A stretch of DNA of 64,000 nt from Opitutaceae bacterium (GTDB lineage Bacteria; Verrucomicrobiota; Verrucomicrobiia; Opitutales; Opitutaceae): NCBI GenBank assembly GCA_035545515.1, contig DASZYH010000234.1, forward strand, positions 3,020 to 67,019, written 5' to 3'. The notes under the pieces were generated by a model. That model was not told the origin of the DNA, made no database searches, and was given only the letters and a program-made list of their open reading frames with translations. The position numbers and the translations under genes are program-made. This document shows positions 1 through 64,000 of this stretch, piece after piece (position 1 is the first letter of the stretch; each line of letters begins with the position of its first letter).

Positions 1-2
1 AC

Positions 3-473
3 CCGAAGGAATGCACGGCCGAGCTGCGGGCGGCCTGTGAGCGGCTCTCATTCGCGGGGGTTCCGTTGGGCAACCAGAGCGTGCTCCTGCGCGGCGTGAA
101 TGACGATGCCGACGTGATGAAGGCGCTGGTGCATCGTCTCCTCCGGATGCGGGTGCGGCCGTACTATCTGTACCAGATGGACCTGATTACCGGCGGAGCC
201 CATTTCAAGGTCGATGTCCGGAAGGGCATCGAGATCATCCGGGCATTGCGTGGGCACACCACCGGTTACGCCGTGCCGCAATACGTCATCGATGCGCCCG
301 GCGGGGGTGGCAAGGTGCCGATCAACCCCGACTACATCGAAAAGGTCACCGACGACGAGGTCGTCTTCCGGAACTACGAAGGCGACACGTACCGTTATCC
401 GCTGAAGGCGGCGCCGAAGCATGCGGCCCCGGCGTCCACGCCGGCCGAAACGGTCGCACGCGTGATCGACTGA
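3..473 (+). CDS. kamA: KamA-family radical SAM protein (lysine 2,3-aminomutase-like), 5'-truncated by window edge
   Basis: NQSVLLRGVND, RVRPYYLYQMD and LRGHTTGYAVPQYVIDAPGGGGKVP motifs; frame is open back to position 3. Confidence 0.85.
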   Translation, partial: PKECTAELRAACERLSFAGVPLGNQSVLLRGVNDDADVMKALVHRLLRMRVRPYYLYQMDLITGGAHFKVDVRKGIEIIRALRGHTTGYAVPQYVIDAPGGGGKVPINPDYIEKVTDDEVVFRNYEGDTYRYPLKAAPKHAAPASTPAETVARVID

Positions 474-614
474 GCCGCGGGCCTCCCCGGGCCAGCCCGC
501 CGCTGATTGGTCGCCCGTTCCGAGCGGAATGGGGGCGGCGCGGAAGTTTGCGTTGACGCGGCTGCGTGAATGGCTGACCCCGTCGGTAGCATTTGCTACC
601 TACCAACTTCCCGG

Positions 615-1706
615 ATGCCCCGTTCCCACAACTTCTCGGGCGGTCCTGGCGCCCTGCCCGATTCCGTCTTGGAGGAGACTCAAGCCGCGATTCGCCAGGC
701 GCCCGGTACTGCATTGTCCCTTCTCGGGCTCAGCCACCGCTCACCGTGGTTCGACTCGGTCATCAACGAGGCGGAAGCGCATTTTCGGGCGTTGCTTAAT
801 CTTCCGTCGGATTACCACGTCCTTTTCCTCCAGGGCGGAAGCACCCTGCAGTTTGCGCAAATCCCGATGACCCTGCTGAGGTCCGGCGGCGCCGCGGCGG
901 ACTATCTCCACACCGGGTACTGGAGCGGGAAGTCGCTGCCCGAGGCGCAGCGGCAGGGACCGACTCGGATCGTCTGGAGCGGCGAGGGGCAGGGATTCCG
1001 CCGGCTGCCGAAGGACGAGGAACTCCCGTTTTGCGGTGAAGCGCCGTACCTCCACTACGTTTCGAACGAGACGGTCGAGGGACTGCAGTTTCATCGGATC
1101 CTCGGACGCGACGATGTCTGCCGCATCTGCGACATGTCGTCGGATTTCCTGAGCCGACCGATCGAGGTCTCGCGTTTCGGGCTGATCTACGCGCACGCCC
1201 AGAAAAATCTCGGGCCGTCGGGCGTCACGGTCGTGATCGTGCGCGACGACATCGTGCGCCAGGTGCCGGACGGGCTGCCCTCGATGCTCGACTACCGGTG
1301 CCACGTGGGGGCGCGCAGTGTCTACAACACGCCGCCCGTGTTCGCAATCTACGTCACGATGCTGGTCGCGCGCTGGCTGCGCCACGAGATCGGCGGGCTG
1401 GAGCGGATGGGCGGGCTGAACGCGGCGAAAGCGGCGCGGTTGTATGCGGCGATCGATGGCAGCGGTGGCTATTATCGGGCGCGAGCGGCGGCGCCGGATC
1501 GCTCGCAGATGAACGTGGTGTTCAACCTGCCGACGGCCGCCGACGATGCGCGTTTCCTCCGCGTGGCGGAGGCCGCGGGGTTCTATGGTCTGGAGGGACA
1601 CCGGACGCTCGGCGGAATCCGGGCGTCGATCTACAACGCCGTCACGCCCGAGTCGGTTGACGCACTGATCGGGTTCATGCGCGATTTCCAGGGCCGGGAG
1701 GGTTGA
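615..1706 (+). CDS. serC: Phosphoserine aminotransferase (SerC-type class V PLP enzyme)
   Basis: NFSGGPG, SHRS, FLQGG, DMSS, AQKNLGPSG (PLP Lys), YNTPP, GHR..GGIRASIYNA; start taken at ATG 615 (570 possible). Confidence 0.9.
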   Translation: MPRSHNFSGGPGALPDSVLEETQAAIRQAPGTALSLLGLSHRSPWFDSVINEAEAHFRALLNLPSDYHVLFLQGGSTLQFAQIPMTLLRSGGAAADYLHTGYWSGKSLPEAQRQGPTRIVWSGEGQGFRRLPKDEELPFCGEAPYLHYVSNETVEGLQFHRILGRDDVCRICDMSSDFLSRPIEVSRFGLIYAHAQKNLGPSGVTVVIVRDDIVRQVPDGLPSMLDYRCHVGARSVYNTPPVFAIYVTMLVARWLRHEIGGLERMGGLNAAKAARLYAAIDGSGGYYRARAAAPDRSQMNVVFNLPTAADDARFLRVAEAAGFYGLEGHRTLGGIRASIYNAVTPESVDALIGFMRDFQGREG

Positions 1707-1710
1707 TCCG

Positions 1711-2592
1711 ATGTTCGCCTCCAACTACGCCGCCAATTCCGGTTTTCGGGAAACACCCTGGCCGCCGCTCCGGAATGCCGTGCTCGGTTATCTCGAACAG
1801 GCCCGGCCGCATGCGTGCTGGGGGCACGGCGAAGTGGACATTACCGATGCGCTTGGCCGCTTGAAGGACTGCCAGCGCGAACTGCGAATCGCCGTTTCGC
1901 TCCACGCCGTCATCCTGCACGCGCTTGCCCGGGCGGCGGTGGAACAGCCCGGCGTGATGACCTATCGCCACGGCCGCAAGCTCGTCACGTTCGAGGAGGC
2001 CGACGTTTCCACGACGATCGATCGTCGCATCGGCAGTCATCGGATCGCGGCCGTCTATTGCGTCCGCGGGGCGCAGCGAAAGTCGCTCGCGCGGCTGAAC
2101 TGGGAATTGCGTGAGGCGATCAACCAGCCGTTGCCGCCGGATCCGGCGATCCACTGGCGGCGACGCTTTGCGAAGCTTCCGGCATTCCTTCGGCCGCTGG
2201 TGAACCGGATGGTGACACGGAATCCCCACTGGGTCCGTCGCCTGTACGGCACGATCGGCCTCACGAACCTTCAGAGCCACGGGCTCAACCGTCCGTTCTG
2301 GGGATTTCCTCCGACGGTGTGCACCCTGACGCTTGCGGTCGGGACGGTGGTCGACCGGCTCGCGCTGGATCAGGCCGGCCGGCCAGTCGCGCGGAAACAC
2401 CTTTGCCTGGTCGGCGCCGCCGATCACGCCGTGATCGACGGGATGGCGCTATCGCGTTTCGTGTACCGCTTTATCCAACTCCTCGAGCCGGGGACCGTCC
2501 TCGACAGCGCCTTTGTCGACGAGACCCGCCGAATGATGGCGTCGGATCCGAAAACGGCCGGTTTCGCCGCGACCCGGGAGGTCGAGAAATGA
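1711..2592 (+). CDS. Stand-alone 2-oxoacid dehydrogenase E2-type / CAT-fold acyltransferase catalytic domain
   Basis: C-terminal DHAVIDG (HxxxDG) motif, GTIGLTNL segment; no lipoyl or E3-binding domain. Confidence 0.75.
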   Translation: MFASNYAANSGFRETPWPPLRNAVLGYLEQARPHACWGHGEVDITDALGRLKDCQRELRIAVSLHAVILHALARAAVEQPGVMTYRHGRKLVTFEEADVSTTIDRRIGSHRIAAVYCVRGAQRKSLARLNWELREAINQPLPPDPAIHWRRRFAKLPAFLRPLVNRMVTRNPHWVRRLYGTIGLTNLQSHGLNRPFWGFPPTVCTLTLAVGTVVDRLALDQAGRPVARKHLCLVGAADHAVIDGMALSRFVYRFIQLLEPGTVLDSAFVDETRRMMASDPKTAGFAATREVEK

Positions 2593-3938
2593 CGGCCACG
2601 CGTCCGCTTCCCCGCGCGCCGGGACACTGGCTGCTGGGCAACGCGCACGCGATGCGCGACCGCCCGCACACCTTCGTGGCGGAAATCGGCCACGCCAACG
2701 GCGGGTTGGCGCAGCTCCGGATCCTGCATCGACGGATGATCGCCGTGACGGGGCCCGACCTGATCCGCCAGGTGCTCATCACGCGGCACGACCGGTACGA
2801 ACGCAGCTTCCACTACCGCACCGCGCAACTCTCGGTCGGCAAGGGATTGCTGACCACGGATGGCCCCGTCTGGAAGGTGCGCCGGCGTCAGGTTCAGCCG
2901 GCATTCCGACCCGAGGCGCTGCAGCGTCTCGTGCCCGCCGTTCACGGCGCCGCTGGCGAGATGTTTGCCCGCTGGGATCAAAAGGTCGCCGCCGGCGAAC
3001 CCGTGCCGCTGCTGGAGGAAATGCAGACGTTCGCGCTGACCGTGATGTGCCGCGCGCTCCTGTCCGTCAGCATCGACTCGGCGGAAGCGCGGCGGTTCGG
3101 CGAGGCCGTTCGCAGCAGCCTTTACCTTGTCCGGCGCCGCAACACGTCGCTGTGTCCGATGCCGCGCTGGGTGCCGGATCGGACGAACCGCGCGCTGCGC
3201 GAGACCTACGATGTCCTCGACGCCTACGTCGCGCTGCACCTGCGGCCGCGGCGGGAGGGAAGGGAGCCGCCGAAGGCCGACATCGCGCAGGCGCTCCTCG
3301 ATGCGCGCGATCCGGAGACGGGCGAGCCGCTGTCGTGGCAGGCGTTGCGCGATGAGACGAAGACGCTGTTCACCGCCGGATTTGAAACCAGTGCGACGAT
3401 GCTCGCGTGGGCGCTCCACTCGCTGTCGCACCACCCGGCGGTGGCGGCCGCGTGGCGGGCCGAGATCGATGATGTGCTCAGCGGCCGGCCGGCTACGTGG
3501 GACGATCTCCCCCGGCTGGTCGTGACGGACCGAATCGTGCAGGAAACGCTCCGACTGTATCCGCCCGTCTATACGCTCGGTCGGGTCTGCGTGGAGGACG
3601 ATGAGCTGGGCGGCTGTCGGATTTCGCGCGGCAGCACGCTCCTGCTGTCGGTTTACGGCGCGCACCGTGATCCGGCGTTTTGGACGGACCCCGCGCGATT
3701 TGATCCGGACCGTTTTGCGCCGGGCCGGGAATGGGCGCGGCATGCGTTCCTGCCGTTTGCCCTCGGGAAGCACACCTGCGTCGGCAACAATTTCGCCGTC
3801 GCGGAGGCCGTGCTGGGCCTGGCCACGATCGGACAGCGGTACCGCATCGAACCGACGGTGGATTACCAGGTGCCGATCCGGCCCCAGGTGACGCTGGTGC
3901 CGGCCCGCGAAATTCCGGTCCGGTTTGTCCGGCGATGA
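2589..3938 (+). CDS. Cytochrome P450
   Basis: I-helix AGFETS, ETLR (ExxR), FDPDRF, PFALGKHTCVG heme-Cys; ATGA overlap with upstream gene. Confidence 0.95.
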   Translation: MTATRPLPRAPGHWLLGNAHAMRDRPHTFVAEIGHANGGLAQLRILHRRMIAVTGPDLIRQVLITRHDRYERSFHYRTAQLSVGKGLLTTDGPVWKVRRRQVQPAFRPEALQRLVPAVHGAAGEMFARWDQKVAAGEPVPLLEEMQTFALTVMCRALLSVSIDSAEARRFGEAVRSSLYLVRRRNTSLCPMPRWVPDRTNRALRETYDVLDAYVALHLRPRREGREPPKADIAQALLDARDPETGEPLSWQALRDETKTLFTAGFETSATMLAWALHSLSHHPAVAAAWRAEIDDVLSGRPATWDDLPRLVVTDRIVQETLRLYPPVYTLGRVCVEDDELGGCRISRGSTLLLSVYGAHRDPAFWTDPARFDPDRFAPGREWARHAFLPFALGKHTCVGNNFAVAEAVLGLATIGQRYRIEPTVDYQVPIRPQVTLVPAREIPVRFVRR

Positions 3939-4510
3939 CGACGATACGGCGCGTGACCCGGGAGCTCCGCTTGTCCGAGCCGGCGGAGATCGACGGCTAC
4001 GAAGCGGTGTTTTATGCGGCGTTCGAGCAGGCCCGCCATAATCGGCTCGTGCGTTGGCTGTGGGACTGGGACCACGCGCGGAGGCGCCTGCGGACGCGAA
4101 TCCCGTATTCCGATCAGCGCATCTGGGGAATGCAGAGCGAGTCGGGAGGGCTCGCCGGCGGGATCGCGGTGAACGTCGCGCTGCGAGAGTTGCAGGCGGC
4201 GGCGTACGAATTTGTTTTGCCCGCCGAACTCGCCGCCATCCGCGACGCCGGCCGGCTCTGTGAGTTCCTGACCCTGTTTTCCGCGCGCGAGCAGTCGATG
4301 CGGCGGATGGCTTCGCTCTGGCGCGAGGTTTTTGGCGACCTGCGGTCCGCTGGATTCACGCATGCGGTGGCGACAACGTCTCCCAAGGTCATGCCCCTCT
4401 ACCGCTGGGCGGGTGCGCATCCGATCGGCGAGACACAGGTTCAGGGCGAGACACGAATTTTTCTCGCGTTCGATCTTCTGCACACTCGGAGATTATATGC
4501 AAATAACTGA
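3935..4510 (+). CDS. Putative GNAT-fold acyltransferase (acyl-HSL synthase / N-acyl amino acid synthase-like size)
   Basis: ATGA overlap with the P450; 191 aa; C-terminal ATTSPKVMPLYRWAG resembles GNAT motif B; family call tentative. Confidence 0.45.
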   Translation: MTTIRRVTRELRLSEPAEIDGYEAVFYAAFEQARHNRLVRWLWDWDHARRRLRTRIPYSDQRIWGMQSESGGLAGGIAVNVALRELQAAAYEFVLPAELAAIRDAGRLCEFLTLFSAREQSMRRMASLWREVFGDLRSAGFTHAVATTSPKVMPLYRWAGAHPIGETQVQGETRIFLAFDLLHTRRLYANN

Positions 4511-4658
4511 ATAATAGTTAGATGCGTTTTATTCAAAAACCCGAACTTTTTTTGAGCGTTTTGCAGATGACCCCGTCTATCTCCGCGTAGTCAGCACTGT
4601 CCGCAAGGACGGTGAATGTTTGTAGTTCTTACGGTTTGCTTGGTGTTAGGTCACACGG

Positions 4659-4692
4659 GCCGCTCCCCCAAAGGGAGCGGCTCTTGTGTTTT
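4659..4692 (+). terminator. Intrinsic terminator-like hairpin
   Basis: GCCGCTCCC-CCAAA-GGGAGCGGC followed by TCTTGTGTTTT. Confidence 0.6.
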
Positions 4693-5019
4693 GGCCCGCC
4701 GGGCGCGTCGTCGCCCGCGAGCAGGGCGGCCCACGATAACTGTCGTCGACGTCCCCGCCGTTCGCCTTCGGGATCTCGCGGTCGCGTTCACACGGCGATG
4801 CCCGCAACCTACATCCGGCATCGGTCCGTCGGTATCGAGCGGCTTACCGAACCCGAGGTGGAGAACCAGGCGCCGTGGTCATCGGGGTTTGCCGGCGCGG
4901 CGCATCCGGCCCGGCGTCGGCGTCGATCCGCCTGACGGAACTCTCGCGTCCGCCCGGAGGATCCGTCGCCGCGCGTCGCGCTTGCCGAGCCGCCAACCGT
5001 GCGTTTTGGTTGGCGGTTC

Positions 5020-5613
5020 ATGATTTCGCTGCACGAAGGGAAGGGCACCCGGACGAAGAAACCGCCCGAACGGGCGTTCACGGTCCGGTTGTCGGTGGTC
5101 GGCTGCCATCCGAAGATCTGGCGCCGGCTCGTCGTCCGCGAATCGATGTGGCTCTCACGCCTGCACGACAGCATCCAGATCGCGTTCGACTGGTTCGATT
5201 ACCAGACCCATGCCTTCAATCTCGACGATCTCCGGTTCGGCAACCCGCTGAAACGCGACGACCTCACGATCGAGGATGACCGCGATGTGACGCTGGCGGA
5301 TCTCGATCTCGAACATCGGGAGCGGTTCACCTACGGTTATCATTTCGGTGAGGGCTGGCAGGTTGAACTCAAGGTCGAGAAAACCGGGCCGGTCGAAAAG
5401 GGCGCCCATTATCCCGCCTGCGTCGCCGGCGAGCGTGCCGGTCCGCCCGAGGATTGCGGCGGTCTCGAGGCGTTTCACGACATGCTCGCCTGCATCAAGG
5501 AACCGCATACGGACCTCGGGCGCGAGTGGATCGAATGGCTCGGCCCGGATTACGATGCCGATCGGTGCGATCTCGAGAAAATCAACAAGGCGCTGAAAAA
5601 GCTGGGGAAATAG
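5020..5613 (+). CDS. Plasmid pRiA4b ORF-3 family protein
   Basis: IWRRLVV...LSRLHDSIQIAFDW, YGYHFGEGW, GERAGPPEDCGG. Confidence 0.85.
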   Translation: MISLHEGKGTRTKKPPERAFTVRLSVVGCHPKIWRRLVVRESMWLSRLHDSIQIAFDWFDYQTHAFNLDDLRFGNPLKRDDLTIEDDRDVTLADLDLEHRERFTYGYHFGEGWQVELKVEKTGPVEKGAHYPACVAGERAGPPEDCGGLEAFHDMLACIKEPHTDLGREWIEWLGPDYDADRCDLEKINKALKKLGK

Positions 5614-5736
5614 GAGCGGCGCGCGCTTCGGCTCTGCTGGGGGAGTCGCCACCTCGCCCGATCACGCCCGGCCAACAGTCTCCGTCTTGTCGGCGCGATT
5701 GCGCCCCGGCCGCGGCCGGTGGTTTCGGCGCACGCG

Positions 5737-6042
5737 TCAGAAGTGCTGGTAGACAGGCGACGGGAAAAACGGCGCCAGCCAGTCGATGAATCCCTTCAGG
5801 AACGGAGGTTCCGTCCGCGTCTGCGTCCAGTGGAGGATGAGGATGAACAGCACGAGAAGCAGAATCAGGCCGACCAGCGCCGGACTGATGCTGCGCAGGA
5901 AACGATAGAAACCGATCACCATCATCACGACAAAAAATCCGCAAACGACCGTGATGAAGTGGTGTTGCGTGAACAGCAGCTTGATCTGAACCCACAGCGG
6001 ATTCATCGCCTGACCCACTGCGTCGAGATTATGGTGCTTCAT
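5737..6042 (-). CDS. Small membrane protein of unknown function
   Basis: Two long hydrophobic stretches (FITVVCGFFVVMMVIGF; LVGLILLLVLFILIL). Confidence 0.7.
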   Translation of the reverse strand: MKHHNLDAVGQAMNPLWVQIKLLFTQHHFITVVCGFFVVMMVIGFYRFLRSISPALVGLILLLVLFILILHWTQTRTEPPFLKGFIDWLAPFFPSPVYQHF

Positions 6043-6190
6043 TCGCGCGCGGCGAAGATGGGGCTCTGCTCGTCGGCCGGTCAATTAACGTGCTGCATCC
6101 TAACCGCTAAGCCTTGCGGCGCACCGGAATCAGACTGGAAGATTTGCATTGCCGTGGGGATGATCCTCAGTGCGAAGCTTCGCTTTTCCC

Positions 6191-8563
6191 ATGCGTCGGA
6201 TCTGCCTCCTCCTGACGATCGCCGGCGTGGTGGTCGTTTTCCTTTGCCGGCACGCCCTGCAAACCCGCTCCGGCAAGCCTGATGAAGGCGGCTCCATTCA
6301 CCGGGCGGTTGCGCGGACGGTGGTCGCACTGGCATCCACGAAGACGCCGGCCGTCCCGGCCGGAGGGCTGCTCGCGTTCGCCGCGCCGGCATCCGCCGCG
6401 GCTCTCGATGTGGCGCTGCCGGCCCCGACTCGCGTCATCCATTATGTCCGCGTCGACCGCCGGCTGATCGAATCCAAGGCGTCGCCTTTTTGGACCCGGG
6501 CGGGTCGGCTCGAACTGCCCCGACCCGATGGTGGCACGTACACGGTGGTGATCGACGACAGCGTGATGCTGGGCCCCGATCGGTTCACGAGCACGGGCCA
6601 CATTGAAGGCGAGCAGCCGAGCCGGGTCGTGTTGGCCTACAACCGCGGGTATCTCAGCGGATCGGTCGAGACGGCTGGGTATGAATATGCGCTTCGGCCC
6701 GCGACGGACACGCTTTCGCAGTACTACCAGGTCGACCCGGCGATGGTCGGCAACTGCGGCGGGGCGATTCATCCGCCGATCGACGCCGCCACGGTCGCGG
6801 CCGTGGCCGCGCATAAACAACGGCAAGCCGAGCTTGCTTCATCGGCGGCGCCCGCCGGCGCGCCCGCGACCGCCGCCGCGGTTTCGCCGTCCGGCGTGGT
6901 GGTCGACGTGATGATGCTCTACACGCAGGCGGTGAAGCCGACCATGACCGGTGATGCGCGGGTGGCGGCGCTGCAAAGCGAGTTCGATGCGGCGATTGCG
7001 AAGGTGAACGCCGAACTCTCCGCCAGCCAGGTCAGCGCCCGTGTCCGCCTCGTGAAGATTGCCCAAACCCAGTACAACGCCGACGGTCCCGTCACGAATG
7101 CGGTCGCGAACTTTCAGTCCGACGCCCTCACGGCGTTGTATACGACCAGCGACGGCAACATGGATGAGATCCATGCGCTGCGAGACCAGGCCGGCGCGGA
7201 CGTCGTCGTGCTGGCCCTCAACCGGTCCGACACGGCGAGCATCGGCTTGAGCTTCGTCCTCGACACCCCGGCGCTCGTCGAAGCGTCGGCCGCCTCCTAC
7301 AACCCGCTCTATGCGTTTTCGGTCGTGCAATATTCGACGATTGCCGGCACGGACGTCGTGCCGCATGAACTCGGCCACGTGTTCGGCTGCGCGCACGCGC
7401 GTGGCGACCCGGGTGCGACCGGCACGAAGGACGGCGCCTACACGTACAGCTACGGCTATCGCTTCTACGGCGCCGACGGTCGGCAGTATCACGACATCAT
7501 GGCGTATTCACCTGGCACGCCGCTGAGCTACTATTCCAATCCCGACCTCACCGTTCCCGCGCCGGTCAATGCGCCGATTGGAATTGCGCCGGGCCAGCCG
7601 GGGGAGGCCGACTGCGCGTTGACGATCGACCAGGATGCGTTCGAGGTGGCATCATATCGCCTGCAAACCCAGGCCGCGCCGGCCGGCACGCTGGTGAATG
7701 TGTCGACCCGGGCGTACGTCGGAACCGGGAACCAGGTTTTGATCGGGGGCTTCATCATCGACGGCGCACAGTCGAAGCGCGTGCTCATCCGGGCTGCCGG
7801 CCCTGCGCTCGCGGGATATGGCGTGACCGACGCGCTGTCGGCGCCGGTGCTGGACGTGTATTCAGGTGCCAATGTCATCGCCCACAACGCCGGGTGGAGC
7901 TCACAGACCGGCGCCGACACCGTCGCGGCGGTCTCCAATCAGGTCGGGGCCTTCGCCTTTGCCGCCGGGAGCGGCGATGACGCCGTCCTCACGACGCTGG
8001 CCCCAGGCGCGTACACCGCGATCGTGCAGGGTGCGTCCGGCAGTTCCGGGTCCGGATTGGTGGAGGTGTACGATGTCGATCGGACGGGCAACAAGATCAT
8101 CAATCTCTCGACGCGCGGATACTCCGACATCGGCAAACCGATGATCGGTGGATTCGTCGTCAACGGCGAAGCCGGCACGACGAAACGCGTGCTGATCCGC
8201 GTCCGGGGCCCCACGCTCAACCGCGACTTCGGCATCACCGAGGCGATGGATGATCCAATGCTGGAACTGCACGACGCGGCGGGGGATCTCCTGATCAAGA
8301 ACGATGACTGGAGCTCCGGCGACACCGCGGGAGTGATCAATCCGACGAACGATTTCAGCCCGGCCGTGAAAACCTACAGCGAGCAGGAAATCTCCGCGAC
8401 TGGACTGGCCCCGGCCAACCGACGCGAGCCGTGTGTCCTGGTGGATCTGGCGCCCGGCGCCTATTCGGCGGTGGTGTTGCCATTCCAGGACCTTACTGCG
8501 ACGCCGCCGGAACCCGCCGCGCCGGGCGTGGGCATCGTCGAGGTTTACGAAATTGCCCAGTGA
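6191..8563 (+). CDS. Secreted M12/reprolysin-like zinc metallopeptidase with two C-terminal 'NxSTR' domains
   Basis: N-terminal hydrophobic anchor; HELGHVFGCAH (HExxHxxGxxH) plus Met-turn DIMAY; repeats NVSTR...EVYDV and NLSTR...EVYEI. Confidence 0.85.
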   Translation: MRRICLLLTIAGVVVVFLCRHALQTRSGKPDEGGSIHRAVARTVVALASTKTPAVPAGGLLAFAAPASAAALDVALPAPTRVIHYVRVDRRLIESKASPFWTRAGRLELPRPDGGTYTVVIDDSVMLGPDRFTSTGHIEGEQPSRVVLAYNRGYLSGSVETAGYEYALRPATDTLSQYYQVDPAMVGNCGGAIHPPIDAATVAAVAAHKQRQAELASSAAPAGAPATAAAVSPSGVVVDVMMLYTQAVKPTMTGDARVAALQSEFDAAIAKVNAELSASQVSARVRLVKIAQTQYNADGPVTNAVANFQSDALTALYTTSDGNMDEIHALRDQAGADVVVLALNRSDTASIGLSFVLDTPALVEASAASYNPLYAFSVVQYSTIAGTDVVPHELGHVFGCAHARGDPGATGTKDGAYTYSYGYRFYGADGRQYHDIMAYSPGTPLSYYSNPDLTVPAPVNAPIGIAPGQPGEADCALTIDQDAFEVASYRLQTQAAPAGTLVNVSTRAYVGTGNQVLIGGFIIDGAQSKRVLIRAAGPALAGYGVTDALSAPVLDVYSGANVIAHNAGWSSQTGADTVAAVSNQVGAFAFAAGSGDDAVLTTLAPGAYTAIVQGASGSSGSGLVEVYDVDRTGNKIINLSTRGYSDIGKPMIGGFVVNGEAGTTKRVLIRVRGPTLNRDFGITEAMDDPMLELHDAAGDLLIKNDDWSSGDTAGVINPTNDFSPAVKTYSEQEISATGLAPANRREPCVLVDLAPGAYSAVVLPFQDLTATPPEPAAPGVGIVEVYEIAQ

Positions 8564-8588
8564 CCGGGTTTGTCGGAGTGCTCCGGTT

Positions 8589-8602
8589 TTGACTGGGGTC
8601 AA
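8589..8602 (+). promoter_or_regulatory. FNR/Dnr-type box upstream of ywiC-like gene
   Basis: Perfect palindrome TTGAC-TGGG-GTCAA; centre 41.5 nt upstream of ATG 8637; TAGGAT at 8624-8629. Confidence 0.75.
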
Positions 8603-8636
8603 GGCGCCGTTCCGCCACGCTGGTAGGATTGGCGGC

Positions 8637-9434
8637 ATGGATAACGTCGCAGCACCTTCCCGGCCGGTGGCAGCCTCCCCTTGGAGCGACCTCGTTCTTC
8701 CCAAGGAACACGGCAGCTGGTCGCTTGCCCTCGAGCCCGTCGCGCTGGGGATGATTTCCGCGCCATCGTGGGCCGGCCTCGCGCTCTCGGTCGCGACGGT
8801 GGCGGCGTTTTTCACCCGGCGACCGCTGCGAATCGGCGTCACCGAACAGCGTGCGGCGCGCCGGCTCGCGGCGCGGCGGGCCGCCGTCGCCTGTGGAGCC
8901 GTGGTTCTGGCCGGGTGGTGTGGAGCCCTTTTCGGTGCGGGAACCGGTTGGTGGCCGTGGCTGCTTCCGTCGGCCGCCGCCGGGGCGTTTTTCCTCTTTT
9001 TCGACCTCCAGCAGTCCGGTCGCGAGCAGCACGCCGAGATTGCCGGGGCCACCGCTTTCGCCTGGCTGCCCGCCGTCTTTGCGGCGCTGGCTGGCTGGCC
9101 GGCCCGGTCGGCCGCGGCACTGGGTGTCATCATGCTCGTGCGGGCGGTTCCGACGGTGCTCACCGTGCGGGCGTGGTTGCGCGGCCGGAAGACCGGTGTC
9201 CGGCGGCCCCTGCTGCCACTTGCGGCTGCAGTGCTCGCCGCGATCGTCGGGCTCGAACTCGCGCGCAGCGGACTCGCTCCGTGGATCGCGGCTGTCCTCC
9301 TGGTGGCGCTTGCGCTGCGGTCCATCGCACTGCTGCTGTTTTCCCCCGCCACATTGCGGGCATCAACGCTCGGCATGATCGAGGCCGGCGTCGGCGCTGT
9401 GTTCGTCATTGCCGTCGCTTTCGCGTGGCGGTGA
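8637..9434 (+). CDS. YwiC-like membrane protein
   Basis: LPKEHGSW motif followed by multiple TM helices. Confidence 0.75.
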   Translation: MDNVAAPSRPVAASPWSDLVLPKEHGSWSLALEPVALGMISAPSWAGLALSVATVAAFFTRRPLRIGVTEQRAARRLAARRAAVACGAVVLAGWCGALFGAGTGWWPWLLPSAAAGAFFLFFDLQQSGREQHAEIAGATAFAWLPAVFAALAGWPARSAAALGVIMLVRAVPTVLTVRAWLRGRKTGVRRPLLPLAAAVLAAIVGLELARSGLAPWIAAVLLVALALRSIALLLFSPATLRASTLGMIEAGVGAVFVIAVAFAWR

Positions 9435-9697
9435 ACGGGACCGCGGTATCGGCACGGTGATCGTCGACGTCCCATGCGAGCGCCTCGCATTCGGTTAATG
9501 CATAGCAAGTAACACGACTTTAGGGCCGACGCATTGTCGGCAGACGGCTCGCGCAGGCGAAGCCGGCGGCCCGTTTCGCAAGAACTGCACGGCGTTTCGC
9601 AAACCTGGCACAGCGGCAGGGTGCCGTCGTGGGCGATGATAAGCGTAGATGACCCACACATCGTCCCACGCTAATGCCGTCGTGTACTCGGATCCGT

Positions 9698-9711
9698 TTG
9701 ATCCGCGTCAA
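9698..9711 (+). promoter_or_regulatory. FNR/Dnr-type box upstream of nirK
   Basis: TTGAT-CCGC-GTCAA, one mismatch to TTGAT-N4-ATCAA, ~60 nt before nirK ATG. Confidence 0.8.
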
Positions 9712-9765
9712 GGTGCGTTTGGCCGGGCGGTGGCATCGTGTGGGGCACGATCAGCCATTCCCGTC

Positions 9766-11274
9766 ATGAAGATTCCAACCCGCCCACACTTCGTCCCGGC
9801 TTCGCTCGCCTTGCTCGCGGCCGTCCTGAGCTGCGCGTTGCCGCTCCGCGCGCAGGAAAATACCGCGATCGCGTCGTCCGGCGCGGCGCCGCTGGCCGCC
9901 GACCTCCCGGTTGAGACGGAGGTTCTGGTGCCGCCGCCGGCCGTGCCGCCCCCAATCGGTCGCCGGCATCCGGCCAAGGTTATTGTGCAGCTCGAGGTGC
10001 GCGAGGTAACGAAACGCCTCGCTGATGGTGCCGAATACACCTTCTGGACTTTCGGGGGGGACGTCCCCGGACGGTTCATTCGTGTCCGCGAGGGCGACGT
10101 GGTCGAGTTGCACCTCAACAACAACCCGAGCTCGAAGATGCCGCACAACATCGATCTGCACGCGGTGACGGGTCCGGGCGGCGGTGCGGCGTCGACCTTC
10201 ACGGCCCCGGGGCATTCATCGGTGTTCACGTTCACCGCGTTGCGCGCCGGCCTGTACGTATATCACTGCGCAACTGCTCCGGTGCCGATGCACGTGGCGA
10301 ACGGCATGTATGGCATGATCCTGGTCGAGCCGCCGGAGGGCCTGCCGCCGGTCGACCACGAGTACTACGTGATGCAGGGCGAAATCTACACCCAGGGCGC
10401 CACGGGCGACACCGGTCTCCAGGTTTTCGACAACACGAAGGCGGTCGATGAGCGGCCGACCTACGTCGTCTTCAACGGCTCCGTCGGTTCGCTGACCGGC
10501 GACCACGCCCTGAAGGCGAAGGTCGGTGAGCGGATCCGGATCTTCTTCGGCGATGGCGGGCCGAACCTCACGTCCTCGTTCCATATCATTGGCGAAATCT
10601 TCGACCGCGTTTACCCCGAGGGCGCGATGTCACCGGTGATGCAAAACGTGCAGACCACGCTCGTTCCCGATGGGGGATCGACGATCGTCGAATTCACGCC
10701 GCAGGTGCCCGGCACCTATACCATCGTCGATCATTCCCTCACGCGGGCGTTCAACAAGGGCGCGATCGCGATGCTCAACGTGACCGGCCCCGCCAACCCG
10801 GTGGTCTATTCCGGCAAACAGGCCGACGAGCTCTACGACGGCACGACGGCGATCGCTTCCGCGGCGCCGGCCACTCCGGCGCCGGCACCGAGCGTGACGA
10901 CGGCCGCCGCGCCGGCGAAGACGGGCCCGTTGACGAAGGAGGAGCGGATCGCGCGCGGCAAACAGGTGTTCGATTCGGTCTGTTTTGCCTGCCACCAAAT
11001 GAACGGGCAGGGGCTGCCCGGCGTGTTCCCGCCGCTCGCCGGCTCGGATTTCCTCAAGGCTGACCGCTCCCGTGCGATTCGTATCCCGGTGAAGGGGCTG
11101 ACCGGCCCCGTGACCGTCAACGGCAAGACCTACAACAACGTCATGCCGCCGCAGACGCAGCTCGATGACGCGCAGATCGCGGACGTGCTGACGTACGTGA
11201 TGAATTCGTGGGGCAACGACGTCGGCACGGTCTCGGCCGACGAGGTGAAGCAGGCCCGCGAGACGGGAATGTAA
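9766..11274 (+). CDS. nirK: Copper-containing nitrite reductase (AniA-like) fused to a C-terminal cytochrome c
   Basis: [40 protein letters not shown]; Ala/Pro linker; CFACH heme motif and distal VMPP. Confidence 0.95.
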
Positions 11275-11290
11275 TCGGAGAGGGCGCCCG

Positions 11291-12181
11291 ATGCTCCACG
11301 GCCGACAATATTCTGCCCGTTGGCTCGCCGTGATCGTCACGGTGCTGCCGGCGGTTGGGGCGGTCCGGGCGTCCACGACGAATCCGGCGGGCCGGCCCGG
11401 CACCGAGACAACGACGATCGCGCCCGCCGGGATGGTGCGGATTCCCGCCGGCTCCTACGAACCGATCCTGCGCGGCCGCGATGATGTCGCCCGCGTGCCG
11501 GTGGCCGCGTTCTGGCTCGATGTCCACCCCGTCACGAACGCGGAGTACCTGGAGTTCGTTCGGACGAATCCAAAATGGCGGCGCTCGCGCGTGTCGCTGT
11601 TGTTCGCGGACGAGGGATACCTGGGCGATTGGGCCGGCGATCTCGAACTCGGAGCGAAATCACCGGCCAACGCGCCGGTTGTCCGCGTTTCGTGGTTTGC
11701 GGCGGAGGCCTACGCGGCTTGGGTGGGCAAGCGTCTGCCGACGACAGCGGAATGGGAACACGCCGCCGCCGCCGGGTTTACGACGCTGCGCGGCGAGAGT
11801 GAGCCGGCGTACCAGGAGGCCGCGCTTGGCTGGTTCGCGCAGCCGACGCCGGCGCGTTTTCCGGACGCCGGTCTGGGCCGGCCGAATCTGTACGGCGTGC
11901 GCGACATGCTCACGCTGGTGTGGGAGTGGGTGGATGATTTCAACACGGCCCTCGTGACCGGCGAGTCGCGCTCCGACACGGGCCTCGACCGGAATCTTTT
12001 CTGCGGGGCGGGAGCGGCGAGCGCCCGCGATCTCACGAATTACCCGGCCTTCATGCGCGCGGGATTCCGCAGTTCGCTGCGCGCCAGTTACGTCGTGCCG
12101 AATCTTGGATTCCGGTGCGCGCGATCCATTTCCCGCCCGGCAGCCGGCAAACCCGCTCCGAGCGACCATCACCCACTATGA
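11291..12181 (+). CDS. nirV: Formylglycine-generating enzyme family protein, NirV-like
   Basis: PVTNAEY, RLPTTAEWE, PNLYGVRDM..VWEW, GFRC; signal-like N-terminus; immediately downstream of nirK. Confidence 0.7.
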   Translation: MLHGRQYSARWLAVIVTVLPAVGAVRASTTNPAGRPGTETTTIAPAGMVRIPAGSYEPILRGRDDVARVPVAAFWLDVHPVTNAEYLEFVRTNPKWRRSRVSLLFADEGYLGDWAGDLELGAKSPANAPVVRVSWFAAEAYAAWVGKRLPTTAEWEHAAAAGFTTLRGESEPAYQEAALGWFAQPTPARFPDAGLGRPNLYGVRDMLTLVWEWVDDFNTALVTGESRSDTGLDRNLFCGAGAASARDLTNYPAFMRAGFRSSLRASYVVPNLGFRCARSISRPAAGKPAPSDHHPL

Positions 12182-12843
12182 AAACCACCATCGCCCTCAC
12201 GTTGGCCCTGATTTCCGTCGCCGTCGCTGGCGCCGCTCCCGAAGCCGCCGCGCCCCGCCCCGCCAAACGGGCGTGCTGCCGCGCCTGCTGCGCCGAAGAG
12301 AAGCCGGCGGCAGCGGTCAGTGCCGCCCCGCTCAGCGCCCGCTCGCTGTACCAGGTCGATGCGACCTGGACCACCGACGCCGGCGAACCGTTTGCACTGG
12401 CGACTCTCCGCGGCCGTCCCGTCGTGCTCGCGATGTTCTTCGCGAATTGCGAATACGCGTGCCCGGTGCTCGTGAGCGACATGGCGCGGATGCGCGCCTC
12501 GCTTCCCGCCGATGTCCGCGCCCGCACGCAGTTCGTCCTCGTGAGCTTTGATCCGGTGCGCGACACGCCTGCGGCGTTGAAGGCCTACCGGGCTCGCGTC
12601 GGGCTCGATGCGGGATGGACGCTGCTCCATGGCGACGCGTCATCCGTCCAGGAACTCGCGATGTTGCTCGGCGTGAAATACAAACAGGACGCGAAGGGGC
12701 AGTTCTCACATTCCAACCTGATCACGGTGCTGAACCCGCAGGGTGAGATCGCCTACCAGCGCGCGGGCCTGATGGGAGACGTCTCCGAACTGGCCAGGGC
12801 CGTGGAACGCGCCGAACAGTCTGACCAGGTTGCCGTTCGCTAG
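12178..12843 (+). CDS. SCO1/SenC copper chaperone
   Basis: FFANCEYACP (CxxxC), SFDPVRDTP, FSHSN; ATGA overlap with upstream gene. Confidence 0.9.
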   Translation: MKTTIALTLALISVAVAGAAPEAAAPRPAKRACCRACCAEEKPAAAVSAAPLSARSLYQVDATWTTDAGEPFALATLRGRPVVLAMFFANCEYACPVLVSDMARMRASLPADVRARTQFVLVSFDPVRDTPAALKAYRARVGLDAGWTLLHGDASSVQELAMLLGVKYKQDAKGQFSHSNLITVLNPQGEIAYQRAGLMGDVSELARAVERAEQSDQVAVR

Positions 12844-12863
12844 ATCGAATCCTCCTTCCCGCC

Positions 12864-13100
12864 ATGCCGTCCGAACCCCGCAAACCCCGCCTCCTCGATG
12901 TCCGCCCGTTGATTGCGCGCGGCGAGGAACCGTTCACGAAGATTATGGCGACGATTGCCGCCCTCGGCCCGGGCGAGGGATTCGTGCTCGTCAGCCCGTT
13001 CCTGCCAAGTCCGCTGATCGAGAAACTGCATGCGGAGGGCTTTCAGGCCCGGCCTGAGCGCCGCGGCGACGGCAGCTGGCAGACTCATTTCACCCGCTAG
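12864..13100 (+). CDS. DUF2249 family small protein
   Basis: LDVRPLIARGEEPF...SPFLPSPL...GF pattern. Confidence 0.75.
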   Translation: MPSEPRKPRLLDVRPLIARGEEPFTKIMATIAALGPGEGFVLVSPFLPSPLIEKLHAEGFQARPERRGDGSWQTHFTR

Positions 13101-13116
13101 CCAACCAACTCCACCG

Positions 13117-13479
13117 ATGTCCGCCTTGTCCAAATCCTCCGCCCTGCTCGCCGGCAACGAACCCGGCATGGTCTCACTCCGCGACGCGGTTCCGCTGGTC
13201 GGGCAGGGGATCGTGAGCCGTACGCTGCTGGCGACGCCCGAGTTGCGCTCCGTGCTGTTCCGCTTCGCGCCGGAACAGGCGCTGACCGAGCACACGAGCA
13301 CGAGCCGGGCATTCATTCAGATCCTGGAGGGCGAGTGCGAGTTCAGCATCGCCGGCCAACCCCGGACCCTCGGGGCCGGCGAGGTCCTGCACCTCCCACC
13401 CAACGTCCCCCACGCCGTGCGGGCGACCACCGCGATGAGCATGCTCCTCGTGCTCGCGCCGGAGCGCCCCGCCACGTGA
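13117..13479 (+). CDS. Cupin domain protein
   Basis: LTEHTS...QILEG...LPPNVPHAVRA cupin motifs. Confidence 0.8.
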   Translation: MSALSKSSALLAGNEPGMVSLRDAVPLVGQGIVSRTLLATPELRSVLFRFAPEQALTEHTSTSRAFIQILEGECEFSIAGQPRTLGAGEVLHLPPNVPHAVRATTAMSMLLVLAPERPAT

Positions 13480-13525
13480 GGTTTTCGGCGCGACGCAGCC
13501 CCGAGAATCAACCTAGCATTCCGTC

Positions 13526-14245
13526 GTGCCCACCGACGTTGCCCGTCTTCGCAATGCTGCCGTCGCCGCGACGCTGCGTTCGTGCCAGCTGTTCAACGGC
13601 CTGCCCGCGGCCGAACTCGACGCGATCGCCGACTTCTCGATCCTCCGCAATATTCCGAAGGACGGGTATCTTTTCCGCGAGGGTGATCCGGCCGAAGGTT
13701 TCTATGTTGTGCAGAAGGGTGCGATCAATGCGCACCGGGTCAGCCCGACGGGCAAGGAGCAGGTGATCCATGTGTTCCGTCCCGGCGAGTCGCTGGCCGA
13801 GGCGGCGCTGGCGAGCGAGACGGGGTACCCGGCGAATGGACGGGCGGTGGAGGCTTCGGCCGTGATCGTCGTGCCGAAAGCCCCTTTCCTGGCGCTGCTC
13901 GGCCGCCGTCCCGACCTCGGGCTGCGGATGCTGGCGTCGATGAGCCAGCACCTGCGCGTGCTGGTCGGCCTGGTGGAGGATCTGACGTTGAAAGACGTCG
14001 AGACACGTTTCCTGAACTGGCTGTTGAAGCGCTGCGTCCGGGAGGCCCGCGGGCCGGCGACGGTCCAGCTGAGCTCGACCAAGCGGGTGCTCGCCGCCGA
14101 GCTCGGAACAAGCAGCGAAACGCTCTCGCGCACGTTCGCGCGGCTGCGCGACGAGGGATTGCTGGAGGTGAAGGGGGCGGCGGTCCGGATTCCGGATGTG
14201 GTCGCGCTCGAGGCGCGGTTCCGCGGCCTGCTCGGCGAGGCGTAG
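13526..14245 (+). CDS. Crp/Fnr-family regulator (Dnr/NnrR-like, no Fe-S cysteine cluster)
   Basis: LFREGD..GFYVVQKG, GESLAEAAL; HTH LGTSSETLSRTF. Confidence 0.9.
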   Translation: MPTDVARLRNAAVAATLRSCQLFNGLPAAELDAIADFSILRNIPKDGYLFREGDPAEGFYVVQKGAINAHRVSPTGKEQVIHVFRPGESLAEAALASETGYPANGRAVEASAVIVVPKAPFLALLGRRPDLGLRMLASMSQHLRVLVGLVEDLTLKDVETRFLNWLLKRCVREARGPATVQLSSTKRVLAAELGTSSETLSRTFARLRDEGLLEVKGAAVRIPDVVALEARFRGLLGEA

Positions 14246-14325
14246 CCGGCGTCCATCGGCGACGAGAGCGGGTGGGCGGCGGAGCGGCCGTTTTCGCCTG
14301 TTCCGTTCATCCGCCGCGACCGCCG

Positions 14326-14351
14326 TTTGTCACAAGTCGCGTGTAACTTTT
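14326..14351 (+). promoter_or_regulatory. 26-bp motif shared with 50369-50394
   Basis: TTTGTCAC-N6-CGTGTAACTTTT upstream of the exporter operon. Confidence 0.5.
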
Positions 14352-14587
14352 CACCGGCCTGCGTGTTGTCCCCGCATGTTTGTCTCCAGCCGGGCCTCCC
14401 AGCGCGCCGGCGGTTCGCATTCGTTTGCGAACCGACCGCTGCGTCGTGCTGGGCGCGTGCTCGTCGCGAACGCCAACGTTCTCAATATTCAGTTGTGTAA
14501 AGTGGCCGGGATCAATGTGTCCACCGCCACTCCTTTTTGTCCGCCGAGCGCAGGCCCTGCTTGCGTCACCCGGTGACATCGTGTCCG

Positions 14588-15991
14588 ATGACCTCCCTGA
14601 ATCCGCGCCCTTCGTCCATGAATCCTCCTCCCGCCGTGACCAAACCGGCCATTGTCCCGACCGTATCCGCGCCGCGGAAGAAATCGCCGATCAAATGGAT
14701 TCTGCTCGGCGCCGCTGCGCTCCTGGTCGTCCTGGTGATCGCGGCCTACGTGGTGAAGAAGAACCACACCGCCACGGTGCGGGTTACCGCCGAGAAATCG
14801 GTCACCCGGACGATCATCCAGGTGGTGTCGGCGACCGGGAAGGTCCAGCCGGAACTCGAGGTGAAAATTGCGCCTGAAGTCGCCGGCGAAATCACGCAAC
14901 TGCCTTTCCGCGAGGGGGCGCTGGTCAAGAAGGGGGACCTGCTGGTCAGTATCAAACCCGACAATTACCGTTTCCAGGTGGAGCAGGCGCAGGCGGCGCT
15001 CGCCTCCGCCCGCGCGTCGGCGCTCGATTCCAAGGCCCGGCTTGAACAGGCGCGTGCCGATTTCCAGCGCAACGACGACCTCTATCAGAAGCACCTGATC
15101 TCCGATTCCGACTACATCACGGCCAAGACCACCTACGAGGCGGCGGAGGCGGACTCCCAGAACTCCGTCGCCAACATCCAGCGCGCGGAGGGCGTCCTCA
15201 ACCAGGCGGAGGACCTGCTGAAGAAGACGATGATCTATTCCCCGATTTCCGGGACGGTCACCTCGTTGAGCAATGAAGTCGGCGAGCGCGTCGCCGCCAC
15301 CGGCCAGTACGGCATGTCCGAGGTGATGCGCGTCGCGGATCTCTCGAACATGGAGGTCGAGGTGAACGTGAACGAGAACGACATCGTGAACGTGAAGGTC
15401 GGCGACAAGGCCAAGATCTCCATCGACGCCTTCCCCGGCCGCAAATTCATCGGCGTCGTGAAGGAGATCGGCGCTGCCGCCAAGGTCACGGGCCAGAACA
15501 CCCAGGACGAGGTGACCAACTTCCTCGTGAAGATCCGCATCCTCGACAAGGACGTGGCGCTGCGGCCGAGCATGAGCGCCAACGCCGACATCGAGACCAA
15601 GACGGTCGAGAACGCCGTCGCAGTGCCGATCCAGAGCGTGACCGTCCGCTCGAAGCAGGGCGCCCGGACGATGGACCAGGTGACCGCTGACCGCCAGAAG
15701 TCCTCGGCGGAGATGAAGGGCGAAGGCGCGGCGACCGCCGTCAATGTCGACCAGCAGAAGCGGGCTGACCGCGAGGATCGCGAGAGCATGCAGCGCGGCG
15801 TGTTCGAGGTCGTCGGCGACAAGGTCAAGTGGGTGCCGGTTGAGACCGGCGTCCAGGACACGAATTATATCGAGATCAAATCCGGCCTGAAGGCGGGCGA
15901 GGAGGTCGTCAGCGGCAGCTTCGGGGTGATCACCCGGACGCTGAAGGACGGGATGGCGGTCACGGTCGATCGCGCGAAGCGCAAGAGCTGA
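14588..15991 (+). CDS. MacA/HlyD-type periplasmic adaptor subunit
   Basis: TM anchor; VSATGKV.P..EVKI.PEVAGEI; IYSPISGTV; VNENDI..VKVG; C-terminal GLKAGEEVV. Confidence 0.9.
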
Positions 15992-16001
15992 GGCTCCGGC
16001 C

Positions 16002-16742
16002 ATGATTCCTCCCCCGGCTCCCTCCGCGACCATCGTCCGGACGTTCCGTCAGCCCGGACCGCTCGTCATCGAGATCGATGGCGTGACGAAATTATACAAG
16101 ATGGGCGCGGAAACCATCCACGCCCTGCGCGGGGTCGCGCTGAAGATCCACCGCAACGAATACCTGGCCGTCATGGGCCCCTCTGGCAGCGGCAAGTCGA
16201 CGCTGATGAACATGCTCGGCTGCCTCGATACGCCGACCGCCGGGCATTACGAATTCAACGGCAAGAGCGTCGCGTCGATGACCGACAACGAGCTCGCCGA
16301 GATCCGCAACCGGGAGATCGGTTTCGTCTTCCAGACGTTCAACCTGCTGCCGCGTTCGAACGCGCTGCACAACGTCGAGCTGCCGCTGATCTACGCCGGA
16401 ATGCCGAAGCAGGAGCGCATCGCGCGCGCCGAACTCGCGCTCCAGAACGTGGGCCTGGGCGGGCGGATGCTGCACAAGCCGAACGAGCTTTCCGGTGGCC
16501 AGCGACAGCGCGTCGCGATCGCCCGTGCGCTGGTCAACAATCCGTCGATCATCCTCGCGGACGAGCCGACCGGCAACCTCGACTCGAAGACCGGCGAGGA
16601 GATCATGGAGCTGTTCGAGCAGCTCTACGCCCAGGGCAACACGATCATCGTGGTCACCCACGAGGAGGACATCGCCCGCCACGCCCGCCGCATCGTCCGC
16701 CTCCGCGACGGCCTGATCGAAAGCGACACGAACGTCCTGTGA
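16002..16742 (+). CDS. ABC transporter ATP-binding protein (MacB/LolD type)
   Basis: [27 protein letters not shown]. Confidence 0.95.
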
Positions 16743-16743
16743 A

Positions 16744-16873
16744 TGCGGACCGCAGATTGCGGACTGCGGATTGAGAACAGCGACCTGACAACTTGCCGAC
16801 GCGAATTCCACCTCCCGGAGATTTCGCTCCGCTCTGACTAATCCGCACTCCGCACTCCGAAATCCGCAATCCC
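16744..16873. repeat. Inverted heptamer-array module (TGCGGAY left / MTCCGCA right)
   Basis: 4-5 units TGCGGAC/CGCAGAT/TGCGGAT at 16744-16778; ATCCGCA/CTCCGCA units at 16841-16873 ending at the next ATG. Confidence 0.8.
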
Positions 16874-18124
16874 ATGTCTCGCCTCTATTACGAGTTCACC
16901 GAGTCGATCCGGATCGCGGTGGCGCAGATCCGGGCGAACAAGATGCGCTCGGCGCTCACCGCGCTGGGCGTGATCATCGGCATCGTCGCCGTGACGCTGA
17001 TGGGCACGGCCATCCTCGGGATCGATCGTGGCGTGGAGCGCAGCCTGGCCGGCTTCGGTGACGATGTTCTCTATGTGACGCAGTGGCCGTGGCGCGACGT
17101 GAACGACTGGTGGGTGTATCGCAACCGCCAGAAGATCGATGTGCGCCAGGCCTCGGCCATCAACGAATGGATTGCCGAGCATCCCGAGGGGCCGCTCAAG
17201 CTGGCGGTGCCGACAGTCGACTGGAACGCGAACGTCCTCCGCGGAGAGCTGAAGGTCACGAACATCAACGTCGTGGGCTCCACGGCCGATCTGGCCCGGA
17301 TCACCCGTTCCGACATGAAGGAAGGCCGCTATTTCACCGACATCGAGGCCCACAGTGCGCGCAACGTGGCGGTGATCGGGTTCGACGTGGCCGATGCCCT
17401 CTTTCCGAACGAGTCGCCGATTGGAAAGCACCTCCAGATTCGCGACCAGCGTTACACGGTCGTCGGCGTCGCCGCCCGGCAGGGCAGCTTCCTTGGGCTG
17501 TTCAGCTGGGACTCCCAGGTGATCCTGCCGATCGACGCGTTCGCGCGTTCGTTCCCGGTGCGCTGGGCGGACCCGACGATCCGGGTGCAGGTCGATGCGT
17601 CGCGCATGGCCGACGGGCGGGACGAGCTGCGCGGTCTGATGCGGCGGCTGCGCCGGTTGAGCCCCGAGAAGAAGGACGATTTCGAGATCAACAGCCAGCA
17701 GGTCGTCCGGGAGCAGATCGACCCGATCAAGCAAAAGATCGCGATCGGCGGGCTGTTCGTCACGGGCCTGGCACTGTTTGTCGGCGCCATCGGGATCATG
17801 AACATCACCTACGTCAGCGTGAAGGAGCGGACGAAGGAGATCGGCACTCGCAAGGCGCTCGGCGCGCGGCGCCGGACGATCCTGTTGCAGTTCCTGATCG
17901 AAGCCGTGGGCATTTGCGTCCTGGGCGGCCTGGGCGGCCTCGCCACCGCCTGGGGATTGTCCGCGCTCGTGGCGACGGTCTTTCCCGCGTTTCCCCTCGT
18001 GTTCTCCGTCTCCCTCGTGCTCGTCGGCCTGACGCTCTCGATCGCAACCGGTGTCTTCAGCGGCTTCGCGCCCGCCTGGCAGGCCAGCAAATTGGACCCC
18101 GTGGTCGCGCTGCGCTATGAATGA
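16874..18124 (+). CDS. ABC exporter permease (MacB/FtsX type)
   Basis: RSALTALGVIIGI; GIMNITYVSVKERTKEIGTRKALGA; LDPVVALRYE. Confidence 0.95.
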   Translation: MSRLYYEFTESIRIAVAQIRANKMRSALTALGVIIGIVAVTLMGTAILGIDRGVERSLAGFGDDVLYVTQWPWRDVNDWWVYRNRQKIDVRQASAINEWIAEHPEGPLKLAVPTVDWNANVLRGELKVTNINVVGSTADLARITRSDMKEGRYFTDIEAHSARNVAVIGFDVADALFPNESPIGKHLQIRDQRYTVVGVAARQGSFLGLFSWDSQVILPIDAFARSFPVRWADPTIRVQVDASRMADGRDELRGLMRRLRRLSPEKKDDFEINSQQVVREQIDPIKQKIAIGGLFVTGLALFVGAIGIMNITYVSVKERTKEIGTRKALGARRRTILLQFLIEAVGICVLGGLGGLATAWGLSALVATVFPAFPLVFSVSLVLVGLTLSIATGVFSGFAPAWQASKLDPVVALRYE

Positions 18125-18130
18125 GGAGAA

Positions 18131-18527
18131 TTTTCGATTTTCGAATGCGATGAACGAAACCGAACTTACTACCCGGACGAAGAAGTTCGCGCTTCGTGTT
18201 TTGAAATTGATCGACGTGTTGCCGAATGCGCGTTCGGGGCGGGTATTGGCAGGGCAGTTGGGACGTTCTGGAACTTCCATTGGCGCGAACTACCGGGCGG
18301 CATGCCGAGCGCGGTCAACCGCGGACATGATTTCGAAGCTCGCGATCGTGGAAGAGGAGGCCGACGAATCTGGCTACTGGCTTGAACTCACTGTGGAGCA
18401 CGGCCTGATGCCCGGCCGGAAGGTCCAACCGCTGCAGCAAGAAGCCGGTGAACTCACCGCCATCATGGTAGCCTCTCGAAGGACCCTGCTGGCGGGAATT
18501 CGAAAATCGAAAATCGAAAATCGAAAA
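18131..18527. repeat. Inverted heptamer arrays (TTTTCGA x2 / TCGAAAA x4) bracketing the four-helix-bundle gene
   Basis: Units at 18131-18144 and 18500-18527. Confidence 0.85.
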
Positions 18528-18530
18528 TAA
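18150..18530 (+). CDS. Four helix bundle protein ('23S rRNA IVS protein' family)
   Basis: KFALRV, QLGRSGTSIGANYRAA, KLAIVEEEADESGYWLEL; tail KSKIENRK is the translated heptamer array. Confidence 0.9.
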   Translation: MNETELTTRTKKFALRVLKLIDVLPNARSGRVLAGQLGRSGTSIGANYRAACRARSTADMISKLAIVEEEADESGYWLELTVEHGLMPGRKVQPLQQEAGELTAIMVASRRTLLAGIRKSKIENRK

Positions 18531-18535
18531 CGGCA

Positions 18536-19765
18536 ATGTTAGTGATCGAAATTCTCCGGCTGGCGTTTTCCTCGCTCACAGCGAACAAGCTGAGGTCGAG
18601 CCTCACCGTGCTGGGCATCGCCGTCGGCGTCTTCTCGGTTATCGGCGTGATGACGCTGATCAACGGGATGCGGTCTTCGGTCGAGAACGGCTTGAACGTG
18701 CTCGGGGCGAACAGTTTTCAGATCACGAAATGGCCGCCGATCGGTGGTCCGAGCACCGACTGGGAGAAGTACCGGAACCGGCGCGACATCACGTATCCCG
18801 TTGCCGCGCGCTTCAAGGAATTGATGGGCGATTCCGCGCGCGTGAACGTCACAATCGGGCGGGGCGGGCAGACGGTGATCGTGCGCGACCGGCGCACGAA
18901 CCCGAACGTGGTGCTGATCGGCACGGACGAGAATTTCATCACGGCCTTCAATTTCGACGTCGGCAGCGGGCGCAACCTCGGACCGGACGACGTCGAGTAT
19001 GGCCGGCCCATCTGCGTCATCGGCGCCGACGTCGCGACGCGCGTGTTTCCGGACGAGGATCCGCTGGAGAAACTCGTGCGGATTGGCGGCCAGAATTACA
19101 CGGTCGTCGGCGTCCTGGCGCCGAAAGGATCGTCGTTCGGACAGAGCCAGGACAACCGGGTCCTGACTCCGATCACGCGCTTCCTGGCGATTTACGGCCG
19201 GGCGCGGCGGTCGATCACGATGAACGTCCAGTCGCAGAACCAAGCCGACCTTGCGGACACGCAGGAGCGGGCGATTGGCTACATGCGCCTCGTGCGCGGG
19301 CTGCATCCCGAGGACCCGAACGACTTCGAGATCTTCTCGAACGAGTCGCTGATCGAGGCCTTCAACAAGATCGCGAACATCGTCGCCGTCGCCGCGCTCA
19401 TCGTCAGCGCGATCGCGCTCCTCGCTTCGGGCGTGGGCGTCATGAACATCATGCTCGTGAGCGTCACGGAGCGCACGAAGGAGATCGGGGTCCGCAAGAG
19501 CATCGGCGCCAAGAAACTGAACATCCTGTTTCAATTTCTCTCGGAGGCGGTGGCGCTCTCGATTATCGGCGGTTCGGCCGGCGTCGCCATCGGGGTCGGC
19601 GGCGGCAATCTCGTTGCGTTCTTCCTGAACACCGGCGTGGCGTTCCCCTGGTTCTGGGCCGGCGTCGGGCTGCTGGTCTGCGGCGGCATCGGCGTGATCT
19701 TCGGCCTGTACCCGGCCTGGAAAGCCGCCTCCCTCGACCCCATCGAGGCCCTGCGCTACGAATAG
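18536..19765 (+). CDS. Second ABC exporter permease (MacB/FtsX type)
   Basis: RSSLTVLGIAVGV; GVMNIMLVSVTERTKEIGVRKSIGA; LDPIEALRYE. Confidence 0.95.
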   Translation: MLVIEILRLAFSSLTANKLRSSLTVLGIAVGVFSVIGVMTLINGMRSSVENGLNVLGANSFQITKWPPIGGPSTDWEKYRNRRDITYPVAARFKELMGDSARVNVTIGRGGQTVIVRDRRTNPNVVLIGTDENFITAFNFDVGSGRNLGPDDVEYGRPICVIGADVATRVFPDEDPLEKLVRIGGQNYTVVGVLAPKGSSFGQSQDNRVLTPITRFLAIYGRARRSITMNVQSQNQADLADTQERAIGYMRLVRGLHPEDPNDFEIFSNESLIEAFNKIANIVAVAALIVSAIALLASGVGVMNIMLVSVTERTKEIGVRKSIGAKKLNILFQFLSEAVALSIIGGSAGVAIGVGGGNLVAFFLNTGVAFPWFWAGVGLLVCGGIGVIFGLYPAWKAASLDPIEALRYE

Positions 19766-19770
19766 CGGTA

Positions 19771-19868
19771 TTTTCGATTCTCGATTTTCGATTCACCGGG
19801 ACGCGCACTCGTTCGGCGGCTCGGTGTGCGTGTCCGGAATTCGAAAATCGTAAATCAAAAATCGAAAA
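19771..19868. repeat. Gene-less inverted heptamer module (TTTTCGA / TCGAAAA) with internal hairpin
   Basis: 3 left units at 19771-19791; 4 right units at 19841-19868; self-complementary core GACGCGCAC...GTGTGCGTGTC. Confidence 0.85.
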
Positions 19869-20747
19869 TCACCGGGCGGGTGCACCGCCCGCCGGCGGGC
19901 GGCTTTCCTCACGCGCCTGGGACGCCTCCTCGCTGCCGGCCACGACCTGGGCGTGATTGAGCGACGCCACCAGCGCCACGCCGCCGACGAGGTTGCCCAG
20001 CAGAGCGGGGACGAAGAAACCCGTGATCGCGTGCCGCCAGGTGGTGTGCCCGCTGCTCGCGTAGGCGAACGCCTCGATCGAGCCCGCGATCACGTGGCTG
20101 AAACGCGCCACCCCGATGACCCAGGTGATGATGACGATCACCCAGACCCGGGCCGATTCGGCAAACGGGAGCAGCCAAACGATCAGCGCGATCAGCCAGC
20201 CCGCGAAGACGCCGCGCAGCAGGATCGTGCCGAAACTGGAGGCCATGGCCTCCCGGCCAATCGCGACAATCGCCTCGTGCAGCGAGCGATCGACCGCCGA
20301 CGTGCGGGTCACGACGATCGCGAACGCCGCGCAGCCGACGAGGTTGGCCCCCAGCACGATACCCCACAGCCGGAGAACGTTCGCGATCGAAACGTGCACC
20401 TTGCGTTCCAGGAGCGGCAGGATCGGGGTGAGCGTGTTTTCGGTGAACAACTGCTGTCGCCCGAGGATGACGATCAGGAACCCGACGCTGTAGCCCAACT
20501 TTGCGACGAGCGGCCGCCAGGGCGCGTCCGGGAGCGCCGAGCGGAGCATGGCCTCCGCGATCAGCGAGAACCCCATTGAGAGCCCTCCGGCCAGCGCCGA
20601 CCAGGCCAGCGCCAGGCTGGGCCGCTCCAGTTCCTCCAGCCCCTCGGCGAGGATCGCCTCGTGCACGATCCGACTGCTCGGCGACTGACGTTCCGCGGCC
20701 TGCTCGGCCTCGTCGGGCTTGTTTGATTGGTTGGAAGATTCGGGCAT
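19869..20747 (-). CDS. Formate/nitrite transporter family protein (YfdC-like)
   Basis: EGLEELERP..AL, GRQQLFTEN, RGVFAGWLIA, FSHVIAGS, LGNLVGG. Confidence 0.9.
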   Translation of the reverse strand: MPESSNQSNKPDEAEQAAERQSPSSRIVHEAILAEGLEELERPSLALAWSALAGGLSMGFSLIAEAMLRSALPDAPWRPLVAKLGYSVGFLIVILGRQQLFTENTLTPILPLLERKVHVSIANVLRLWGIVLGANLVGCAAFAIVVTRTSAVDRSLHEAIVAIGREAMASSFGTILLRGVFAGWLIALIVWLLPFAESARVWVIVIITWVIGVARFSHVIAGSIEAFAYASSGHTTWRHAITGFFVPALLGNLVGGVALVASLNHAQVVAGSEEASQAREESRPPAGGAPAR

Positions 20748-20866
20748 GCTGCCGCGGCCCCGCGGCACCGCGATAGTCAGGTCCGGGCGCCTTCGGTTGC
20801 CTGCCGGATCACGCTGGTCCCCGGGGACGGCGCGGACGCCACCCCCGGGTCAAGCCGTCCGTCCGG

Positions 20867-23800
20867 TTAATTCTTCACCGGGGCGGGTGGAGGCGGGGGA
20901 ACGTCGACTTCCTTCGTCTTGAGTTCCTGCATCAGGACGTCGACGGCTTTCTCGAGTTGCTGATCCTCGCCGTGGAACTCCCGGGTCGGATCATTCCGGA
21001 CCTTGACGTCGGGATCGACGCCATGGCCTTCAACCTCCCATTTGCTGCCGTCGACCGCGTAAAACGTGAACTCCGGCTTCGTCATGAACCCGCCGTCGAC
21101 AAACGGGAGCGAGCCCCGGATGCCGACCACGCCGCCCCACGTCCGGTGCCCGATCAACGGGCCCATGTGCAGGGCCTTGAACCGGTAGGAGAAGATGTCG
21201 CCGTCCGAAGCCGAGTACTCGTCGCAGAGGCAAGCGAGCGGTCCGGGGAAGGTCGCATCGGGGTTGGTGTTCGGGGTCATCCCGCGGGTGTAGTTCCATC
21301 CGATCAGGATCCGGTGGAGCCGCTCGATGATCTGGGCGGAGACGTTTCCGCCGCCGTTGCCGCGCACGTCAATGATGAGCGCCTTCTTCGTGAGCTGCGG
21401 GTAGAAGTGCTTGGCGAACTCGTCGAGACCTTCGGATTCCATGTCGGGCAGGTGGACGTAGCCGATCTTTCCCCCCGATCGTTCGTTCACGTATGCGATG
21501 TTCCGCTCCACCCAATCCAGGTAATACAGCGGAGCCTCGTCCGCGATCGGCACGACCACCACGTTGCGGGCGCCGGCCTCGTCCGGCTTGGCGTTCACCC
21601 GCAGCGTCACCTGCTTGCCGACGGTGTCGATCAGCGCGGCGTAGATGTTCGGCAGGTCGCGCACCGGTTTGCCGTTCACCGCGAGGATGTAGTCACCCTC
21701 CTTCACGTTCACGCCGATCTCCGTCAGCGGTGAGCGCTCCTTCGCGGCCCAGTTCTCGCCGCGCAGGATGTGATCGATCCGGTACGCGCCGCTCGCGGGG
21801 TCGCGCGACAGCTCGGCGCCGAGCAGGCCCATCTTGACCCGGGGGGCGGCATTGAACCGGTCGCCCCCGCCGACGTACGCATGGCCGATGTTCAGCTCGG
21901 CGATCATCTCGCCGATCAGGTAGGTCAGGTCGTAGCGGGTGTGCACATATGGCAGCAGCGCGGCATACCGGTCGTGGACGCCGGGCCAGTCGACGCCGTG
22001 CATGTTCGGCACGTAGAAATAATCGCGCATCTGCCGCCAGCTTTCATCGAAGATCTGCTTCCACTCCGCGCCGCGATCCAGCGTCATCTCGAGCCCGGAG
22101 AAATCGAGCTTGTCCTTGATCTCCACCTTGTCCGTCGGGACGTCGATGATCGCGTTGTCCTTCCCCTGGATCACGAGGAGCTTCTTCCCGTCGGCCGAAA
22201 ACGCGACCGAGCTGACGTGGTCGAGCAGTTCCTTCTCCTTCCGTTCCTTGAGGTCGTAAAGGCACAACGTTCCGTGCCCGCCCGCCGCGCCTTCGTCCGA
22301 CTCCTGGATGTCGTCCGTCGCGCTCATCACCCGGACGTAGTAGACCTTGTCGCCGAGCATGTGGATGTGCGAGTAGTTCGCCGGCCGGATGGGGAGACCC
22401 ACGAGCCGGTCCCGCAGGCCTTCGAAATCGATCTTCACGACGACCGGTTCGTGGCGCTTCGGCTTCGGGCGGTGCTTGTCGTCGTCGGAATCTTCGTCCT
22501 CGTGGCGCCGGTCGGCCCGGTCGGCTTTCGCCATCGCCGGATGGTCATCCGGCTCGCCCTGGCGGACATCCGGCCGCTGCGGCTTGGGTTTCTGCGGCGT
22601 CTTCTTCTCCTCTTCCTCCGAGAGGCGCACCTCGTCGCTCAGCGGTTTCAGCGGCGACTCCGTCGTCTTGGCGAGGGCGAAGAGATAAACCCGCTCCATG
22701 TCCCGGTAGATGTGGTTGAACTCCAGGTAGCCGTACGACGGGTTGAAGTCGCGCGCGGAGGACACGAGGAGGTACTTGCCGTCGTCGCTGAACGACGGGT
22801 TCCCCACGTGATACCAGCCTTCGGTCAGATCGTGCGTGGTCTTCGCGTCGACGGAGTAGATGCGGAGGATCCCGTAGTCGTTCTGCACGTTGAATCCCTC
22901 GATCCGGGGCAGGACGTAGGCGATCCATTTGCCGTCGGGCGACCAGACGCGGTCGGTGATCTCGGCGTCCTTGGCTTGCGCGACCTCGGTAATCGCCTTC
23001 GTCCCGATATCGACGTACCGCAGCCGCAGCTTGCGGTCGCTCCACAACAGCCGGCGACTGTCCGGCGACCACACTGGCGCGTAATAATACGTGTCGGCGT
23101 GGTGCGTGATCTGTTCGGCGGGTCCGTTCCCGTCCTGCGGCCGAATCCAGATTTCGTTCTCGCCCGTTTGGTCCGAGAGATACGCGATCCAGCGCCCATC
23201 GGGCGACCAGCTCGCGTCCCGCTCGTGCACGCCCGACGTGTTCGTCAGGTCACGGGTGGCGCCGTGCTTGGCGGGAACCGTGAATACGTCGCCGCGCGCG
23301 ACGACCACCGCGCGCTTCCCATCCGGGGCGGGGCGGACATCGGTCACGTATTTGTCCACGTGCATGATCTCCGCGCGGTCGACGGCGCTGTCTTCCCGGA
23401 TCGTGATGGGGACGCGCCGCGCGGGCCCGCCGGTCAGGTCGTAGCGCCATACGTACCCCGCCTGCTCGAACACGATCGCGCCTTTGCCGAGCGAGGGGAA
23501 CTTGATGTCGTAGTCGGTGAACTGCGTGAGCTGCTCGGTCTGCCTGGTCGCCAGGTCGTACGAGTACAGGTTGAACCGTCCGGTGCGATCGGAGATGAAG
23601 TAGATCCGGTTGTTCGGCGCCCACATCGGAATGATGTCCTGCGCCGGGTTGTTCGTGATGTCCTCGATTGCGCCGGTCTTGAAGTTGAAGATCCAGACGT
23701 CGTCCGCCATCCCGCCGCGATAACGCTTCCAGGTGCGGAATTCGCGAAACACCCGGTTGTAGGCCATTTTGGTGTCGTCGGGGGAGAAGGAGAGGAATCC

Positions 23801-24313
23801 GCCGCGCGGCACGGGCAGTTGCTTCGGCAGCTCGGCGTTCATTCCGACCGTGTAGAGCTGTCCGACGAAGTCGTTGAACGAGTGCATCCGCGAACGAAAC
23901 GCGACTTCCTGGGCCGTGTTCTTCCAGGTCATGACGATGTTGTTTGGCCCCATCCGGTCCGAGATGTCATCCCGCCCGAGCGTCGCCGTGTAGGTGAGCC
24001 GCTTCGGGGTGCCGCCGTCGGCCGGCATCACGTACACCTCCGTGTTGCCGTCGTAGTGCGCGGTGAAGGCAAGCAGCGAGCCGTCGGCGGAGAACCGGGG
24101 GAAGATCGCGTACCCCGGGGCGTCAGTCAGCCGCCGGGCGACGCCGCCGTCGATGCCGACCGTGTAGAGCTGGCCGGCGTAGCTGAAGACGATCTGGGAA
24201 CCGTTGGTGGTGGGGAAACGCAGCAGCCGTGTGAGGTCGTCGGCGGCGCGGAGGGGGATCAGGGCGCTCGTGATGAACGCGAGCGCGCAAACCAGGCGAA
24301 CCATGTTGCGCAT
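20867..24313 (-). CDS. Tricorn-like S41 protease (beta-propellers, PDZ, catalytic domain)
   Basis: Signal peptide; WSPD repeats; GYVHLPDM, IDVRGNGGG, catalytic SASDGD, GHRTWGG. Confidence 0.95.
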   Translation of the reverse strand: MRNMVRLVCALAFITSALIPLRAADDLTRLLRFPTTNGSQIVFSYAGQLYTVGIDGGVARRLTDAPGYAIFPRFSADGSLLAFTAHYDGNTEVYVMPADGGTPKRLTYTATLGRDDISDRMGPNNIVMTWKNTAQEVAFRSRMHSFNDFVGQLYTVGMNAELPKQLPVPRGGFLSFSPDDTKMAYNRVFREFRTWKRYRGGMADDVWIFNFKTGAIEDITNNPAQDIIPMWAPNNRIYFISDRTGRFNLYSYDLATRQTEQLTQFTDYDIKFPSLGKGAIVFEQAGYVWRYDLTGGPARRVPITIREDSAVDRAEIMHVDKYVTDVRPAPDGKRAVVVARGDVFTVPAKHGATRDLTNTSGVHERDASWSPDGRWIAYLSDQTGENEIWIRPQDGNGPAEQITHHADTYYYAPVWSPDSRRLLWSDRKLRLRYVDIGTKAITEVAQAKDAEITDRVWSPDGKWIAYVLPRIEGFNVQNDYGILRIYSVDAKTTHDLTEGWYHVGNPSFSDDGKYLLVSSARDFNPSYGYLEFNHIYRDMERVYLFALAKTTESPLKPLSDEVRLSEEEEKKTPQKPKPQRPDVRQGEPDDHPAMAKADRADRRHEDEDSDDDKHRPKPKRHEPVVVKIDFEGLRDRLVGLPIRPANYSHIHMLGDKVYYVRVMSATDDIQESDEGAAGGHGTLCLYDLKERKEKELLDHVSSVAFSADGKKLLVIQGKDNAIIDVPTDKVEIKDKLDFSGLEMTLDRGAEWKQIFDESWRQMRDYFYVPNMHGVDWPGVHDRYAALLPYVHTRYDLTYLIGEMIAELNIGHAYVGGGDRFNAAPRVKMGLLGAELSRDPASGAYRIDHILRGENWAAKERSPLTEIGVNVKEGDYILAVNGKPVRDLPNIYAALIDTVGKQVTLRVNAKPDEAGARNVVVVPIADEAPLYYLDWVERNIAYVNERSGGKIGYVHLPDMESEGLDEFAKHFYPQLTKKALIIDVRGNGGGNVSAQIIERLHRILIGWNYTRGMTPNTNPDATFPGPLACLCDEYSASDGDIFSYRFKALHMGPLIGHRTWGGVVGIRGSLPFVDGGFMTKPEFTFYAVDGSKWEVEGHGVDPDVKVRNDPTREFHGEDQQLEKAVDVLMQELKTKEVDVPPPPPAPVKN

Positions 24314-24368
24314 CGCGCCAGCGAATCGAACCGCGCCGGTTCGGCAAAGCAATTTGCGCTCGTCGGAC

Positions 24369-27002
24369 TCAGCTCGCGGACCGTGGCAACACGGCGATCG
24401 AGGCGCGCAGCGCTTCGACCAGCACCCCGCGCGTGATCGGTTTCGGCAGGAAATCGTCCATCCCCGCGCCGACGCATGCCGCGCGCTCCTCCGCGGTTGC
24501 GCCCGCCGTCAGCGCGAGCACGCGCGTGCGCTGGTTCAGCGCCCCTGCCTCGCCGCGCCGCAGTCGCCGCGTTACATCCAGTCCGTCGATTTCAGGCATC
24601 TGGACGTCCATCAACACGAGGTCGAATTTCTCCGTCTGCAACCGGGTCAGGGTTGCTGCGCCGTCTGCGAGCACCGCCGGGACGTAGCCCAGTGAGGTCA
24701 GGAGCATCGAGATGACCCGGAGGTTCACCGGATTGTCGTCAACGGCCAGAATCCGGAGGGGGTGCTGTCGCGCGAACTGACGAACACTGCCGTCGACGCC
24801 GCCGGCGGCGGTTGCCGGTGCTTCCGCCGGAGAGCCGCCGGCCAGGACGGCTTCGAGCGTGGCCATGAATTTTCGCGGCCGGATCGGCTTCGTCACCGCG
24901 GCCGCAAAGGGTGGGGGCGGCTCGGCGGAGGGCGCGAGGCTGACCGACGTGACGAGCACCAGGCGCGAGGGTGGAAACTGCGGGGCCAGCTCCCGGGCGA
25001 GTGTGATGCCATCCGTTTCCGGCATCATGTAATCGAAGATGCCGAGATCGAATTTTGCCGCTGCGACCGCCTTGCGGGCCGCGGCAGCCGACTCGACGGT
25101 CCTCACCTTCGCCCCGTGCTGCTCCAGCATCCTCAGGAGGAGGTGTCGGTTTGCGGGATAGTCGTCCACCACGAGCACCCGGACTTCTTGCCACTTCCCG
25201 TCGGCCGCCGCGGGTGCGGTTGCCAATGCCGGCGTGGCCGCAGCGGGGGAGGGAAGCCGGACCGAAATCGAGAAGGCAAATTCCGTCCCTTTCCCCACCG
25301 CGCTCGCCACCGTGAGCTTGCCTCCCAATGCCGTGACGAGGCGATGCGAGATCGCCAGCCCGAGACCTGTACCGCCGTGCGTTCGCGTGATCGACGCGTC
25401 GACCTGCGAAAACGGCCGGAACAGCCGGTCGAGCCGGTCCGCGGGGATGCCGATGCCGGTGTCGCGGACATGGAAGCCGAGCTGCACGGCGCCTTCCGCC
25501 GCGGGCGCGCGCTGCACGGACAGTTCGACATGCCCGGTGGCGGTGAACTTGACCGCGTTGCCGGCGAGATTGAGCAGCACCTGGCGCAGGCGGGTCGGAT
25601 CGGTGAGGACCACCTCCGGCACATCCGGCTCGACCCAGCAGATGAGTTCCAGGTGTTTCGCCGCGGCTCCCGGACTCAGGAGCCCCACCACCTCGTCCAC
25701 CACGTCGTGGATCGGTACCGGACGCGTCTCCAGCTCCACCCGTCCCGCCTCGAGCTTCGTGTAGTCGAGGATGTCGTTGATGATCGTGAGGAGTGACTCG
25801 CTCGATGCTGTGATCGTCCGGACAAAATCTCGCTGCTGCTCGTCCAGCTTTGTGTCCGCGAGCAGGTTCGCGAAGCCAATGACGCCGTTCATCGGGGTCC
25901 GGATCTCGTGGCTCATCATCGCCAGGAACTGGTTCTTCATCCGGGCGGCCGCGTCGGCCGCTTCCTGCACTTCCATCAGCAGGTCCTGGACGACCGGCCG
26001 GAGGTAGCGTCGGAAATAGAGCCATGTCAGCGGAAGGAGCGTCACGAGCACGCCGACCGCCACGGCCACGGCGAGGTTGCGCTCGCGCACGGCCGTGTCG
26101 ATCTGGCCCGCGATCAAGCCGTCCGTGCTGGTCGCGGACATTCGCCAGAATGCCATGCCCTGCTCGTATGCCCGCCGGAGGGCGGCTTCGCCGCCTCCGG
26201 TGCCGGCTTGCACGTCGGAGAGGGCCAGGCGAAGCCGGACCAGTTGCGCATCGAAGGTCGCCGCCGCCGGCGGGTAGTCGCGCTGGAATTCGGCGGCGAT
26301 GCTGGAGGAGTTGGCGTCCGCCTTGAGCGCGTCGGATACGGTTCGCGCCAGCCGGGCGGATTCGCGTCCGAGCTGGCCGCGGAACAGTCGCGCCAGTTGC
26401 GCTGCGCCAACGCCGTCTTGCTCCGCGGCCACCAGGTGCTCGTGCATCTGCAGCAGGTGTTCCAGGTGGGCGGGGAGCGCCGCCGCGATGAGGTCGGACA
26501 TGGCCTCCGTCTCGAGGTCCGGGCTGAGCGAGAGCCCGGCGCTGTCACTCGTCTGCGCCAGCAGCGCCTCCACCTGTCCGATGAGCAGCGTCAGGTCGTC
26601 GTTGCGCACCGATGGGTCGTGGCCGGCCCCTTGGGTCTCCTGCCAGGTCGACCGCAGGTGTGCGGGAGTCAGGTCGCGGTCGGAGGCGGCGGGGTGGGGC
26701 GACGGTCGCCGGCCCGGGTTCTGATTGCGTTCGAGTTCTTCGAGCCGGCCGATCGCCTCGCTGAGGCGCGCCGGATTGGATTCCCAGCCCCATTTCTCGC
26801 GGATCGCGCGGTCATCGACCTCGATCAACTGATGGATGAAGCGCACGCCGGCGCGCTCGCGCTCCAGCCCGGCGATGCGGGTCCGGAGATCGGTCACCTC
26901 GAAGAACAAGGCCAGTCCGCCCAGCGGCACGGCGTAGGCCAGCGCGAGCAGCGCGACCCGGGTAAGGAGAAGGTTGCGGTTGTGAATAGACCGCTGCGAC
27001 AT
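24369..27002 (-). CDS. Membrane hybrid sensor histidine kinase with two receiver domains
   Basis: Two TM segments; FLAMMSHEIRTPMNG; NAVKFT, DTGIGI, GTGLGL; receiver motifs DYMMP and DVQMP. Confidence 0.92.
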   Translation of the reverse strand: MSQRSIHNRNLLLTRVALLALAYAVPLGGLALFFEVTDLRTRIAGLERERAGVRFIHQLIEVDDRAIREKWGWESNPARLSEAIGRLEELERNQNPGRRPSPHPAASDRDLTPAHLRSTWQETQGAGHDPSVRNDDLTLLIGQVEALLAQTSDSAGLSLSPDLETEAMSDLIAAALPAHLEHLLQMHEHLVAAEQDGVGAAQLARLFRGQLGRESARLARTVSDALKADANSSSIAAEFQRDYPPAAATFDAQLVRLRLALSDVQAGTGGGEAALRRAYEQGMAFWRMSATSTDGLIAGQIDTAVRERNLAVAVAVGVLVTLLPLTWLYFRRYLRPVVQDLLMEVQEAADAAARMKNQFLAMMSHEIRTPMNGVIGFANLLADTKLDEQQRDFVRTITASSESLLTIINDILDYTKLEAGRVELETRPVPIHDVVDEVVGLLSPGAAAKHLELICWVEPDVPEVVLTDPTRLRQVLLNLAGNAVKFTATGHVELSVQRAPAAEGAVQLGFHVRDTGIGIPADRLDRLFRPFSQVDASITRTHGGTGLGLAISHRLVTALGGKLTVASAVGKGTEFAFSISVRLPSPAAATPALATAPAAADGKWQEVRVLVVDDYPANRHLLLRMLEQHGAKVRTVESAAAARKAVAAAKFDLGIFDYMMPETDGITLARELAPQFPPSRLVLVTSVSLAPSAEPPPPFAAAVTKPIRPRKFMATLEAVLAGGSPAEAPATAAGGVDGSVRQFARQHPLRILAVDDNPVNLRVISMLLTSLGYVPAVLADGAATLTRLQTEKFDLVLMDVQMPEIDGLDVTRRLRRGEAGALNQRTRVLALTAGATAEERAACVGAGMDDFLPKPITRGVLVEALRASIAVLPRSAS

Positions 27003-27099
27003 GCGGGAATCGGTCCTGGTAACCCATCGAAGCCCGGATCGGTTGCAAGCGCGGCTTTTGCGCCGGCGGGGCGAGGGATCGGGCGTACTGCTCTTGCTG

Positions 27100-27480
27100 T
27101 TACGCGGGCGGAGGCATGGGCGGTTTCCCCGCGTCCCGGCCCGCGGCATTCGCGTGGCGCCGCGCGGCCGCCATGATCCGCACGACCACAACGCCCCCGC
27201 TCACCAGCGTGATCGCGGCGGCCGTCAAGGTGTACGCATGCCAGTGGTTCCGCCGAACCAAGAGCCCGGCAACCCCCACGGCGGCAACGAGAACGCCCCA
27301 TTTTGCGACCAGCCTGCCGCCCTGCGCATTGATGGCGTACCACGCTTCCTCCGAGGCAAACGCCGCCGGCAGCCGCACTCCGTACCAGGGGTTCATCTTC
27401 ACTTTCCGCGCCATCAGGGGAATGGAGGCCGCCACCAGCAGCGTGCCGGCAATGAGATGAACGATGGCGGAAGGGTTCAC
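27100..27480 (-). CDS. SdpI/YhfL family membrane protein
   Basis: NPWYGVRLPAAFASEEAWYAIN motif between TM helices. Confidence 0.75.
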   Translation of the reverse strand: MNPSAIVHLIAGTLLVAASIPLMARKVKMNPWYGVRLPAAFASEEAWYAINAQGGRLVAKWGVLVAAVGVAGLLVRRNHWHAYTLTAAAITLVSGGVVVVRIMAAARRHANAAGRDAGKPPMPPPA

Positions 27481-27660
27481 GACGTGACGCCGGGGATGCT
27501 CGCACGCGCGTTCGATCGCGGTCGAGTCGGTTCTGCGCCCGTGAATTGGGCGTCGACTGCAGGCGGGCGCTGGCGGGCTGGACCGCGATTGCGGACTACC
27601 CGGTGCTTGCGCCCGGGCTGGCCCGCCGGACAGTATGACGCCTCAAAAACCTCACGCTCT

Positions 27661-29748
27661 ATGAAAGTCCTGCTTCGCGTTGTTTGCGTCGCCGCCCTTC
27701 CGGCCGCTGTCTTTGCCGCCCCGCTTCCTACCCTCGAGTCCGTCCAGGCCACTGCCGCAAAATATCATGCGGAGATCCGCGTCCCGGCCTTCGAGACCAC
27801 CCCGGACCAGATTGCTGCCTCGCAAAAGGCGGCGATCGCCATGGGCGATGCCGCGCTCGATCGGATCGCGCGGCAGGATCCGGCGAAGGCGACGTTCGCG
27901 AGTACCTTCGTCGCGCTCGATAATGCCACCGCCGACGTCGCTCTCGTCACCTCGCGGATCGATTTCGTGAACAACACGAACCCCAGCCCGGCCATGCGCG
28001 CCGCGGCGGCCACGGCCGAAAAGGCGCTCAACCAGTGGGCGGTCGGCGTCCAGTACCGCGAAGATGTCTATCGCGCCATCAAGGCGTTCGCAGCGACGAA
28101 TCCGTCGCTCACGGGCGAGGACAAGCGGCTGTTCGATTATACCCTGCGCGACTACCGCCGCGCGGGCCTCGACCTGCCTCCGGCGAAGCGCGCCGAGGTC
28201 GAGGCATTGCGCAAGGAGCTCACGGCCGGCGAGACCGACTTCCTGAGCAACATCAACAACACGAAGGTCCCGATGACCTTCACGAAGGCGGAACTCGCCG
28301 GCGTGTCGGACGATTTCCTTTCGTCGGTCAAATCCGGCGACGATGCCTACACGATCCTGGTCAACGTCACGCCGCAGCGGATGAAGGTGGAGGAAAACTG
28401 CTCGGTCGCGGACACCCGCAAGAAGGTCACGATCGCGGAATACAATCTCGCCAAGGCGGTCAACCTGCCGCTCCTGAACCGGCTGGTCACCCTCCGCAAC
28501 CAGATCGCGCTGAAGCTCGGCTATGCGTCCTGGGACGATTACCAGACCGAGGTCAAGATGGCGAAGAACGGCGCCACGGCGACGAAGTTCATCGAAGACC
28601 TGGTGCGCGGCATCCAGCCGAAGTTCGACGCCGAGATGGCGGAGCTGCAGAAGTTGAAGGCGGCCGAGACCCACGATCCGAACGCGAAGATCGAGCTGTG
28701 GGACTGGCGGTATTACCAGAACCAGCTGATCAAGCAGCGGTACACGATCGATACCGATGCGCTGCGTGTGTACTTCCCGTACCAGCGGACGCTCGAGGGG
28801 ATGTTCGCGATCTACCAGTCGCTGTTCGGGCTGAAGTTCCAGCAGATCCAGGCGCCGTACACGTGGGCCGACGGTGTGACCCTGTGGGAGGTCAGTGATG
28901 CGAAGAGCGGCGAGCCGATGGGGCTGTTCTACCTCGACATGTTCCCGCGCGACGGAAAGTTCAACCACTTCGCCGAGTTCGGGGTCCAGCCCGGCTGGAT
29001 CCAGCCGAACGGCGTGTTCCTGCGGCCCACCGTTGCGTTGCTCTGCAATTTCACGCCGGCGACCAAGGACAAGCCGTCGCTGCTCGACCACGAGGAGGTC
29101 CAGACCATGTTCCACGAATTCGGCCACTGCATGCACGCGATCCTCACCCAGGCGCACTATGCGCGGTTCTCGGGCACGAATGTCCCGGGCGACTTCGTGG
29201 AGGCGCCGTCGCAGATGCTTGAGAACTGGACCTTCGACAAGTCGGTGCTCGACACCTTCGCGGCGGATTACCGCGACCCGAGCAAGAAGGTGCCGGCGGC
29301 AATCCTCGACCGGATGAAGCAGGTGCGGCTGGCGACCATCGGCGTGTTCTATCGCCGTCAGTTCGCCATCGGGCTGATGGATCTCGCGCTGCATGGTCCG
29401 CACGCCCCGGGCGAGGTCATCGACGCGCAGGCAATCGCGAATCCCATCATCAGCCGCGTCTTCCTGCCGGTGCCGGCGGATTCCGCCTGGCCGGCCTACA
29501 TTGGGCACATGGCCGAGGGGTATGACGCGGGATATTACGGCTATGCCTGGGCCGATTCGATCGCGGCGGACATGGCGAGTGTCTTCGAGAAATCGCCGCA
29601 CGGCTACCTTGACCGCGACACCGGTATGCGCCTCCGGCGTGAGATCTACTCGCGGGGCGACAGCCGCCCGGTCAGCGTCTCGATCGAGAAATTTCTCGGC
29701 CGCAAGGAATCGGACGCCGCCTTCCTGAAGAAACTGGGAATCGAGTGA
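27661..29748 (+). CDS. Secreted M3 oligopeptidase (thimet oligopeptidase/OpdA-like)
   Basis: Signal peptide; FYLDMFPRDGK; FHEFGH; DFVEAPSQMLENW; YDAGYYGY. Confidence 0.93.
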   Translation: MKVLLRVVCVAALPAAVFAAPLPTLESVQATAAKYHAEIRVPAFETTPDQIAASQKAAIAMGDAALDRIARQDPAKATFASTFVALDNATADVALVTSRIDFVNNTNPSPAMRAAAATAEKALNQWAVGVQYREDVYRAIKAFAATNPSLTGEDKRLFDYTLRDYRRAGLDLPPAKRAEVEALRKELTAGETDFLSNINNTKVPMTFTKAELAGVSDDFLSSVKSGDDAYTILVNVTPQRMKVEENCSVADTRKKVTIAEYNLAKAVNLPLLNRLVTLRNQIALKLGYASWDDYQTEVKMAKNGATATKFIEDLVRGIQPKFDAEMAELQKLKAAETHDPNAKIELWDWRYYQNQLIKQRYTIDTDALRVYFPYQRTLEGMFAIYQSLFGLKFQQIQAPYTWADGVTLWEVSDAKSGEPMGLFYLDMFPRDGKFNHFAEFGVQPGWIQPNGVFLRPTVALLCNFTPATKDKPSLLDHEEVQTMFHEFGHCMHAILTQAHYARFSGTNVPGDFVEAPSQMLENWTFDKSVLDTFAADYRDPSKKVPAAILDRMKQVRLATIGVFYRRQFAIGLMDLALHGPHAPGEVIDAQAIANPIISRVFLPVPADSAWPAYIGHMAEGYDAGYYGYAWADSIAADMASVFEKSPHGYLDRDTGMRLRREIYSRGDSRPVSVSIEKFLGRKESDAAFLKKLGIE

Positions 29749-29749
29749 T

Positions 29750-30051
29750 TGCGGAATGCGGATCGCGGAATGAACCGCCATCCGCATCTGCATGCGGATT
29801 TCGGATCGCGGATTGCGGAATGAGGACCGCAGTCCGCGTACAATCACGTGGGCGCGGTGCCCTTACCGCGCACAGCTGATGTGGGTAGGGAGGCGAGTCC
29901 CTTCGCCGCCTGCTTGGAGACGAGGCGCCCTCGCCGCGTTTCCCGATCAGGCGCGGAAGGGACTCCGCGCCCTACCGGTTCGGTGCCCGACACTCCAAAC
30001 CGATTGTCGAGTCACCCCAATCCGCACTCCGCAATCCGAATTCCGCAATCC
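29750..30051. repeat. Composite intergenic element: heptamer arms plus GTGG REP plus GTAG REP doublet
   Basis: TGCGGAW arrays left, MTCCGCA right; GTAGGGAGGCGAG... at 29885 and ...CGCGCCCTAC ending 29975; homologous to 38395-38748. Confidence 0.8.
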
Positions 30052-30768
30052 CTACGCTTCCCAATACACGATCCGGCCGCACTGGTCGCAGGTGGGGAGG
30101 GCGGCGGTGGGATCCGCGGCTTTCCCGCGGGCGGCCGATTCGACTTCGCTGGAAACCTTCAGATGGCAGCCGCCGCACTTGCCCGCGTGGATGGGAACGA
30201 CCGCCGGCATGTTCCGGGCGGCGATGCGGTCATAGACGCGCCTCTGGGGCTCGCCCAAGGGTGCCCGCGCAGCCGCCAGGTCGGCATCGGCCGTCTTCAG
30301 CTCGGCGGTGAGATTCTGTTCCCGTTCCCGCAGCGTCCGGATCCGGGACTCGTGGCCCGAAATGTTCGCCTTCAGTTGGGCTTCCGCGGCCGCGAACCGC
30401 TTTTTGGCCTCGTCGATCGCATACATGATCTCGAGTTCCTTGCCCTCGAGCCCGCCGATCTCCGCCTGCAGGTTATCGATCTGGTGACCAAGGGCCTGGT
30501 ATTCGTCGTTTTTCCGGATCGAGAGTTGCTGGGTCTTGTACTGGCCGAGCTTTTGCTCCGCCGAGCCGATCTCCGTTTCGATCGACTTCTTCTTCACCTC
30601 CAGGTCCTTCATCTCGACGCGGGCATTTTCGATGGCGGCTTTCTCCGCGGCGATCCGGTTCTCGACCGTGGCGATCTCCCCCGGAACCGCCTTGAGCTGC
30701 GCGTCGAGGTCACGGCGGTGACGATCACGGTCCTGCAGCACGAGAAGCGATTCGATGATCGGTGACAT
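30052..30768 (-). CDS. Coiled-coil protein with C4 zinc ribbon (CT398/DUF164-like)
   Basis: LLVLQDRD N-terminus, long coiled coil, CGGCH...CDQCGRIVY. Confidence 0.85.
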   Translation of the reverse strand: MSPIIESLLVLQDRDRHRRDLDAQLKAVPGEIATVENRIAAEKAAIENARVEMKDLEVKKKSIETEIGSAEQKLGQYKTQQLSIRKNDEYQALGHQIDNLQAEIGGLEGKELEIMYAIDEAKKRFAAAEAQLKANISGHESRIRTLREREQNLTAELKTADADLAAARAPLGEPQRRVYDRIAARNMPAVVPIHAGKCGGCHLKVSSEVESAARGKAADPTAALPTCDQCGRIVYWEA

Positions 30769-30819
30769 AGGCGGGTGAATTGAACCGACCGCCACGGTGA
30801 ACGCCAGCCGGAAGCCGCG

Positions 30820-32760
30820 TCAACGTCCGTCCGCCTCGCGACGGGCCTGCGCGAGATATGCCGCGACGACCGGGTTTCCCGGTTTCAAGGCGTCTGCGCG
30901 CTCGTATTCGGTGATCGCCTCGCGCGGGCGGCCAAGCGTGAGCAGCGCGCCGGCGAGGTTGACGTGCGACGCGAAATCGTCGGGCGCCAGCCGCACCGCC
31001 ACCCGGTACAGCTTCACCGCCTCTTCGAACCGCCGGAGGTCCAGGCAGGCCATCCCCCAACCTTGGTACAGGGGCGCGGAGTCGGACAGCGTCCGGGCCG
31101 CAAACGCGTAATGCGCCAGCGCGTCCGCCGGCCGCCCCGCGCGGCGATAGACCTCGGCGAGGTTGAAGTGATCGTACGCGGAGTCGGGCTCGTGGCGGAC
31201 GACGAACTCCGCTTCGGTCACCGCCTCGTCATACCGGCCGAGCCGCGCCAGCGCCGCGACGAGATTGATGTGAGGCTGGATCAGATCGGGTTCGAGCCGG
31301 GCCGATTCCCGGTACTCCCTCACCGCCTCGTCGTAGCGGTCGGCGGCGGCGTAGCTGAACGCGAGGCTGAAATGGGCGACGGCGTCCTTCGGCACCAGGC
31401 GCACGGCCGTGAGGCCTTGCGCGATCGCTGCGTCGAGATGACCGGAGTTCTCGGCGAGCTGCGCGAGAAGGTAGTGGGCCCGCGGATTGCCGGGCTGTTT
31501 CGTCACCGTGTCGGTCCAGATTGATTCGGCGGAGCGATAGGTTTCGTTGCGCGCCAGAGTCGTGATGCCGAGCGCGATGGCCGCCGTCAGTCCGAGGGCG
31601 AGACCGGTGCGGCGGAGGCGCGCCAGTGCGACGGTGCCTCCGACGATCACAGCCGCGAGCGGCAGGTACATGCGGTGTTCGGCCATCGTCTGCGTGACCA
31701 GTGGGACGAAGCTGGAACTCGGAGCGAGGATCGCGAAAAACCAGGCCCCGAGAAACCCGATGGCCGGGCGGCGGACGATCGCCCATCCGGTTCCCGCCAC
31801 CAGCGCCGCGATCGCCGCCATCTGCGGCCAGACCTGCGCCGCGGCATGGACGACGGGCGTCCCGTAATCGAGCACGAGGGGGTGGGGCCACACCGCCAAC
31901 TTCAAGTACATGACGATCGCCTGGCATTGGGTCAGGGCATAGTCCCAGGCCGTGATCCCGTGGCCAAAGCCGACCGCGCCGCCCCGGATCCCGCTCTGCC
32001 GGACCAGAAATGCGACGAGTCCCCATGTGGCGACCGCGAGCCCGGCGTGCAGTCGCCACCGTTCCCGCCACGCCTGCCGGAACCCGCCGGCGACAAATGT
32101 CCGGTCGTAGAGGAACAGGAGCACGGGGGCGGTCGCAACGAGTTCCTTGGTGGCCGCACCCATGACGCAGGCGACCCAGCAGCCGATCATCCAGGCGGGG
32201 CGGGCGCGCGCGGTTGCCATGACGGCCCGGGCAAAGGCGTAAAACGTAAGCAGGTAGAAGAGCCCCGCGAGGGATTCGGTGCGCTGGATCACGCAGGTCA
32301 CCGATTCGGTTTGGAGCGGGTGCACGATCCACAGCAGGGCGGCAGCAAACGCCACGCCCGCTGCGCTCGGGTGCCGCTCGCTGGCCGCGCCCCCGCCGGG
32401 CGGCGTCGCGTCGCTCCCCGCCAGCAGCAGCGTCCGTCGGATCAGTCCGAAGAGAACCAGTCCGGCCGCCGCGTGGACCAGCAGGTTGAACAGATGGTAT
32501 CCCCAAACCGCCTCGCCGCCGAGCAGCCGGTTGAGCTCGAGCGACAGCGCCACCAGCGGTCGCCCACCCGCGCCTGTGCTGCGCAAGGCCGGTGGAGCGA
32601 GCAAATCGCCCGGTCGGCTGAGGTCACGCCAACCCGGTGTATTCCGGAGGACCGGGATGTCGTCGAATATGAACGGCGCCGAAAAGGTCCGGGCGTACAC
32701 GGCGAATGCCGCCAGAATCAGGATTCCGGCCAACACGATCGGTCGCCGCCGGGAAGGCAT
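30820..32760 (-). CDS. TMTC-like GT-C membrane protein with C-terminal TPR repeats
   Basis: FIFDD loop, RPLVALS, HPLQTESV, ATKE, EHRMYLP, then TPRs. Confidence 0.8.
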   Translation of the reverse strand: MPSRRRPIVLAGILILAAFAVYARTFSAPFIFDDIPVLRNTPGWRDLSRPGDLLAPPALRSTGAGGRPLVALSLELNRLLGGEAVWGYHLFNLLVHAAAGLVLFGLIRRTLLLAGSDATPPGGGAASERHPSAAGVAFAAALLWIVHPLQTESVTCVIQRTESLAGLFYLLTFYAFARAVMATARARPAWMIGCWVACVMGAATKELVATAPVLLFLYDRTFVAGGFRQAWRERWRLHAGLAVATWGLVAFLVRQSGIRGGAVGFGHGITAWDYALTQCQAIVMYLKLAVWPHPLVLDYGTPVVHAAAQVWPQMAAIAALVAGTGWAIVRRPAIGFLGAWFFAILAPSSSFVPLVTQTMAEHRMYLPLAAVIVGGTVALARLRRTGLALGLTAAIALGITTLARNETYRSAESIWTDTVTKQPGNPRAHYLLAQLAENSGHLDAAIAQGLTAVRLVPKDAVAHFSLAFSYAAADRYDEAVREYRESARLEPDLIQPHINLVAALARLGRYDEAVTEAEFVVRHEPDSAYDHFNLAEVYRRAGRPADALAHYAFAARTLSDSAPLYQGWGMACLDLRRFEEAVKLYRVAVRLAPDDFASHVNLAGALLTLGRPREAITEYERADALKPGNPVVAAYLAQARREADGR

Positions 32761-33038
32761 CGACCGGGTGGACTGGGGCGCTGGCTGAACCACGCCCAGC
32801 AGCAAGCATCTCCGGGCACGGCGTGGCAAGGGGCGGCAATTTCGGCCCGTCCGCCCGCCGCGCCAGGCGCCTTCCGCCGCGAAACCCGAGCCAAACCGGC
32901 GCCCCGTTCAACCGCCGTTTTAGCCCATTTCGACCGCTCCGCAGACCGAATTTCGGGTTTCGAAATCCCGCTTCCCCGCTATCCCCACCGGGGGCGGATA
33001 AAGGTTCCGTTTTAAATCAAATCTAGGCCCGGTTTTAG

Positions 33039-35669
<2,631 letters not shown>

Positions 35670-35682
35670 TGACATGCCCGGG

Positions 35683-35806
35683 TGGTTGGTATTTTGTCTT
35701 TGGTGATTTGGCCGGCAGCCGTCGTTCGATTCCGGCCGTCGCTGCCCCTGAAATCATCCGCTGAAGGTCCGCCTCACCAACTACCAACGACCAACTACCA
35801 ATTACC
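35683..35806. repeat. Heptamer module (degenerate TGGT.. left / ACCAACT right) between gyrB and gyrA
   Basis: ACCAACT ACCAACG ACCAACT ACCAATT at 35776-35803; TGGT-rich left arm from 35683. Confidence 0.65.
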
Positions 35807-35876
35807 CGCGAGCGTCGCGCGATCCACTGACCACTCCGCACTCCCGCCCACCTTTCATTCCAAGCCGAGCCGCTAA

Positions 35877-38381
<2,505 letters not shown>

Positions 38382-38394
38382 GCGAAGGGCGCAA

Positions 38395-38748
38395 TTCGGA
38401 GCGCGGATTGCGGAATGAAAACCGCAGTCCGCCTCTGATTGTGGATTTCGGATCGCGGATTGCGGAATGGGTACCGCAGTCCGCGTATGATTATGTGGGC
38501 GCGGTGCCCTCACCGCGCTCTGCCGGATCTGTCTCTCGCCTCTCCGCCGAATCCAGTGGTAGGGCGGCGAGCATGCCCGCCGTAGCGCTTGGGCGAAGGA
38601 GGGTCCCTTCGCCGCCTTTCCTGCCTCGGCACGGATATCCCCCGGCAGGACGCGGCATTCCCCATCCGGCGCGGAAGGGACTCCGCGCCCTACCGGCTAC
38701 GCTGGCCTTCGGAACTCCGCACTCCGCAATCCGCGCTTCGCAATCGAA
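38395..38748. repeat. Second copy of the composite heptamer/REP element
   Basis: 38440-38518 matches 29793-29871 at 71/79 nt; 38668-38696 is identical to 29950-29978. Confidence 0.8.
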
Positions 38749-39018
38749 TCACCGTTTCGTCGCCGCGGCCGCCGGCTGGTTCTGCACGGTCTCCGCGTTC
38801 ACCGGTCGCGGAATCGGTTCACGCAGGGCGCGCGCCGGATCGGCGCCGATGAACCACGCGACGACAATCAGCGCCAGCCCGAGGTAAACCTGGATCCAGG
38901 CGAGATCGACGTTGTGCCGGGGTTTGGGCCGAGGCCAGTCGCTGATCAGCTTGCGCGCGTTGAAAACGACCAGCGTGATCCCACCGAGCAATAGGAGCGC
39001 CGCGGCGATCAGAACCAT
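38749..39018 (-). CDS. Small two-TM hypothetical protein
   Basis: Two hydrophobic helices; fits between element and next gene. Confidence 0.65.
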   Translation of the reverse strand: MVLIAAALLLLGGITLVVFNARKLISDWPRPKPRHNVDLAWIQVYLGLALIVVAWFIGADPARALREPIPRPVNAETVQNQPAAAATKR

Positions 39019-39024
39019 GGCCGC

Positions 39025-39228
39025 CTAAGCACCGCCGCCGAGCAGCCGGGCAGGCAGGAACAGCAGCGCCTTCACGAATGCCAGGAGCGCGGTCATGACC
39101 GTGCCCACGATTCGGAAGGGAATCGAAAGCAGCCAAAGGAACGGCCAGGCGATCAGGATCAGGAGCGCCAGCGGCCAGCAGAGGACGAGGAGAATCGACC
39201 ACAACAAGAGCGTGAGCAGCAGTTTCAT
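39025..39228 (-). CDS. Small hydrophobic hypothetical protein
   Basis: 67 aa, almost entirely hydrophobic with W/P repeats. Confidence 0.65.
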   Translation of the reverse strand: MKLLLTLLLWSILLVLCWPLALLILIAWPFLWLLSIPFRIVGTVMTALLAFVKALLFLPARLLGGGA

Positions 39229-39574
39229 TTGGACGTCCTTTCGCCCGATAACCAACACCACCGCGGTCCTTTCAACAAGCGAGGAGTGGCGGATTCTCGA
39301 TTTTGGATTTGCGCTCCGATTGGCGGCTGCAAGCGGTCTGCCGACTTGGGCGGCTGCGATCTCTCCGCCGAAGCTTCAGCGCAAGCGGAGTACCAGCGAG
39401 CCGGCCGCGCCACGCCCACTTCCTCATGTGGCCTGAGAGAGCAGTTCGAGTTGTAGGCCGCGAGCTCGCTCGCGCCCAAAACCCTCTGAACACGCGTGGG
39501 TGTACGGCCCGCTCTCACTCGCGCAGCCTCCTTGCTTGCCTCCGCCCCGGCCGCAGCCCACGTTGGTCCCCTTA

Positions 39575-40040
39575 GCTTTGGGGCCAAGTCGTCGCTCCGA
39601 GTTCTTTGATCCCAAGGTGCGGCCAACTGCCGCACCCGATAGAGTTCGGAGAGGAAAGTCCGGACACCATAGGGCACGATGCCGCGCGAGCTTCACCGCA
39701 AGCGCGGGCGGCGCGCGTCAAGGCGCGTCGACGGACAGTGTCACAGAAAACAAACCGCCTGCCACCGCTCGGCTTTGCCGGGTGATGGCGGGTAAGGGTG
39801 AAAAGGTGGGGTAAGAGCCCACCGCGCCGACGGTGACGTCGGCGGCACGAAAAACCCCTTCCGGTGCAAGGCAAAATAGGTGGCTGGGCGGCCCGTCCAA
39901 CAGCCACGGGTATGTCGCATCCTCCTCCGCCCCTTCGGGGGCTTCGGAGGACGGGTTTCTCGCGAGAGGGACCCGAGAGAAATGACGGCTGAATCCCGCG
40001 TAAGCGGGAGGAACAGAATCCGGCTTACCGGCCCCAAAGC
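39575..40040 (+). ncRNA. rnpB: RNase P RNA (bacterial type A)
   Basis: GAGGAAAGTCCGG, ACAGAAA, AACAGAATCCGGCTTA; P1 GCTTTGGGGCC pairs with GGCCCCAAAGC. Confidence 0.95.
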
Positions 40041-40117
40041 TAATTTCTTTACCGGTTCTGGATCCCGCTAATCGGCGGAACCGTAATATCGCCCATCGCG
40101 CGATCGATCGGATCGAT

Positions 40118-40196
40118 GTAGGGCGGGGTCGCCTGACCCCGCCGATCCTTGTCCGATCGAAACCCATGGGAGGCGGGGTCAGCGACCCCGCCCTAC
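40118..40196. repeat. GTAG-family REP doublet (REPIN-like)
   Basis: GTAGGGCGGGGTCGCCTGACCCCGCC ... GGCGGGGTCAGCGACCCCGCCCTAC. Confidence 0.85.
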
Positions 40197-40205
40197 ATGA
40201 TCACC

Positions 40206-41627
40206 TCACCAGCCGCTGAACACGCTCGCGTAGGTGTCGCGCTGCGTCGACGTCGTCAGCTCCTGCCATTTCGAGACGCGGTACGGGTTGTTGCCGCCGA
40301 AATTCGCGAGCGACTCGTCGTAGTGAAACGCCGCATTGCCCACGACGGTGATGTCGTTGCCGACCATCGAACCCATCACGTCGCCGTTGCCATTGATCTT
40401 GATGGAACCCTGCGGCGCGTACACGACCGCGCTCAGCACGCCGTTGCCGGCGATCTGGATCGACTGGCTGCCGGAGGTCTTCGTGCCGTAAAACTGACAG
40501 TTGACCGGCTGGTTCGCCGTGGTCGTGGTCGTGCCACCATTCATGATCCCGTTGCCGGCAATCTTGATGTCGCCCGACGCGTACACCTTGAGCGACGCGC
40601 CACTGTTGATCGAGAGCTGGCCGCTGCCGCCGCCGATGTCGATTGCGGTTCCGGTGTTCGTCAGCAGCAGCACCACGTTCGCGGCAATGGTGAGGGTCTT
40701 GTTGTTGAAGTTGATCGAATCCGCCGTGATGTAGTAATTGCCGTCCGCGGCCTGCGGATCGATTCCCGGCCGGGGCAGTGTGGTCGTCGTGCTGATCGTG
40801 CCGCCGTAGTTGTTGTACGTGGCCGTCGGCGCGGTCACCGCGTCGAAGCTCGTCGTGAAATCGGTCGAAACGTGGCTCATGTCCATCGTGCCGCTCGCCG
40901 TGCCGAAGGGGCCGACGGTGCCGTTCGGTCCGACCGACGGCAGCGAACCGCCGGTCGAGGCATAGCCCCAGATGTCGGCATTGCTGACGGTGATCGCGTT
41001 CACCGCGACGGAAATGCTGCCCACCGACCCGTTGTCGTGCTTCACGCCGCTGCTGTAGGCGATCGCCGCCGTAGCCGGGTTGTTGTCCGGATCCGAGTTC
41101 CAGCTGTCGACCGAGGCGTTGTTGCCGCTGAAGCTGATGCTGTTCTTCGCGACCAGCCCGTTCGAGAATTTCGAAGTCTTGCGGAGCTGGACGAAAATCC
41201 ATTTTTCCTGGGTCCCGCCACCCTGGCCCGGGATCGTGACGACGGAGCGGCTCACGATCGAGGGGGCGGCACCGTTGTAATTGTAGACGTACGCCTGCAC
41301 CTGGCCGGTCACGCCCTGACCGAGCGAAAAGCCGGTCCATTTTTCATAGGCGTCCGTCGTGTTGGCGGCGATCGTCCAGCCGTGGCCGGTCCAGCTGTAC
41401 GTGGAATCGGCCACCATCTTGTTGATCGTGTAGACGGACTGCTCGAGGCCGTTTTCTGCAAGATTCATCGCGGCGCCGGTGAACAGCGCGCGGTTCGACA
41501 CGCGCATCGCGGTGGTGCCGAGCTTCAGGTACGTGACCAGCGCGAGTTCGATGATCGCACAGAGCAGCATGGCGACAATCAGGAGCGAGCCGCGTTCGGA
41601 TCTGGCCGGGAAACGATTGGTTTTCAT
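40206..41627 (-). CDS. PilX/GspK-like minor pilin with large C-terminal domain
   Basis: RG|SLLIVAMLL (prepilin-like without Glu5); Gly/Asn-rich repetitive beta C-terminus. Confidence 0.75.
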   Translation of the reverse strand: MKTNRFPARSERGSLLIVAMLLCAIIELALVTYLKLGTTAMRVSNRALFTGAAMNLAENGLEQSVYTINKMVADSTYSWTGHGWTIAANTTDAYEKWTGFSLGQGVTGQVQAYVYNYNGAAPSIVSRSVVTIPGQGGGTQEKWIFVQLRKTSKFSNGLVAKNSISFSGNNASVDSWNSDPDNNPATAAIAYSSGVKHDNGSVGSISVAVNAITVSNADIWGYASTGGSLPSVGPNGTVGPFGTASGTMDMSHVSTDFTTSFDAVTAPTATYNNYGGTISTTTTLPRPGIDPQAADGNYYITADSINFNNKTLTIAANVVLLLTNTGTAIDIGGGSGQLSINSGASLKVYASGDIKIAGNGIMNGGTTTTTANQPVNCQFYGTKTSGSQSIQIAGNGVLSAVVYAPQGSIKINGNGDVMGSMVGNDITVVGNAAFHYDESLANFGGNNPYRVSKWQELTTSTQRDTYASVFSGW

Positions 41628-41640
41628 GGGTGGGGTGGCC

Positions 41641-42198
41641 TCAAGCCGTGACGATCTTGTTGCGCAGGATGAAGCGGGCCGAGAGCACGACGTTCGTCGC
41701 CTGGGCGACCGTGTTGTTGGTGCGACTCGCCTCGAGTGAAATTTGGAGCTGCTTCGTGCTGGTCCCGGCAGCCGTCAAGTCGGCGGTCGTCGCGAGCGGG
41801 AGCTGGGTGCCGGCAACATTGTAGGCGGTGAACGAGAACGTGCCGGAAACAATGCCGGTGATCAGCGTCGTGGTCGTGCCCGACGCCGCGCGCGTGAAGG
41901 TGCCGGCGGAACTGTTGTACGCGTAGGTGATGGCCGTGGAATTGACCGTCAGCGTCACGGAGGTGCTGCTTGACCAGGAAATGGCGCTCGCCTGGCGGAC
42001 GTCTTCCGCGAATGTCTCGAGCGACCGGCGGCCCTGCGCCTCCATGTCGCTGTAGTTTTGGAGATTCACACCGCTGCGGGCGAGAAAGAGGAACGTCGTC
42101 AGGATGGCGACGAGCACGAACGCGGCGAGCGCCGCCGCGATCATCACTTCGACCAGCGTGAAGCCCGACCGCGGGCGCGGGGTGGCGGTCCTATTCAT
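41641..42198 (-). CDS. PilW-like prepilin
   Basis: G|FTLVEVMIAA N-terminal methylation motif. Confidence 0.85.
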   Translation of the reverse strand: MNRTATPRPRSGFTLVEVMIAAALAAFVLVAILTTFLFLARSGVNLQNYSDMEAQGRRSLETFAEDVRQASAISWSSSTSVTLTVNSTAITYAYNSSAGTFTRAASGTTTTLITGIVSGTFSFTAYNVAGTQLPLATTADLTAAGTSTKQLQISLEASRTNNTVAQATNVVLSARFILRNKIVTA

Positions 42199-42700
42199 GG
42201 GCAACGGTGTAGTAATAGTCATAGAGTCCGTTCTTGGCGTATTGCGCCGTGTATTCGCGGGTGTGGCTCCGTCCGTCGTAGGTGTTCCAGGTCACCGCGA
42301 CCGTGATGTCGACCATCTCCGTGGGATACGTCGAATTGGCGGTCACCGTCCGCGTGATCGTGTACTTGCTGGCGACCGTCGGGTTGCTGGGGAAGTACGT
42401 CGAGCCGTCGATCGTCTGGGTGGCGGGCAGGGCGGAAATGCCGGTCCAGCTCATCATCCGGAGATTTTCCATTTCACTCTGGATGATCTGCGCGGCGATG
42501 GTCGTGCCGCGGGCAAGGTCGATCTGGCGATAGCCGGCCTGCATCACGATGATCGCGGTGGCGATGCCGAAAGCCATGACGAAGGTCGCCATCGCGACCT
42601 CCATGATCGTGAATCCTCCCTCGCGGACGCGGCGCCGCGCGACGGCAGGGTTCACTAGCGGCTCGTGGGCCGGGGATGGGGAATGACGCCGGATGAACAT
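42191..42700 (-). CDS. PilV-like prepilin
   Basis: G|FTIMEVAMA motif; 8-nt overlap with next gene. Confidence 0.8.
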   Translation of the reverse strand: MFIRRHSPSPAHEPLVNPAVARRRVREGGFTIMEVAMATFVMAFGIATAIIVMQAGYRQIDLARGTTIAAQIIQSEMENLRMMSWTGISALPATQTIDGSTYFPSNPTVASKYTITRTVTANSTYPTEMVDITVAVTWNTYDGRSHTREYTAQYAKNGLYDYYYTVAHE

Positions 42701-42951
42701 GCCGGCGACTATAGCAGGAACTGCGCGGGATGGGTTAGGGCGGATCAGTCGATAAATCGGCCCTACGCCCGTTAGGGCCGTTCGGCCCCTGAGCGTTGTT
42801 GCGCCTGGCGCCAGGTCTCCGCGTGGAGTACCTGGCACACGTCATGTCATGGACATCGTGCGGCAGTTAATACTCAGTCGCCCAACGCAGTGCGCGATGT
42901 GGAAGCGTGGTCATTGGCAGGCGCGAGTTGCCGCCGGGCGGGCTTCCATGA

Positions 42952-43419
42952 TCAGGCTGGGGCTCCGACAAGTTCGATTCCATGCCGGAGACAGATGGCC
43001 GCGCCACGTTCGGGGGTAAACGTCCCGGTGGCGATCTCGCCCGCGACGTCGCGGAAAAATGCCTCGTGCCCGGCGGGGGTGCCAATGATCAGTACGCTTC
43101 CGTTTTCGGGTCCGACGCAGGTGAAGGCATGACTCGCGCCGCGGGGCACGAAGGCGAAGTCGCCGGGGTGGAGCCGCTGCCTGACACCGTCACAATCGAG
43201 GTCGAACGCTCCCGCCAGCACGTGAAACATCTCGTCCTGGCCGGCATGCCGGTGCGGCGGCGCGCCGGATCCGGCGGGCGCCGTGGCGCGATAGACCGCC
43301 ATTTCGCCGTCGGTCTGGCTGCCATCGAGGAGTACTTCGACGTCGACGCCGAATACGGGAAGCTTGGGGGCCGCGCCGGCGCGCAGCACGAGGGGGGTGG
43401 ACAATCGGGGATTCTTCAT
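42952..43419 (-). CDS. Cupin domain protein (quercetinase-like)
   Basis: PPHRHAGQDEMFHVLAG...VPRGASHAF. Confidence 0.85.
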   Translation of the reverse strand: MKNPRLSTPLVLRAGAAPKLPVFGVDVEVLLDGSQTDGEMAVYRATAPAGSGAPPHRHAGQDEMFHVLAGAFDLDCDGVRQRLHPGDFAFVPRGASHAFTCVGPENGSVLIIGTPAGHEAFFRDVAGEIATGTFTPERGAAICLRHGIELVGAPA

Positions 43420-43433
43420 TTTGGTTAGAACGT

Positions 43434-43468
43434 CTGACCAACTCGTCAGGGCCTCTGACTAATGTCAA
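43434..43468. promoter_or_regulatory. Candidate MarR operator(s) in divergent promoter
   Basis: CTGAC-N6-GTCAG at 43434-43449 and CTGAC-N4-GTCAA at 43455-43468. Confidence 0.4.
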
Positions 43469-43483
43469 CGTGCTTTTTTAACC

Positions 43484-43954
43484 ATGGAAACGGATTCACC
43501 CAGCATCACGGAACTCGCCGACACCCTGGGCGCCCGCCTGCGCGCGCCTTATCGCCGGCTGCAGCGGCGGCTCTACGGCAGCCTCGAGCTGAGGTTTCCG
43601 GATATCCGACGTGCGCATAGCGTCGTCTTCCGGCACATCGGCCCCGATGGCTCGCGCCTGACCGACCTGGCCGCGCAGGCGGAGATGACCAAGCAGAGCA
43701 TGGCGTATTTGATCGGGCATCTCGAGGCGCACGGCTACCTCCACCAGACGAACCACCCGGAGGACGGCCGCGCGACCCTGGTGAAGTTGACGGCCAAGGG
43801 GCGGCGGTTCGTCGAGACTGCTGCCGCGGCGAGCCGTGAACTGGAAGCAGAGGTAGCGGCCGAACTGGGAAAGGCGCGTGTCGCCCAATTGCGCGAACTG
43901 CTCGTCGCCCTCGACCAGGCCCTGGCGAAGTCGGCGGAGGACGCCGCCGGCTGA
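43484..43954 (+). CDS. MarR-family regulator
   Basis: LTDLAAQAEMTKQSM, LEAHGY, DGRATLVKLTAKG. Confidence 0.9.
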   Translation: METDSPSITELADTLGARLRAPYRRLQRRLYGSLELRFPDIRRAHSVVFRHIGPDGSRLTDLAAQAEMTKQSMAYLIGHLEAHGYLHQTNHPEDGRATLVKLTAKGRRFVETAAAASRELEAEVAAELGKARVAQLRELLVALDQALAKSAEDAAG

Positions 43955-44230
43955 TGGGGGCCAGCCACGCGGCCCCTCAAGCCGCCGATGGCGCAGTCCC
44001 GGACCTTGCCGACACGCTTCTCGGCTCCACGGGCCGGACAGAATTGGCCGGCGCCTGGACCGGTCGGAACGACCCTATGGTCGGAACGCGTGCCTCCGTA
44101 ATGAATTGTAATCTCCGCGGCGCCGGAGCCGGGGCCTGATTCTTGCGACCGCTCGCCTTCGGCATCGGCACCACCCCATCTTCCCGATCGTTGTTGAAGG
44201 AGCCGCTGCCTTTCCCGCCGCCCGCGCACC

Positions 44231-44305
44231 TCGATCCAAAGGGACAGACGTCGCTCGATCCATAGGAACGTTACTTGGGGTAAGGCTTCGATCCAAAGCG
44301 ACAGG
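44231..44305. repeat. Three direct repeats TCGATCCA(A/T)AG(G/C)(G/A)AC
   Basis: Copies start at 44231, 44255 and 44288. Confidence 0.7.
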
Positions 44306-44713
44306 TACCTGCGGGCGCGGCACCTGCGCGTGCCGGCGCCGGGTTCCGCCGAGGAGGCGCGCTGGTTCGCCTTCGCCACCGACCTCGCCCGCTCGATGAC
44401 CGGCCGGATCGATATCCTCGGCCTCGTCAACGAGGTGTTCATCGACACGATGCCGCAGGACCTCGAACCGGCGAACGGTGGCGACGCGCCGATGGTGGTG
44501 TTCCTCGAGCGGCTCGCCGACCACCTCCAGCAGGCGAAACTCGAAGGCCGGGCGGGCGCACCGCTGGTGCTCTACGCGGGTGGCTTCACCCGGCTGGATC
44601 TCCCGCGCATGCAGCGCTCGCCGACGGTTGCCGCCCTGGCGCACTGGCTCAGCACCTCGCCGGAGATCGCCGGCGTTGACCTGCACCTGCACCAGCCAAC
44701 TCCCCCCGGCGCC
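44306..44713 (+). pseudogene. Internal fragment of a probable TIM-barrel (clan GH-A-like) gene
   Basis: Gene-like codon usage; GLVNEVF and GVDLHLH motifs; no credible start; runs into the sulfatase 3' end. Confidence 0.4.
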
Positions 44714-46282
44714 TCAGCGCCGGGTCTCCTTCTGGATCGCGGCGAGCTCCCGCGCTAGCTCCGCGACCTTGTCCGGGTGGTCGGCGGCCACGTTGTGTGA
44801 CTCGGTGGGATCATCGACCAGATTGAAGAGGAGGGTCTTCGGGATGATCGAATCCCGGAACCGCGCATCGTTGGGATTGGCCCCGGAACCCATGCCGGAG
44901 GCCTGGGTCGCGACGTTGGCGGGAACGTATTTCCAATCACCCTCGCGCAGCGCGATCGCCCCGGAGATGCCCTGTTCCACGAGGTTGGTCCGTGCCTTGG
45001 CCGATGGTTGCGACAGCAGGAGCGGCAGCGCGTCGATGCTGTCGATGCCTGCGTCCGGCGGCAGTGGTTGCCCGGTAAGGTCCGCGGCGGTCGCGAGCAG
45101 ATCGGTCAGGCAGATCATTCCGGATGACTCTCCGGGCCGAATGTGTCCGGGCCAGCGGGCGATGAACGGCACGCGCATGCCACCTTCGTAGATGAGGTAC
45201 TTCCAGCCGCGGAGCCCGCCGGCGGGTTCATGCGAGCCGTTCTTTTCCTGCGCGCCATCGTAGTAACCGTCGAAAAGGATGGGGCCGTTGTCGCTGCTCA
45301 GAATCACGAGCGTGTTCTTCGTCAGGTCGAGTCGGTCGAGGGTGTGGAGGATTCGGCCGACGACCCAGTCGAATTCGGCGATGCTGTCGCCGCGCGGGCC
45401 AAGATCGGTGTCGCCCCGGAATCGCGGACCGGGCACGCGCGGGACGTGCGGTTCGTGGGCGGCGTAATAGAGGAAGAACGGGTGGTCGCGGTTTTGTTCG
45501 ATGAAATGCGTGGCCTGCGCGAGGAGAGTGTCGGCCATCGCCTCGTCGACCCAGCGGGCGGCGTGCCCGCCGCTCATGTAGCCAATCCGGCTGATGCCGT
45601 TGATGATCGATTCGGAATGCTGCCGGTCGGCCCCCATTTTCAGCCAGTGCGGGTGCTCGGTTCCGATGGCGCCGCCCGGGAAGGGATGGAGATAGCTGAC
45701 CGAGATCGGGTCGCCGGGATCGAGGCCGACGACGTTGTGGTCCTGGACGAACACGCACGGGACGCGATCCAGGGTGGCCGGGAAGTAGAATGCGTGATCC
45801 AAGCCGATTTCCAGCGGGCCCGGGCTGACCTTGCCGTTCCAATCCACCGGGGTCTGGCCGTCGCCGAGGCCGAGGTGCCATTTGCCGACGAGCCCCGTGG
45901 CGTAGCCGGCGCGCTGAAAGAGGGCGGGGAGGGTCGTGCTGCCGGGATCGATGCTCAACGGGGCGTCGCCGTCGAGGATGCTGGTCTTGCGCGGCGGCTG
46001 CCGCCAGGCGTAGTCGCCGGTAAGGAACGAATAGCGCGACGGCATGCAGGTGGAGGCCGGGGCATAGGCCTGCGTGAACCGAAGCCCCTGCGCGGCGAGC
46101 TGGTCGATCTGCGGCGTCTTGATGGCCTTGGCGCCATAGCAGCCCAGGTCACCGTAGCCCAGGTCGTCGGCCAGGATGACGATGACGTTTGGCCGGTCCG
46201 ATGCCGGGGCGGTTCGGCCCCGGGACGGCGCCATTATGGTAAGGATGCAGACGAGGAGGGGTAGGTGAGGCTTGAGTTTCAC
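44714..46282 (-). CDS. Arylsulfatase-family sulfatase
   Basis: PNVIVILADDLGYGD, CMPSR (CxPxR), GKWHLG, SSDNG; GTG start chosen before signal-like segment. Confidence 0.93.
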   Translation of the reverse strand: MKLKPHLPLLVCILTIMAPSRGRTAPASDRPNVIVILADDLGYGDLGCYGAKAIKTPQIDQLAAQGLRFTQAYAPASTCMPSRYSFLTGDYAWRQPPRKTSILDGDAPLSIDPGSTTLPALFQRAGYATGLVGKWHLGLGDGQTPVDWNGKVSPGPLEIGLDHAFYFPATLDRVPCVFVQDHNVVGLDPGDPISVSYLHPFPGGAIGTEHPHWLKMGADRQHSESIINGISRIGYMSGGHAARWVDEAMADTLLAQATHFIEQNRDHPFFLYYAAHEPHVPRVPGPRFRGDTDLGPRGDSIAEFDWVVGRILHTLDRLDLTKNTLVILSSDNGPILFDGYYDGAQEKNGSHEPAGGLRGWKYLIYEGGMRVPFIARWPGHIRPGESSGMICLTDLLATAADLTGQPLPPDAGIDSIDALPLLLSQPSAKARTNLVEQGISGAIALREGDWKYVPANVATQASGMGSGANPNDARFRDSIIPKTLLFNLVDDPTESHNVAADHPDKVAELARELAAIQKETRR

Positions 46283-46612
46283 AGGAACGAGGGTTGCGCC
46301 GAGATTGGTCTCGGCGGGTGCAGTCGTTGCGGGCGCAACGGAGCGAACATCCCTCATTGCCCGAAACGGGCAAAACTTAGCCAGCGGACACCGAGGGGAT
46401 ATGACGGATTCGGCCCCCTTTGTCCCGGCGGCAGTCCCACGCCTGGTCGAGAGGCCGCGGGGCGACTTCAGCGTGGGGTCGGCGAGATCCGGGGCTCAGC
46501 GCGGCGGCCGTTTGGCCGTCTCCCGCAAGCTGGTTTCGCGCAGAGTTTCATTTTCGCGTGGCGAGACGCGCTCTCCTCGAAACAGGGAAAACGGGGGGCC
46601 GAAAATAGCGGC

Positions 46613-46756
46613 GGTTTAATGTCCGAATCGCCAGGTTTTAATGTCCGATTGTATTATATGATGTTGATGATTAGCTAAATAGGTTACTGTCCGAATGGCG
46701 GGGTTGATGCGCGGATGCATATTCGGACATTAAACCGGCGGGATTCGGACATTACC
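46613..46756. repeat. Cluster of five TAATGTCCGAAT-like motifs in inverted arrangement around an AT-rich core
   Basis: + copies at 46613, 46634, 46682; - copies at 46721, 46743; 46613-46628 is the exact reverse complement of 46721-46736. Confidence 0.8.
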
Positions 46757-46990
46757 GTTTGGCCGACCACTCGCGTGACCAGTGGCGTTCCCACTCGGAC
46801 TACCGCCCGGGTGACCGCTCCGATAATCGCCGACGACACCAGCCGGGCTGCCAGCCACGACGCCGTTCAGGCTACCGCTCAGATTACCGCACAGCTTGCC
46901 GTTCGGAGTACCGCCCACATCACCGCTGGCGCTACCACTCGAGTTACCGCGCGCGTGACCACTGCTAGTGCGGCTGGTTTGGCCGCTGTG
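46751..46990. repeat. Degenerate 12-bp tandem array, ~20 units
   Basis: Units such as GTGACCAGTGGC, ACTACCGCCCGG, GCTACCGCTCAG, ATTACCGCACAG, GTTACCGCGCGC; CC at unit positions 5-6 in 18 of 20 units. Confidence 0.8.
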
Positions 46991-47153
46991 ACATGGCTCA
47001 TTCGGCTGGCGCTGCGCGCCGGCGCACCGCTGAGGCAAGGAGCCGGTTTTGGCGGCAAGGTGCGTGTCGGTCAGACGGTTTGCCGCGTGCTGGTGGCTCC
47101 GTCTTCGGTACGGCACACATACCGGCCGATCGGACCGGTTGCTTTCCTCGAAC

Positions 47154-47174
47154 TTGTCACGTAATACGTGACAA
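47154..47174. promoter_or_regulatory. Perfect palindrome, candidate TF site
   Basis: TTGTCACGTA-A-TACGTGACAA. Confidence 0.45.
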
Positions 47175-47363
47175 ACTGGCGGGAGCGGGGACCGTGGTGA
47201 TTGCTTTGGAAGGGATGACAAGGACCGACGGCTCGGCGACATGAGCGCTTGCCGGCAATGCAGCGTGGACAGTGGCCCCGGTCCGCCCGAACCTGTGGCG
47301 CGTGATGGCGCGGCCACGCCTCGCCTGGTCCGCGATTTCGACTACCCCAAGCCGCATCCCCCC

Positions 47364-47735
47364 ATGACCTACCTTCCGACCGATCTGAACCGTGTTTTTG
47401 CTTCGATTACCACGTTCTGGGATCCGCATATTGCCGGCGAACCTAACGGGCAGCTCGTGAAATGCGCCAAGCTGAAGGGCGAGTTCGTCTGGCACCGGCA
47501 CGAGGACGAGGACGAGTTGTTTCTGGTCCATCGCGGAACGCTTCATCTCCGGCTGCGAGACGGGGAGGTGAGAATCGATCCGGGGCAGTTCTATATCGTG
47601 CCGCGCGGAGTCGAGCACCAGCCGTACGCCGCGGAGGTGTGCGAGGTCGTGCTGTTTGAGCCGGCCTCGACGCTGAACACGGGAAATGTCCGCAACGAAC
47701 TCACGCGGGAGACGCTCAAGCGGGTGCAGACGTAA
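47364..47735 (+). CDS. Cupin domain protein
   Basis: KLKGEFVWHRHEDEDELFLV...VPRGVEHQP. Confidence 0.9.
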   Translation: MTYLPTDLNRVFASITTFWDPHIAGEPNGQLVKCAKLKGEFVWHRHEDEDELFLVHRGTLHLRLRDGEVRIDPGQFYIVPRGVEHQPYAAEVCEVVLFEPASTLNTGNVRNELTRETLKRVQT

Positions 47736-47752
47736 GCCGGCGCACGAAGGCG

Positions 47753-48628
47753 TCAGGCGGCGTGGCGGTGGGCAGGAGCGTGCCGGTGCGTCGTGCGCTT
47801 TTTCTTCGGAGCGGACGCCGGTTTTGCCGTGCGGGAGGCGCCGCCGGACTTGCCCGTCGCGGCCAGGCTTTCCTGGAGAACCTTGACGAGGTCGACGACG
47901 TTGGTGGCCGCGGCGGCGTGCTTCTTGTGGCCGGGAATTTCCTTGCCGCCGGCTTTCACCTTTTCATCGACGAGCTTCATCACGGCGGCCGCGTACTCGT
48001 CCTTGTACTGCTCGGGGTTCCAGTCGGAGCTCATCTGGTTGACGAGCGTCTTCGCCATCTCCTTCTCGCGAGCGCCGATCTTCCGATCGGCCGGGACCTT
48101 GATGGCATCGGCCGGCGCGATCTCGTGTGCAAAATGCATGAGCTCCATCACGAGGAGCGATTTGTCGGCCTTGACTGCGGCGAGATGTTCGCGGTTGCGC
48201 ATCGTCACCTTCGCGATTCCCACCTTGCCGGTCTCGGACAGCACGTCGCGCAGCAACCCATAGGCGCCGCCGCCGCCCTTCATCGGTTCGAGATAGTAGG
48301 GCGTGTGGAAGAAAATGGGGTCGATCTGGTCGAGTTCGACGAAGTCCTGGATCGCGATCGTATCGGTCGAGGTGAGCTCCACGGCGTCAAAGTCCTTGTC
48401 CGTGAAAACGACGAACTTCTCCTTCTCGTACTCGTAACCCTTCACAATGTCGTCCCACGCGACCTCTTTGCCGTCTGCCTCGGCGACCCGTTTGTAGCGG
48501 ATCGGACTGAGGTCGCCCTGACGCAGCATCTTGAACGAAATCTTCTCGGCGCTGGACGTCGCCGGAAACACGGAGATCGGAATCGTCACCAGTCCGAAGC
48601 TGATCGAGCCTTTCCAGATGGGTCTCAT
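47753..48628 (-). CDS. ku: Ku protein (NHEJ)
   Basis: MRPIWKGSISFGLVTIP, IVKGYEY, PYYLEP, NVVDLVKVLQESL plus basic tail. Confidence 0.97.
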   Translation of the reverse strand: MRPIWKGSISFGLVTIPISVFPATSSAEKISFKMLRQGDLSPIRYKRVAEADGKEVAWDDIVKGYEYEKEKFVVFTDKDFDAVELTSTDTIAIQDFVELDQIDPIFFHTPYYLEPMKGGGGAYGLLRDVLSETGKVGIAKVTMRNREHLAAVKADKSLLVMELMHFAHEIAPADAIKVPADRKIGAREKEMAKTLVNQMSSDWNPEQYKDEYAAAVMKLVDEKVKAGGKEIPGHKKHAAAATNVVDLVKVLQESLAATGKSGGASRTAKPASAPKKKRTTHRHAPAHRHAA

Positions 48629-48710
48629 GCGGGGACAGACCCGTGCGCCGGATGAGCGGCGAGCAAATTGTGAATAACTCGGTTTGGCGAGGGGCAGTGA
48701 TGATGAAACG

Positions 48711-48724
48711 TTGATTCGCATCAA
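48711..48724. promoter_or_regulatory. Perfect FNR-consensus palindrome upstream of ku
   Basis: TTGAT-TCGC-ATCAA. Confidence 0.5.
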
Positions 48725-48894
48725 CGACTTACGTGATCGATTCCTCGCTGGAATTGGGGCAGCCGGGTTGGGAGCAACCCGGGGACTTCCGCCGTCGCCA
48801 GTGCCGGGCGAACGGCGCGGGAGCGACCCGCCCGCTCGCTGTAGCGGCGGCCCTCGGGCATCTCATGTCGGGATCGCGCAAACGCGACGCCAGC

Positions 48895-49110
48895 TCAGCG
48901 GGTTCGCTGGATGGGAAACGGGATGACGTTCGACTCGTCGGGAGTCTCGTTTCCGGTGTTCGGCGTAAAAGCCGCTGCGACGGCCGGAAATGCCGCGATG
49001 TTGTCACCTTCCGGCTCGCCCAAGCGGGCTCGCTCGATCAGGTCGCGAAGGAGCGCGCGTTTTCGTGCCAAGGCGGAGGTCCTCATGCGGACGTCAGGCG
49101 AGGTCTTCAT
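48895..49110 (-). CDS. Small hypothetical protein
   Basis: 71 aa; C-terminal NVIPFP motif; co-oriented with neighbours. Confidence 0.5.
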   Translation of the reverse strand: MKTSPDVRMRTSALARKRALLRDLIERARLGEPEGDNIAAFPAVAAAFTPNTGNETPDESNVIPFPIQRTR

Positions 49111-49170
49111 CAGGGACGGCCGGACGCTGGCAGATCGGAGGGCGGCTGTTCGAGCGAAAAGTAAACGCGT

Positions 49171-49566
49171 TTAAAGGCCGGAGCCGTGAATTGCGGCGAG
49201 GAGCTCGGTCACGGTACTGCCTTTTTCGATGATCGCGTCGACCCCGAGTCGGTGCAGCTTCTCGATCGTTTCTGGAGTCGGCCGGGAGGAAAACACCACG
49301 ATCCGCCCCGGATAATTCGTGGTTCGAAGCCGCCGGACGAACTCGACGCCGTCGACATTCGGCATCTGGCCGTCCGTGACCACAACGTCGTATTTTCCGT
49401 CGTTCGCGAGGATCTTCCTCCAGCCATCCAGGCCGTCGTCCGCCGTCTCGACGACAAAGTTCTCACGGGTGAGCAGTGTCGACAGGACGGTCCGGATCGC
49501 GGGCTCGTCGTCCACGCAAAGCACCCGCTTGCGCGGGGGAGGGGGCATGTCGGAGGGAAGTGACAT
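49171..49566 (-). CDS. Single-domain response regulator
   Basis: LCVDDE, VVTDGQMP, conserved Lys in IEKG. Confidence 0.9.
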   Translation of the reverse strand: MSLPSDMPPPPRKRVLCVDDEPAIRTVLSTLLTRENFVVETADDGLDGWRKILANDGKYDVVVTDGQMPNVDGVEFVRRLRTTNYPGRIVVFSSRPTPETIEKLHRLGVDAIIEKGSTVTELLAAIHGSGL

Positions 49567-49888
49567 GAACGCAGGCCAGACCTGAGTTCGTGCATTCGGT
49601 TTCCGACGTCAAACCCGGCTTTGTAACAGGGTAATCTCCCACCTCCACCGGGTGCTTGGCGAGAAAACGACCGCGCCTTCCAAGCGAATGGCGGGCAAAG
49701 GACACGATGCAACCATCAGTCCGTTGCTACGAATTTGGTTCAAGCGCGAACCGTGGTCTCACGTGCCTCGGCATCCGGCAACCTTTGAGGTTGCACTGGT
49801 TTTTCGCGGGCAGCCGGTCGGCTCAAGAGGGGCCGTCCCGGCCTGGCCGAGGCCGGCTGCCGCGACGTGCGCTGGCCGACGATCCCGC

Positions 49889-50287
49889 TCAGTTGTTGAC
49901 CGATCCGGGATTGGGGGCGGAACTCGCGAAGCGTTCGGTGCCCTCGACCAGTTTCAGTGGCATGATGACCCGCGTTTTCACCGGCTTGCCGTTCTCGAGC
50001 ATTGGCGTGAACCGCCATTGGGCGACCGCCGGCAGGAGGTGTTTTGCGACGGTGTCGGGGACATAGGTGACCATCGCGACCTGATGGGGCACCCCGTGCT
50101 CGTCGAGTTCGAAGGAGACGGTGACGCCGGCATCCTTGAAAGACGGAGGAAGCTGTGTCGGGTGCACAACCTTGACGAGGACCGGAAGCTGTTTGGCAGC
50201 CGGAGCGGCGGTCGGCGCGGCAAACGCGCGGGAGGAGACGAGGGCGCCGGCAAGCGCGGCGGCGAGGAGGAATTTGCTATATTTCAT
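49889..50287 (-). CDS. Secreted TonB C-terminal-like domain protein
   Basis: Signal peptide (SRAFA|); VTVSFELDEHG, AVAQWRFTP..NGKPV. Confidence 0.75.
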   Translation of the reverse strand: MKYSKFLLAAALAGALVSSRAFAAPTAAPAAKQLPVLVKVVHPTQLPPSFKDAGVTVSFELDEHGVPHQVAMVTYVPDTVAKHLLPAVAQWRFTPMLENGKPVKTRVIMPLKLVEGTERFASSAPNPGSVNN

Positions 50288-50368
50288 GGTGGGCGTTGGC
50301 CGAAGTCTGGTCCGGTTGAATCGTGGCGGCCGAATTTCGGTCACGGCGGGAAAACACGGCCATCGCCG

Positions 50369-50394
50369 AAAAGTTACACGGCAAACGTGACAAA
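50369..50394 (-). promoter_or_regulatory. Second copy of the 26-bp motif
   Basis: Minus strand reads TTTGTCAC-GTTTGC-CGTGTAACTTTT, ~80 nt before the TonB-like gene. Confidence 0.5.
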
Positions 50395-50513
50395 ATGATG
50401 ACGGAGTCGGAGTCACCACAATTAGGATACACCGTGGTCCCGCCTTCGGGACGGCCCGCGTCCCGGAGTTGGGACTGATTTCGGCTCGCGTGAGAGCGGG
50501 ATGAAGCGGCGCG

Positions 50514-50837
50514 CTACTCGGAGTCGGCTTCGGGACCGGGCGGCGTGGTCGCCACGTACCAGAACAGCCAAGCGCCGGCGACGGTCAGAACGGCGATAGT
50601 ATAGGCCAGGTTGCGGCCATGCCAGAGGGACTGGAAGGTCTGCGATATTTCAGTCGCGAGGATATTCGCCTTCCCGCCGTATTTCTCGAGTTCGAGATTA
50701 TACTGCTTGGCGGAGAGTGGGTCAGGCGTCCAGCCGGGCTGGGCCGTCGGCGAGGCCGCCATGAAAACCGCGAGCGCCACGCCGAGCCCGGCGAGCAGGA
50801 TAATCGCGGTGATCCGATTGGCAGTTGGACGCTCCAT
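50514..50837 (-). CDS. Small two-TM hypothetical protein
   Basis: Two TM helices around a YGGKAN segment. Confidence 0.7.
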   Translation of the reverse strand: MERPTANRITAIILLAGLGVALAVFMAASPTAQPGWTPDPLSAKQYNLELEKYGGKANILATEISQTFQSLWHGRNLAYTIAVLTVAGAWLFWYVATTPPGPEADSE

Positions 50838-51186
50838 CCGGCGAAGGTATGGGGCGCCGTCCCGAGCGGGAAAACCAATTTTTCTCCGCTGCCAGCCGGT
50901 GGTTCCCGGGGCAGCCGGCGGCCCGCGGGGGGATGATACCCACCGCGCGCGTGGGTCACGACCCCGTGGCGGGCCAGCCGCGAATCCGGCACACTTGGTC
51001 CAGCGATTCGTTCATGGTGCCAAGGCCTCCATCGGCCCCGCCGGCACCCGCGCCCCAGGGCGCCTGCCGGCGGGGTCGATGCTATTTCATTCTATGAGAG
51101 GGGCTCCATGGCACTCCGGTTTGGTGCGTGCGCCAAAGGGCTGGCTGACCATGAGGACGGCGTTCCATCGTTCCTGAATCCCAAGT

Positions 51187-51555
51187 CTATAGCGCAATCC
51201 GGTCGTGGTTTTCCTGGACGAGCCCAATGACGTTACCGAAAGGGTCCACCACCGTGGCGCTGTGGCCGAGTTTCCTGGTTTCGTCATCCGGTGACTGCGG
51301 TGCGGCGCCGGTCTGGATGAAACGGCGCAGGGCGGTTTCGAGATCGTTGACGCGCCAGTAGATGAGTGGAGCCTGCGTGCGCCGCCGACGGGCGCGAGGG
51401 TCGAGGTTCAGGTGCAATTCGTAGCCGCCGCCGTTGAAGACCACGGAACGCGGCTCGATTCGCTCGGGCGCGAATCGGAGGACACTCGTGTACCACGTGC
51501 GGGCGCGGACGAGATTGTTGACGGGAAGGACGATGATGCGGGCGTCGAGAAGCAT
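51187..51555 (-). CDS. VOC/glyoxalase family protein
   Basis: LPVNNLVRARTWY...YWRVNDL...DPFGNVIGL. Confidence 0.85.
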   Translation of the reverse strand: MLLDARIIVLPVNNLVRARTWYTSVLRFAPERIEPRSVVFNGGGYELHLNLDPRARRRRTQAPLIYWRVNDLETALRRFIQTGAAPQSPDDETRKLGHSATVVDPFGNVIGLVQENHDRIAL

Positions 51556-51745
51556 GGCGGGAAACGTCGGTTTCGAGTGGTTTGGGAAGCCGGCCGAAGC
51601 AGGGCGAGTGCCGAGCGGCTCCCGTCAGAATTAGATGCGCTGCGGCGAGAATTCAGTTACGTGCTTCGCTTACGACGAACCCGAGCCGTCCCCAAACAGG
51701 TGGCGGGCGAGTCGCGGCGGCAGAATCAACAGGGCCGCCCGCCAC

Positions 51746-51836
51746 ACCAACTACCAACTACCAACTACCAACTACCAACTACCAACTACCAACTACCAAC
51801 TACCAACCAGTAACTCCTAACTGCGAACTACGAACT
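51746..51836. repeat. (ACCAACT)8 microsatellite plus 5 degenerate units
   Basis: Perfect units 51746-51801, then ACCAACC AGTAACT CCTAACT GCGAACT ACGAACT. Confidence 0.95.
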
Positions 51837-51940
51837 TCCCTCGCCGGCGGTCCGAGCAGCGACTCGCTACCCCTCCGGGCGGCAAGACGAGCAACAGCTC
51901 ACTCATGCTCCAAATTCGCCCGGCCCGCGCAGCGGTGTCG

Positions 51941-54900
51941 TCACTCGGTTTTGGGAGGCGCCGCGGGCGGCTGCTGCTGATCGACGAGGAACAGTTGCGT
52001 GGATCGATTTTCAACCGCCGACTCGATGGCCACCATTTGCGGATAGTCCGTCGGACTGACGATCGCGGGATTTACGCGGAACCGGTAATTCACGACGCTG
52101 TGACCGGGCTGATTGGTCGCGACAATCTCGGCGTCGCCCGCCGTTCCAGGCGCCTGCCACCGGCTCGTGACGGGCGAGATCACGTACCGGCCGTACGCCG
52201 GCGGCAGCTTGATGTCCGCCGTGATGGTCCGGGCCTCGCTACGCCGTATAAGCAGCGGGAGAGTCCGGCGGTCGCTCTCGACCGGTCGGAAGCTCGGCCG
52301 GAATGGCACGCTGAAATAGAAATGCTTCCCATCGACCACGCCATAGTGGTCGATTTCCACGGTGAACGTCTCCGTGCCGGGATAGGTGTCGAAGGTCGTC
52401 GTCAACGGCGTCACCGGTCGTGCACCCTGGGCGACGCTCGACACCGCCTGTTCGAAATACCGGCGTCTCTCCTCCGGCGGCAGCTCGGAGAAGAACCGCT
52501 TTCTTTCGTTGTACGCGGGACCGAAATACTGGCGGTCGATGGTGATTTTCGCCGTTCCGTTGTCCGCAAAGTCGATCGCGTAGACGGTATTCGTCTGCAA
52601 CTCGCATCCCGGCGCCGCGTGGACGGTCTCGATCCGGGCGTCCGGGAGGTCCAGTGCCAGGAAGCCGTCGTGGGTGGTCGAGCCGATTTTCGCGTATTGA
52701 TCGGTGTCGTTCAGATAGATCGCCTGGCCGTCCACCAGCACGCGAACGAGGGGCTGGTCGTACACATGTGGCAATGCGACCGACGTCGCGATCTCACGTA
52801 GCCCGGCGACAGGGGGAATGCCCGATGCGAGGACGAACTCCGGCTTGAATCCGACCGCCTCGAGCATCGCCGACAGCAGGATCGCACGGTCCGCCGCGTG
52901 GCCGTAGCCGTCGGCGAGCGTGACATCGGCGTCGGAAAGTTCGGTGAGCGGCAGTTCGGTGAACGACGGCCCCGCGAGCCGGATGCTCTTCACCACGTAG
53001 TCGCGAAGGGCGGTGACGGCCGCGAGGCCGCCTCCGCTCTGGCGGACGAGGTCGCGCGCCACCTCCTCGGCCTTCGCGGCGTGACTCGCGTGGAGCATCA
53101 TCGCGGCGGACACGTCGCGCCAGTAGGCGGACGGTTCGCCGGCGAAATAGTGGACACCCGTGAGAAACGCCCACGGGGGCGGCGTGTTCGGCTCGCCCGG
53201 CAGCCCGGGGATGTGGCGGGCCGACCAGCGCACCACCTTGCGGCCGTTTTCGACCGCGCCCGCCTTCGTGAGGTAACCGGCCGGATTGCGTTCGGAGGTT
53301 TCCACCGGCAGTCCTGGCGGGCTGCTCAACGTGAGGGTGCGCTCGACGGATTCGTCACCCTGCTGGAACGGAATGTAGCCGGACAGGAACGGCTTCCCCT
53401 TGATCGTGAGCTCGGCCTCCACCTCGAGCGTCGAACCGATGTCGACGCCCGGCAGGTTCGCGACGAGCAGCTTGCCGCCCGTGTACCGCTTTGCCGAGGC
53501 GTTCCAGTCCGCGTCCATCACGTTGATTTCCGAGGGGGAGATTTCCTGAACCTTGCCGTCGGGGGACGTGACCCGCGCCCGGACAAGGCGGGCCTGCTGG
53601 CAGGCGGGATTGTAGGGCAGCTTGAATTCCGCGGCGCCCTTCTTGCCGTTGTAGGTGAGAATCTGGCGGATCGAATGCAGGGTGACGACCGCGTCGTGGG
53701 CGTCGGTGATGGTGATGTGGTCGTCGGCCTCCACGAGCTTCGTGTCGGATTCGACCGGCGTGACGGCGCCGGCCGACTTCGGGCCGGCCCCGCCTGCCGC
53801 CGGGGCGGCGAGGTCGAGGATCGGCGCCTTGCGCTCGTCATAGGCCATCGTCTCGAGCGTCCGTTTCAGCGCGAGATACTGCGTCGGGTCGAATTCGGCG
53901 ACCTTCAGTTCGAGGTTTCGCGAGCCAACCAGCACGCCATGATCGAGCGCGACGTTCTCCGCGTAGGCCTTCGCGGTGTCCGCATCGGGCGTGCAGGCCG
54001 GCATGGAGACCGCGGACGTGTATTCAGGTGAAAGCTTGATCGCCAGTTCCTCGCGCACGCCGCACGCCACGTAGGTCTGAAGCGGATATTTCCGCTTTTC
54101 GAGCCCCGCGCTGCGCAGCAGGAAGCTCACGATGCCGAACCGCCGGCCCAGCCACGGGAGCGTGACGATCGACTTGCCCGCGCCGGCGGCGGTGAGGCCG
54201 TTCGCGACGAACACGAGCTGCGCATGCAGCGTATGCTGACGGTCGAGCAGGTTGGCGGGCGTGAGCGTGTAGGCGGTCAGCCGCGCGCCGGGAATCGCCT
54301 GCTTCAGCATCGCTTCGAAGGCGCGCTGGCGGTCGTCGGGCTTCATCCGGGCAAAAGCCGCGCGGTACGCGTTGTCGTTGATGCCGGAGAACGAAAGCTC
54401 GGCCGTGGCACGCAGCGTGCCCGCGGCGTCGAGTTCACCGGTGGTCCGAATCGTCATCAGGTTCTTTTCCGGCGAGTTGACCGGGATGACCTTGATCTGC
54501 TCACCGTCCGGACGGCAGACGAGGTAACTCCAGTTGCACTCCTCGGCGGGCAGGAAATCGAGCGTGTTCTCGTCGGTGGGATCCATCAGCAGGTAGTCGC
54601 CCTTGCCCTGCTCGACCGCGACGATGGCGTGGTTGAACGCCGCGTCGGGCACGACGGCATCCTTGCGCCAGCCATAGCTCTCGAGGACCGGGTAGGCGGG
54701 AAATCCGGCGGTGCGCAGCATGGCCACGAGCAGCGCGGCCTTGTCGCGGCACACCCCGTACTTCTTCGCGAACGTGAGCGCGACATCGTGCGGCTCGAAT
54801 CCGGGTCGGTCCTTCTCGGGCGTGATGCCCATGTAGCGGATGTTCTTCGAAACGTAATAGAAGATCGCCTTGAGCTTCTCCGTCGGGCCCGTGAGGCCGG

Positions 54901-55813
54901 CGGTCAGCTGGTCAACCGTCTGCCTTATCTCTGGCGACGTCGCCTCGAGGTGCGCCGCACTGAGGTTCCAGTACCATTTCGAGACCGCGGGCCAGTCGGA
55001 CAAGGTGCTTACGAAGAGCCGTTGCAGCGTCATGACGGGCGCCGGCATCGCCGGTTCTTCGTACATCCTCGGCACGGCGTTGACCTCCCAGCGGTAGGTG
55101 ATCGTGCCGTCCGGGCCGGTGGATTGCGACGGGGTGATCGTGCCGGGGACCGCGTCGCGAATCACGAGATGGCGGAGCGGGTGGCCGGCGGGCGCAATGA
55201 CCTCGTACGTGATGTGCCGGATGTAACCTTCCTCCTCGAACACGTTTTCCTCGGCGTATTCACCCGGGATGATCGCGCGCGTGATCGTTTCCCGCGTCAC
55301 CGCATGGATCACGTCGCCGAGTTCCAGTCCGGGAATGTTGACCTGGAGCACGCGGAAATTGGGGTCGTAGATGTTCGCCGACATCTGCGAACTGTCGCTG
55401 GCCTCGCGGGAGTTGGCGGCGACGTCGATCGGCACGACGGTACCGTCGGGACGGATGCGTTCGAGCCGGATGACTTCGGCGCGCGAGTAGGGGATCATGA
55501 AATTGCGGGTGAGCACGCGCTTCATCCGCCGCCCGCGTTCCGTGAGCACCTTGACGAAGTCCTCGTCTTGCGATTCCGCCGTGCCGTCGGCGCGGTATGT
55601 GCGCACCTGGTGCGAGTCGACGACCGCATAATCGCAGTTGGGGAGTTTGGCCGTGGTGATCTCGGCGGCCGCCGCGAGCACCGGTTGGACCTCGGTCAGC
55701 GCCCAGATGGCGCCGGTATAGGGCGCGGCCGGCGCGGGCTCGGCCGAACGGAGGGGCAGGGACAACGCGATCGCGGTGAGTGCCGTCGCGAAGAAGCGGG
55801 GTTTCGACTTCAT
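51941..55813 (-). CDS. Secreted protein with two DUF3857/transglutaminase-like modules
   Basis: Signal peptide; module 1 GVCRDK...NHAI...MDPT; module 2 GHAADRA without Cys. Confidence 0.85.
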   Translation of the reverse strand: MKSKPRFFATALTAIALSLPLRSAEPAPAAPYTGAIWALTEVQPVLAAAAEITTAKLPNCDYAVVDSHQVRTYRADGTAESQDEDFVKVLTERGRRMKRVLTRNFMIPYSRAEVIRLERIRPDGTVVPIDVAANSREASDSSQMSANIYDPNFRVLQVNIPGLELGDVIHAVTRETITRAIIPGEYAEENVFEEEGYIRHITYEVIAPAGHPLRHLVIRDAVPGTITPSQSTGPDGTITYRWEVNAVPRMYEEPAMPAPVMTLQRLFVSTLSDWPAVSKWYWNLSAAHLEATSPEIRQTVDQLTAGLTGPTEKLKAIFYYVSKNIRYMGITPEKDRPGFEPHDVALTFAKKYGVCRDKAALLVAMLRTAGFPAYPVLESYGWRKDAVVPDAAFNHAIVAVEQGKGDYLLMDPTDENTLDFLPAEECNWSYLVCRPDGEQIKVIPVNSPEKNLMTIRTTGELDAAGTLRATAELSFSGINDNAYRAAFARMKPDDRQRAFEAMLKQAIPGARLTAYTLTPANLLDRQHTLHAQLVFVANGLTAAGAGKSIVTLPWLGRRFGIVSFLLRSAGLEKRKYPLQTYVACGVREELAIKLSPEYTSAVSMPACTPDADTAKAYAENVALDHGVLVGSRNLELKVAEFDPTQYLALKRTLETMAYDERKAPILDLAAPAAGGAGPKSAGAVTPVESDTKLVEADDHITITDAHDAVVTLHSIRQILTYNGKKGAAEFKLPYNPACQQARLVRARVTSPDGKVQEISPSEINVMDADWNASAKRYTGGKLLVANLPGVDIGSTLEVEAELTIKGKPFLSGYIPFQQGDESVERTLTLSSPPGLPVETSERNPAGYLTKAGAVENGRKVVRWSARHIPGLPGEPNTPPPWAFLTGVHYFAGEPSAYWRDVSAAMMLHASHAAKAEEVARDLVRQSGGGLAAVTALRDYVVKSIRLAGPSFTELPLTELSDADVTLADGYGHAADRAILLSAMLEAVGFKPEFVLASGIPPVAGLREIATSVALPHVYDQPLVRVLVDGQAIYLNDTDQYAKIGSTTHDGFLALDLPDARIETVHAAPGCELQTNTVYAIDFADNGTAKITIDRQYFGPAYNERKRFFSELPPEERRRYFEQAVSSVAQGARPVTPLTTTFDTYPGTETFTVEIDHYGVVDGKHFYFSVPFRPSFRPVESDRRTLPLLIRRSEARTITADIKLPPAYGRYVISPVTSRWQAPGTAGDAEIVATNQPGHSVVNYRFRVNPAIVSPTDYPQMVAIESAVENRSTQLFLVDQQQPPAAPPKTE

Positions 55814-56127
55814 GGCGGAGGTGTGTCATAAAGTACGACGCTGGCCGCGCCAATCATAAGCTGCGGGATGGGGAGAAGGATGCGTTTTCTGGTGGCTGGT
55901 TGGCGCGCGGTAAAAAATGGCGGCCACGCGCGCGGAATTTCCGACCCGCCGCTCCAAATCCTGCGCGGCTCCGGTCGACCGCCTAAGATTTTCCCCGGGT
56001 ACTTAAGCTTTGTCCGCAGTGGCAGCGGTTGCGCCGCCGCGGATTCGTCGTGAGGATCGGCGGACCGCGCGATCCGCCGTCGCGTCGGCATCGTTCACCC
56101 TGCTGCCGTCTGAAACCGTCTCCGAAC

Positions 56128-57498
56128 ATGAAACCCCTCCGTGCCTTTCTCACCTCCGTCGCCGCCCTGGCGTTGCTTGCCCTTCCCGGGCGCAGTGCCG
56201 AGACGCCCGTCGTCTGTTCGACGCAAACTGCCGTCGGCCAGCCGGACTGGGTCCGGCACGCGGTGATCTACGAAATCAACGTCCGCCAGTTTTCGGCCTC
56301 GGGCACGTTCGACGGCGTGACCGAGGCGCTGCCGCGGTTGCATGCGCTCGGTGTCGACACGCTGTGGCTCATGCCGATCAATCCGATCGGCGAGGTGAAC
56401 CGCAAGGGGCCGCTCGGCAGCTACTATGCGGTGCGCGACTATATGGCGGTGAACCCGGAGTTCGGCACGGAGGCCGACTTCCGGCGGCTGGTCGAGGCGG
56501 CGCATGCGCAGGGATTCCGGATCATTCTCGACTGGGTGGGAAATCACACGGCGTGGGACAACCCGCTCGCGAAGGAGCATCCCGACTATTACGTCCACGA
56601 TGCGAAGGGAGCTTTCGTGCCGCCGGTGGGCACGGATTGGACGGACGTCATCCAGCTCGATTTCTCGAACCCGGGCGTCCTCGACTACGAAGCCCGCGCC
56701 ATGGCGCATTGGGTGCGCGATTTTGGGGTCGACGGATTTCGCTGTGACTTCGCGACCGGCCTGCCCACCACGCTTTGGGACAAGCTGACTGCCCGGCTGC
56801 GGGCGATCCGCCCGGATCTGTTCTTCCTGGCGGAGTCCGAGCTGCCGCAGGAACAGCTGAAGGCGTTCAATGCCTCGTACGCGTTTGATATGATGCAGAC
56901 CTTCAACGAAGTCGCCCAGGGGCGTGCCGGCGTTTCGCACATCGACGACACGCTGGCGCGGATCGGTGCGTTCTTTCCGCGTGGCGCGGCGCTGATGTTC
57001 TACACGAGCAACCACGACGAGAACACCTGGGCGGGCACGGAATTCGAGCGGCTGGGCGGCGGCGCCGCGCCGTTTGCCGTGCTGTCCTTCGCGTTGAACG
57101 GAATCCCGCTGATCTACAATGGCCAGGAAATCGGACTGGACCGGCGCCTCGAGTTCTTCCAGCGCGATCCGATCGCTTGGCATCCTGATCCGCGGACGAA
57201 GTTCTATCGCACGCTCTGCGATCTTCGGCGTACGGATCCGGCTCTGTGGACCGGGGCGTCGATGCGGCGGCTGCCCAGCACGCATGACGAATCGCTTTAC
57301 GTGGTGCTGCGCGAGGCCGCGGGTCACCGCGTTGCCGCCTGCCTGAACCTGACGGCACGCGATCTGGCGGATGACACCTACGTGCCGGCGCTAGCCGGGA
57401 CTTGGCGCGATGCGTTTACGGGCGAGACGGTGACCTTTACCGCCGACACGAAGTTCGCCCTCCACGCCTGGCAATATCGCGTGCTCGTCGGGGAATAA
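56128..57498 (+). CDS. Secreted GH13 alpha-amylase-family glycosidase
   Basis: DWVGNH, DGFRCD, LAE, NHDE. Confidence 0.92.
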   Translation: MKPLRAFLTSVAALALLALPGRSAETPVVCSTQTAVGQPDWVRHAVIYEINVRQFSASGTFDGVTEALPRLHALGVDTLWLMPINPIGEVNRKGPLGSYYAVRDYMAVNPEFGTEADFRRLVEAAHAQGFRIILDWVGNHTAWDNPLAKEHPDYYVHDAKGAFVPPVGTDWTDVIQLDFSNPGVLDYEARAMAHWVRDFGVDGFRCDFATGLPTTLWDKLTARLRAIRPDLFFLAESELPQEQLKAFNASYAFDMMQTFNEVAQGRAGVSHIDDTLARIGAFFPRGAALMFYTSNHDENTWAGTEFERLGGGAAPFAVLSFALNGIPLIYNGQEIGLDRRLEFFQRDPIAWHPDPRTKFYRTLCDLRRTDPALWTGASMRRLPSTHDESLYVVLREAAGHRVAACLNLTARDLADDTYVPALAGTWRDAFTGETVTFTADTKFALHAWQYRVLVGE

Positions 57499-57576
57499 CG
57501 CCGGCTCGCGCGAGTGCGGGCGGCTGTCAGAACAGTTCGGGGTAAGTTCCAGCGTGGCGGCGGGGCGGGCGTGGCA

Positions 57577-57771
57577 TCATGCGCATTCCGGTTGGGCAGA
57601 CGGTTTCAGGCGCTCGCCTTCGTTGCGCCAGTACTCGCGCTCCGCCTGTCTCCAGGGCTCGAGCGCATGCTCGGGATCGGTCCCGAATTCCCGGACCAGT
57701 TCATCCGCCCGCTGTGCGATCCGCAGCTCCATCTCGAACAGTTCGTCAGTGGGAAGTGTGGGGGTGTTCAT
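57577..57771 (-). CDS. DUF2934-like small protein
   Basis: IAQRA.EL......G...H..W..AE.E pattern. Confidence 0.7.
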   Translation of the reverse strand: MNTPTLPTDELFEMELRIAQRADELVREFGTDPEHALEPWRQAEREYWRNEGERLKPSAQPECA

Positions 57772-58237
57772 GGCGAGAGACGCGCACAATAGTCCCATTG
57801 GCCGACGCGCGGTATCGGGAAAACACCGAATTCGCCAAGAACTTATTCACCGGTTTATTCACAACCGGTGCCGGCTCGGAACCGGGTCCTTGGTTCTGGG
57901 TGAAGGCTTTTCAGCCTCGCTTGCGTTCCAGGGCGGACGGGAGGCACGCGCGGCAGGGCCAAATCGTTGCGCCAGTGACCTCGAACCGGCTCCACCGGAG
58001 GGGGTGCATCCGGCGGAGCCGATCGATGTCTCTCGCACTATAGCATGACGAATCCGCCGGCTTAGTCGCCTCGCGACGAGATGCGTTCCGGAGGTTGCCG
58101 CCCACTCGGGCGGTGGGTCAGGACCCCGTTGGCGGGATTCGCGCTCGCGGGCGCCGTTGGCCACTCAATGCAATGGCCGGGCGCCCGGGCGGCGTGGTGG
58201 TGCGAAAGCGCGCGCGTTCGCCCGTCGGGGCTGCGCG

Positions 58238-58507
58238 TCAGACTGAACCGGCATCCGCCATGCCACCGGGGGTCGAGCCGGTGGTCGGACCGGATTGCGG
58301 TGGAGGCGGTGTGGGCGCCGCGGTCTTCTCGCCGCAGGTATTGATTCGGAAGGGAAGGTAGCCCGGACAGAAACGAAGAATGGCGGTTGCGATCGGAAGG
58401 AGTCCGATCAAGCCCCACCAACTCTGGCAATAGAGTCCCACGCCGAGGATGACGAGGCCGACAACAACGCGAATCACGCGATCTACGGTACCAACGTTTG
58501 TTTTCAT
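58238..58507 (-). CDS. DUF2892 (YgaP-like) membrane protein
   Basis: NVGTVDRVIR..VG, FCPGY..F.INTC. Confidence 0.9.
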   Translation of the reverse strand: MKTNVGTVDRVIRVVVGLVILGVGLYCQSWWGLIGLLPIATAILRFCPGYLPFRINTCGEKTAAPTPPPPQSGPTTGSTPGGMADAGSV

Positions 58508-58681
58508 GACGTGCCTTTCGGGGCGATGAGCCTAGCGGGATCGCGCGGCGGACAAAAGACCGTTTTCACTTCGGGACCGGGCGGTCCGGATTTCCTCGTC
58601 GGCGGGAGCGGAGCGCCGCCGTCGTCGCGCGAGCACAACCCCTCGAGACCCCGTTACGAACTCCCGCCGAGTCGCAGCCGG

Positions 58682-59698
58682 TCACTCCAGATACTGGACC
58701 TCCGGCTCGATCACGATGCCGGTTCTGGCTTTTACCGTCGCGGCGACCTCGGCGGAAAATGTCCGGACGTCATCGGCGGTGGCGCCCTGCTCCGCGACGA
58801 GGACGAGCGGTTGACGGTGGAAAAGGCCGACCGCTCCCCGGCTCCAGCCCTTCAGTTCGCAGACGTGATCGAGGATCCACGCGAGGGGGATCTTGCGCGC
58901 TCCGGCGCCCGCCGGGTACGACGGCAGGTCCGGATATTTCGCTTCCAAGGCGGAGATCTGCTCCAGGGGAACAATCGGGTTCTTCCAGAAAGAGCCGGCG
59001 GTCCCGGTGAGCGACAGGTCGGGAAACTTCGCGGCGCGAATCTGGATGACGGCCTGCCGGATCGCGCCTTGGTCGGGCGTCGCGTGGGCGCCGAAAAAGT
59101 CGCGGAGATCCTTGTACGCGAGGTTCGGCCGGGGCGTCGGCGAGAGACGAAAGGTGACCGACAGGATGACCAGGTTCCGCGCGGCCGGCGTCTTGAACAC
59201 GCTCTGGCGGTAGCCGAATCCGCAGGCACGGCTGTCGAGGGCATGCTCGCGGCCCGTGTCGGCATCGACGGCGACGACCCGCTCGAGACAGTGGCTGATC
59301 TCGGCGCCGTACGCGCCGATGTTCTGGACCGGGGCGGCGCCGACTGTGCCGGGGATGGCCGAGAGGTTCTCGAGGCCCCAGGCCCCGCGTGCGACCGTCT
59401 CCGCGACGAGTTCGTCCCAGGATGTTCCGGCGGCGGCGGTCACGAGGACGTCACCCTCTTGCCGCTCCCAGACCATTCCGGACGACGCCATCTTGATCAC
59501 CACTCCGGGAAACCCGCGATCGGCGACCAGCAGGTTGGATCCGCCGCCGAGGATGAAATGGGGCAGCCGCCGCGCTCGCGCGAACGCGAGAGCCTCCGCG
59601 ACCTCGCTCGCGGAGACGGCCTGCACGAAGTAACGCGCCGGACCGCCGAGACGGAAGGTCGTGTGCGCGGCCAGCGGGACGTTCTCGGCGAAAATCAT
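58682..59698 (-). CDS. murB: UDP-N-acetylenolpyruvoylglucosamine reductase
   Basis: LGGGSNLL, IPGTVGAAPVQNIGAYG, GYRQSVF, AGSFWKNP, IEPEV. Confidence 0.95.
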   Translation of the reverse strand: MIFAENVPLAAHTTFRLGGPARYFVQAVSASEVAEALAFARARRLPHFILGGGSNLLVADRGFPGVVIKMASSGMVWERQEGDVLVTAAAGTSWDELVAETVARGAWGLENLSAIPGTVGAAPVQNIGAYGAEISHCLERVVAVDADTGREHALDSRACGFGYRQSVFKTPAARNLVILSVTFRLSPTPRPNLAYKDLRDFFGAHATPDQGAIRQAVIQIRAAKFPDLSLTGTAGSFWKNPIVPLEQISALEAKYPDLPSYPAGAGARKIPLAWILDHVCELKGWSRGAVGLFHRQPLVLVAEQGATADDVRTFSAEVAATVKARTGIVIEPEVQYLE

Positions 59699-59798
59699 GA
59701 CAATTGCCGGATCCTTGGGGCGCGACGCGGCGGTTCAACGCAGATCGACCGGCGGGCCGCCGCGTTCCCCGGACAGTCGCCGTCCGCTGGGCGGGCGC

Positions 59799-61727
59799 TC
59801 ACACCGCGGCGATTTCAGCGGGCGGACGCGAGAGCGTGGTGGGCCGCGGGCGGGTCGCGGGCGGCGGCGCCGACTCCGACGTCGTTTGGAGGCTGGCCTG
59901 CTTGCCGACGAGTGCGGACAAGGTCGCGATCGATCGGCGGATCTGCTCGATGCCCTGCGCCATCTCCTCAGCCGTGGCGGCGTTCTCCTCGGCGACGGCG
60001 GCGGTCTGTTGCGTGGTGCCGTCGAGGTGGTGCATCGCCTCGGTGACCTGGGAAAGGCCGCGGGTGCTCTCGGCGAAGGCGGTTTCGATCGCCGTGACCT
60101 TGGTGGCCAGGTCCCGGGTGATCGTGGCGATCTGGGTAAACTGCGTGCTCACCGCCGCGCTGCTCCTGGCCCCGTTCTCGGTGGTCCGTACGGCGAGCTC
60201 GATCTTGCCGCGGGTCTCGCGGGCGGCGGTCGCGCTGCGCTGGGCCAGGGCGCGCACCTCGTCGGCGACGACCGCAAATCCCGCGCCGGCCTCTCCGGCC
60301 CGCGCCGCCTCGATCGCCGCATTCAACGCGAGGATGTTCGTCTGAAATGCGATTTCGTCGATCGTCTGGAGGATCGCGGAAATGTCGGTGCTGGTCTTCT
60401 GCATCGCGGTCATCGCGGCCGTCAGGGCGTCGACCTCCTTCAGGCCGGCGTCCGTCAGCTTCGCCGCGTCGGAGGCGTCCGTGGCCATTTTCCGCAGGTG
60501 GTCGAGGTTGTTGGCCGTCGTGCCGGACAGCTCCTCGATGGTCGACGAGATTTCCTCGATCGACGAGGCCTCGTGCGACGCGTCGGTGCTCAATTTCGCA
60601 GCGGCGGCGGCGAGGTCCTTCGCCGCCGCGCCGCCTTGATCGGCCGCGCCGGCGAGTTCCTGGTTCACCTGCAGCAGCGGCCGCGTGATGCTGAGCGCGA
60701 TCCGGAGCCCGAATCCGACCAGGCTGATGACGGCGGCAGCGCTGCAGACCGTGAGGATGATCGCGCGCCAACGGGCGCTGGCCAGACGCTGGCGGGTATA
60801 CGTGTCGAGATCGGTGACCCCCGTGTTCGCCAGCGATTCGAACGCCGCTTCGACGCGGGTCAGCGGACCCGTTTCGTACGAACGATAGTCGGAGATCGCG
60901 TGAAAATCCTTCGCTCCGGGGCCGAGGGCCAGGATCTTGTCGGCCGCCTGATTGATGAATTGGTAGTCGGCGTTCGCCAGCAGCTGGCGCATGGCCGCTT
61001 CCACGACGGGGTCGGACAGCGACAGGATCCGCGACACGTGGTCGTCGGAGCTGAGCCGCTTGGTCTTGAGTTCGCCGGAGGCCGCTTCGGCGAGCTTGTT
61101 GTCGCGCAGCACCGTGGCGACCAGGCCCTTTTCCTTCCAGAAATCCTTTTGCAGGCGGGCGATGCTGTCCTGGGTGACAATCTTCCGAACGAGCTCGTCG
61201 TCGTGCGTCTCGACCGCGAGCAGCGGCAGGAAGTTGGACTGGGCGAACATGACGCCGTCGTAGATTTTCAGTGCGCGCGATTTCAACGCGGCTGCGGCCG
61301 CCTTGTCGCGGGTTCGTGTCGGGTCGAGGATTTCCGCCCGTACCTGTTTCAGTTCCTGCTCGGACCCGATCACCTCGTCGAGTCCCTTGCGAAAGCGCTC
61401 CGAGAAGGTTCCCCGGCTGGCGGCGGCCAGTTGCACGAGCTCGGCATGAACGGCGTCGGTGGCCGCGACGGCATCACGATAGCGGGCCAGCATCTGTTCC
61501 GGCGTGCCTTCGCCGAGGAAGGCCGACGCATAGTAACCGAGCTGGCGCTCGTTGGTCAGGTCCTTGGCGAGTGTATAGGCCGAACTGGATACGCGGGCGG
61601 TCTGCTGAAACGTGGCAAGCGACCGAAACTCGCGCACCGCGGTGTCGAGGACGTAGCCGGCCAGCAGAATCACGATCACGACCGCCGTGCTTCCCAGGAG
61701 CAGGAGTTTCGTTTGAACGCTTTTCAT
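59799..61727 (-). CDS. Methyl-accepting chemotaxis protein
   Basis: Two TM; [37 protein letters not shown]. Confidence 0.95.
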
Positions 61728-62071
61728 GAAATGCCGCGATCCACCGCCGGGGATCGCCGCTGGAATTCCAGGTATCGACACATCCGGGCGGATCTGAAGC
61801 CGGGACGGCGGGATACCGGGACGCACTGCTTCGATTTCGGGCCGCTGCGGCGGATCGGAACGGGCTTCGGCCGGGGCAGCCATGCCACGCGCGGATGAGG
61901 TGTTCAGCCGCATTTGCGGCGGCGGTTAACCCGTGCGCGATTTCGGACAAGAAGTGGCGAGACCGGGTGGGCCGGTGGGCGCATCCTTTGCGGACCCCTT
62001 TTCGATTTCCAGCCGCGCGTGCCACCCCGTCGCACCACGGCTCCCACCTTTGGCAGACATGATGAAAAGTC

Positions 62072-62266
62072 ATGACTTACTACATGTATAAGGACACCCA
62101 AGGCTATTGGCGTTGGTTGCTCGAAGGGGCAAACAACCGGAAAATCGCCAAGAGCGGGGAGATTTACTACAACGAGACCGCCTGCTTTGAGGCGATCACC
62201 CTCGTGAAGGGATCGGCGGATGCGCCGGTGAAGAAGCGGAATTCGGAGCGGTTGGTCCGCATTTAG
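62072..62266 (+). CDS. DUF1508/YegP-like single-domain protein
   Basis: YKD..G.WRW.L...N...IA.SGE.Y pattern. Confidence 0.8.
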   Translation: MTYYMYKDTQGYWRWLLEGANNRKIAKSGEIYYNETACFEAITLVKGSADAPVKKRNSERLVRI

Positions 62267-62401
62267 TTTTCGGTTCGTTCGGCTGGTTTCGTCAGCGCCC
62301 GCGGATGCCGTCCGCGGGAGGCGGTCGATCGGAGCGCGAAGTACCGGCGTGCTCCTGCCGAAACTGGACCGCGAAGCCGGCCCGACGAGGCGCGGTGTCG
62401 C

Positions 62402-63049
62402 TCAGGAACCGCCCGCGGCCCGTGTCAGCTCGGCGAACAGCGCGTCAACGGTGGTCACCACCACGAGGTTCCGGCGGACCGACGCGTTCGTGAATCCGCG
62501 TCGCACGCTCTCGTCGATGAAGCGGACGAGCGGATCGTAATATCCGTCCTGATTGAAAAGGATCACCGGCTTGTGGTGCAGTGCGAGTTGCTTGAGTTCG
62601 AGAACGTTGAAGAACTCGTCCATTGTGCCGCAGCCGCCGGGCAGCACGACAAACGCATCGGCGCGTTCCTGCAGTCCCGCCTTGGCCGCCGCGACGGTCG
62701 GCGCAAACACGAGCTGATCGGCGCCCGGGAAGGCCGTCGATTTGAACATGTCCGCCATCACACCGACCAGCCGGCCGCCGCGCGCCTTTGCTCCGCGAGC
62801 GACGGTTCCCATGAGCCCGGCGTCGGCACCGCCCCAGACGAGGGTCCAGTGCCGGTCCCCGATGCCCTCGCCAATCCGGGTCGCGCTTCGCACTTCGTCG
62901 GCCGCCCCGCGGCTCGATGCGCAATAGATGGCGACTGCGAACGGGTGGTGCTCCGCGGCTGCAGCCGGCACGGATTCGCCGGCTCGCAGAATCGGGGAGA
63001 GGCTGAGCAGGAGTGCAACGACGAGAATCGGGTGGCGGCAAAGGGACAT
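62402..63049 (-). CDS. LOG-family (TIGR00730-like) protein with N-terminal signal peptide
   Basis: VAIYCAS, LVWGG..GLMG, PGGCGTMDE, KPVIL.N.DGYY; N-terminal ILVVALLLSLSPILRA. Confidence 0.85.
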   Translation of the reverse strand: MSLCRHPILVVALLLSLSPILRAGESVPAAAAEHHPFAVAIYCASSRGAADEVRSATRIGEGIGDRHWTLVWGGADAGLMGTVARGAKARGGRLVGVMADMFKSTAFPGADQLVFAPTVAAAKAGLQERADAFVVLPGGCGTMDEFFNVLELKQLALHHKPVILFNQDGYYDPLVRFIDESVRRGFTNASVRRNLVVVTTVDALFAELTRAAGGS

Positions 63050-63111
63050 CCGCAAAATCAGCCGCCGATCGCGGCGATTGACAAGCGGAGTCCGGGCGGG
63101 GGCCGTCCGCG

Positions 63112-63558
63112 CTATGGAGCCGGAAGATTCAGTCGGAGCCAGTAGACGGCCAGCGCTTTGACGGTCGCGGCGAACGACTTCGGATCGGACGGTTTCAGCA
63201 GGTAGGAATTGACCGCGAGATTCCACGCCGATTGCAGGTCGGCCGTCGAGTTGCACGTCGTGAACACGACCACCGCCAGCCGACGGAGCGCCGGATTCGC
63301 CCGGATCCACCGCAGCAGTCCGATGCCATCCTCACCGGGTAACCGCAGGTCGACGACGACCACCGCGGGGAGCGGATGGCGGATTCGGTCGGCGTAGGCG
63401 TCGTGTCCGGCCAGATAGGCCACGGCGCGGAGCGAATCTGGCACGACCTGGACCGGGTTTCGAAAGCCCGCCCTGGCGAGCGCGTGTTCGAACAGGAAAA
63501 CGTCGTCGTCGTCATCCTCGACGAGCAGCAACGCTGCGCGGGTGTCGTCCTCCGTCAT
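63112..63558 (-). CDS. Single-domain response regulator (Rcp1-like)
   Basis: LLVEDDDDD, VVDLRLP, NSYLLKP. Confidence 0.92.
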   Translation of the reverse strand: MTEDDTRAALLLVEDDDDDVFLFEHALARAGFRNPVQVVPDSLRAVAYLAGHDAYADRIRHPLPAVVVVDLRLPGEDGIGLLRWIRANPALRRLAVVVFTTCNSTADLQSAWNLAVNSYLLKPSDPKSFAATVKALAVYWLRLNLPAP

Positions 63559-63603
63559 TGCCGGGTCCGGGCGAGGCGGTCAGGGCGGGAATCGCCGGCG
63601 GGG

Positions 63604-63837
63604 CTATCCCGAGTGACGGCCGCGCGTGTGCTCGCGGGAGGCCTGCGACGAGAACCCGCGTTGGCCGCCGTGCCCGGGCTGGACGCGACCGAATCGGCCC
63701 GCTGCGTCGAAGAACCGTGAGGGCTTGGGCGGAAAAACCGGCGTCGGATGGGATGGCGCGACGGGCTTGGGAGCGTCGGGAGCGGGGCCTGCCGCCGGAC
63801 CGGGAGGAACAGGCGCCGATTTCGGATCGGTATTCAT
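63604..63837 (-). CDS. Pro-rich small hypothetical protein
   Basis: 77 aa low-complexity ORF co-oriented with the downstream regulator; weak support. Confidence 0.35.
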   Translation of the reverse strand: MNTDPKSAPVPPGPAAGPAPDAPKPVAPSHPTPVFPPKPSRFFDAAGRFGRVQPGHGGQRGFSSQASREHTRGRHSG

Positions 63838-64000
63838 AGGCGTGGGCGGCGCTCCGCGCGGAGCGCGCGCAGTCCGGCAGTGTAGCGAAACACCCCCGCG
63901 GTGGCTCCGCATTCCTTGCTGCGGACGCGCGCCGGCCTTCCGTCCGCCGCGGCGCTGCTAGACAACCGGCCGCCGGCGGTAGTAGACGAGGCCCGGCATC

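Follow-up and report, generated by a model that had tools for sequence, protein, structure and literature searches.

Four adjacent genes in a soil Opitutaceae genome, encoding a phosphoserine aminotransferase (PSAT), a stand-alone acyltransferase, a cytochrome P450 and a GNAT-like protein, raise the question of what such a set makes, and whether its serC belongs to the same pathway or to ordinary serine biosynthesis. We examined them in a window of 64,000 nucleotides, the whole stretch of DNA analysed, taken from a metagenome-assembled genome (MAG) that is 99.8% complete, with ~4–5x depth per run. All four genes lie on the plus strand: serC (615–1706), the gene for the E2/CAT-fold acyltransferase E2L (1711–2592), the P450 gene (2589–3938) and the gene for NASL, the FeeM/LuxI-like GNAT (3935–4510). 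The serC stop codon (TGA, 1704–1706) is followed by a 4-nt gap (tccg, 1707–1710) and the E2L ATG at 1711, while the E2L/P450 and P450/GNAT junctions are ATGA overlaps at 2589–2592 and 3935–3938, so that the translational coupling claimed in the original prediction can be read directly. For serC, an alternative start exists at 570; the start at 615 (MPRSHNF...) agrees with the N-termini of solved PSAT structures. Identical 4-nt overlaps were seen in unrelated genomes (L005, L007, L008, L010, L035 and L051), and the coupling is therefore conserved rather than a chance feature of one contig.

The flanks of the operon reveal how it came to lie there. On its left is the 3′ part of a KamA/AblA-type lysine 2,3-aminomutase gene (3–473, plus strand; LAM_C and TIGR03820 matches), which is native and outside the cassette, followed by the non-coding leader of serC (474–614, plus strand) that forms the left end of the insert and in which no sigma-70-like promoter was found. 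On its right, the AT-rich end of the insert (4511–4551, recognized from sequence) gives way to a native conserved intergenic element (4552–4694, plus strand; 84% nucleotide identity to the congener G018), which lies 5′ of a PRiA4-like gene and is closed by a terminator-like hairpin at 4657–4683; an Rfam scan of the element returned nothing above threshold. The native PRiA4_ORF3-family gene itself (4999–5613, plus strand) matches PF07929 with 170 bits, and its congener orthologs are 79–83% identical. In G018 the PRiA4-like gene comes directly after KamA, whereas in the source genome ~4 kb containing just the four cassette genes separates the two; nucleotide homology to G018 stops at 414, within KamA, and returns at 4552. 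KamA orthologs are 82–88% identical in eight sampled congeners, and the kdsB-carA-KamA synteny is kept. A sister-species JGI contig from another metagenome (L052) carries the same insertion, being collinear over carA-KamA-serC-E2L-P450 with 77–92% amino-acid identity. On sequence comparison, the four-gene operon is a horizontally acquired, accessory element of the source genome. The four proteins had zero matches to the PADLOC anti-phage models, and among the RNA runs searched for the cassette stretch no run contains it.

SerC, an Aminotran_5/SerC-family protein, passes the NF003764 model (420.3 bits, cut-off 253), falls just below that of NF009112 (562.5 bits, cut-off 563), which its relatives L035 and L036 pass, and aligns with Bacillus PSAT 1W3U over residues 3–360 (348.7 bits, E 3.7e-103). 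Residues H41, R42, K197, N238, T239, H329, R330 and R336 are kept in all 139 aligned SerCs, housekeeping copies included. The cassette SerC is thus, as far as its sequence tells, a protein with every catalytic and phosphate-binding residue of a PSAT, and is predicted to transaminate 3-phosphohydroxypyruvate. The original prediction had called it a paralog and proposed looking for a second, housekeeping serC in the genome. None was found: the cassette gene is the sole SerC-type (canonical serC) gene there, so it is not a within-genome paralog, and on its face this finding speaks against the prediction, which had named a lone serC as one of two findings that would count against it. However, SerC is absent from all 36 same-genus species searched, which overturns the housekeeping reading, while SerA was found in 8 of 8 sampled congeners. 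Elsewhere, in Competibacteraceae, Chthonomonadaceae and the genomes G009 and G011, the cassette SerC is a second copy, as is the NF009112-type clade member wherever a tested genome also has a canonical SerC. In the tree, cassette SerCs form an accessory clade with 100% support, apart from housekeeping copies, and members of this clade are also translationally coupled to ATP-grasp-like genes (L036/L037) and to an NRPS condensation gene (L049/L050). Moving with the other genes, missing from congeners and falling in its own clade, the gene does conform to the dedicated copy that had been proposed.

E2L (293 residues) matches PF00198 (2-oxoacid_dh) over its C-terminal part only, with 35 bits against a cut-off of 23, and S63 and the DHxxxDG motif (D238-H239-x3-D243-G244) are invariant in 19 homologs. 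The best Foldseek matches of its AF2 model (pLDDT 87) are E2 catalytic cores (E 1e-14), to which it is ~18–20% identical; motif and fold both bear out the idea of a free E2-type acyltransferase. The fold, the DHxxxDG motif and the conserved Ser are common to E2L, E2 cores and chloramphenicol acetyltransferase (CAT). Unlike in E2 complexes, which have lipoyl and peripheral-subunit-binding domains and E1/E3 genes, profile searches of E2L detected the catalytic domain alone, without a lipoyl or subunit-binding domain, and no E1/E3 genes lie nearby. Because these domains and partners are missing, E2L is simply an E2-fold acyltransferase; the role of a 2-oxoacid dehydrogenase E2 component was rejected on the lack of both domains and on its neighbours, SerC and P450. 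The E2L family comprises ~70 clusters, and in the sampled loci a P450 adjoins, with the GNAT as well in most. E2L was absent from the 36 congeners and from 250 other genomes of Verrucomicrobiota searched.

The third protein proved to be a P450, as expected, with a PF00067 score of 266.8 bits, above the cut-off, and with the ExxR motif (ETLR) and the heme motif FALGKHTCVG (FxxGxxxCxG) in its translation. Its nearest solved structures are CYP170A1, CYP102-type enzymes, CYP97A3, CYP3A and CYP4B1, and by sequence it belongs to the clan acting on lipophilic substrates; the cassette contains no redox partner gene for it.

For the GNAT, profile evidence is slight and structural evidence is stronger. 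It scores 25.8 bits against PF21926 (FeeM), below the gathering cut-off of 27, and just 2 of 20 family members match this profile at E≤0.01; the same 20 gave no match to Autoind_synth (PF00765). By contrast, the AF2 model (pLDDT 92) has FeeM 2g0b as its top Foldseek match (E 5e-8, TM 0.65), the six best matches are all FeeM chains (E 5e-8 to 3e-7, TM 0.61–0.66), and the acylhomoserine lactone (AHL) synthases TofI, BjaI and LasI rank next. Structure prediction, the check suggested for the GNAT-like call, thus places the protein in the FeeM/LuxI branch. The invariant E110 sits in model strand 108–116 and may be the counterpart of the catalytic Glu reported for FeeM. The family counts 341 representatives at 50% clustering. 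FeeM-type enzymes take long-chain acyl-ACP to N-acylate an amino acid (PMC8762209). Going by its modelled fold, the GNAT is a putative N-acyl amino acid synthase of the FeeM type, whose acceptor amino acid is probably not tyrosine.

The collinear set is present in Verrucomicrobiota, Competibacteraceae, Chthonomonadaceae and unclassified MAGs. The four genes, whose recurrence elsewhere had been put forward as a check, therefore keep one common order across three or more phyla; the combination had not been recognized as a described cluster, and a literature search likewise found no description of it. The conserved core consists of E2L, P450 and GNAT, which a dedicated SerC accompanies in most lineages. 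L008/L018 and L010 have the core but lack serC, while L019 has just E2L and P450, and Alphaproteobacteria carry the E2L/P450 pair without serC, with the GNAT also present at one locus. SerC is hence auxiliary and not part of the core, and a phosphoserine supply is not obligatory, since the core occurs without serC. The surroundings of some cassettes provide supporting context: in Competibacteraceae, and in this lineage only, a gene for ThrH (phosphoserine phosphatase) lies 24 nt 3′ of the GNAT gene; the L010 operon contains genes for a DevB-family membrane-fusion protein, FtsX and an ABC exporter; and the SerC clade, as described above, is tied to other amide-bond-forming systems.

We favour, at a little less than an even chance, an accessory, horizontally transferred operon encoding a small NRPS/PKS-free pathway to an acyloxyacyl-type lipoamino acid. 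Specifically, the cassette SerC would convert 3-phosphohydroxypyruvate from the host SerA into O-phospho-L-serine, thereby raising or creating a private pool of this compound, or of serine once dephosphorylated. The GNAT would N-acylate the amino acid from fatty acyl-ACP or acyl-CoA, like FeeM-type synthases, the P450 would hydroxylate the fatty acyl chain, and the His/Asp dyad of E2L would move a second acyl group from acyl-CoA to a hydroxyl, either the P450-made one or that of the serine side chain. Such a product, whether exported or kept in the envelope, would follow the logic of ornithine lipid synthesis, in which OlsB acts before OlsA; the sequence of the cassette steps is a guess. The oxidised N/O-acylated amino compound envisaged in the original prediction is compatible with the predicted folds, and we infer that the product is probably a lipid or signal built on serine or phosphoserine, oxidised and acylated, that is as yet undescribed.

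Other readings of the locus were weighed against this pathway. That faulty assembly or binning of a thinly covered soil MAG brought the genes together is scarcely credible: depth is indeed low, Logan contigs break near both insert ends and 4521–4545 at the right end is uncovered, but in three runs short independent Logan contigs read through from KamA into serC, the independent sister-species contig is collinear up to the P450 gene, and both flanks are syntenic with congeners. Very improbable, too, is a housekeeping serine-biosynthesis serC that sits by chance beside an unrelated three-gene module. Such an origin would suit a sole SerC-type gene in a nearly complete genome, its standard PSAT active site and the nearby housekeeping genes kdsB and carA; against it stand the 0 of 36 congeners with such a SerC, even though KamA is well conserved among those sampled, the location of the gene within the ~4-kb insert, the recurrence of the serC-to-GNAT order in three phyla, there as a second copy, and the tree, which separates cassette from housekeeping copies.

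The remaining alternatives accept the operon and differ in what it does. E2 enzymes move acyl groups between thiols (dihydrolipoamide and CoA), and for this reason E2L could be a CoA/ACP transacylase rather than an O-acyltransferase, feeding the GNAT and leaving as product an N-acyl amino acid with one acyl group, hydroxylated by the P450. The fold and the Ser/His/Asp residues of E2L point to E2 rather than to CAT in particular, and FeeM-type enzymes require acyl-ACP donors; however, the cassette has no ACP gene, CAT of the same superfamily O-acylates hydroxyls, and E2L is strictly paired with a P450, whose hydroxylation presumably furnishes a hydroxyl to acylate; this reading is unlikely, though far from negligible. 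The chance is smaller that the product is a diffusible signal instead of a structural lipid, with the GNAT acting in LuxI-like fashion on an amino acid bearing a leaving group (O-phosphoserine replacing SAM) and P450 and E2L as tailoring enzymes. The AHL synthases among the best structural matches, the small, mobile and patchily distributed cassette, and a leaving-group chemistry that would suit a dedicated phosphoserine supply are all in keeping with a signal. Yet the loci examined show no recurrent regulator beside the cassette, LuxR-type receptors included, the Autoind_synth profile has no match, FeeM is the top structural match, and we know of no precedent for a GNAT that lactonises or eliminates via phosphoserine. 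Improbable, finally, is a catabolic or detoxifying module, for example one in which acyl-amino compounds or AHLs from outside are oxidised and re-acylated while SerC deaminates. Aminotransferases are reversible and CYP102-type P450s oxidise N-acyl amino acids and AHLs, but no hydrolase, amidase or uptake transporter recurs with the cassette, L010 embeds an exporter rather than an importer, and the SerC clade is otherwise linked to biosynthetic amide-forming enzymes.

The lipoamino acid pathway that we favour has partial counterparts among known systems. The closest is the eDNA fee cluster with FeeM (structure 2G0B), reportedly the work of Brady and Clardy, which shares with the cassette a ~190-residue GNAT of the closest predicted fold and a short, NRPS-free operon that includes tailoring enzymes. 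The cassette GNAT differs in falling below the Pfam cut-off and in its partners, and, to our knowledge, neither a P450, a free E2-like acyltransferase nor a PSAT is a partner in fee clusters. OlsB/OlsA and GlsB/GlsA resemble the cassette in the proposed logic only, namely GNAT-like N-acylation followed by a second acyl ester on the hydroxyl of the first chain; neither the OlsB family (PF13444) nor a PlsC-type OlsA was detected among the four cassette proteins. The Ols hydroxyl stems from 3-hydroxyacyl-ACP, whereas in the cassette the P450 would have to make it, and the E2/CAT fold sets the second cassette acyltransferase apart. LuxI-type AHL synthases belong to the same GNAT-fold sub-branch, ranking just under FeeM in the structure search, but the cassette GNAT has no LuxR partner and no sign of SAM use. 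The ornithine and glycine lipids of bacterial membranes come from N-acyl amino acid synthases, as do bioactive signals (N-acyl tyrosines and commendamide-type ligands). A compact, phylum-crossing four-gene unit that joins a putative synthase of this kind to a P450, a free E2-fold acyltransferase and its own PSAT points to an uncharacterised product class, and is small enough for direct expression.

A bolder proposal, which we hold doubtful, makes O-phospho-L-serine itself, not serine, the building block, with the NF009112-type clade as its dedicated source for several unrelated amide-forming systems, namely ATP-grasp ligases and NRPS condensation enzymes as well as the GNAT cassette. In that case the cassette would yield a glycerol-free, anionic N-(acyloxy)acyl-phosphoserine lipid or something derived from it by phosphate loss, and this product would represent a bacterial phospho-lipoamino acid class hitherto undescribed. 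The cassette SerC shares with housekeeping SerC/PdxF the full-length PSAT and all catalytic and phosphate-binding residues, but differs in its distinct clade, coupled to genes of secondary-metabolism type. This clade, named "phosphoserine transaminase" in NF009112, appears to comprise accessory copies with links to secondary metabolism, which would make the name misleading. As the source MAG illustrates, a single serC in a genome may still be non-housekeeping, here in a genus where SerA is present and SerC is unrecognisable.

The four + strand genes SerC, E2L, P450, and NASL very probably form an accessory, mobile cassette. Specifically, the SerC ORF spans 615 (or 570)–1706, followed by the ORFs of E2L, a stand-alone E2/CAT-fold acyltransferase (1711–2592), P450 (2589–3938), and NASL, a FeeM/LuxI-like GNAT (3935–4510). 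As read in the sequence, the SerC stop codon TGA (1704–1706) is followed by a 4-nt gap (tccg) and the ATG of E2L at 1711, and ATGA overlaps join E2L to P450 (2589–2592) and P450 to NASL (3935–3938). The original prediction of a coupled four-gene operon with these junctions was thus borne out, and its enzyme classes agree with family scans, motifs, and fold searches; its wider interpretation is partly supported. In the leader and tail of the cassette, we found no Rfam family above threshold and no riboswitch or known RNA; a promoter scan gave no match, and none of the RNA runs searched for the stretch contains it. A role as a defence system was rejected, as PADLOC returned no matches.

To place the cassette in its genomic context, we compared the locus with those of other species of the same genus (congeners), in which the order kdsB-carA-KamA is kept. 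In one congener, G018, a PRiA4_ORF3-family gene follows KamA after ~550 nt; in the window, the four cassette genes lie exactly between these two genes. Nucleotide homology to G018 ends within KamA at 414 and restarts at 4552–4694 with 84% identity, which delimits an insert of ~474–4551 containing only the four genes. This ~4-kb insert harbors no integrase or transposase, and its GC content of 0.665 vs 0.655 for the window gives no compositional signal; a mobile-element vehicle was therefore rejected. KamA was also rejected as a fifth member of the cassette, because it is native and syntenic in cassette-free congeners and does not lie beside the cassette in other lineages. In two further congeners, G017 and G021, KamA and the PRiA4-like gene are separated by ~8 kb of different DNA, some of whose encoded proteins resemble the C-terminal repeats found in the 797-aa ORF of the window (6170–8563). 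The KamA/PRiA4-like interval (474–4999 in the window; congener loci L044, L045, and L047) is thus a variable spot in the genus: short in G018, filled with other genes in G017 and G021, and occupied by the cassette here. The segment at 4552–4694 is itself a conserved ~140-nt intergenic element upstream of the PRiA4_ORF3-family gene, surrounded by intergenic DNA that cannot be aligned to G018. Of its two hairpins, the second (4657–4683) resembles a terminator and has a T-rich tail. The element matched no Rfam family above threshold; a small RNA or a leader is a possible identity.

The source genome is a soil MAG with ~4–5x depth per run. The KamA/serC junction is bridged by overlapping short independent contigs from three runs, and the right end (4521–4545) is not covered by independent contigs. 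L052, a JGI contig from a different sample, shows the same gene order from carA through P450 (amino-acid identities: carA 87%, KamA 92%, SerC 82%, E2L 85%, and P450 77%), so the arrangement is real and is also found in a sister species. Together, the bridged junction and this collinear contig effectively exclude an assembly artefact.

The serC gene is the only SerC-type gene in the 99.8%-complete source genome. The original prediction had described it as a paralog serving as a dedicated copy; the dedicated role stands, and "paralog" is not literally right, there being no second SerC in this genome. Taken alone, the missing second copy would speak against the prediction, a reading that was reversed by the comparison with congeners. 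In a search that scored all first-look candidates, a SerC of the cassette type was found in none of the 36 other species of the genus (E<=1e-20). The E2L gene was also absent from all 36. The neighboring KamA has orthologs with 82–88% identity in all eight sampled congeners. A housekeeping role for serC was therefore rejected, given its absence from the 36 congeners, the presence of the KamA neighbor, and its position inside the insert; the gene is an acquisition. Full-length SerA (>600 bits) is present in 8/8 sampled genus members and a recognizable SerC in 0/36 congeners, and the phosphorylated serine pathway of the genus therefore relies on a different aminotransferase, one not recognizable as SerC. 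Within the order, only one other genome (G054) carries a cassette-type serC, again beside E2L, P450, and GNAT genes; this copy (C68:76685–77772; L034:6689–7773) appears frameshifted, being split and containing in-frame stops. The E2L gene was also missing from all 250 additional high-quality genomes sampled across 122 genera of the phylum, with only 9 first-look candidates scored per genome.

The co-occurrence of the four genes elsewhere was confirmed, with the aid of a related-locus scan run with 13 sequences. SerC, E2L, P450, and NASL are collinear in Verrucomicrobiota MAGs (L003, L005, and L012–L015, with the L012 contig ending within P450), and all four genes also occur in Ca. Competibacteraceae (L007/L016), in Chthonomonadaceae of the Armatimonadota (L021), and in unclassified MAGs (L017, L020, L022, L035, and L051, the last with a further GNAT). 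Loci without serC were found in Alphaproteobacteria, where L008/L018 carry E2L, P450, and NASL and Ferrovibrio (L019) carries only E2L and P450, and in a further lineage (L010:3150–8795), whose coupled genes run in the order P450, NASL, DevB-family membrane-fusion protein, FtsX, ABC ATPase, and E2L. Overlaps of 4 nt are seen again across all of them. Whole-genome counts revealed the cassette copy as the only SerC in the Verrucomicrobiota cassette genomes and in genome G006, a canonical copy with a higher score in addition to the cassette one in Competibacteraceae, Chthonomonadaceae, and genomes G009 and G011, and no SerC of the cassette type in the alphaproteobacterial genomes. E2L, P450, and GNAT are the conserved core, and SerC is auxiliary. 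The exporter embedded in L010 suggests that the product is exported. In the Competibacteraceae locus, the GNAT gene is followed after a 24-nt gap by ThrH (L007:4654–5361), a bifunctional phosphoserine phosphatase/homoserine phosphotransferase (336 bits; cut-off 133), and then by the housekeeping genes leuS, lptE, and holA. The P450 gene of L003/L004 (6635–7983) is split over two frames in two independent assemblies; this and the G054 serC are signs that some cassettes are decaying. Additionally, the Chthonomonadaceae-type loci L020, L021, and L022 carry a second, divergent P450 (~8800–10100, minus strand), ~30% identical to the cassette P450 and lying convergently, immediately downstream of the cassette.

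To characterize the core enzymes, we combined family scans with structure prediction. E2L matches the catalytic domain of 2-oxoacid dehydrogenase acyltransferases over the C-terminal part of that domain (35 bits; cut-off 23), and public data contain ~70 homolog clusters. S63 and the motif D238-H239-x3-D243-G244 are invariant in 19 diverse members, the AlphaFold model (pLDDT 87) has E2 catalytic cores as structural matches (E 1e-14), and a profile search against PDB sequences ranked E2 cores above the weaker-scoring chloramphenicol acetyltransferase. Family scans detected no lipoyl or subunit-binding domain, which makes E2L an acyltransferase with the E2 fold rather than a true E2 component. 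Distant E2-like homologs in Chloroflexota (~30% identity) and Rhodospirillaceae (40%) lie in unrelated contexts and were rejected as cassettes. P450 matches the cytochrome P450 family (267 bits) and contains the ExxR and FxxGxxxCxG motifs; it is closest to CYP170A1, CYP102-type, CYP97, CYP3A, CYP46, and CYP4B enzymes, a group that acts on lipophilic substrates. NASL (191 aa) scores 25.8 bits against Pfam FeeM, under the cut-off of 27, and the Pfam model is reached by 2 of 20 members of its family (E<=0.01), which comprises 341 representatives at 50% clustering. Its relationship was found by fold search only, as the family profile had no significant match among PDB sequences: with the predicted model (pLDDT 92), FeeM ranks ahead of the AHL synthases TofI, BjaI, and LasI, and generic GNATs come later. 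E110, in strand 108–116 of the model, is invariant. Some members of this GNAT family (among P0237, P0238, P0273, and P0258) are fused to a ~200-aa C-terminal helical region or a ~450-aa domain, extensions that matched nothing in Pfam or among PDB sequences; a motif in P0258 that by eye looked PLP-enzyme-like lacked support and was discarded.

Tentatively, these enzymes could make an acyloxyacyl lipoamino acid, by a logic comparable to that of ornithine lipid. Cassette SerC would provide more O-phosphoserine, or more serine once the phosphate is removed, and the FeeM/LuxI-like GNAT would then N-acylate the amino acid with a fatty acyl group taken from a thioester; for FeeM-type enzymes, the donor is long-chain acyl-ACP (PMC8762209). 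P450 would hydroxylate the acyl chain, and E2L would esterify a second acyl group, from acyl-CoA, onto a hydroxyl. The nearest known systems are OlsB/OlsA ornithine-lipid synthesis, FeeM-type clusters, LuxI synthases, and E2 cores together with CAT. The resemblance to OlsB/OlsA is one of logic only, neither family being present in the cassette. The cassette shares the GNAT fold with FeeM-type N-acyl amino acid synthase clusters, but falls below their sequence cut-off and has different partners.

Three main alternatives compete with the lipoamino acid pathway. E2L may instead be a thiol transacylase between CoA and ACP that supplies the GNAT. Compared with E2 cores and CAT, E2L shares fold and motif and lacks both the lipoyl domain and the complex partners. 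The product may be a diffusible signal made through LuxI-like chemistry, a proposal for which NASL offers the fold of LuxI synthases, but the cassette offers neither an HMM match nor a LuxR partner. The module may also be catabolic. A full-text literature search found no description of the four-gene set, in line with the original prediction. The cassette is rare, mobile, undescribed, and easily testable.

SerC is a class-V aminotransferase of the SerC family (NF003764, 420 bits, cut-off 253; NF009112, 562.5 bits, cut-off 563), and residues 3–360 align with the solved Bacillus phosphoserine aminotransferase 1W3U (348.7 bits, E 3.7e-103). Across 139 aligned relatives, K197 (the PLP lysine) and the substrate-pocket residues H41, R42, H329, R330, R336, N238, and T239 are invariant, the cassette copies having the same residues as the housekeeping copies. 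The active site is unchanged, with no pointer to an altered substrate. In a tree of 139 SerCs, every cassette copy groups in a single, long-stemmed clade (100% support), and the canonical second copies fall outside it. The clade also contains a sub-clade of Beta- and Gammaproteobacterial SerCs. In two sampled members, from Salinisphaera sp. LB1 (L036:3841–6131) and a Rhodocyclaceae MAG (L037:3814–6089), the gene for an NF009112-type SerC shares 4 nt with the one upstream, whose ~390-aa product resembles RimK/ATP-grasp proteins only weakly, and the pair forms an uncharacterised two-gene module; both genomes also carry a canonical SerC. On Competibacteraceae-type contigs (L049/L050:4562–7131), the gene for an accessory-clade SerC shares 4 nt with the end of a 480-aa NRPS condensation-domain gene lying after a megasynthetase of >3000 aa. 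Since its members couple to the cassette, to ATP-grasp-like genes, and to NRPS condensation genes, the NF009112-type clade seems to be made up of accessory phosphoserine aminotransferases that were repeatedly recruited beside amide-bond-forming enzymes. The cassette thereby draws attention to an accessory SerC clade that is probably mis-named. That phosphoserine itself is the building block is unlikely, but one point suggests it: no cell is short of serine, and still the members of this SerC clade are coupled time and again to amide-forming enzymes.

Follow-up and report, generated by a model that had tools for sequence, protein, structure and literature searches.

The stretch of DNA analysed here, called the window below, comprises 64,000 nucleotides of an Opitutaceae genome (G000). 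At positions 18130–18530 it carries a small gene of the four-helix-bundle (FHB) family between two MacB-type ABC permease genes, and HlyD and ABC ATPase genes are also among the neighbours. Permease 1 (16874–18124, + strand, stop codon 18122–18124) is the upstream host gene and has the domains MacB_PCD and FtsX (Pfam PF12704, 1.2e-34; PF02687, 1.2e-20). Permease 2 (18536–19765, + strand) is the downstream host gene with the same two domains by Pfam, and its closest named relative is from a Lacunisphaera MAG (67%). The FHB gene (18150–18530, + strand, TAA at 18528–18530) encodes 126 amino acids (MNETELTT...KSKIENRK*) and is the only ORF inside the cassette. Two repeat arms, recognised from the sequence, by TRF, and by the inverted-repeat score, bracket the gene. 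The left arm, ATTTTCGATTTTCGAAT or (TTTTCGA)2, lies at 18130–18146, 6 nt past the stop codon of permease 1 and 3 nt ahead of the FHB ATG. The right arm, ATTCGAAAATCGAAAAT and further units, is (TCGAAAA)4 and lies at 18498–18528; its bases 18500–18528 are the last 29 of the FHB frame and are translated as KSKIENRK. The first-pass annotation had described an FHB gene that splits a permease–permease pair between (TTTTCGA)2 and (TCGAAAA)4, and the sequence, TRF, and the profile searches confirmed this. The coordinates of its span, 18125–18535, were also fine, and the coding sequence proper is 18150–18530.

The encoded protein is an intact, full-length member of TIGR02436/PF05635, and this assignment is solid. 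It scored 79.1 bits against TIGR02436 (cut-off 24), covering profile positions 3–108 of 109, and 53.6 bits against PF05635 (cut-off 33.8). The nearest solved structure is PDB 2RLD (6e-16), and the protein had no PADLOC or PHROGs match. The start at ATG 18150 aligns with the starts of homologues. Another ATG in the same frame, at 18117, overlaps with the stop of permease 1; a start there would lengthen the frame through the left arm (MNEENFRFSNA...). Between the window gene and its nearest homologues dN/dS is 0.09–0.10, with dS saturated in those comparisons. The family has the motif GxxRxxxSxxxNxxE (PMC3936711), and at this motif the window protein reads R-SGT-S-IGA-N-YR-A, so that R, S, and N are kept and A takes the place of the E, which the second FHB of the genome retains. 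In the FHB clade of the window gene, with G015, G003, and G076 counted in, the sequence at the motif glutamate is ANYRA, ANYRS, or ANYRG.

FHB genes were collected from genomes of the same order by HMM search of six-frame ORFs, which gave 127 genes from 41 genomes. The arm score of each gene was the best ungapped inverted repeat between its two flanks, and 354 genes of similar size from the repeat-rich G000 genome served as controls. A score of at least 15 was found for 77 of the 127 FHB genes and 3 of the 354 controls, and a score of at least 12 for 97 and 10, respectively. Since many of the 127 loci are orthologous, these counts are not independent events. Phylum-wide, 17 of 29 further FHB loci scored at least 15 and 22 of them at least 12. 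Of the 97 armed genes, 70 have arrays of period 7, and the others have a period of 6, 8, or 9. One arm is usually within a few bases of the start codon, and the other is near the stop or inside the last codons. The second FHB gene of G000, on another contig, is also armed, with a different unit (GAAACGC/GCGTTTC). Thus, the strong enrichment of FHB genes between inverted heptamer arrays, for which the first-pass annotation had suggested a genome-wide search, is real, and the hairpin-armed FHB layout is shown to be general in this order and phylum.

Could the cassette be a small gene that came to lie beside two unrelated simple repeats by chance? The left arm has only two units, as one would expect of such an accident. 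But the two arms (18130–18146 and 18498–18514) form a perfect 17-nt inverted repeat, and this score of 17 was reached by 2 of the 354 controls. Moreover, both FHB genes of G000 and most of those in relatives are armed. Chance juxtaposition is already refuted by the control comparison, and we give it practically no weight.

We then asked of the armed loci how the heptamer relates to the protein. Units were counted as matching at no more than one mismatch, and contexts as different when the flanks had no tblastx similarity. In different contexts, the units matched in 4 of 4 pairs at protein identities of 80% or more, 11 of 25 pairs at 60–80%, 13 of 219 at 45–60%, and 13 of 2773 below 30%. When locus L009 was compared with L012, L014, L018, and L024, homology set in at the outer edge of the left array and stopped at that of the right array, and the flanks were unrelated. 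Since the unit follows the FHB clade and homology stops at the outer arm edges, gene and arms behave as one unit. These alignments show that gene and arms have in all likelihood been inherited and relocated together, with the heptamer tracking the FHB clade across contexts. The FHB proteins are under purifying selection (dN/dS 0.03–0.2). In the L009 group the arms stay GTAGYGR while dS is 0.7–3, and thus the unit sequence itself is constrained, beyond complementarity. Arm complementarity averaged 19.0 within a locus and 4.2 across loci.

In the FHB tree, the TTTTCGA-armed genes fall into a single clade with good support, which has members from G000, G015, G003, and G021, together with an ATTGCCG-armed gene of G004. 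The nearest relative of the window FHB is the G021 gene, which follows permease 2 and is encoded on the opposite strand. G076 has an FHB from a separate clade, in which the arms are ATTGCGG or AAACCGG. No recent identical copies of a cassette were found, and the nearest cassettes in different contexts are saturated at synonymous sites, so movement is inferred here rather than seen.

The junction between the two permease genes could be followed in relatives. Orthologues of permease 2 are present in all 61 genomes of the genus, and the junction was read in 40. It is tight in 26 of the 40 congeners, with the permease genes overlapping (ATGA, nine genomes) or 9–34 nt apart. An FHB gene fills the junction in four genomes, with TTTTCGA arms in G000 and G015, TTTTTGA arms in G003, and ATTGCGG arms in G076, and no more than 8 nt of spacer is left on each side. 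Gene-less structures occupy the junction in other genomes, namely a TTTTCGA hairpin (G053 and G001), GTAGCGA arms (G056), CAGTAAT arms (G054 and G075), CGCTAAT-type arms (G044 and G049), and CACCGAG-type arms (G004). G046 and G052 have a plain hairpin without heptamers, and G058 has a 150-nt spacer in which no repeat was seen. Because the permease genes overlap or nearly abut in 26 of the 40 congeners, the cassette is a secondary insertion; the comparison of these junctions shows it to have been inserted at the stop/start junction of permease genes that were ancestrally overlapping or near-abutting. When the four filled junctions were compared with empty ones, no target-site duplication was found. 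The proposal of the first-pass annotation that FHB gene and arms make an insertion module was supported for the FHB cassette by the empty junctions in relatives.

The loops of the gene-less hairpins in G053 and G001 open with ATGACTGA or ATGAACGA, exactly where FHB genes open with ATGAACGA. This suggests that these two TTTTCGA hairpins are deletion derivatives of the FHB cassette. Empty modules had been put forward as non-autonomous forms of the cassette, which is supported at this junction by G053 and G001 and is not established for the hundreds of others. Two loci have a more complex arrangement. The junction of G044 (L037) holds a 317-nt insert with CGCTAAT-type inverted arrays around about 200 nt of non-FHB sequence, which may be a decayed cassette or cargo of a different kind. 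Downstream of permease 2 in G007 and G009 (L059 and L060), four array types (GAAACCG, ATTGCGG, CCCAAAA, and CTCCGAA) are nested or adjacent in one intergenic region and look like stacked modules.

On the permease tree the filled genomes are scattered, and G042, the sister of G000, is empty. The next-closest genome to G000 after the empty-site G042 is G076, which has an FHB of the other clade at the same junction. FHBs of two clades and no fewer than five types of gene-less hairpin have settled at this junction independently. The simplest reading would be repeated insertion or replacement at the junction, over one old insertion and many precise losses. A single ancient insertion with vertical inheritance, many losses, and no ongoing mobility would leave the arms as a relic, and the junction FHBs of G000, G015, and G003 do form one clade with related arms. 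Yet the identities among these three FHBs (65, 64, and 63%) are out of scale with the permease 2 identities to G000 (77% and 52%), the FHB closest to that of G000 sits at another junction and on the other strand in G021, and the same junction holds an FHB of a different clade in G076. A single insertion would also need ten or more precise losses, each restoring a tight or overlapping junction. We regard it as improbable, and its strict form, pure vertical inheritance, was rejected on tree incongruence.

Heptamer arrays without a gene are found at several other places in the window. All the further sites that had been named from the sequence (16744, 19771, 29750, 35683, and 38395, and the one-armed 51746 and 39293) were present by TRF or by inspection of the sequence. 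A module of (TGCGGAY)4 and (ATCCGCA)4-5 (16744–16872, arrays at 16744 and 16840, TRF) takes up the space from the ABC ATPase gene to permease 1 and leaves 2 nt on either side. After permease 2 there is a module of (TTTTCGA)3-4 and (TCGAAAA)4 (19770–19871, arrays at 19770 and 19844, TRF), and at this site G021 and G047 have a TTTTCGA-armed FHB gene on the opposite strand. TRF also found a module with a doubled TGCGGAW left array (29750 and 29793) and a CAATCCG right array (30018) at 29750–30051, one with a degenerate GGTTGGT-type left arm and an (ACCAACT)4 right arm at 35680–35806 (arrays at 35680 and 35776), and one with a doubled GCGGATT left array (38392 and 38437) and an ACTCCGC/AATCCGC right array (38707) at 38392–38745. 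Counting six two-armed modules, the gap between array and coding sequence is −2 to 14 nt at 11 of the 12 boundaries, and the exception is a gap of 71 nt after 35806.

Two arrays are one-armed. The TTTTCGA-type array ATTCTCGATTTTGGATTT was seen in the sequence at 39293–39320, and about 300 nt downstream of it is the RNase P RNA gene (RF00010, 159 bits, 39625–39994, + strand). This was the only Rfam match between 16 and 40 kb, and no module matched Rfam. The other is (ACCAACT)13 at 51746–51836 (TRF), the longest array of the window, with no complementary partner nearby; most arms have about 4.3 units (29–31 nt). The long loops of two modules contain a REP-like 27-mer, at 29950–29976 in module 29750–30051 and at 38668–38694 in module 38392–38745. 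This 27-mer, GGCGCGGAAGGGACTCCGCGCCCTACC, consists of a short hairpin plus CTACC and has 217 genomic copies at up to four mismatches, 189 of them intergenic.

Genome-wide, the same kind of array is abundant. The G000 assembly (6.3 Mb, 345 contigs, 65.7% G+C) was searched with TRF, and period-7 arrays were counted at 2.8 copies or more. There were 478 arrays of period 7, compared with 48 of period 5 and 47 of period 10. Intergenic DNA makes up only about 16% of the genome, but 331 of the 478 arrays are intergenic. The main units are ACCAACT (57), TCGAAAA (51), and ATCCGCA (48). Around 222 of the 2913 intergenic regions have an array, and 60 (about 2%) have two or more. We counted 64 two-armed modules, with loops mostly of 30–430 nt, and about 250 single arrays. 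The gene-less arms are typically 29–31 nt long, start right after stop codons, and finish right before start codons. A profile search of the genome returned two FHB genes and one weak unrelated match, and thus no FHB remnants in the gene-less loops. Apart from the REP-like 27-mer, these loops in G000 show no relationship to each other or to FHB. The genome also has seven matches to PF01797 (Y1/RAYT-like transposase), on contigs C151, C135, C101, C2, C132, C208, and C60. Four of these are in ORFs of 316–332 aa, and they are candidate trans-acting enzymes for REP-like or heptamer hairpins.

The number of gene-less arrays in a genome is unrelated to whether that genome has a cognate FHB gene. Matches to (TCGAAAA)3 with up to two mismatches numbered 147 in G004, 111 in G001, 84 in G000, 66 in G020, 21 in G003, 12 in G021, and 7 in G015, and most other genomes of the order had none. 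G001, G004, and G020, with 66–147 matches, lack a TTTTCGA-armed FHB gene; a resident cognate FHB is thus not needed for arrays to persist, and they may also have spread in its absence. Two of the commonest array units of G000, ACCAACT and ATCCGCA, have no cognate FHB in that genome. Per 400 kb, there are 3 period-7 arrays in G035, the one FHB-free genome sampled, 17 in G025, which has six FHB genes, and 30 in G000.

Intergenic heptamer repeats are found in other bacteria as well, for example the STRR of cyanobacteria. GGGNATC heptamers, with a preference for four units, were described in Xanthomonas and Nostoc by Rehm et al. 2015 (PMC4692102). Their G-rich strand comes after a stop and their C-rich strand before a start, with 70–75 convergent (inverted) pairs per Xanthomonas genome, and they were interpreted as quadruplexes (PMC4692102). 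In Geobacter metallireducens, Aklujkar et al. 2009 described four-unit heptanucleotide and paired octanucleotide repeats as putative regulator sites (PMC2700814). The arrays of G000 resemble these published repeats (PMC4692102, PMC2700814) in their 7-nt unit, their roughly four units, and their intergenic position, and they share with the Rehm-type repeats the G-rich arm after a stop, the C-rich arm before a start, and the frequent convergent pairs. They differ in that the published repeats are read as G-quadruplexes or regulator sites and no protein family is named for them, whereas the arrays of the window are tied to FHB. TTTTCGA, ACCAACT, and ATCCGCA have no GGG tracts, and most of the units, TTTTCGA and ACCAACT among them, cannot form G-quadruplexes.

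These numbers raise the question of whether the heptamer hairpins are simply elements of the host's intergenic DNA, created and turned over by slippage at the borders of genes. FHB genes would then merely land or stay in the loops, the arms would be no part of a mobile unit, and FHB would not act on them. Such elements might have a role in termination, in the processing or stability of RNA, or as DNA structures of the G4 type. In G000, two FHB genes stand beside about 350 intergenic arrays and 64 modules with two arms, and array abundance does not follow the cognate gene. At least five gene-less hairpin types were acquired independently at the permease junction, and published accounts of similar arrays make no connection with FHB (PMC4692102, PMC2700814). 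All of this is what host elements would give. They would not explain why the unit follows the FHB clade across contexts and is conserved beyond neutral expectation, or why cassette homology stops at the arm edges. Nor do they account for the FHB-free genome sampled (G035), which has no period-7 excess, or for the 61–76% of FHB genes that are armed when about 2% of the intergenic regions of G000 have two arrays. Taken together, we find this explanation rather doubtful.

The arms have a fixed order. The G-rich arm comes first in 57 of the 64 gene-less modules of G000 and second in 7, for ++, −−, +−, and −+ gene pairs alike, and in the FHB cassettes of relatives the ratio is 77 to 13. An inverted repeat reads with the same arm first on either strand, which is why the order holds for any flanking orientation, and thus the polarity is strand-symmetric and uninformative on the direction of transcription. 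The first-pass annotation had stated the rule as G/T-rich first in the direction of transcription; the order is real, and its tie to transcription is not. The minimum-free-energy fold of 18118–18540 closes with a 15-bp stem between the arms. Folded as a whole, the cassette is unexceptional (z = −1.4), and the gene-less modules 16744–16872, 19770–19871, and 35680–35806 fold far more stably than shuffled sequences (z = −4.9, −6.1, and −2.9). Mismatches between the arms, read on the FHB sense strand, were not biased towards G.U (55) over A.C (49, p = 0.62). With no G.U bias and a strand-symmetric polarity, nothing singles out RNA. The modules had been called RNA hairpins specifically, and this part of the claim is not specifically supported, as the arm mismatches carry no RNA pairing signature. 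The data are just as compatible with inverted DNA arrays that bind a protein.

The closest known parallel to the cassette is the intervening sequence (IVS) with an ORF in 23S rRNA of Coxiella burnetii, Leptospira, and Xanthomonas (PMC4990558). According to Warrier et al. 2016, the Coxiella IVS is 428 nt long and has an S23p ORF that is looped out by a stem of 28 bp; tandem GACAGAT heptamers precede the start codon, RNase III excises the element, and it is possibly a former mobile element (PMC4990558). Both the IVS and the window cassette have a PF05635 ORF, looped out by a stem of terminal inverted repeats, with heptamers directly upstream of the start codon. Both are elements of about 400–450 nt for which mobility, present or past, is suspected. 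In contrast, the IVS lies in helix 25 or 45 of 23S rRNA and the window cassette at a protein-coding stop/start junction. Excision by RNase III was shown for the IVS and is a possibility for the window cassette, and arms of the window type are clean arrays of one heptamer with a unit that varies with the protein clade.

Other mobile elements are less similar. Transposons and MITEs with terminal inverted repeats share these repeats with the cassette, which however has no target duplication, no transposase of its own, and no near-identical copies. The two FHB copies of G000 belong to different clades and have different arms. REP/REPIN–RAYT systems and MITEs are likewise short hairpin-forming intergenic repeats with hundreds of copies, and in REP/REPIN–RAYT a single-copy gene is proposed to act in trans. 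Their repeat is a fixed palindrome, whereas the window arms are tandem arrays of a variable unit, and the gene associated with these arms encodes a non-enzymatic four-helix bundle in place of the RAYT enzyme. The fold of PF05635 resembles that of Avd (PMC10053308). Avd of diversity-generating retroelements (DGRs) has a homologous fold and works with nucleic acid and a reverse transcriptase, but no reverse transcriptase and no template or variable repeats are next to the window FHB. FHB genes have also been reported wedged inside cas operons (Zhang and Ye 2013, PMC3936711). No publication was found that links FHB genes with inverted heptamer arrays outside rRNA. The class had been proposed as undescribed. 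Inverted intergenic heptamer arrays are in print (PMC4692102, PMC2700814), as is an FHB ORF in a heptamer-bearing 23S stem (PMC4990558), and what appears to be left as new is the link between FHB and arrays outside rRNA.

From these comparisons we read 18130–18530 as an FHB cassette with hairpin arms, built like the ORF-bearing 23S IVS, that is, a selected gene whose ends are inverted arrays of one heptamer, and we put the probability of this reading at roughly 60%. Under this reading, an FHB oligomer would recognise its own heptamer arrays as DNA or as RNA, and the arms would be recognition sites, like the terminal repeats of a transposon, and more than a stem. In the transcript the arms may pair, and RNase III could cut the stem as it does in the 23S IVS. 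Such cleavage would release the FHB message from the host operon. There is no recombinase in the cassette, and insertion and spread would be carried out by an enzyme acting in trans. The gene-less arrays are probably the same kind of structure, as they have units, polarity, a length of about 30 nt, and a gene-abutting position in common with the cassettes. Some of them may be cassettes minus the gene, and many would persist without any cognate FHB gene.

A broader reading goes beyond the cassette in the window. PF05635 oligomers may be sequence-specific partners of heptamer arrays, with one unit per clade. The gene with its inverted arrays would then be a self-propagating element free of a recombinase, which settles at stop/start junctions, or at rRNA helices in other bacteria, and seeds gene-less hairpins that outlive the gene. 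We offer this as a tentative possibility.

Among bacterial protein families that lack a function, FHB is to our knowledge one of the larger, and we know of no accepted explanation for the heptamer repeats, which in many bacteria are over-represented more than any other intergenic tandem repeat. The locus described here joins the two in an unusually clean natural experiment, since one and the same junction is tight in most congeners, filled with FHB genes of two clades in four species, and occupied by gene-less hairpins in others. This makes the binding of FHB to the repeats and the processing of the stem directly testable. The findings also suggest that the 23S rRNA IVS represents a special case of a far broader class of elements, which can land elsewhere too. 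If PF05635 proteins are indeed partners of the arrays and propagate with them, this would explain why heptamers are in excess in bacterial genomes, a long-standing puzzle, and would assign a function to a very large protein family that lacks one.
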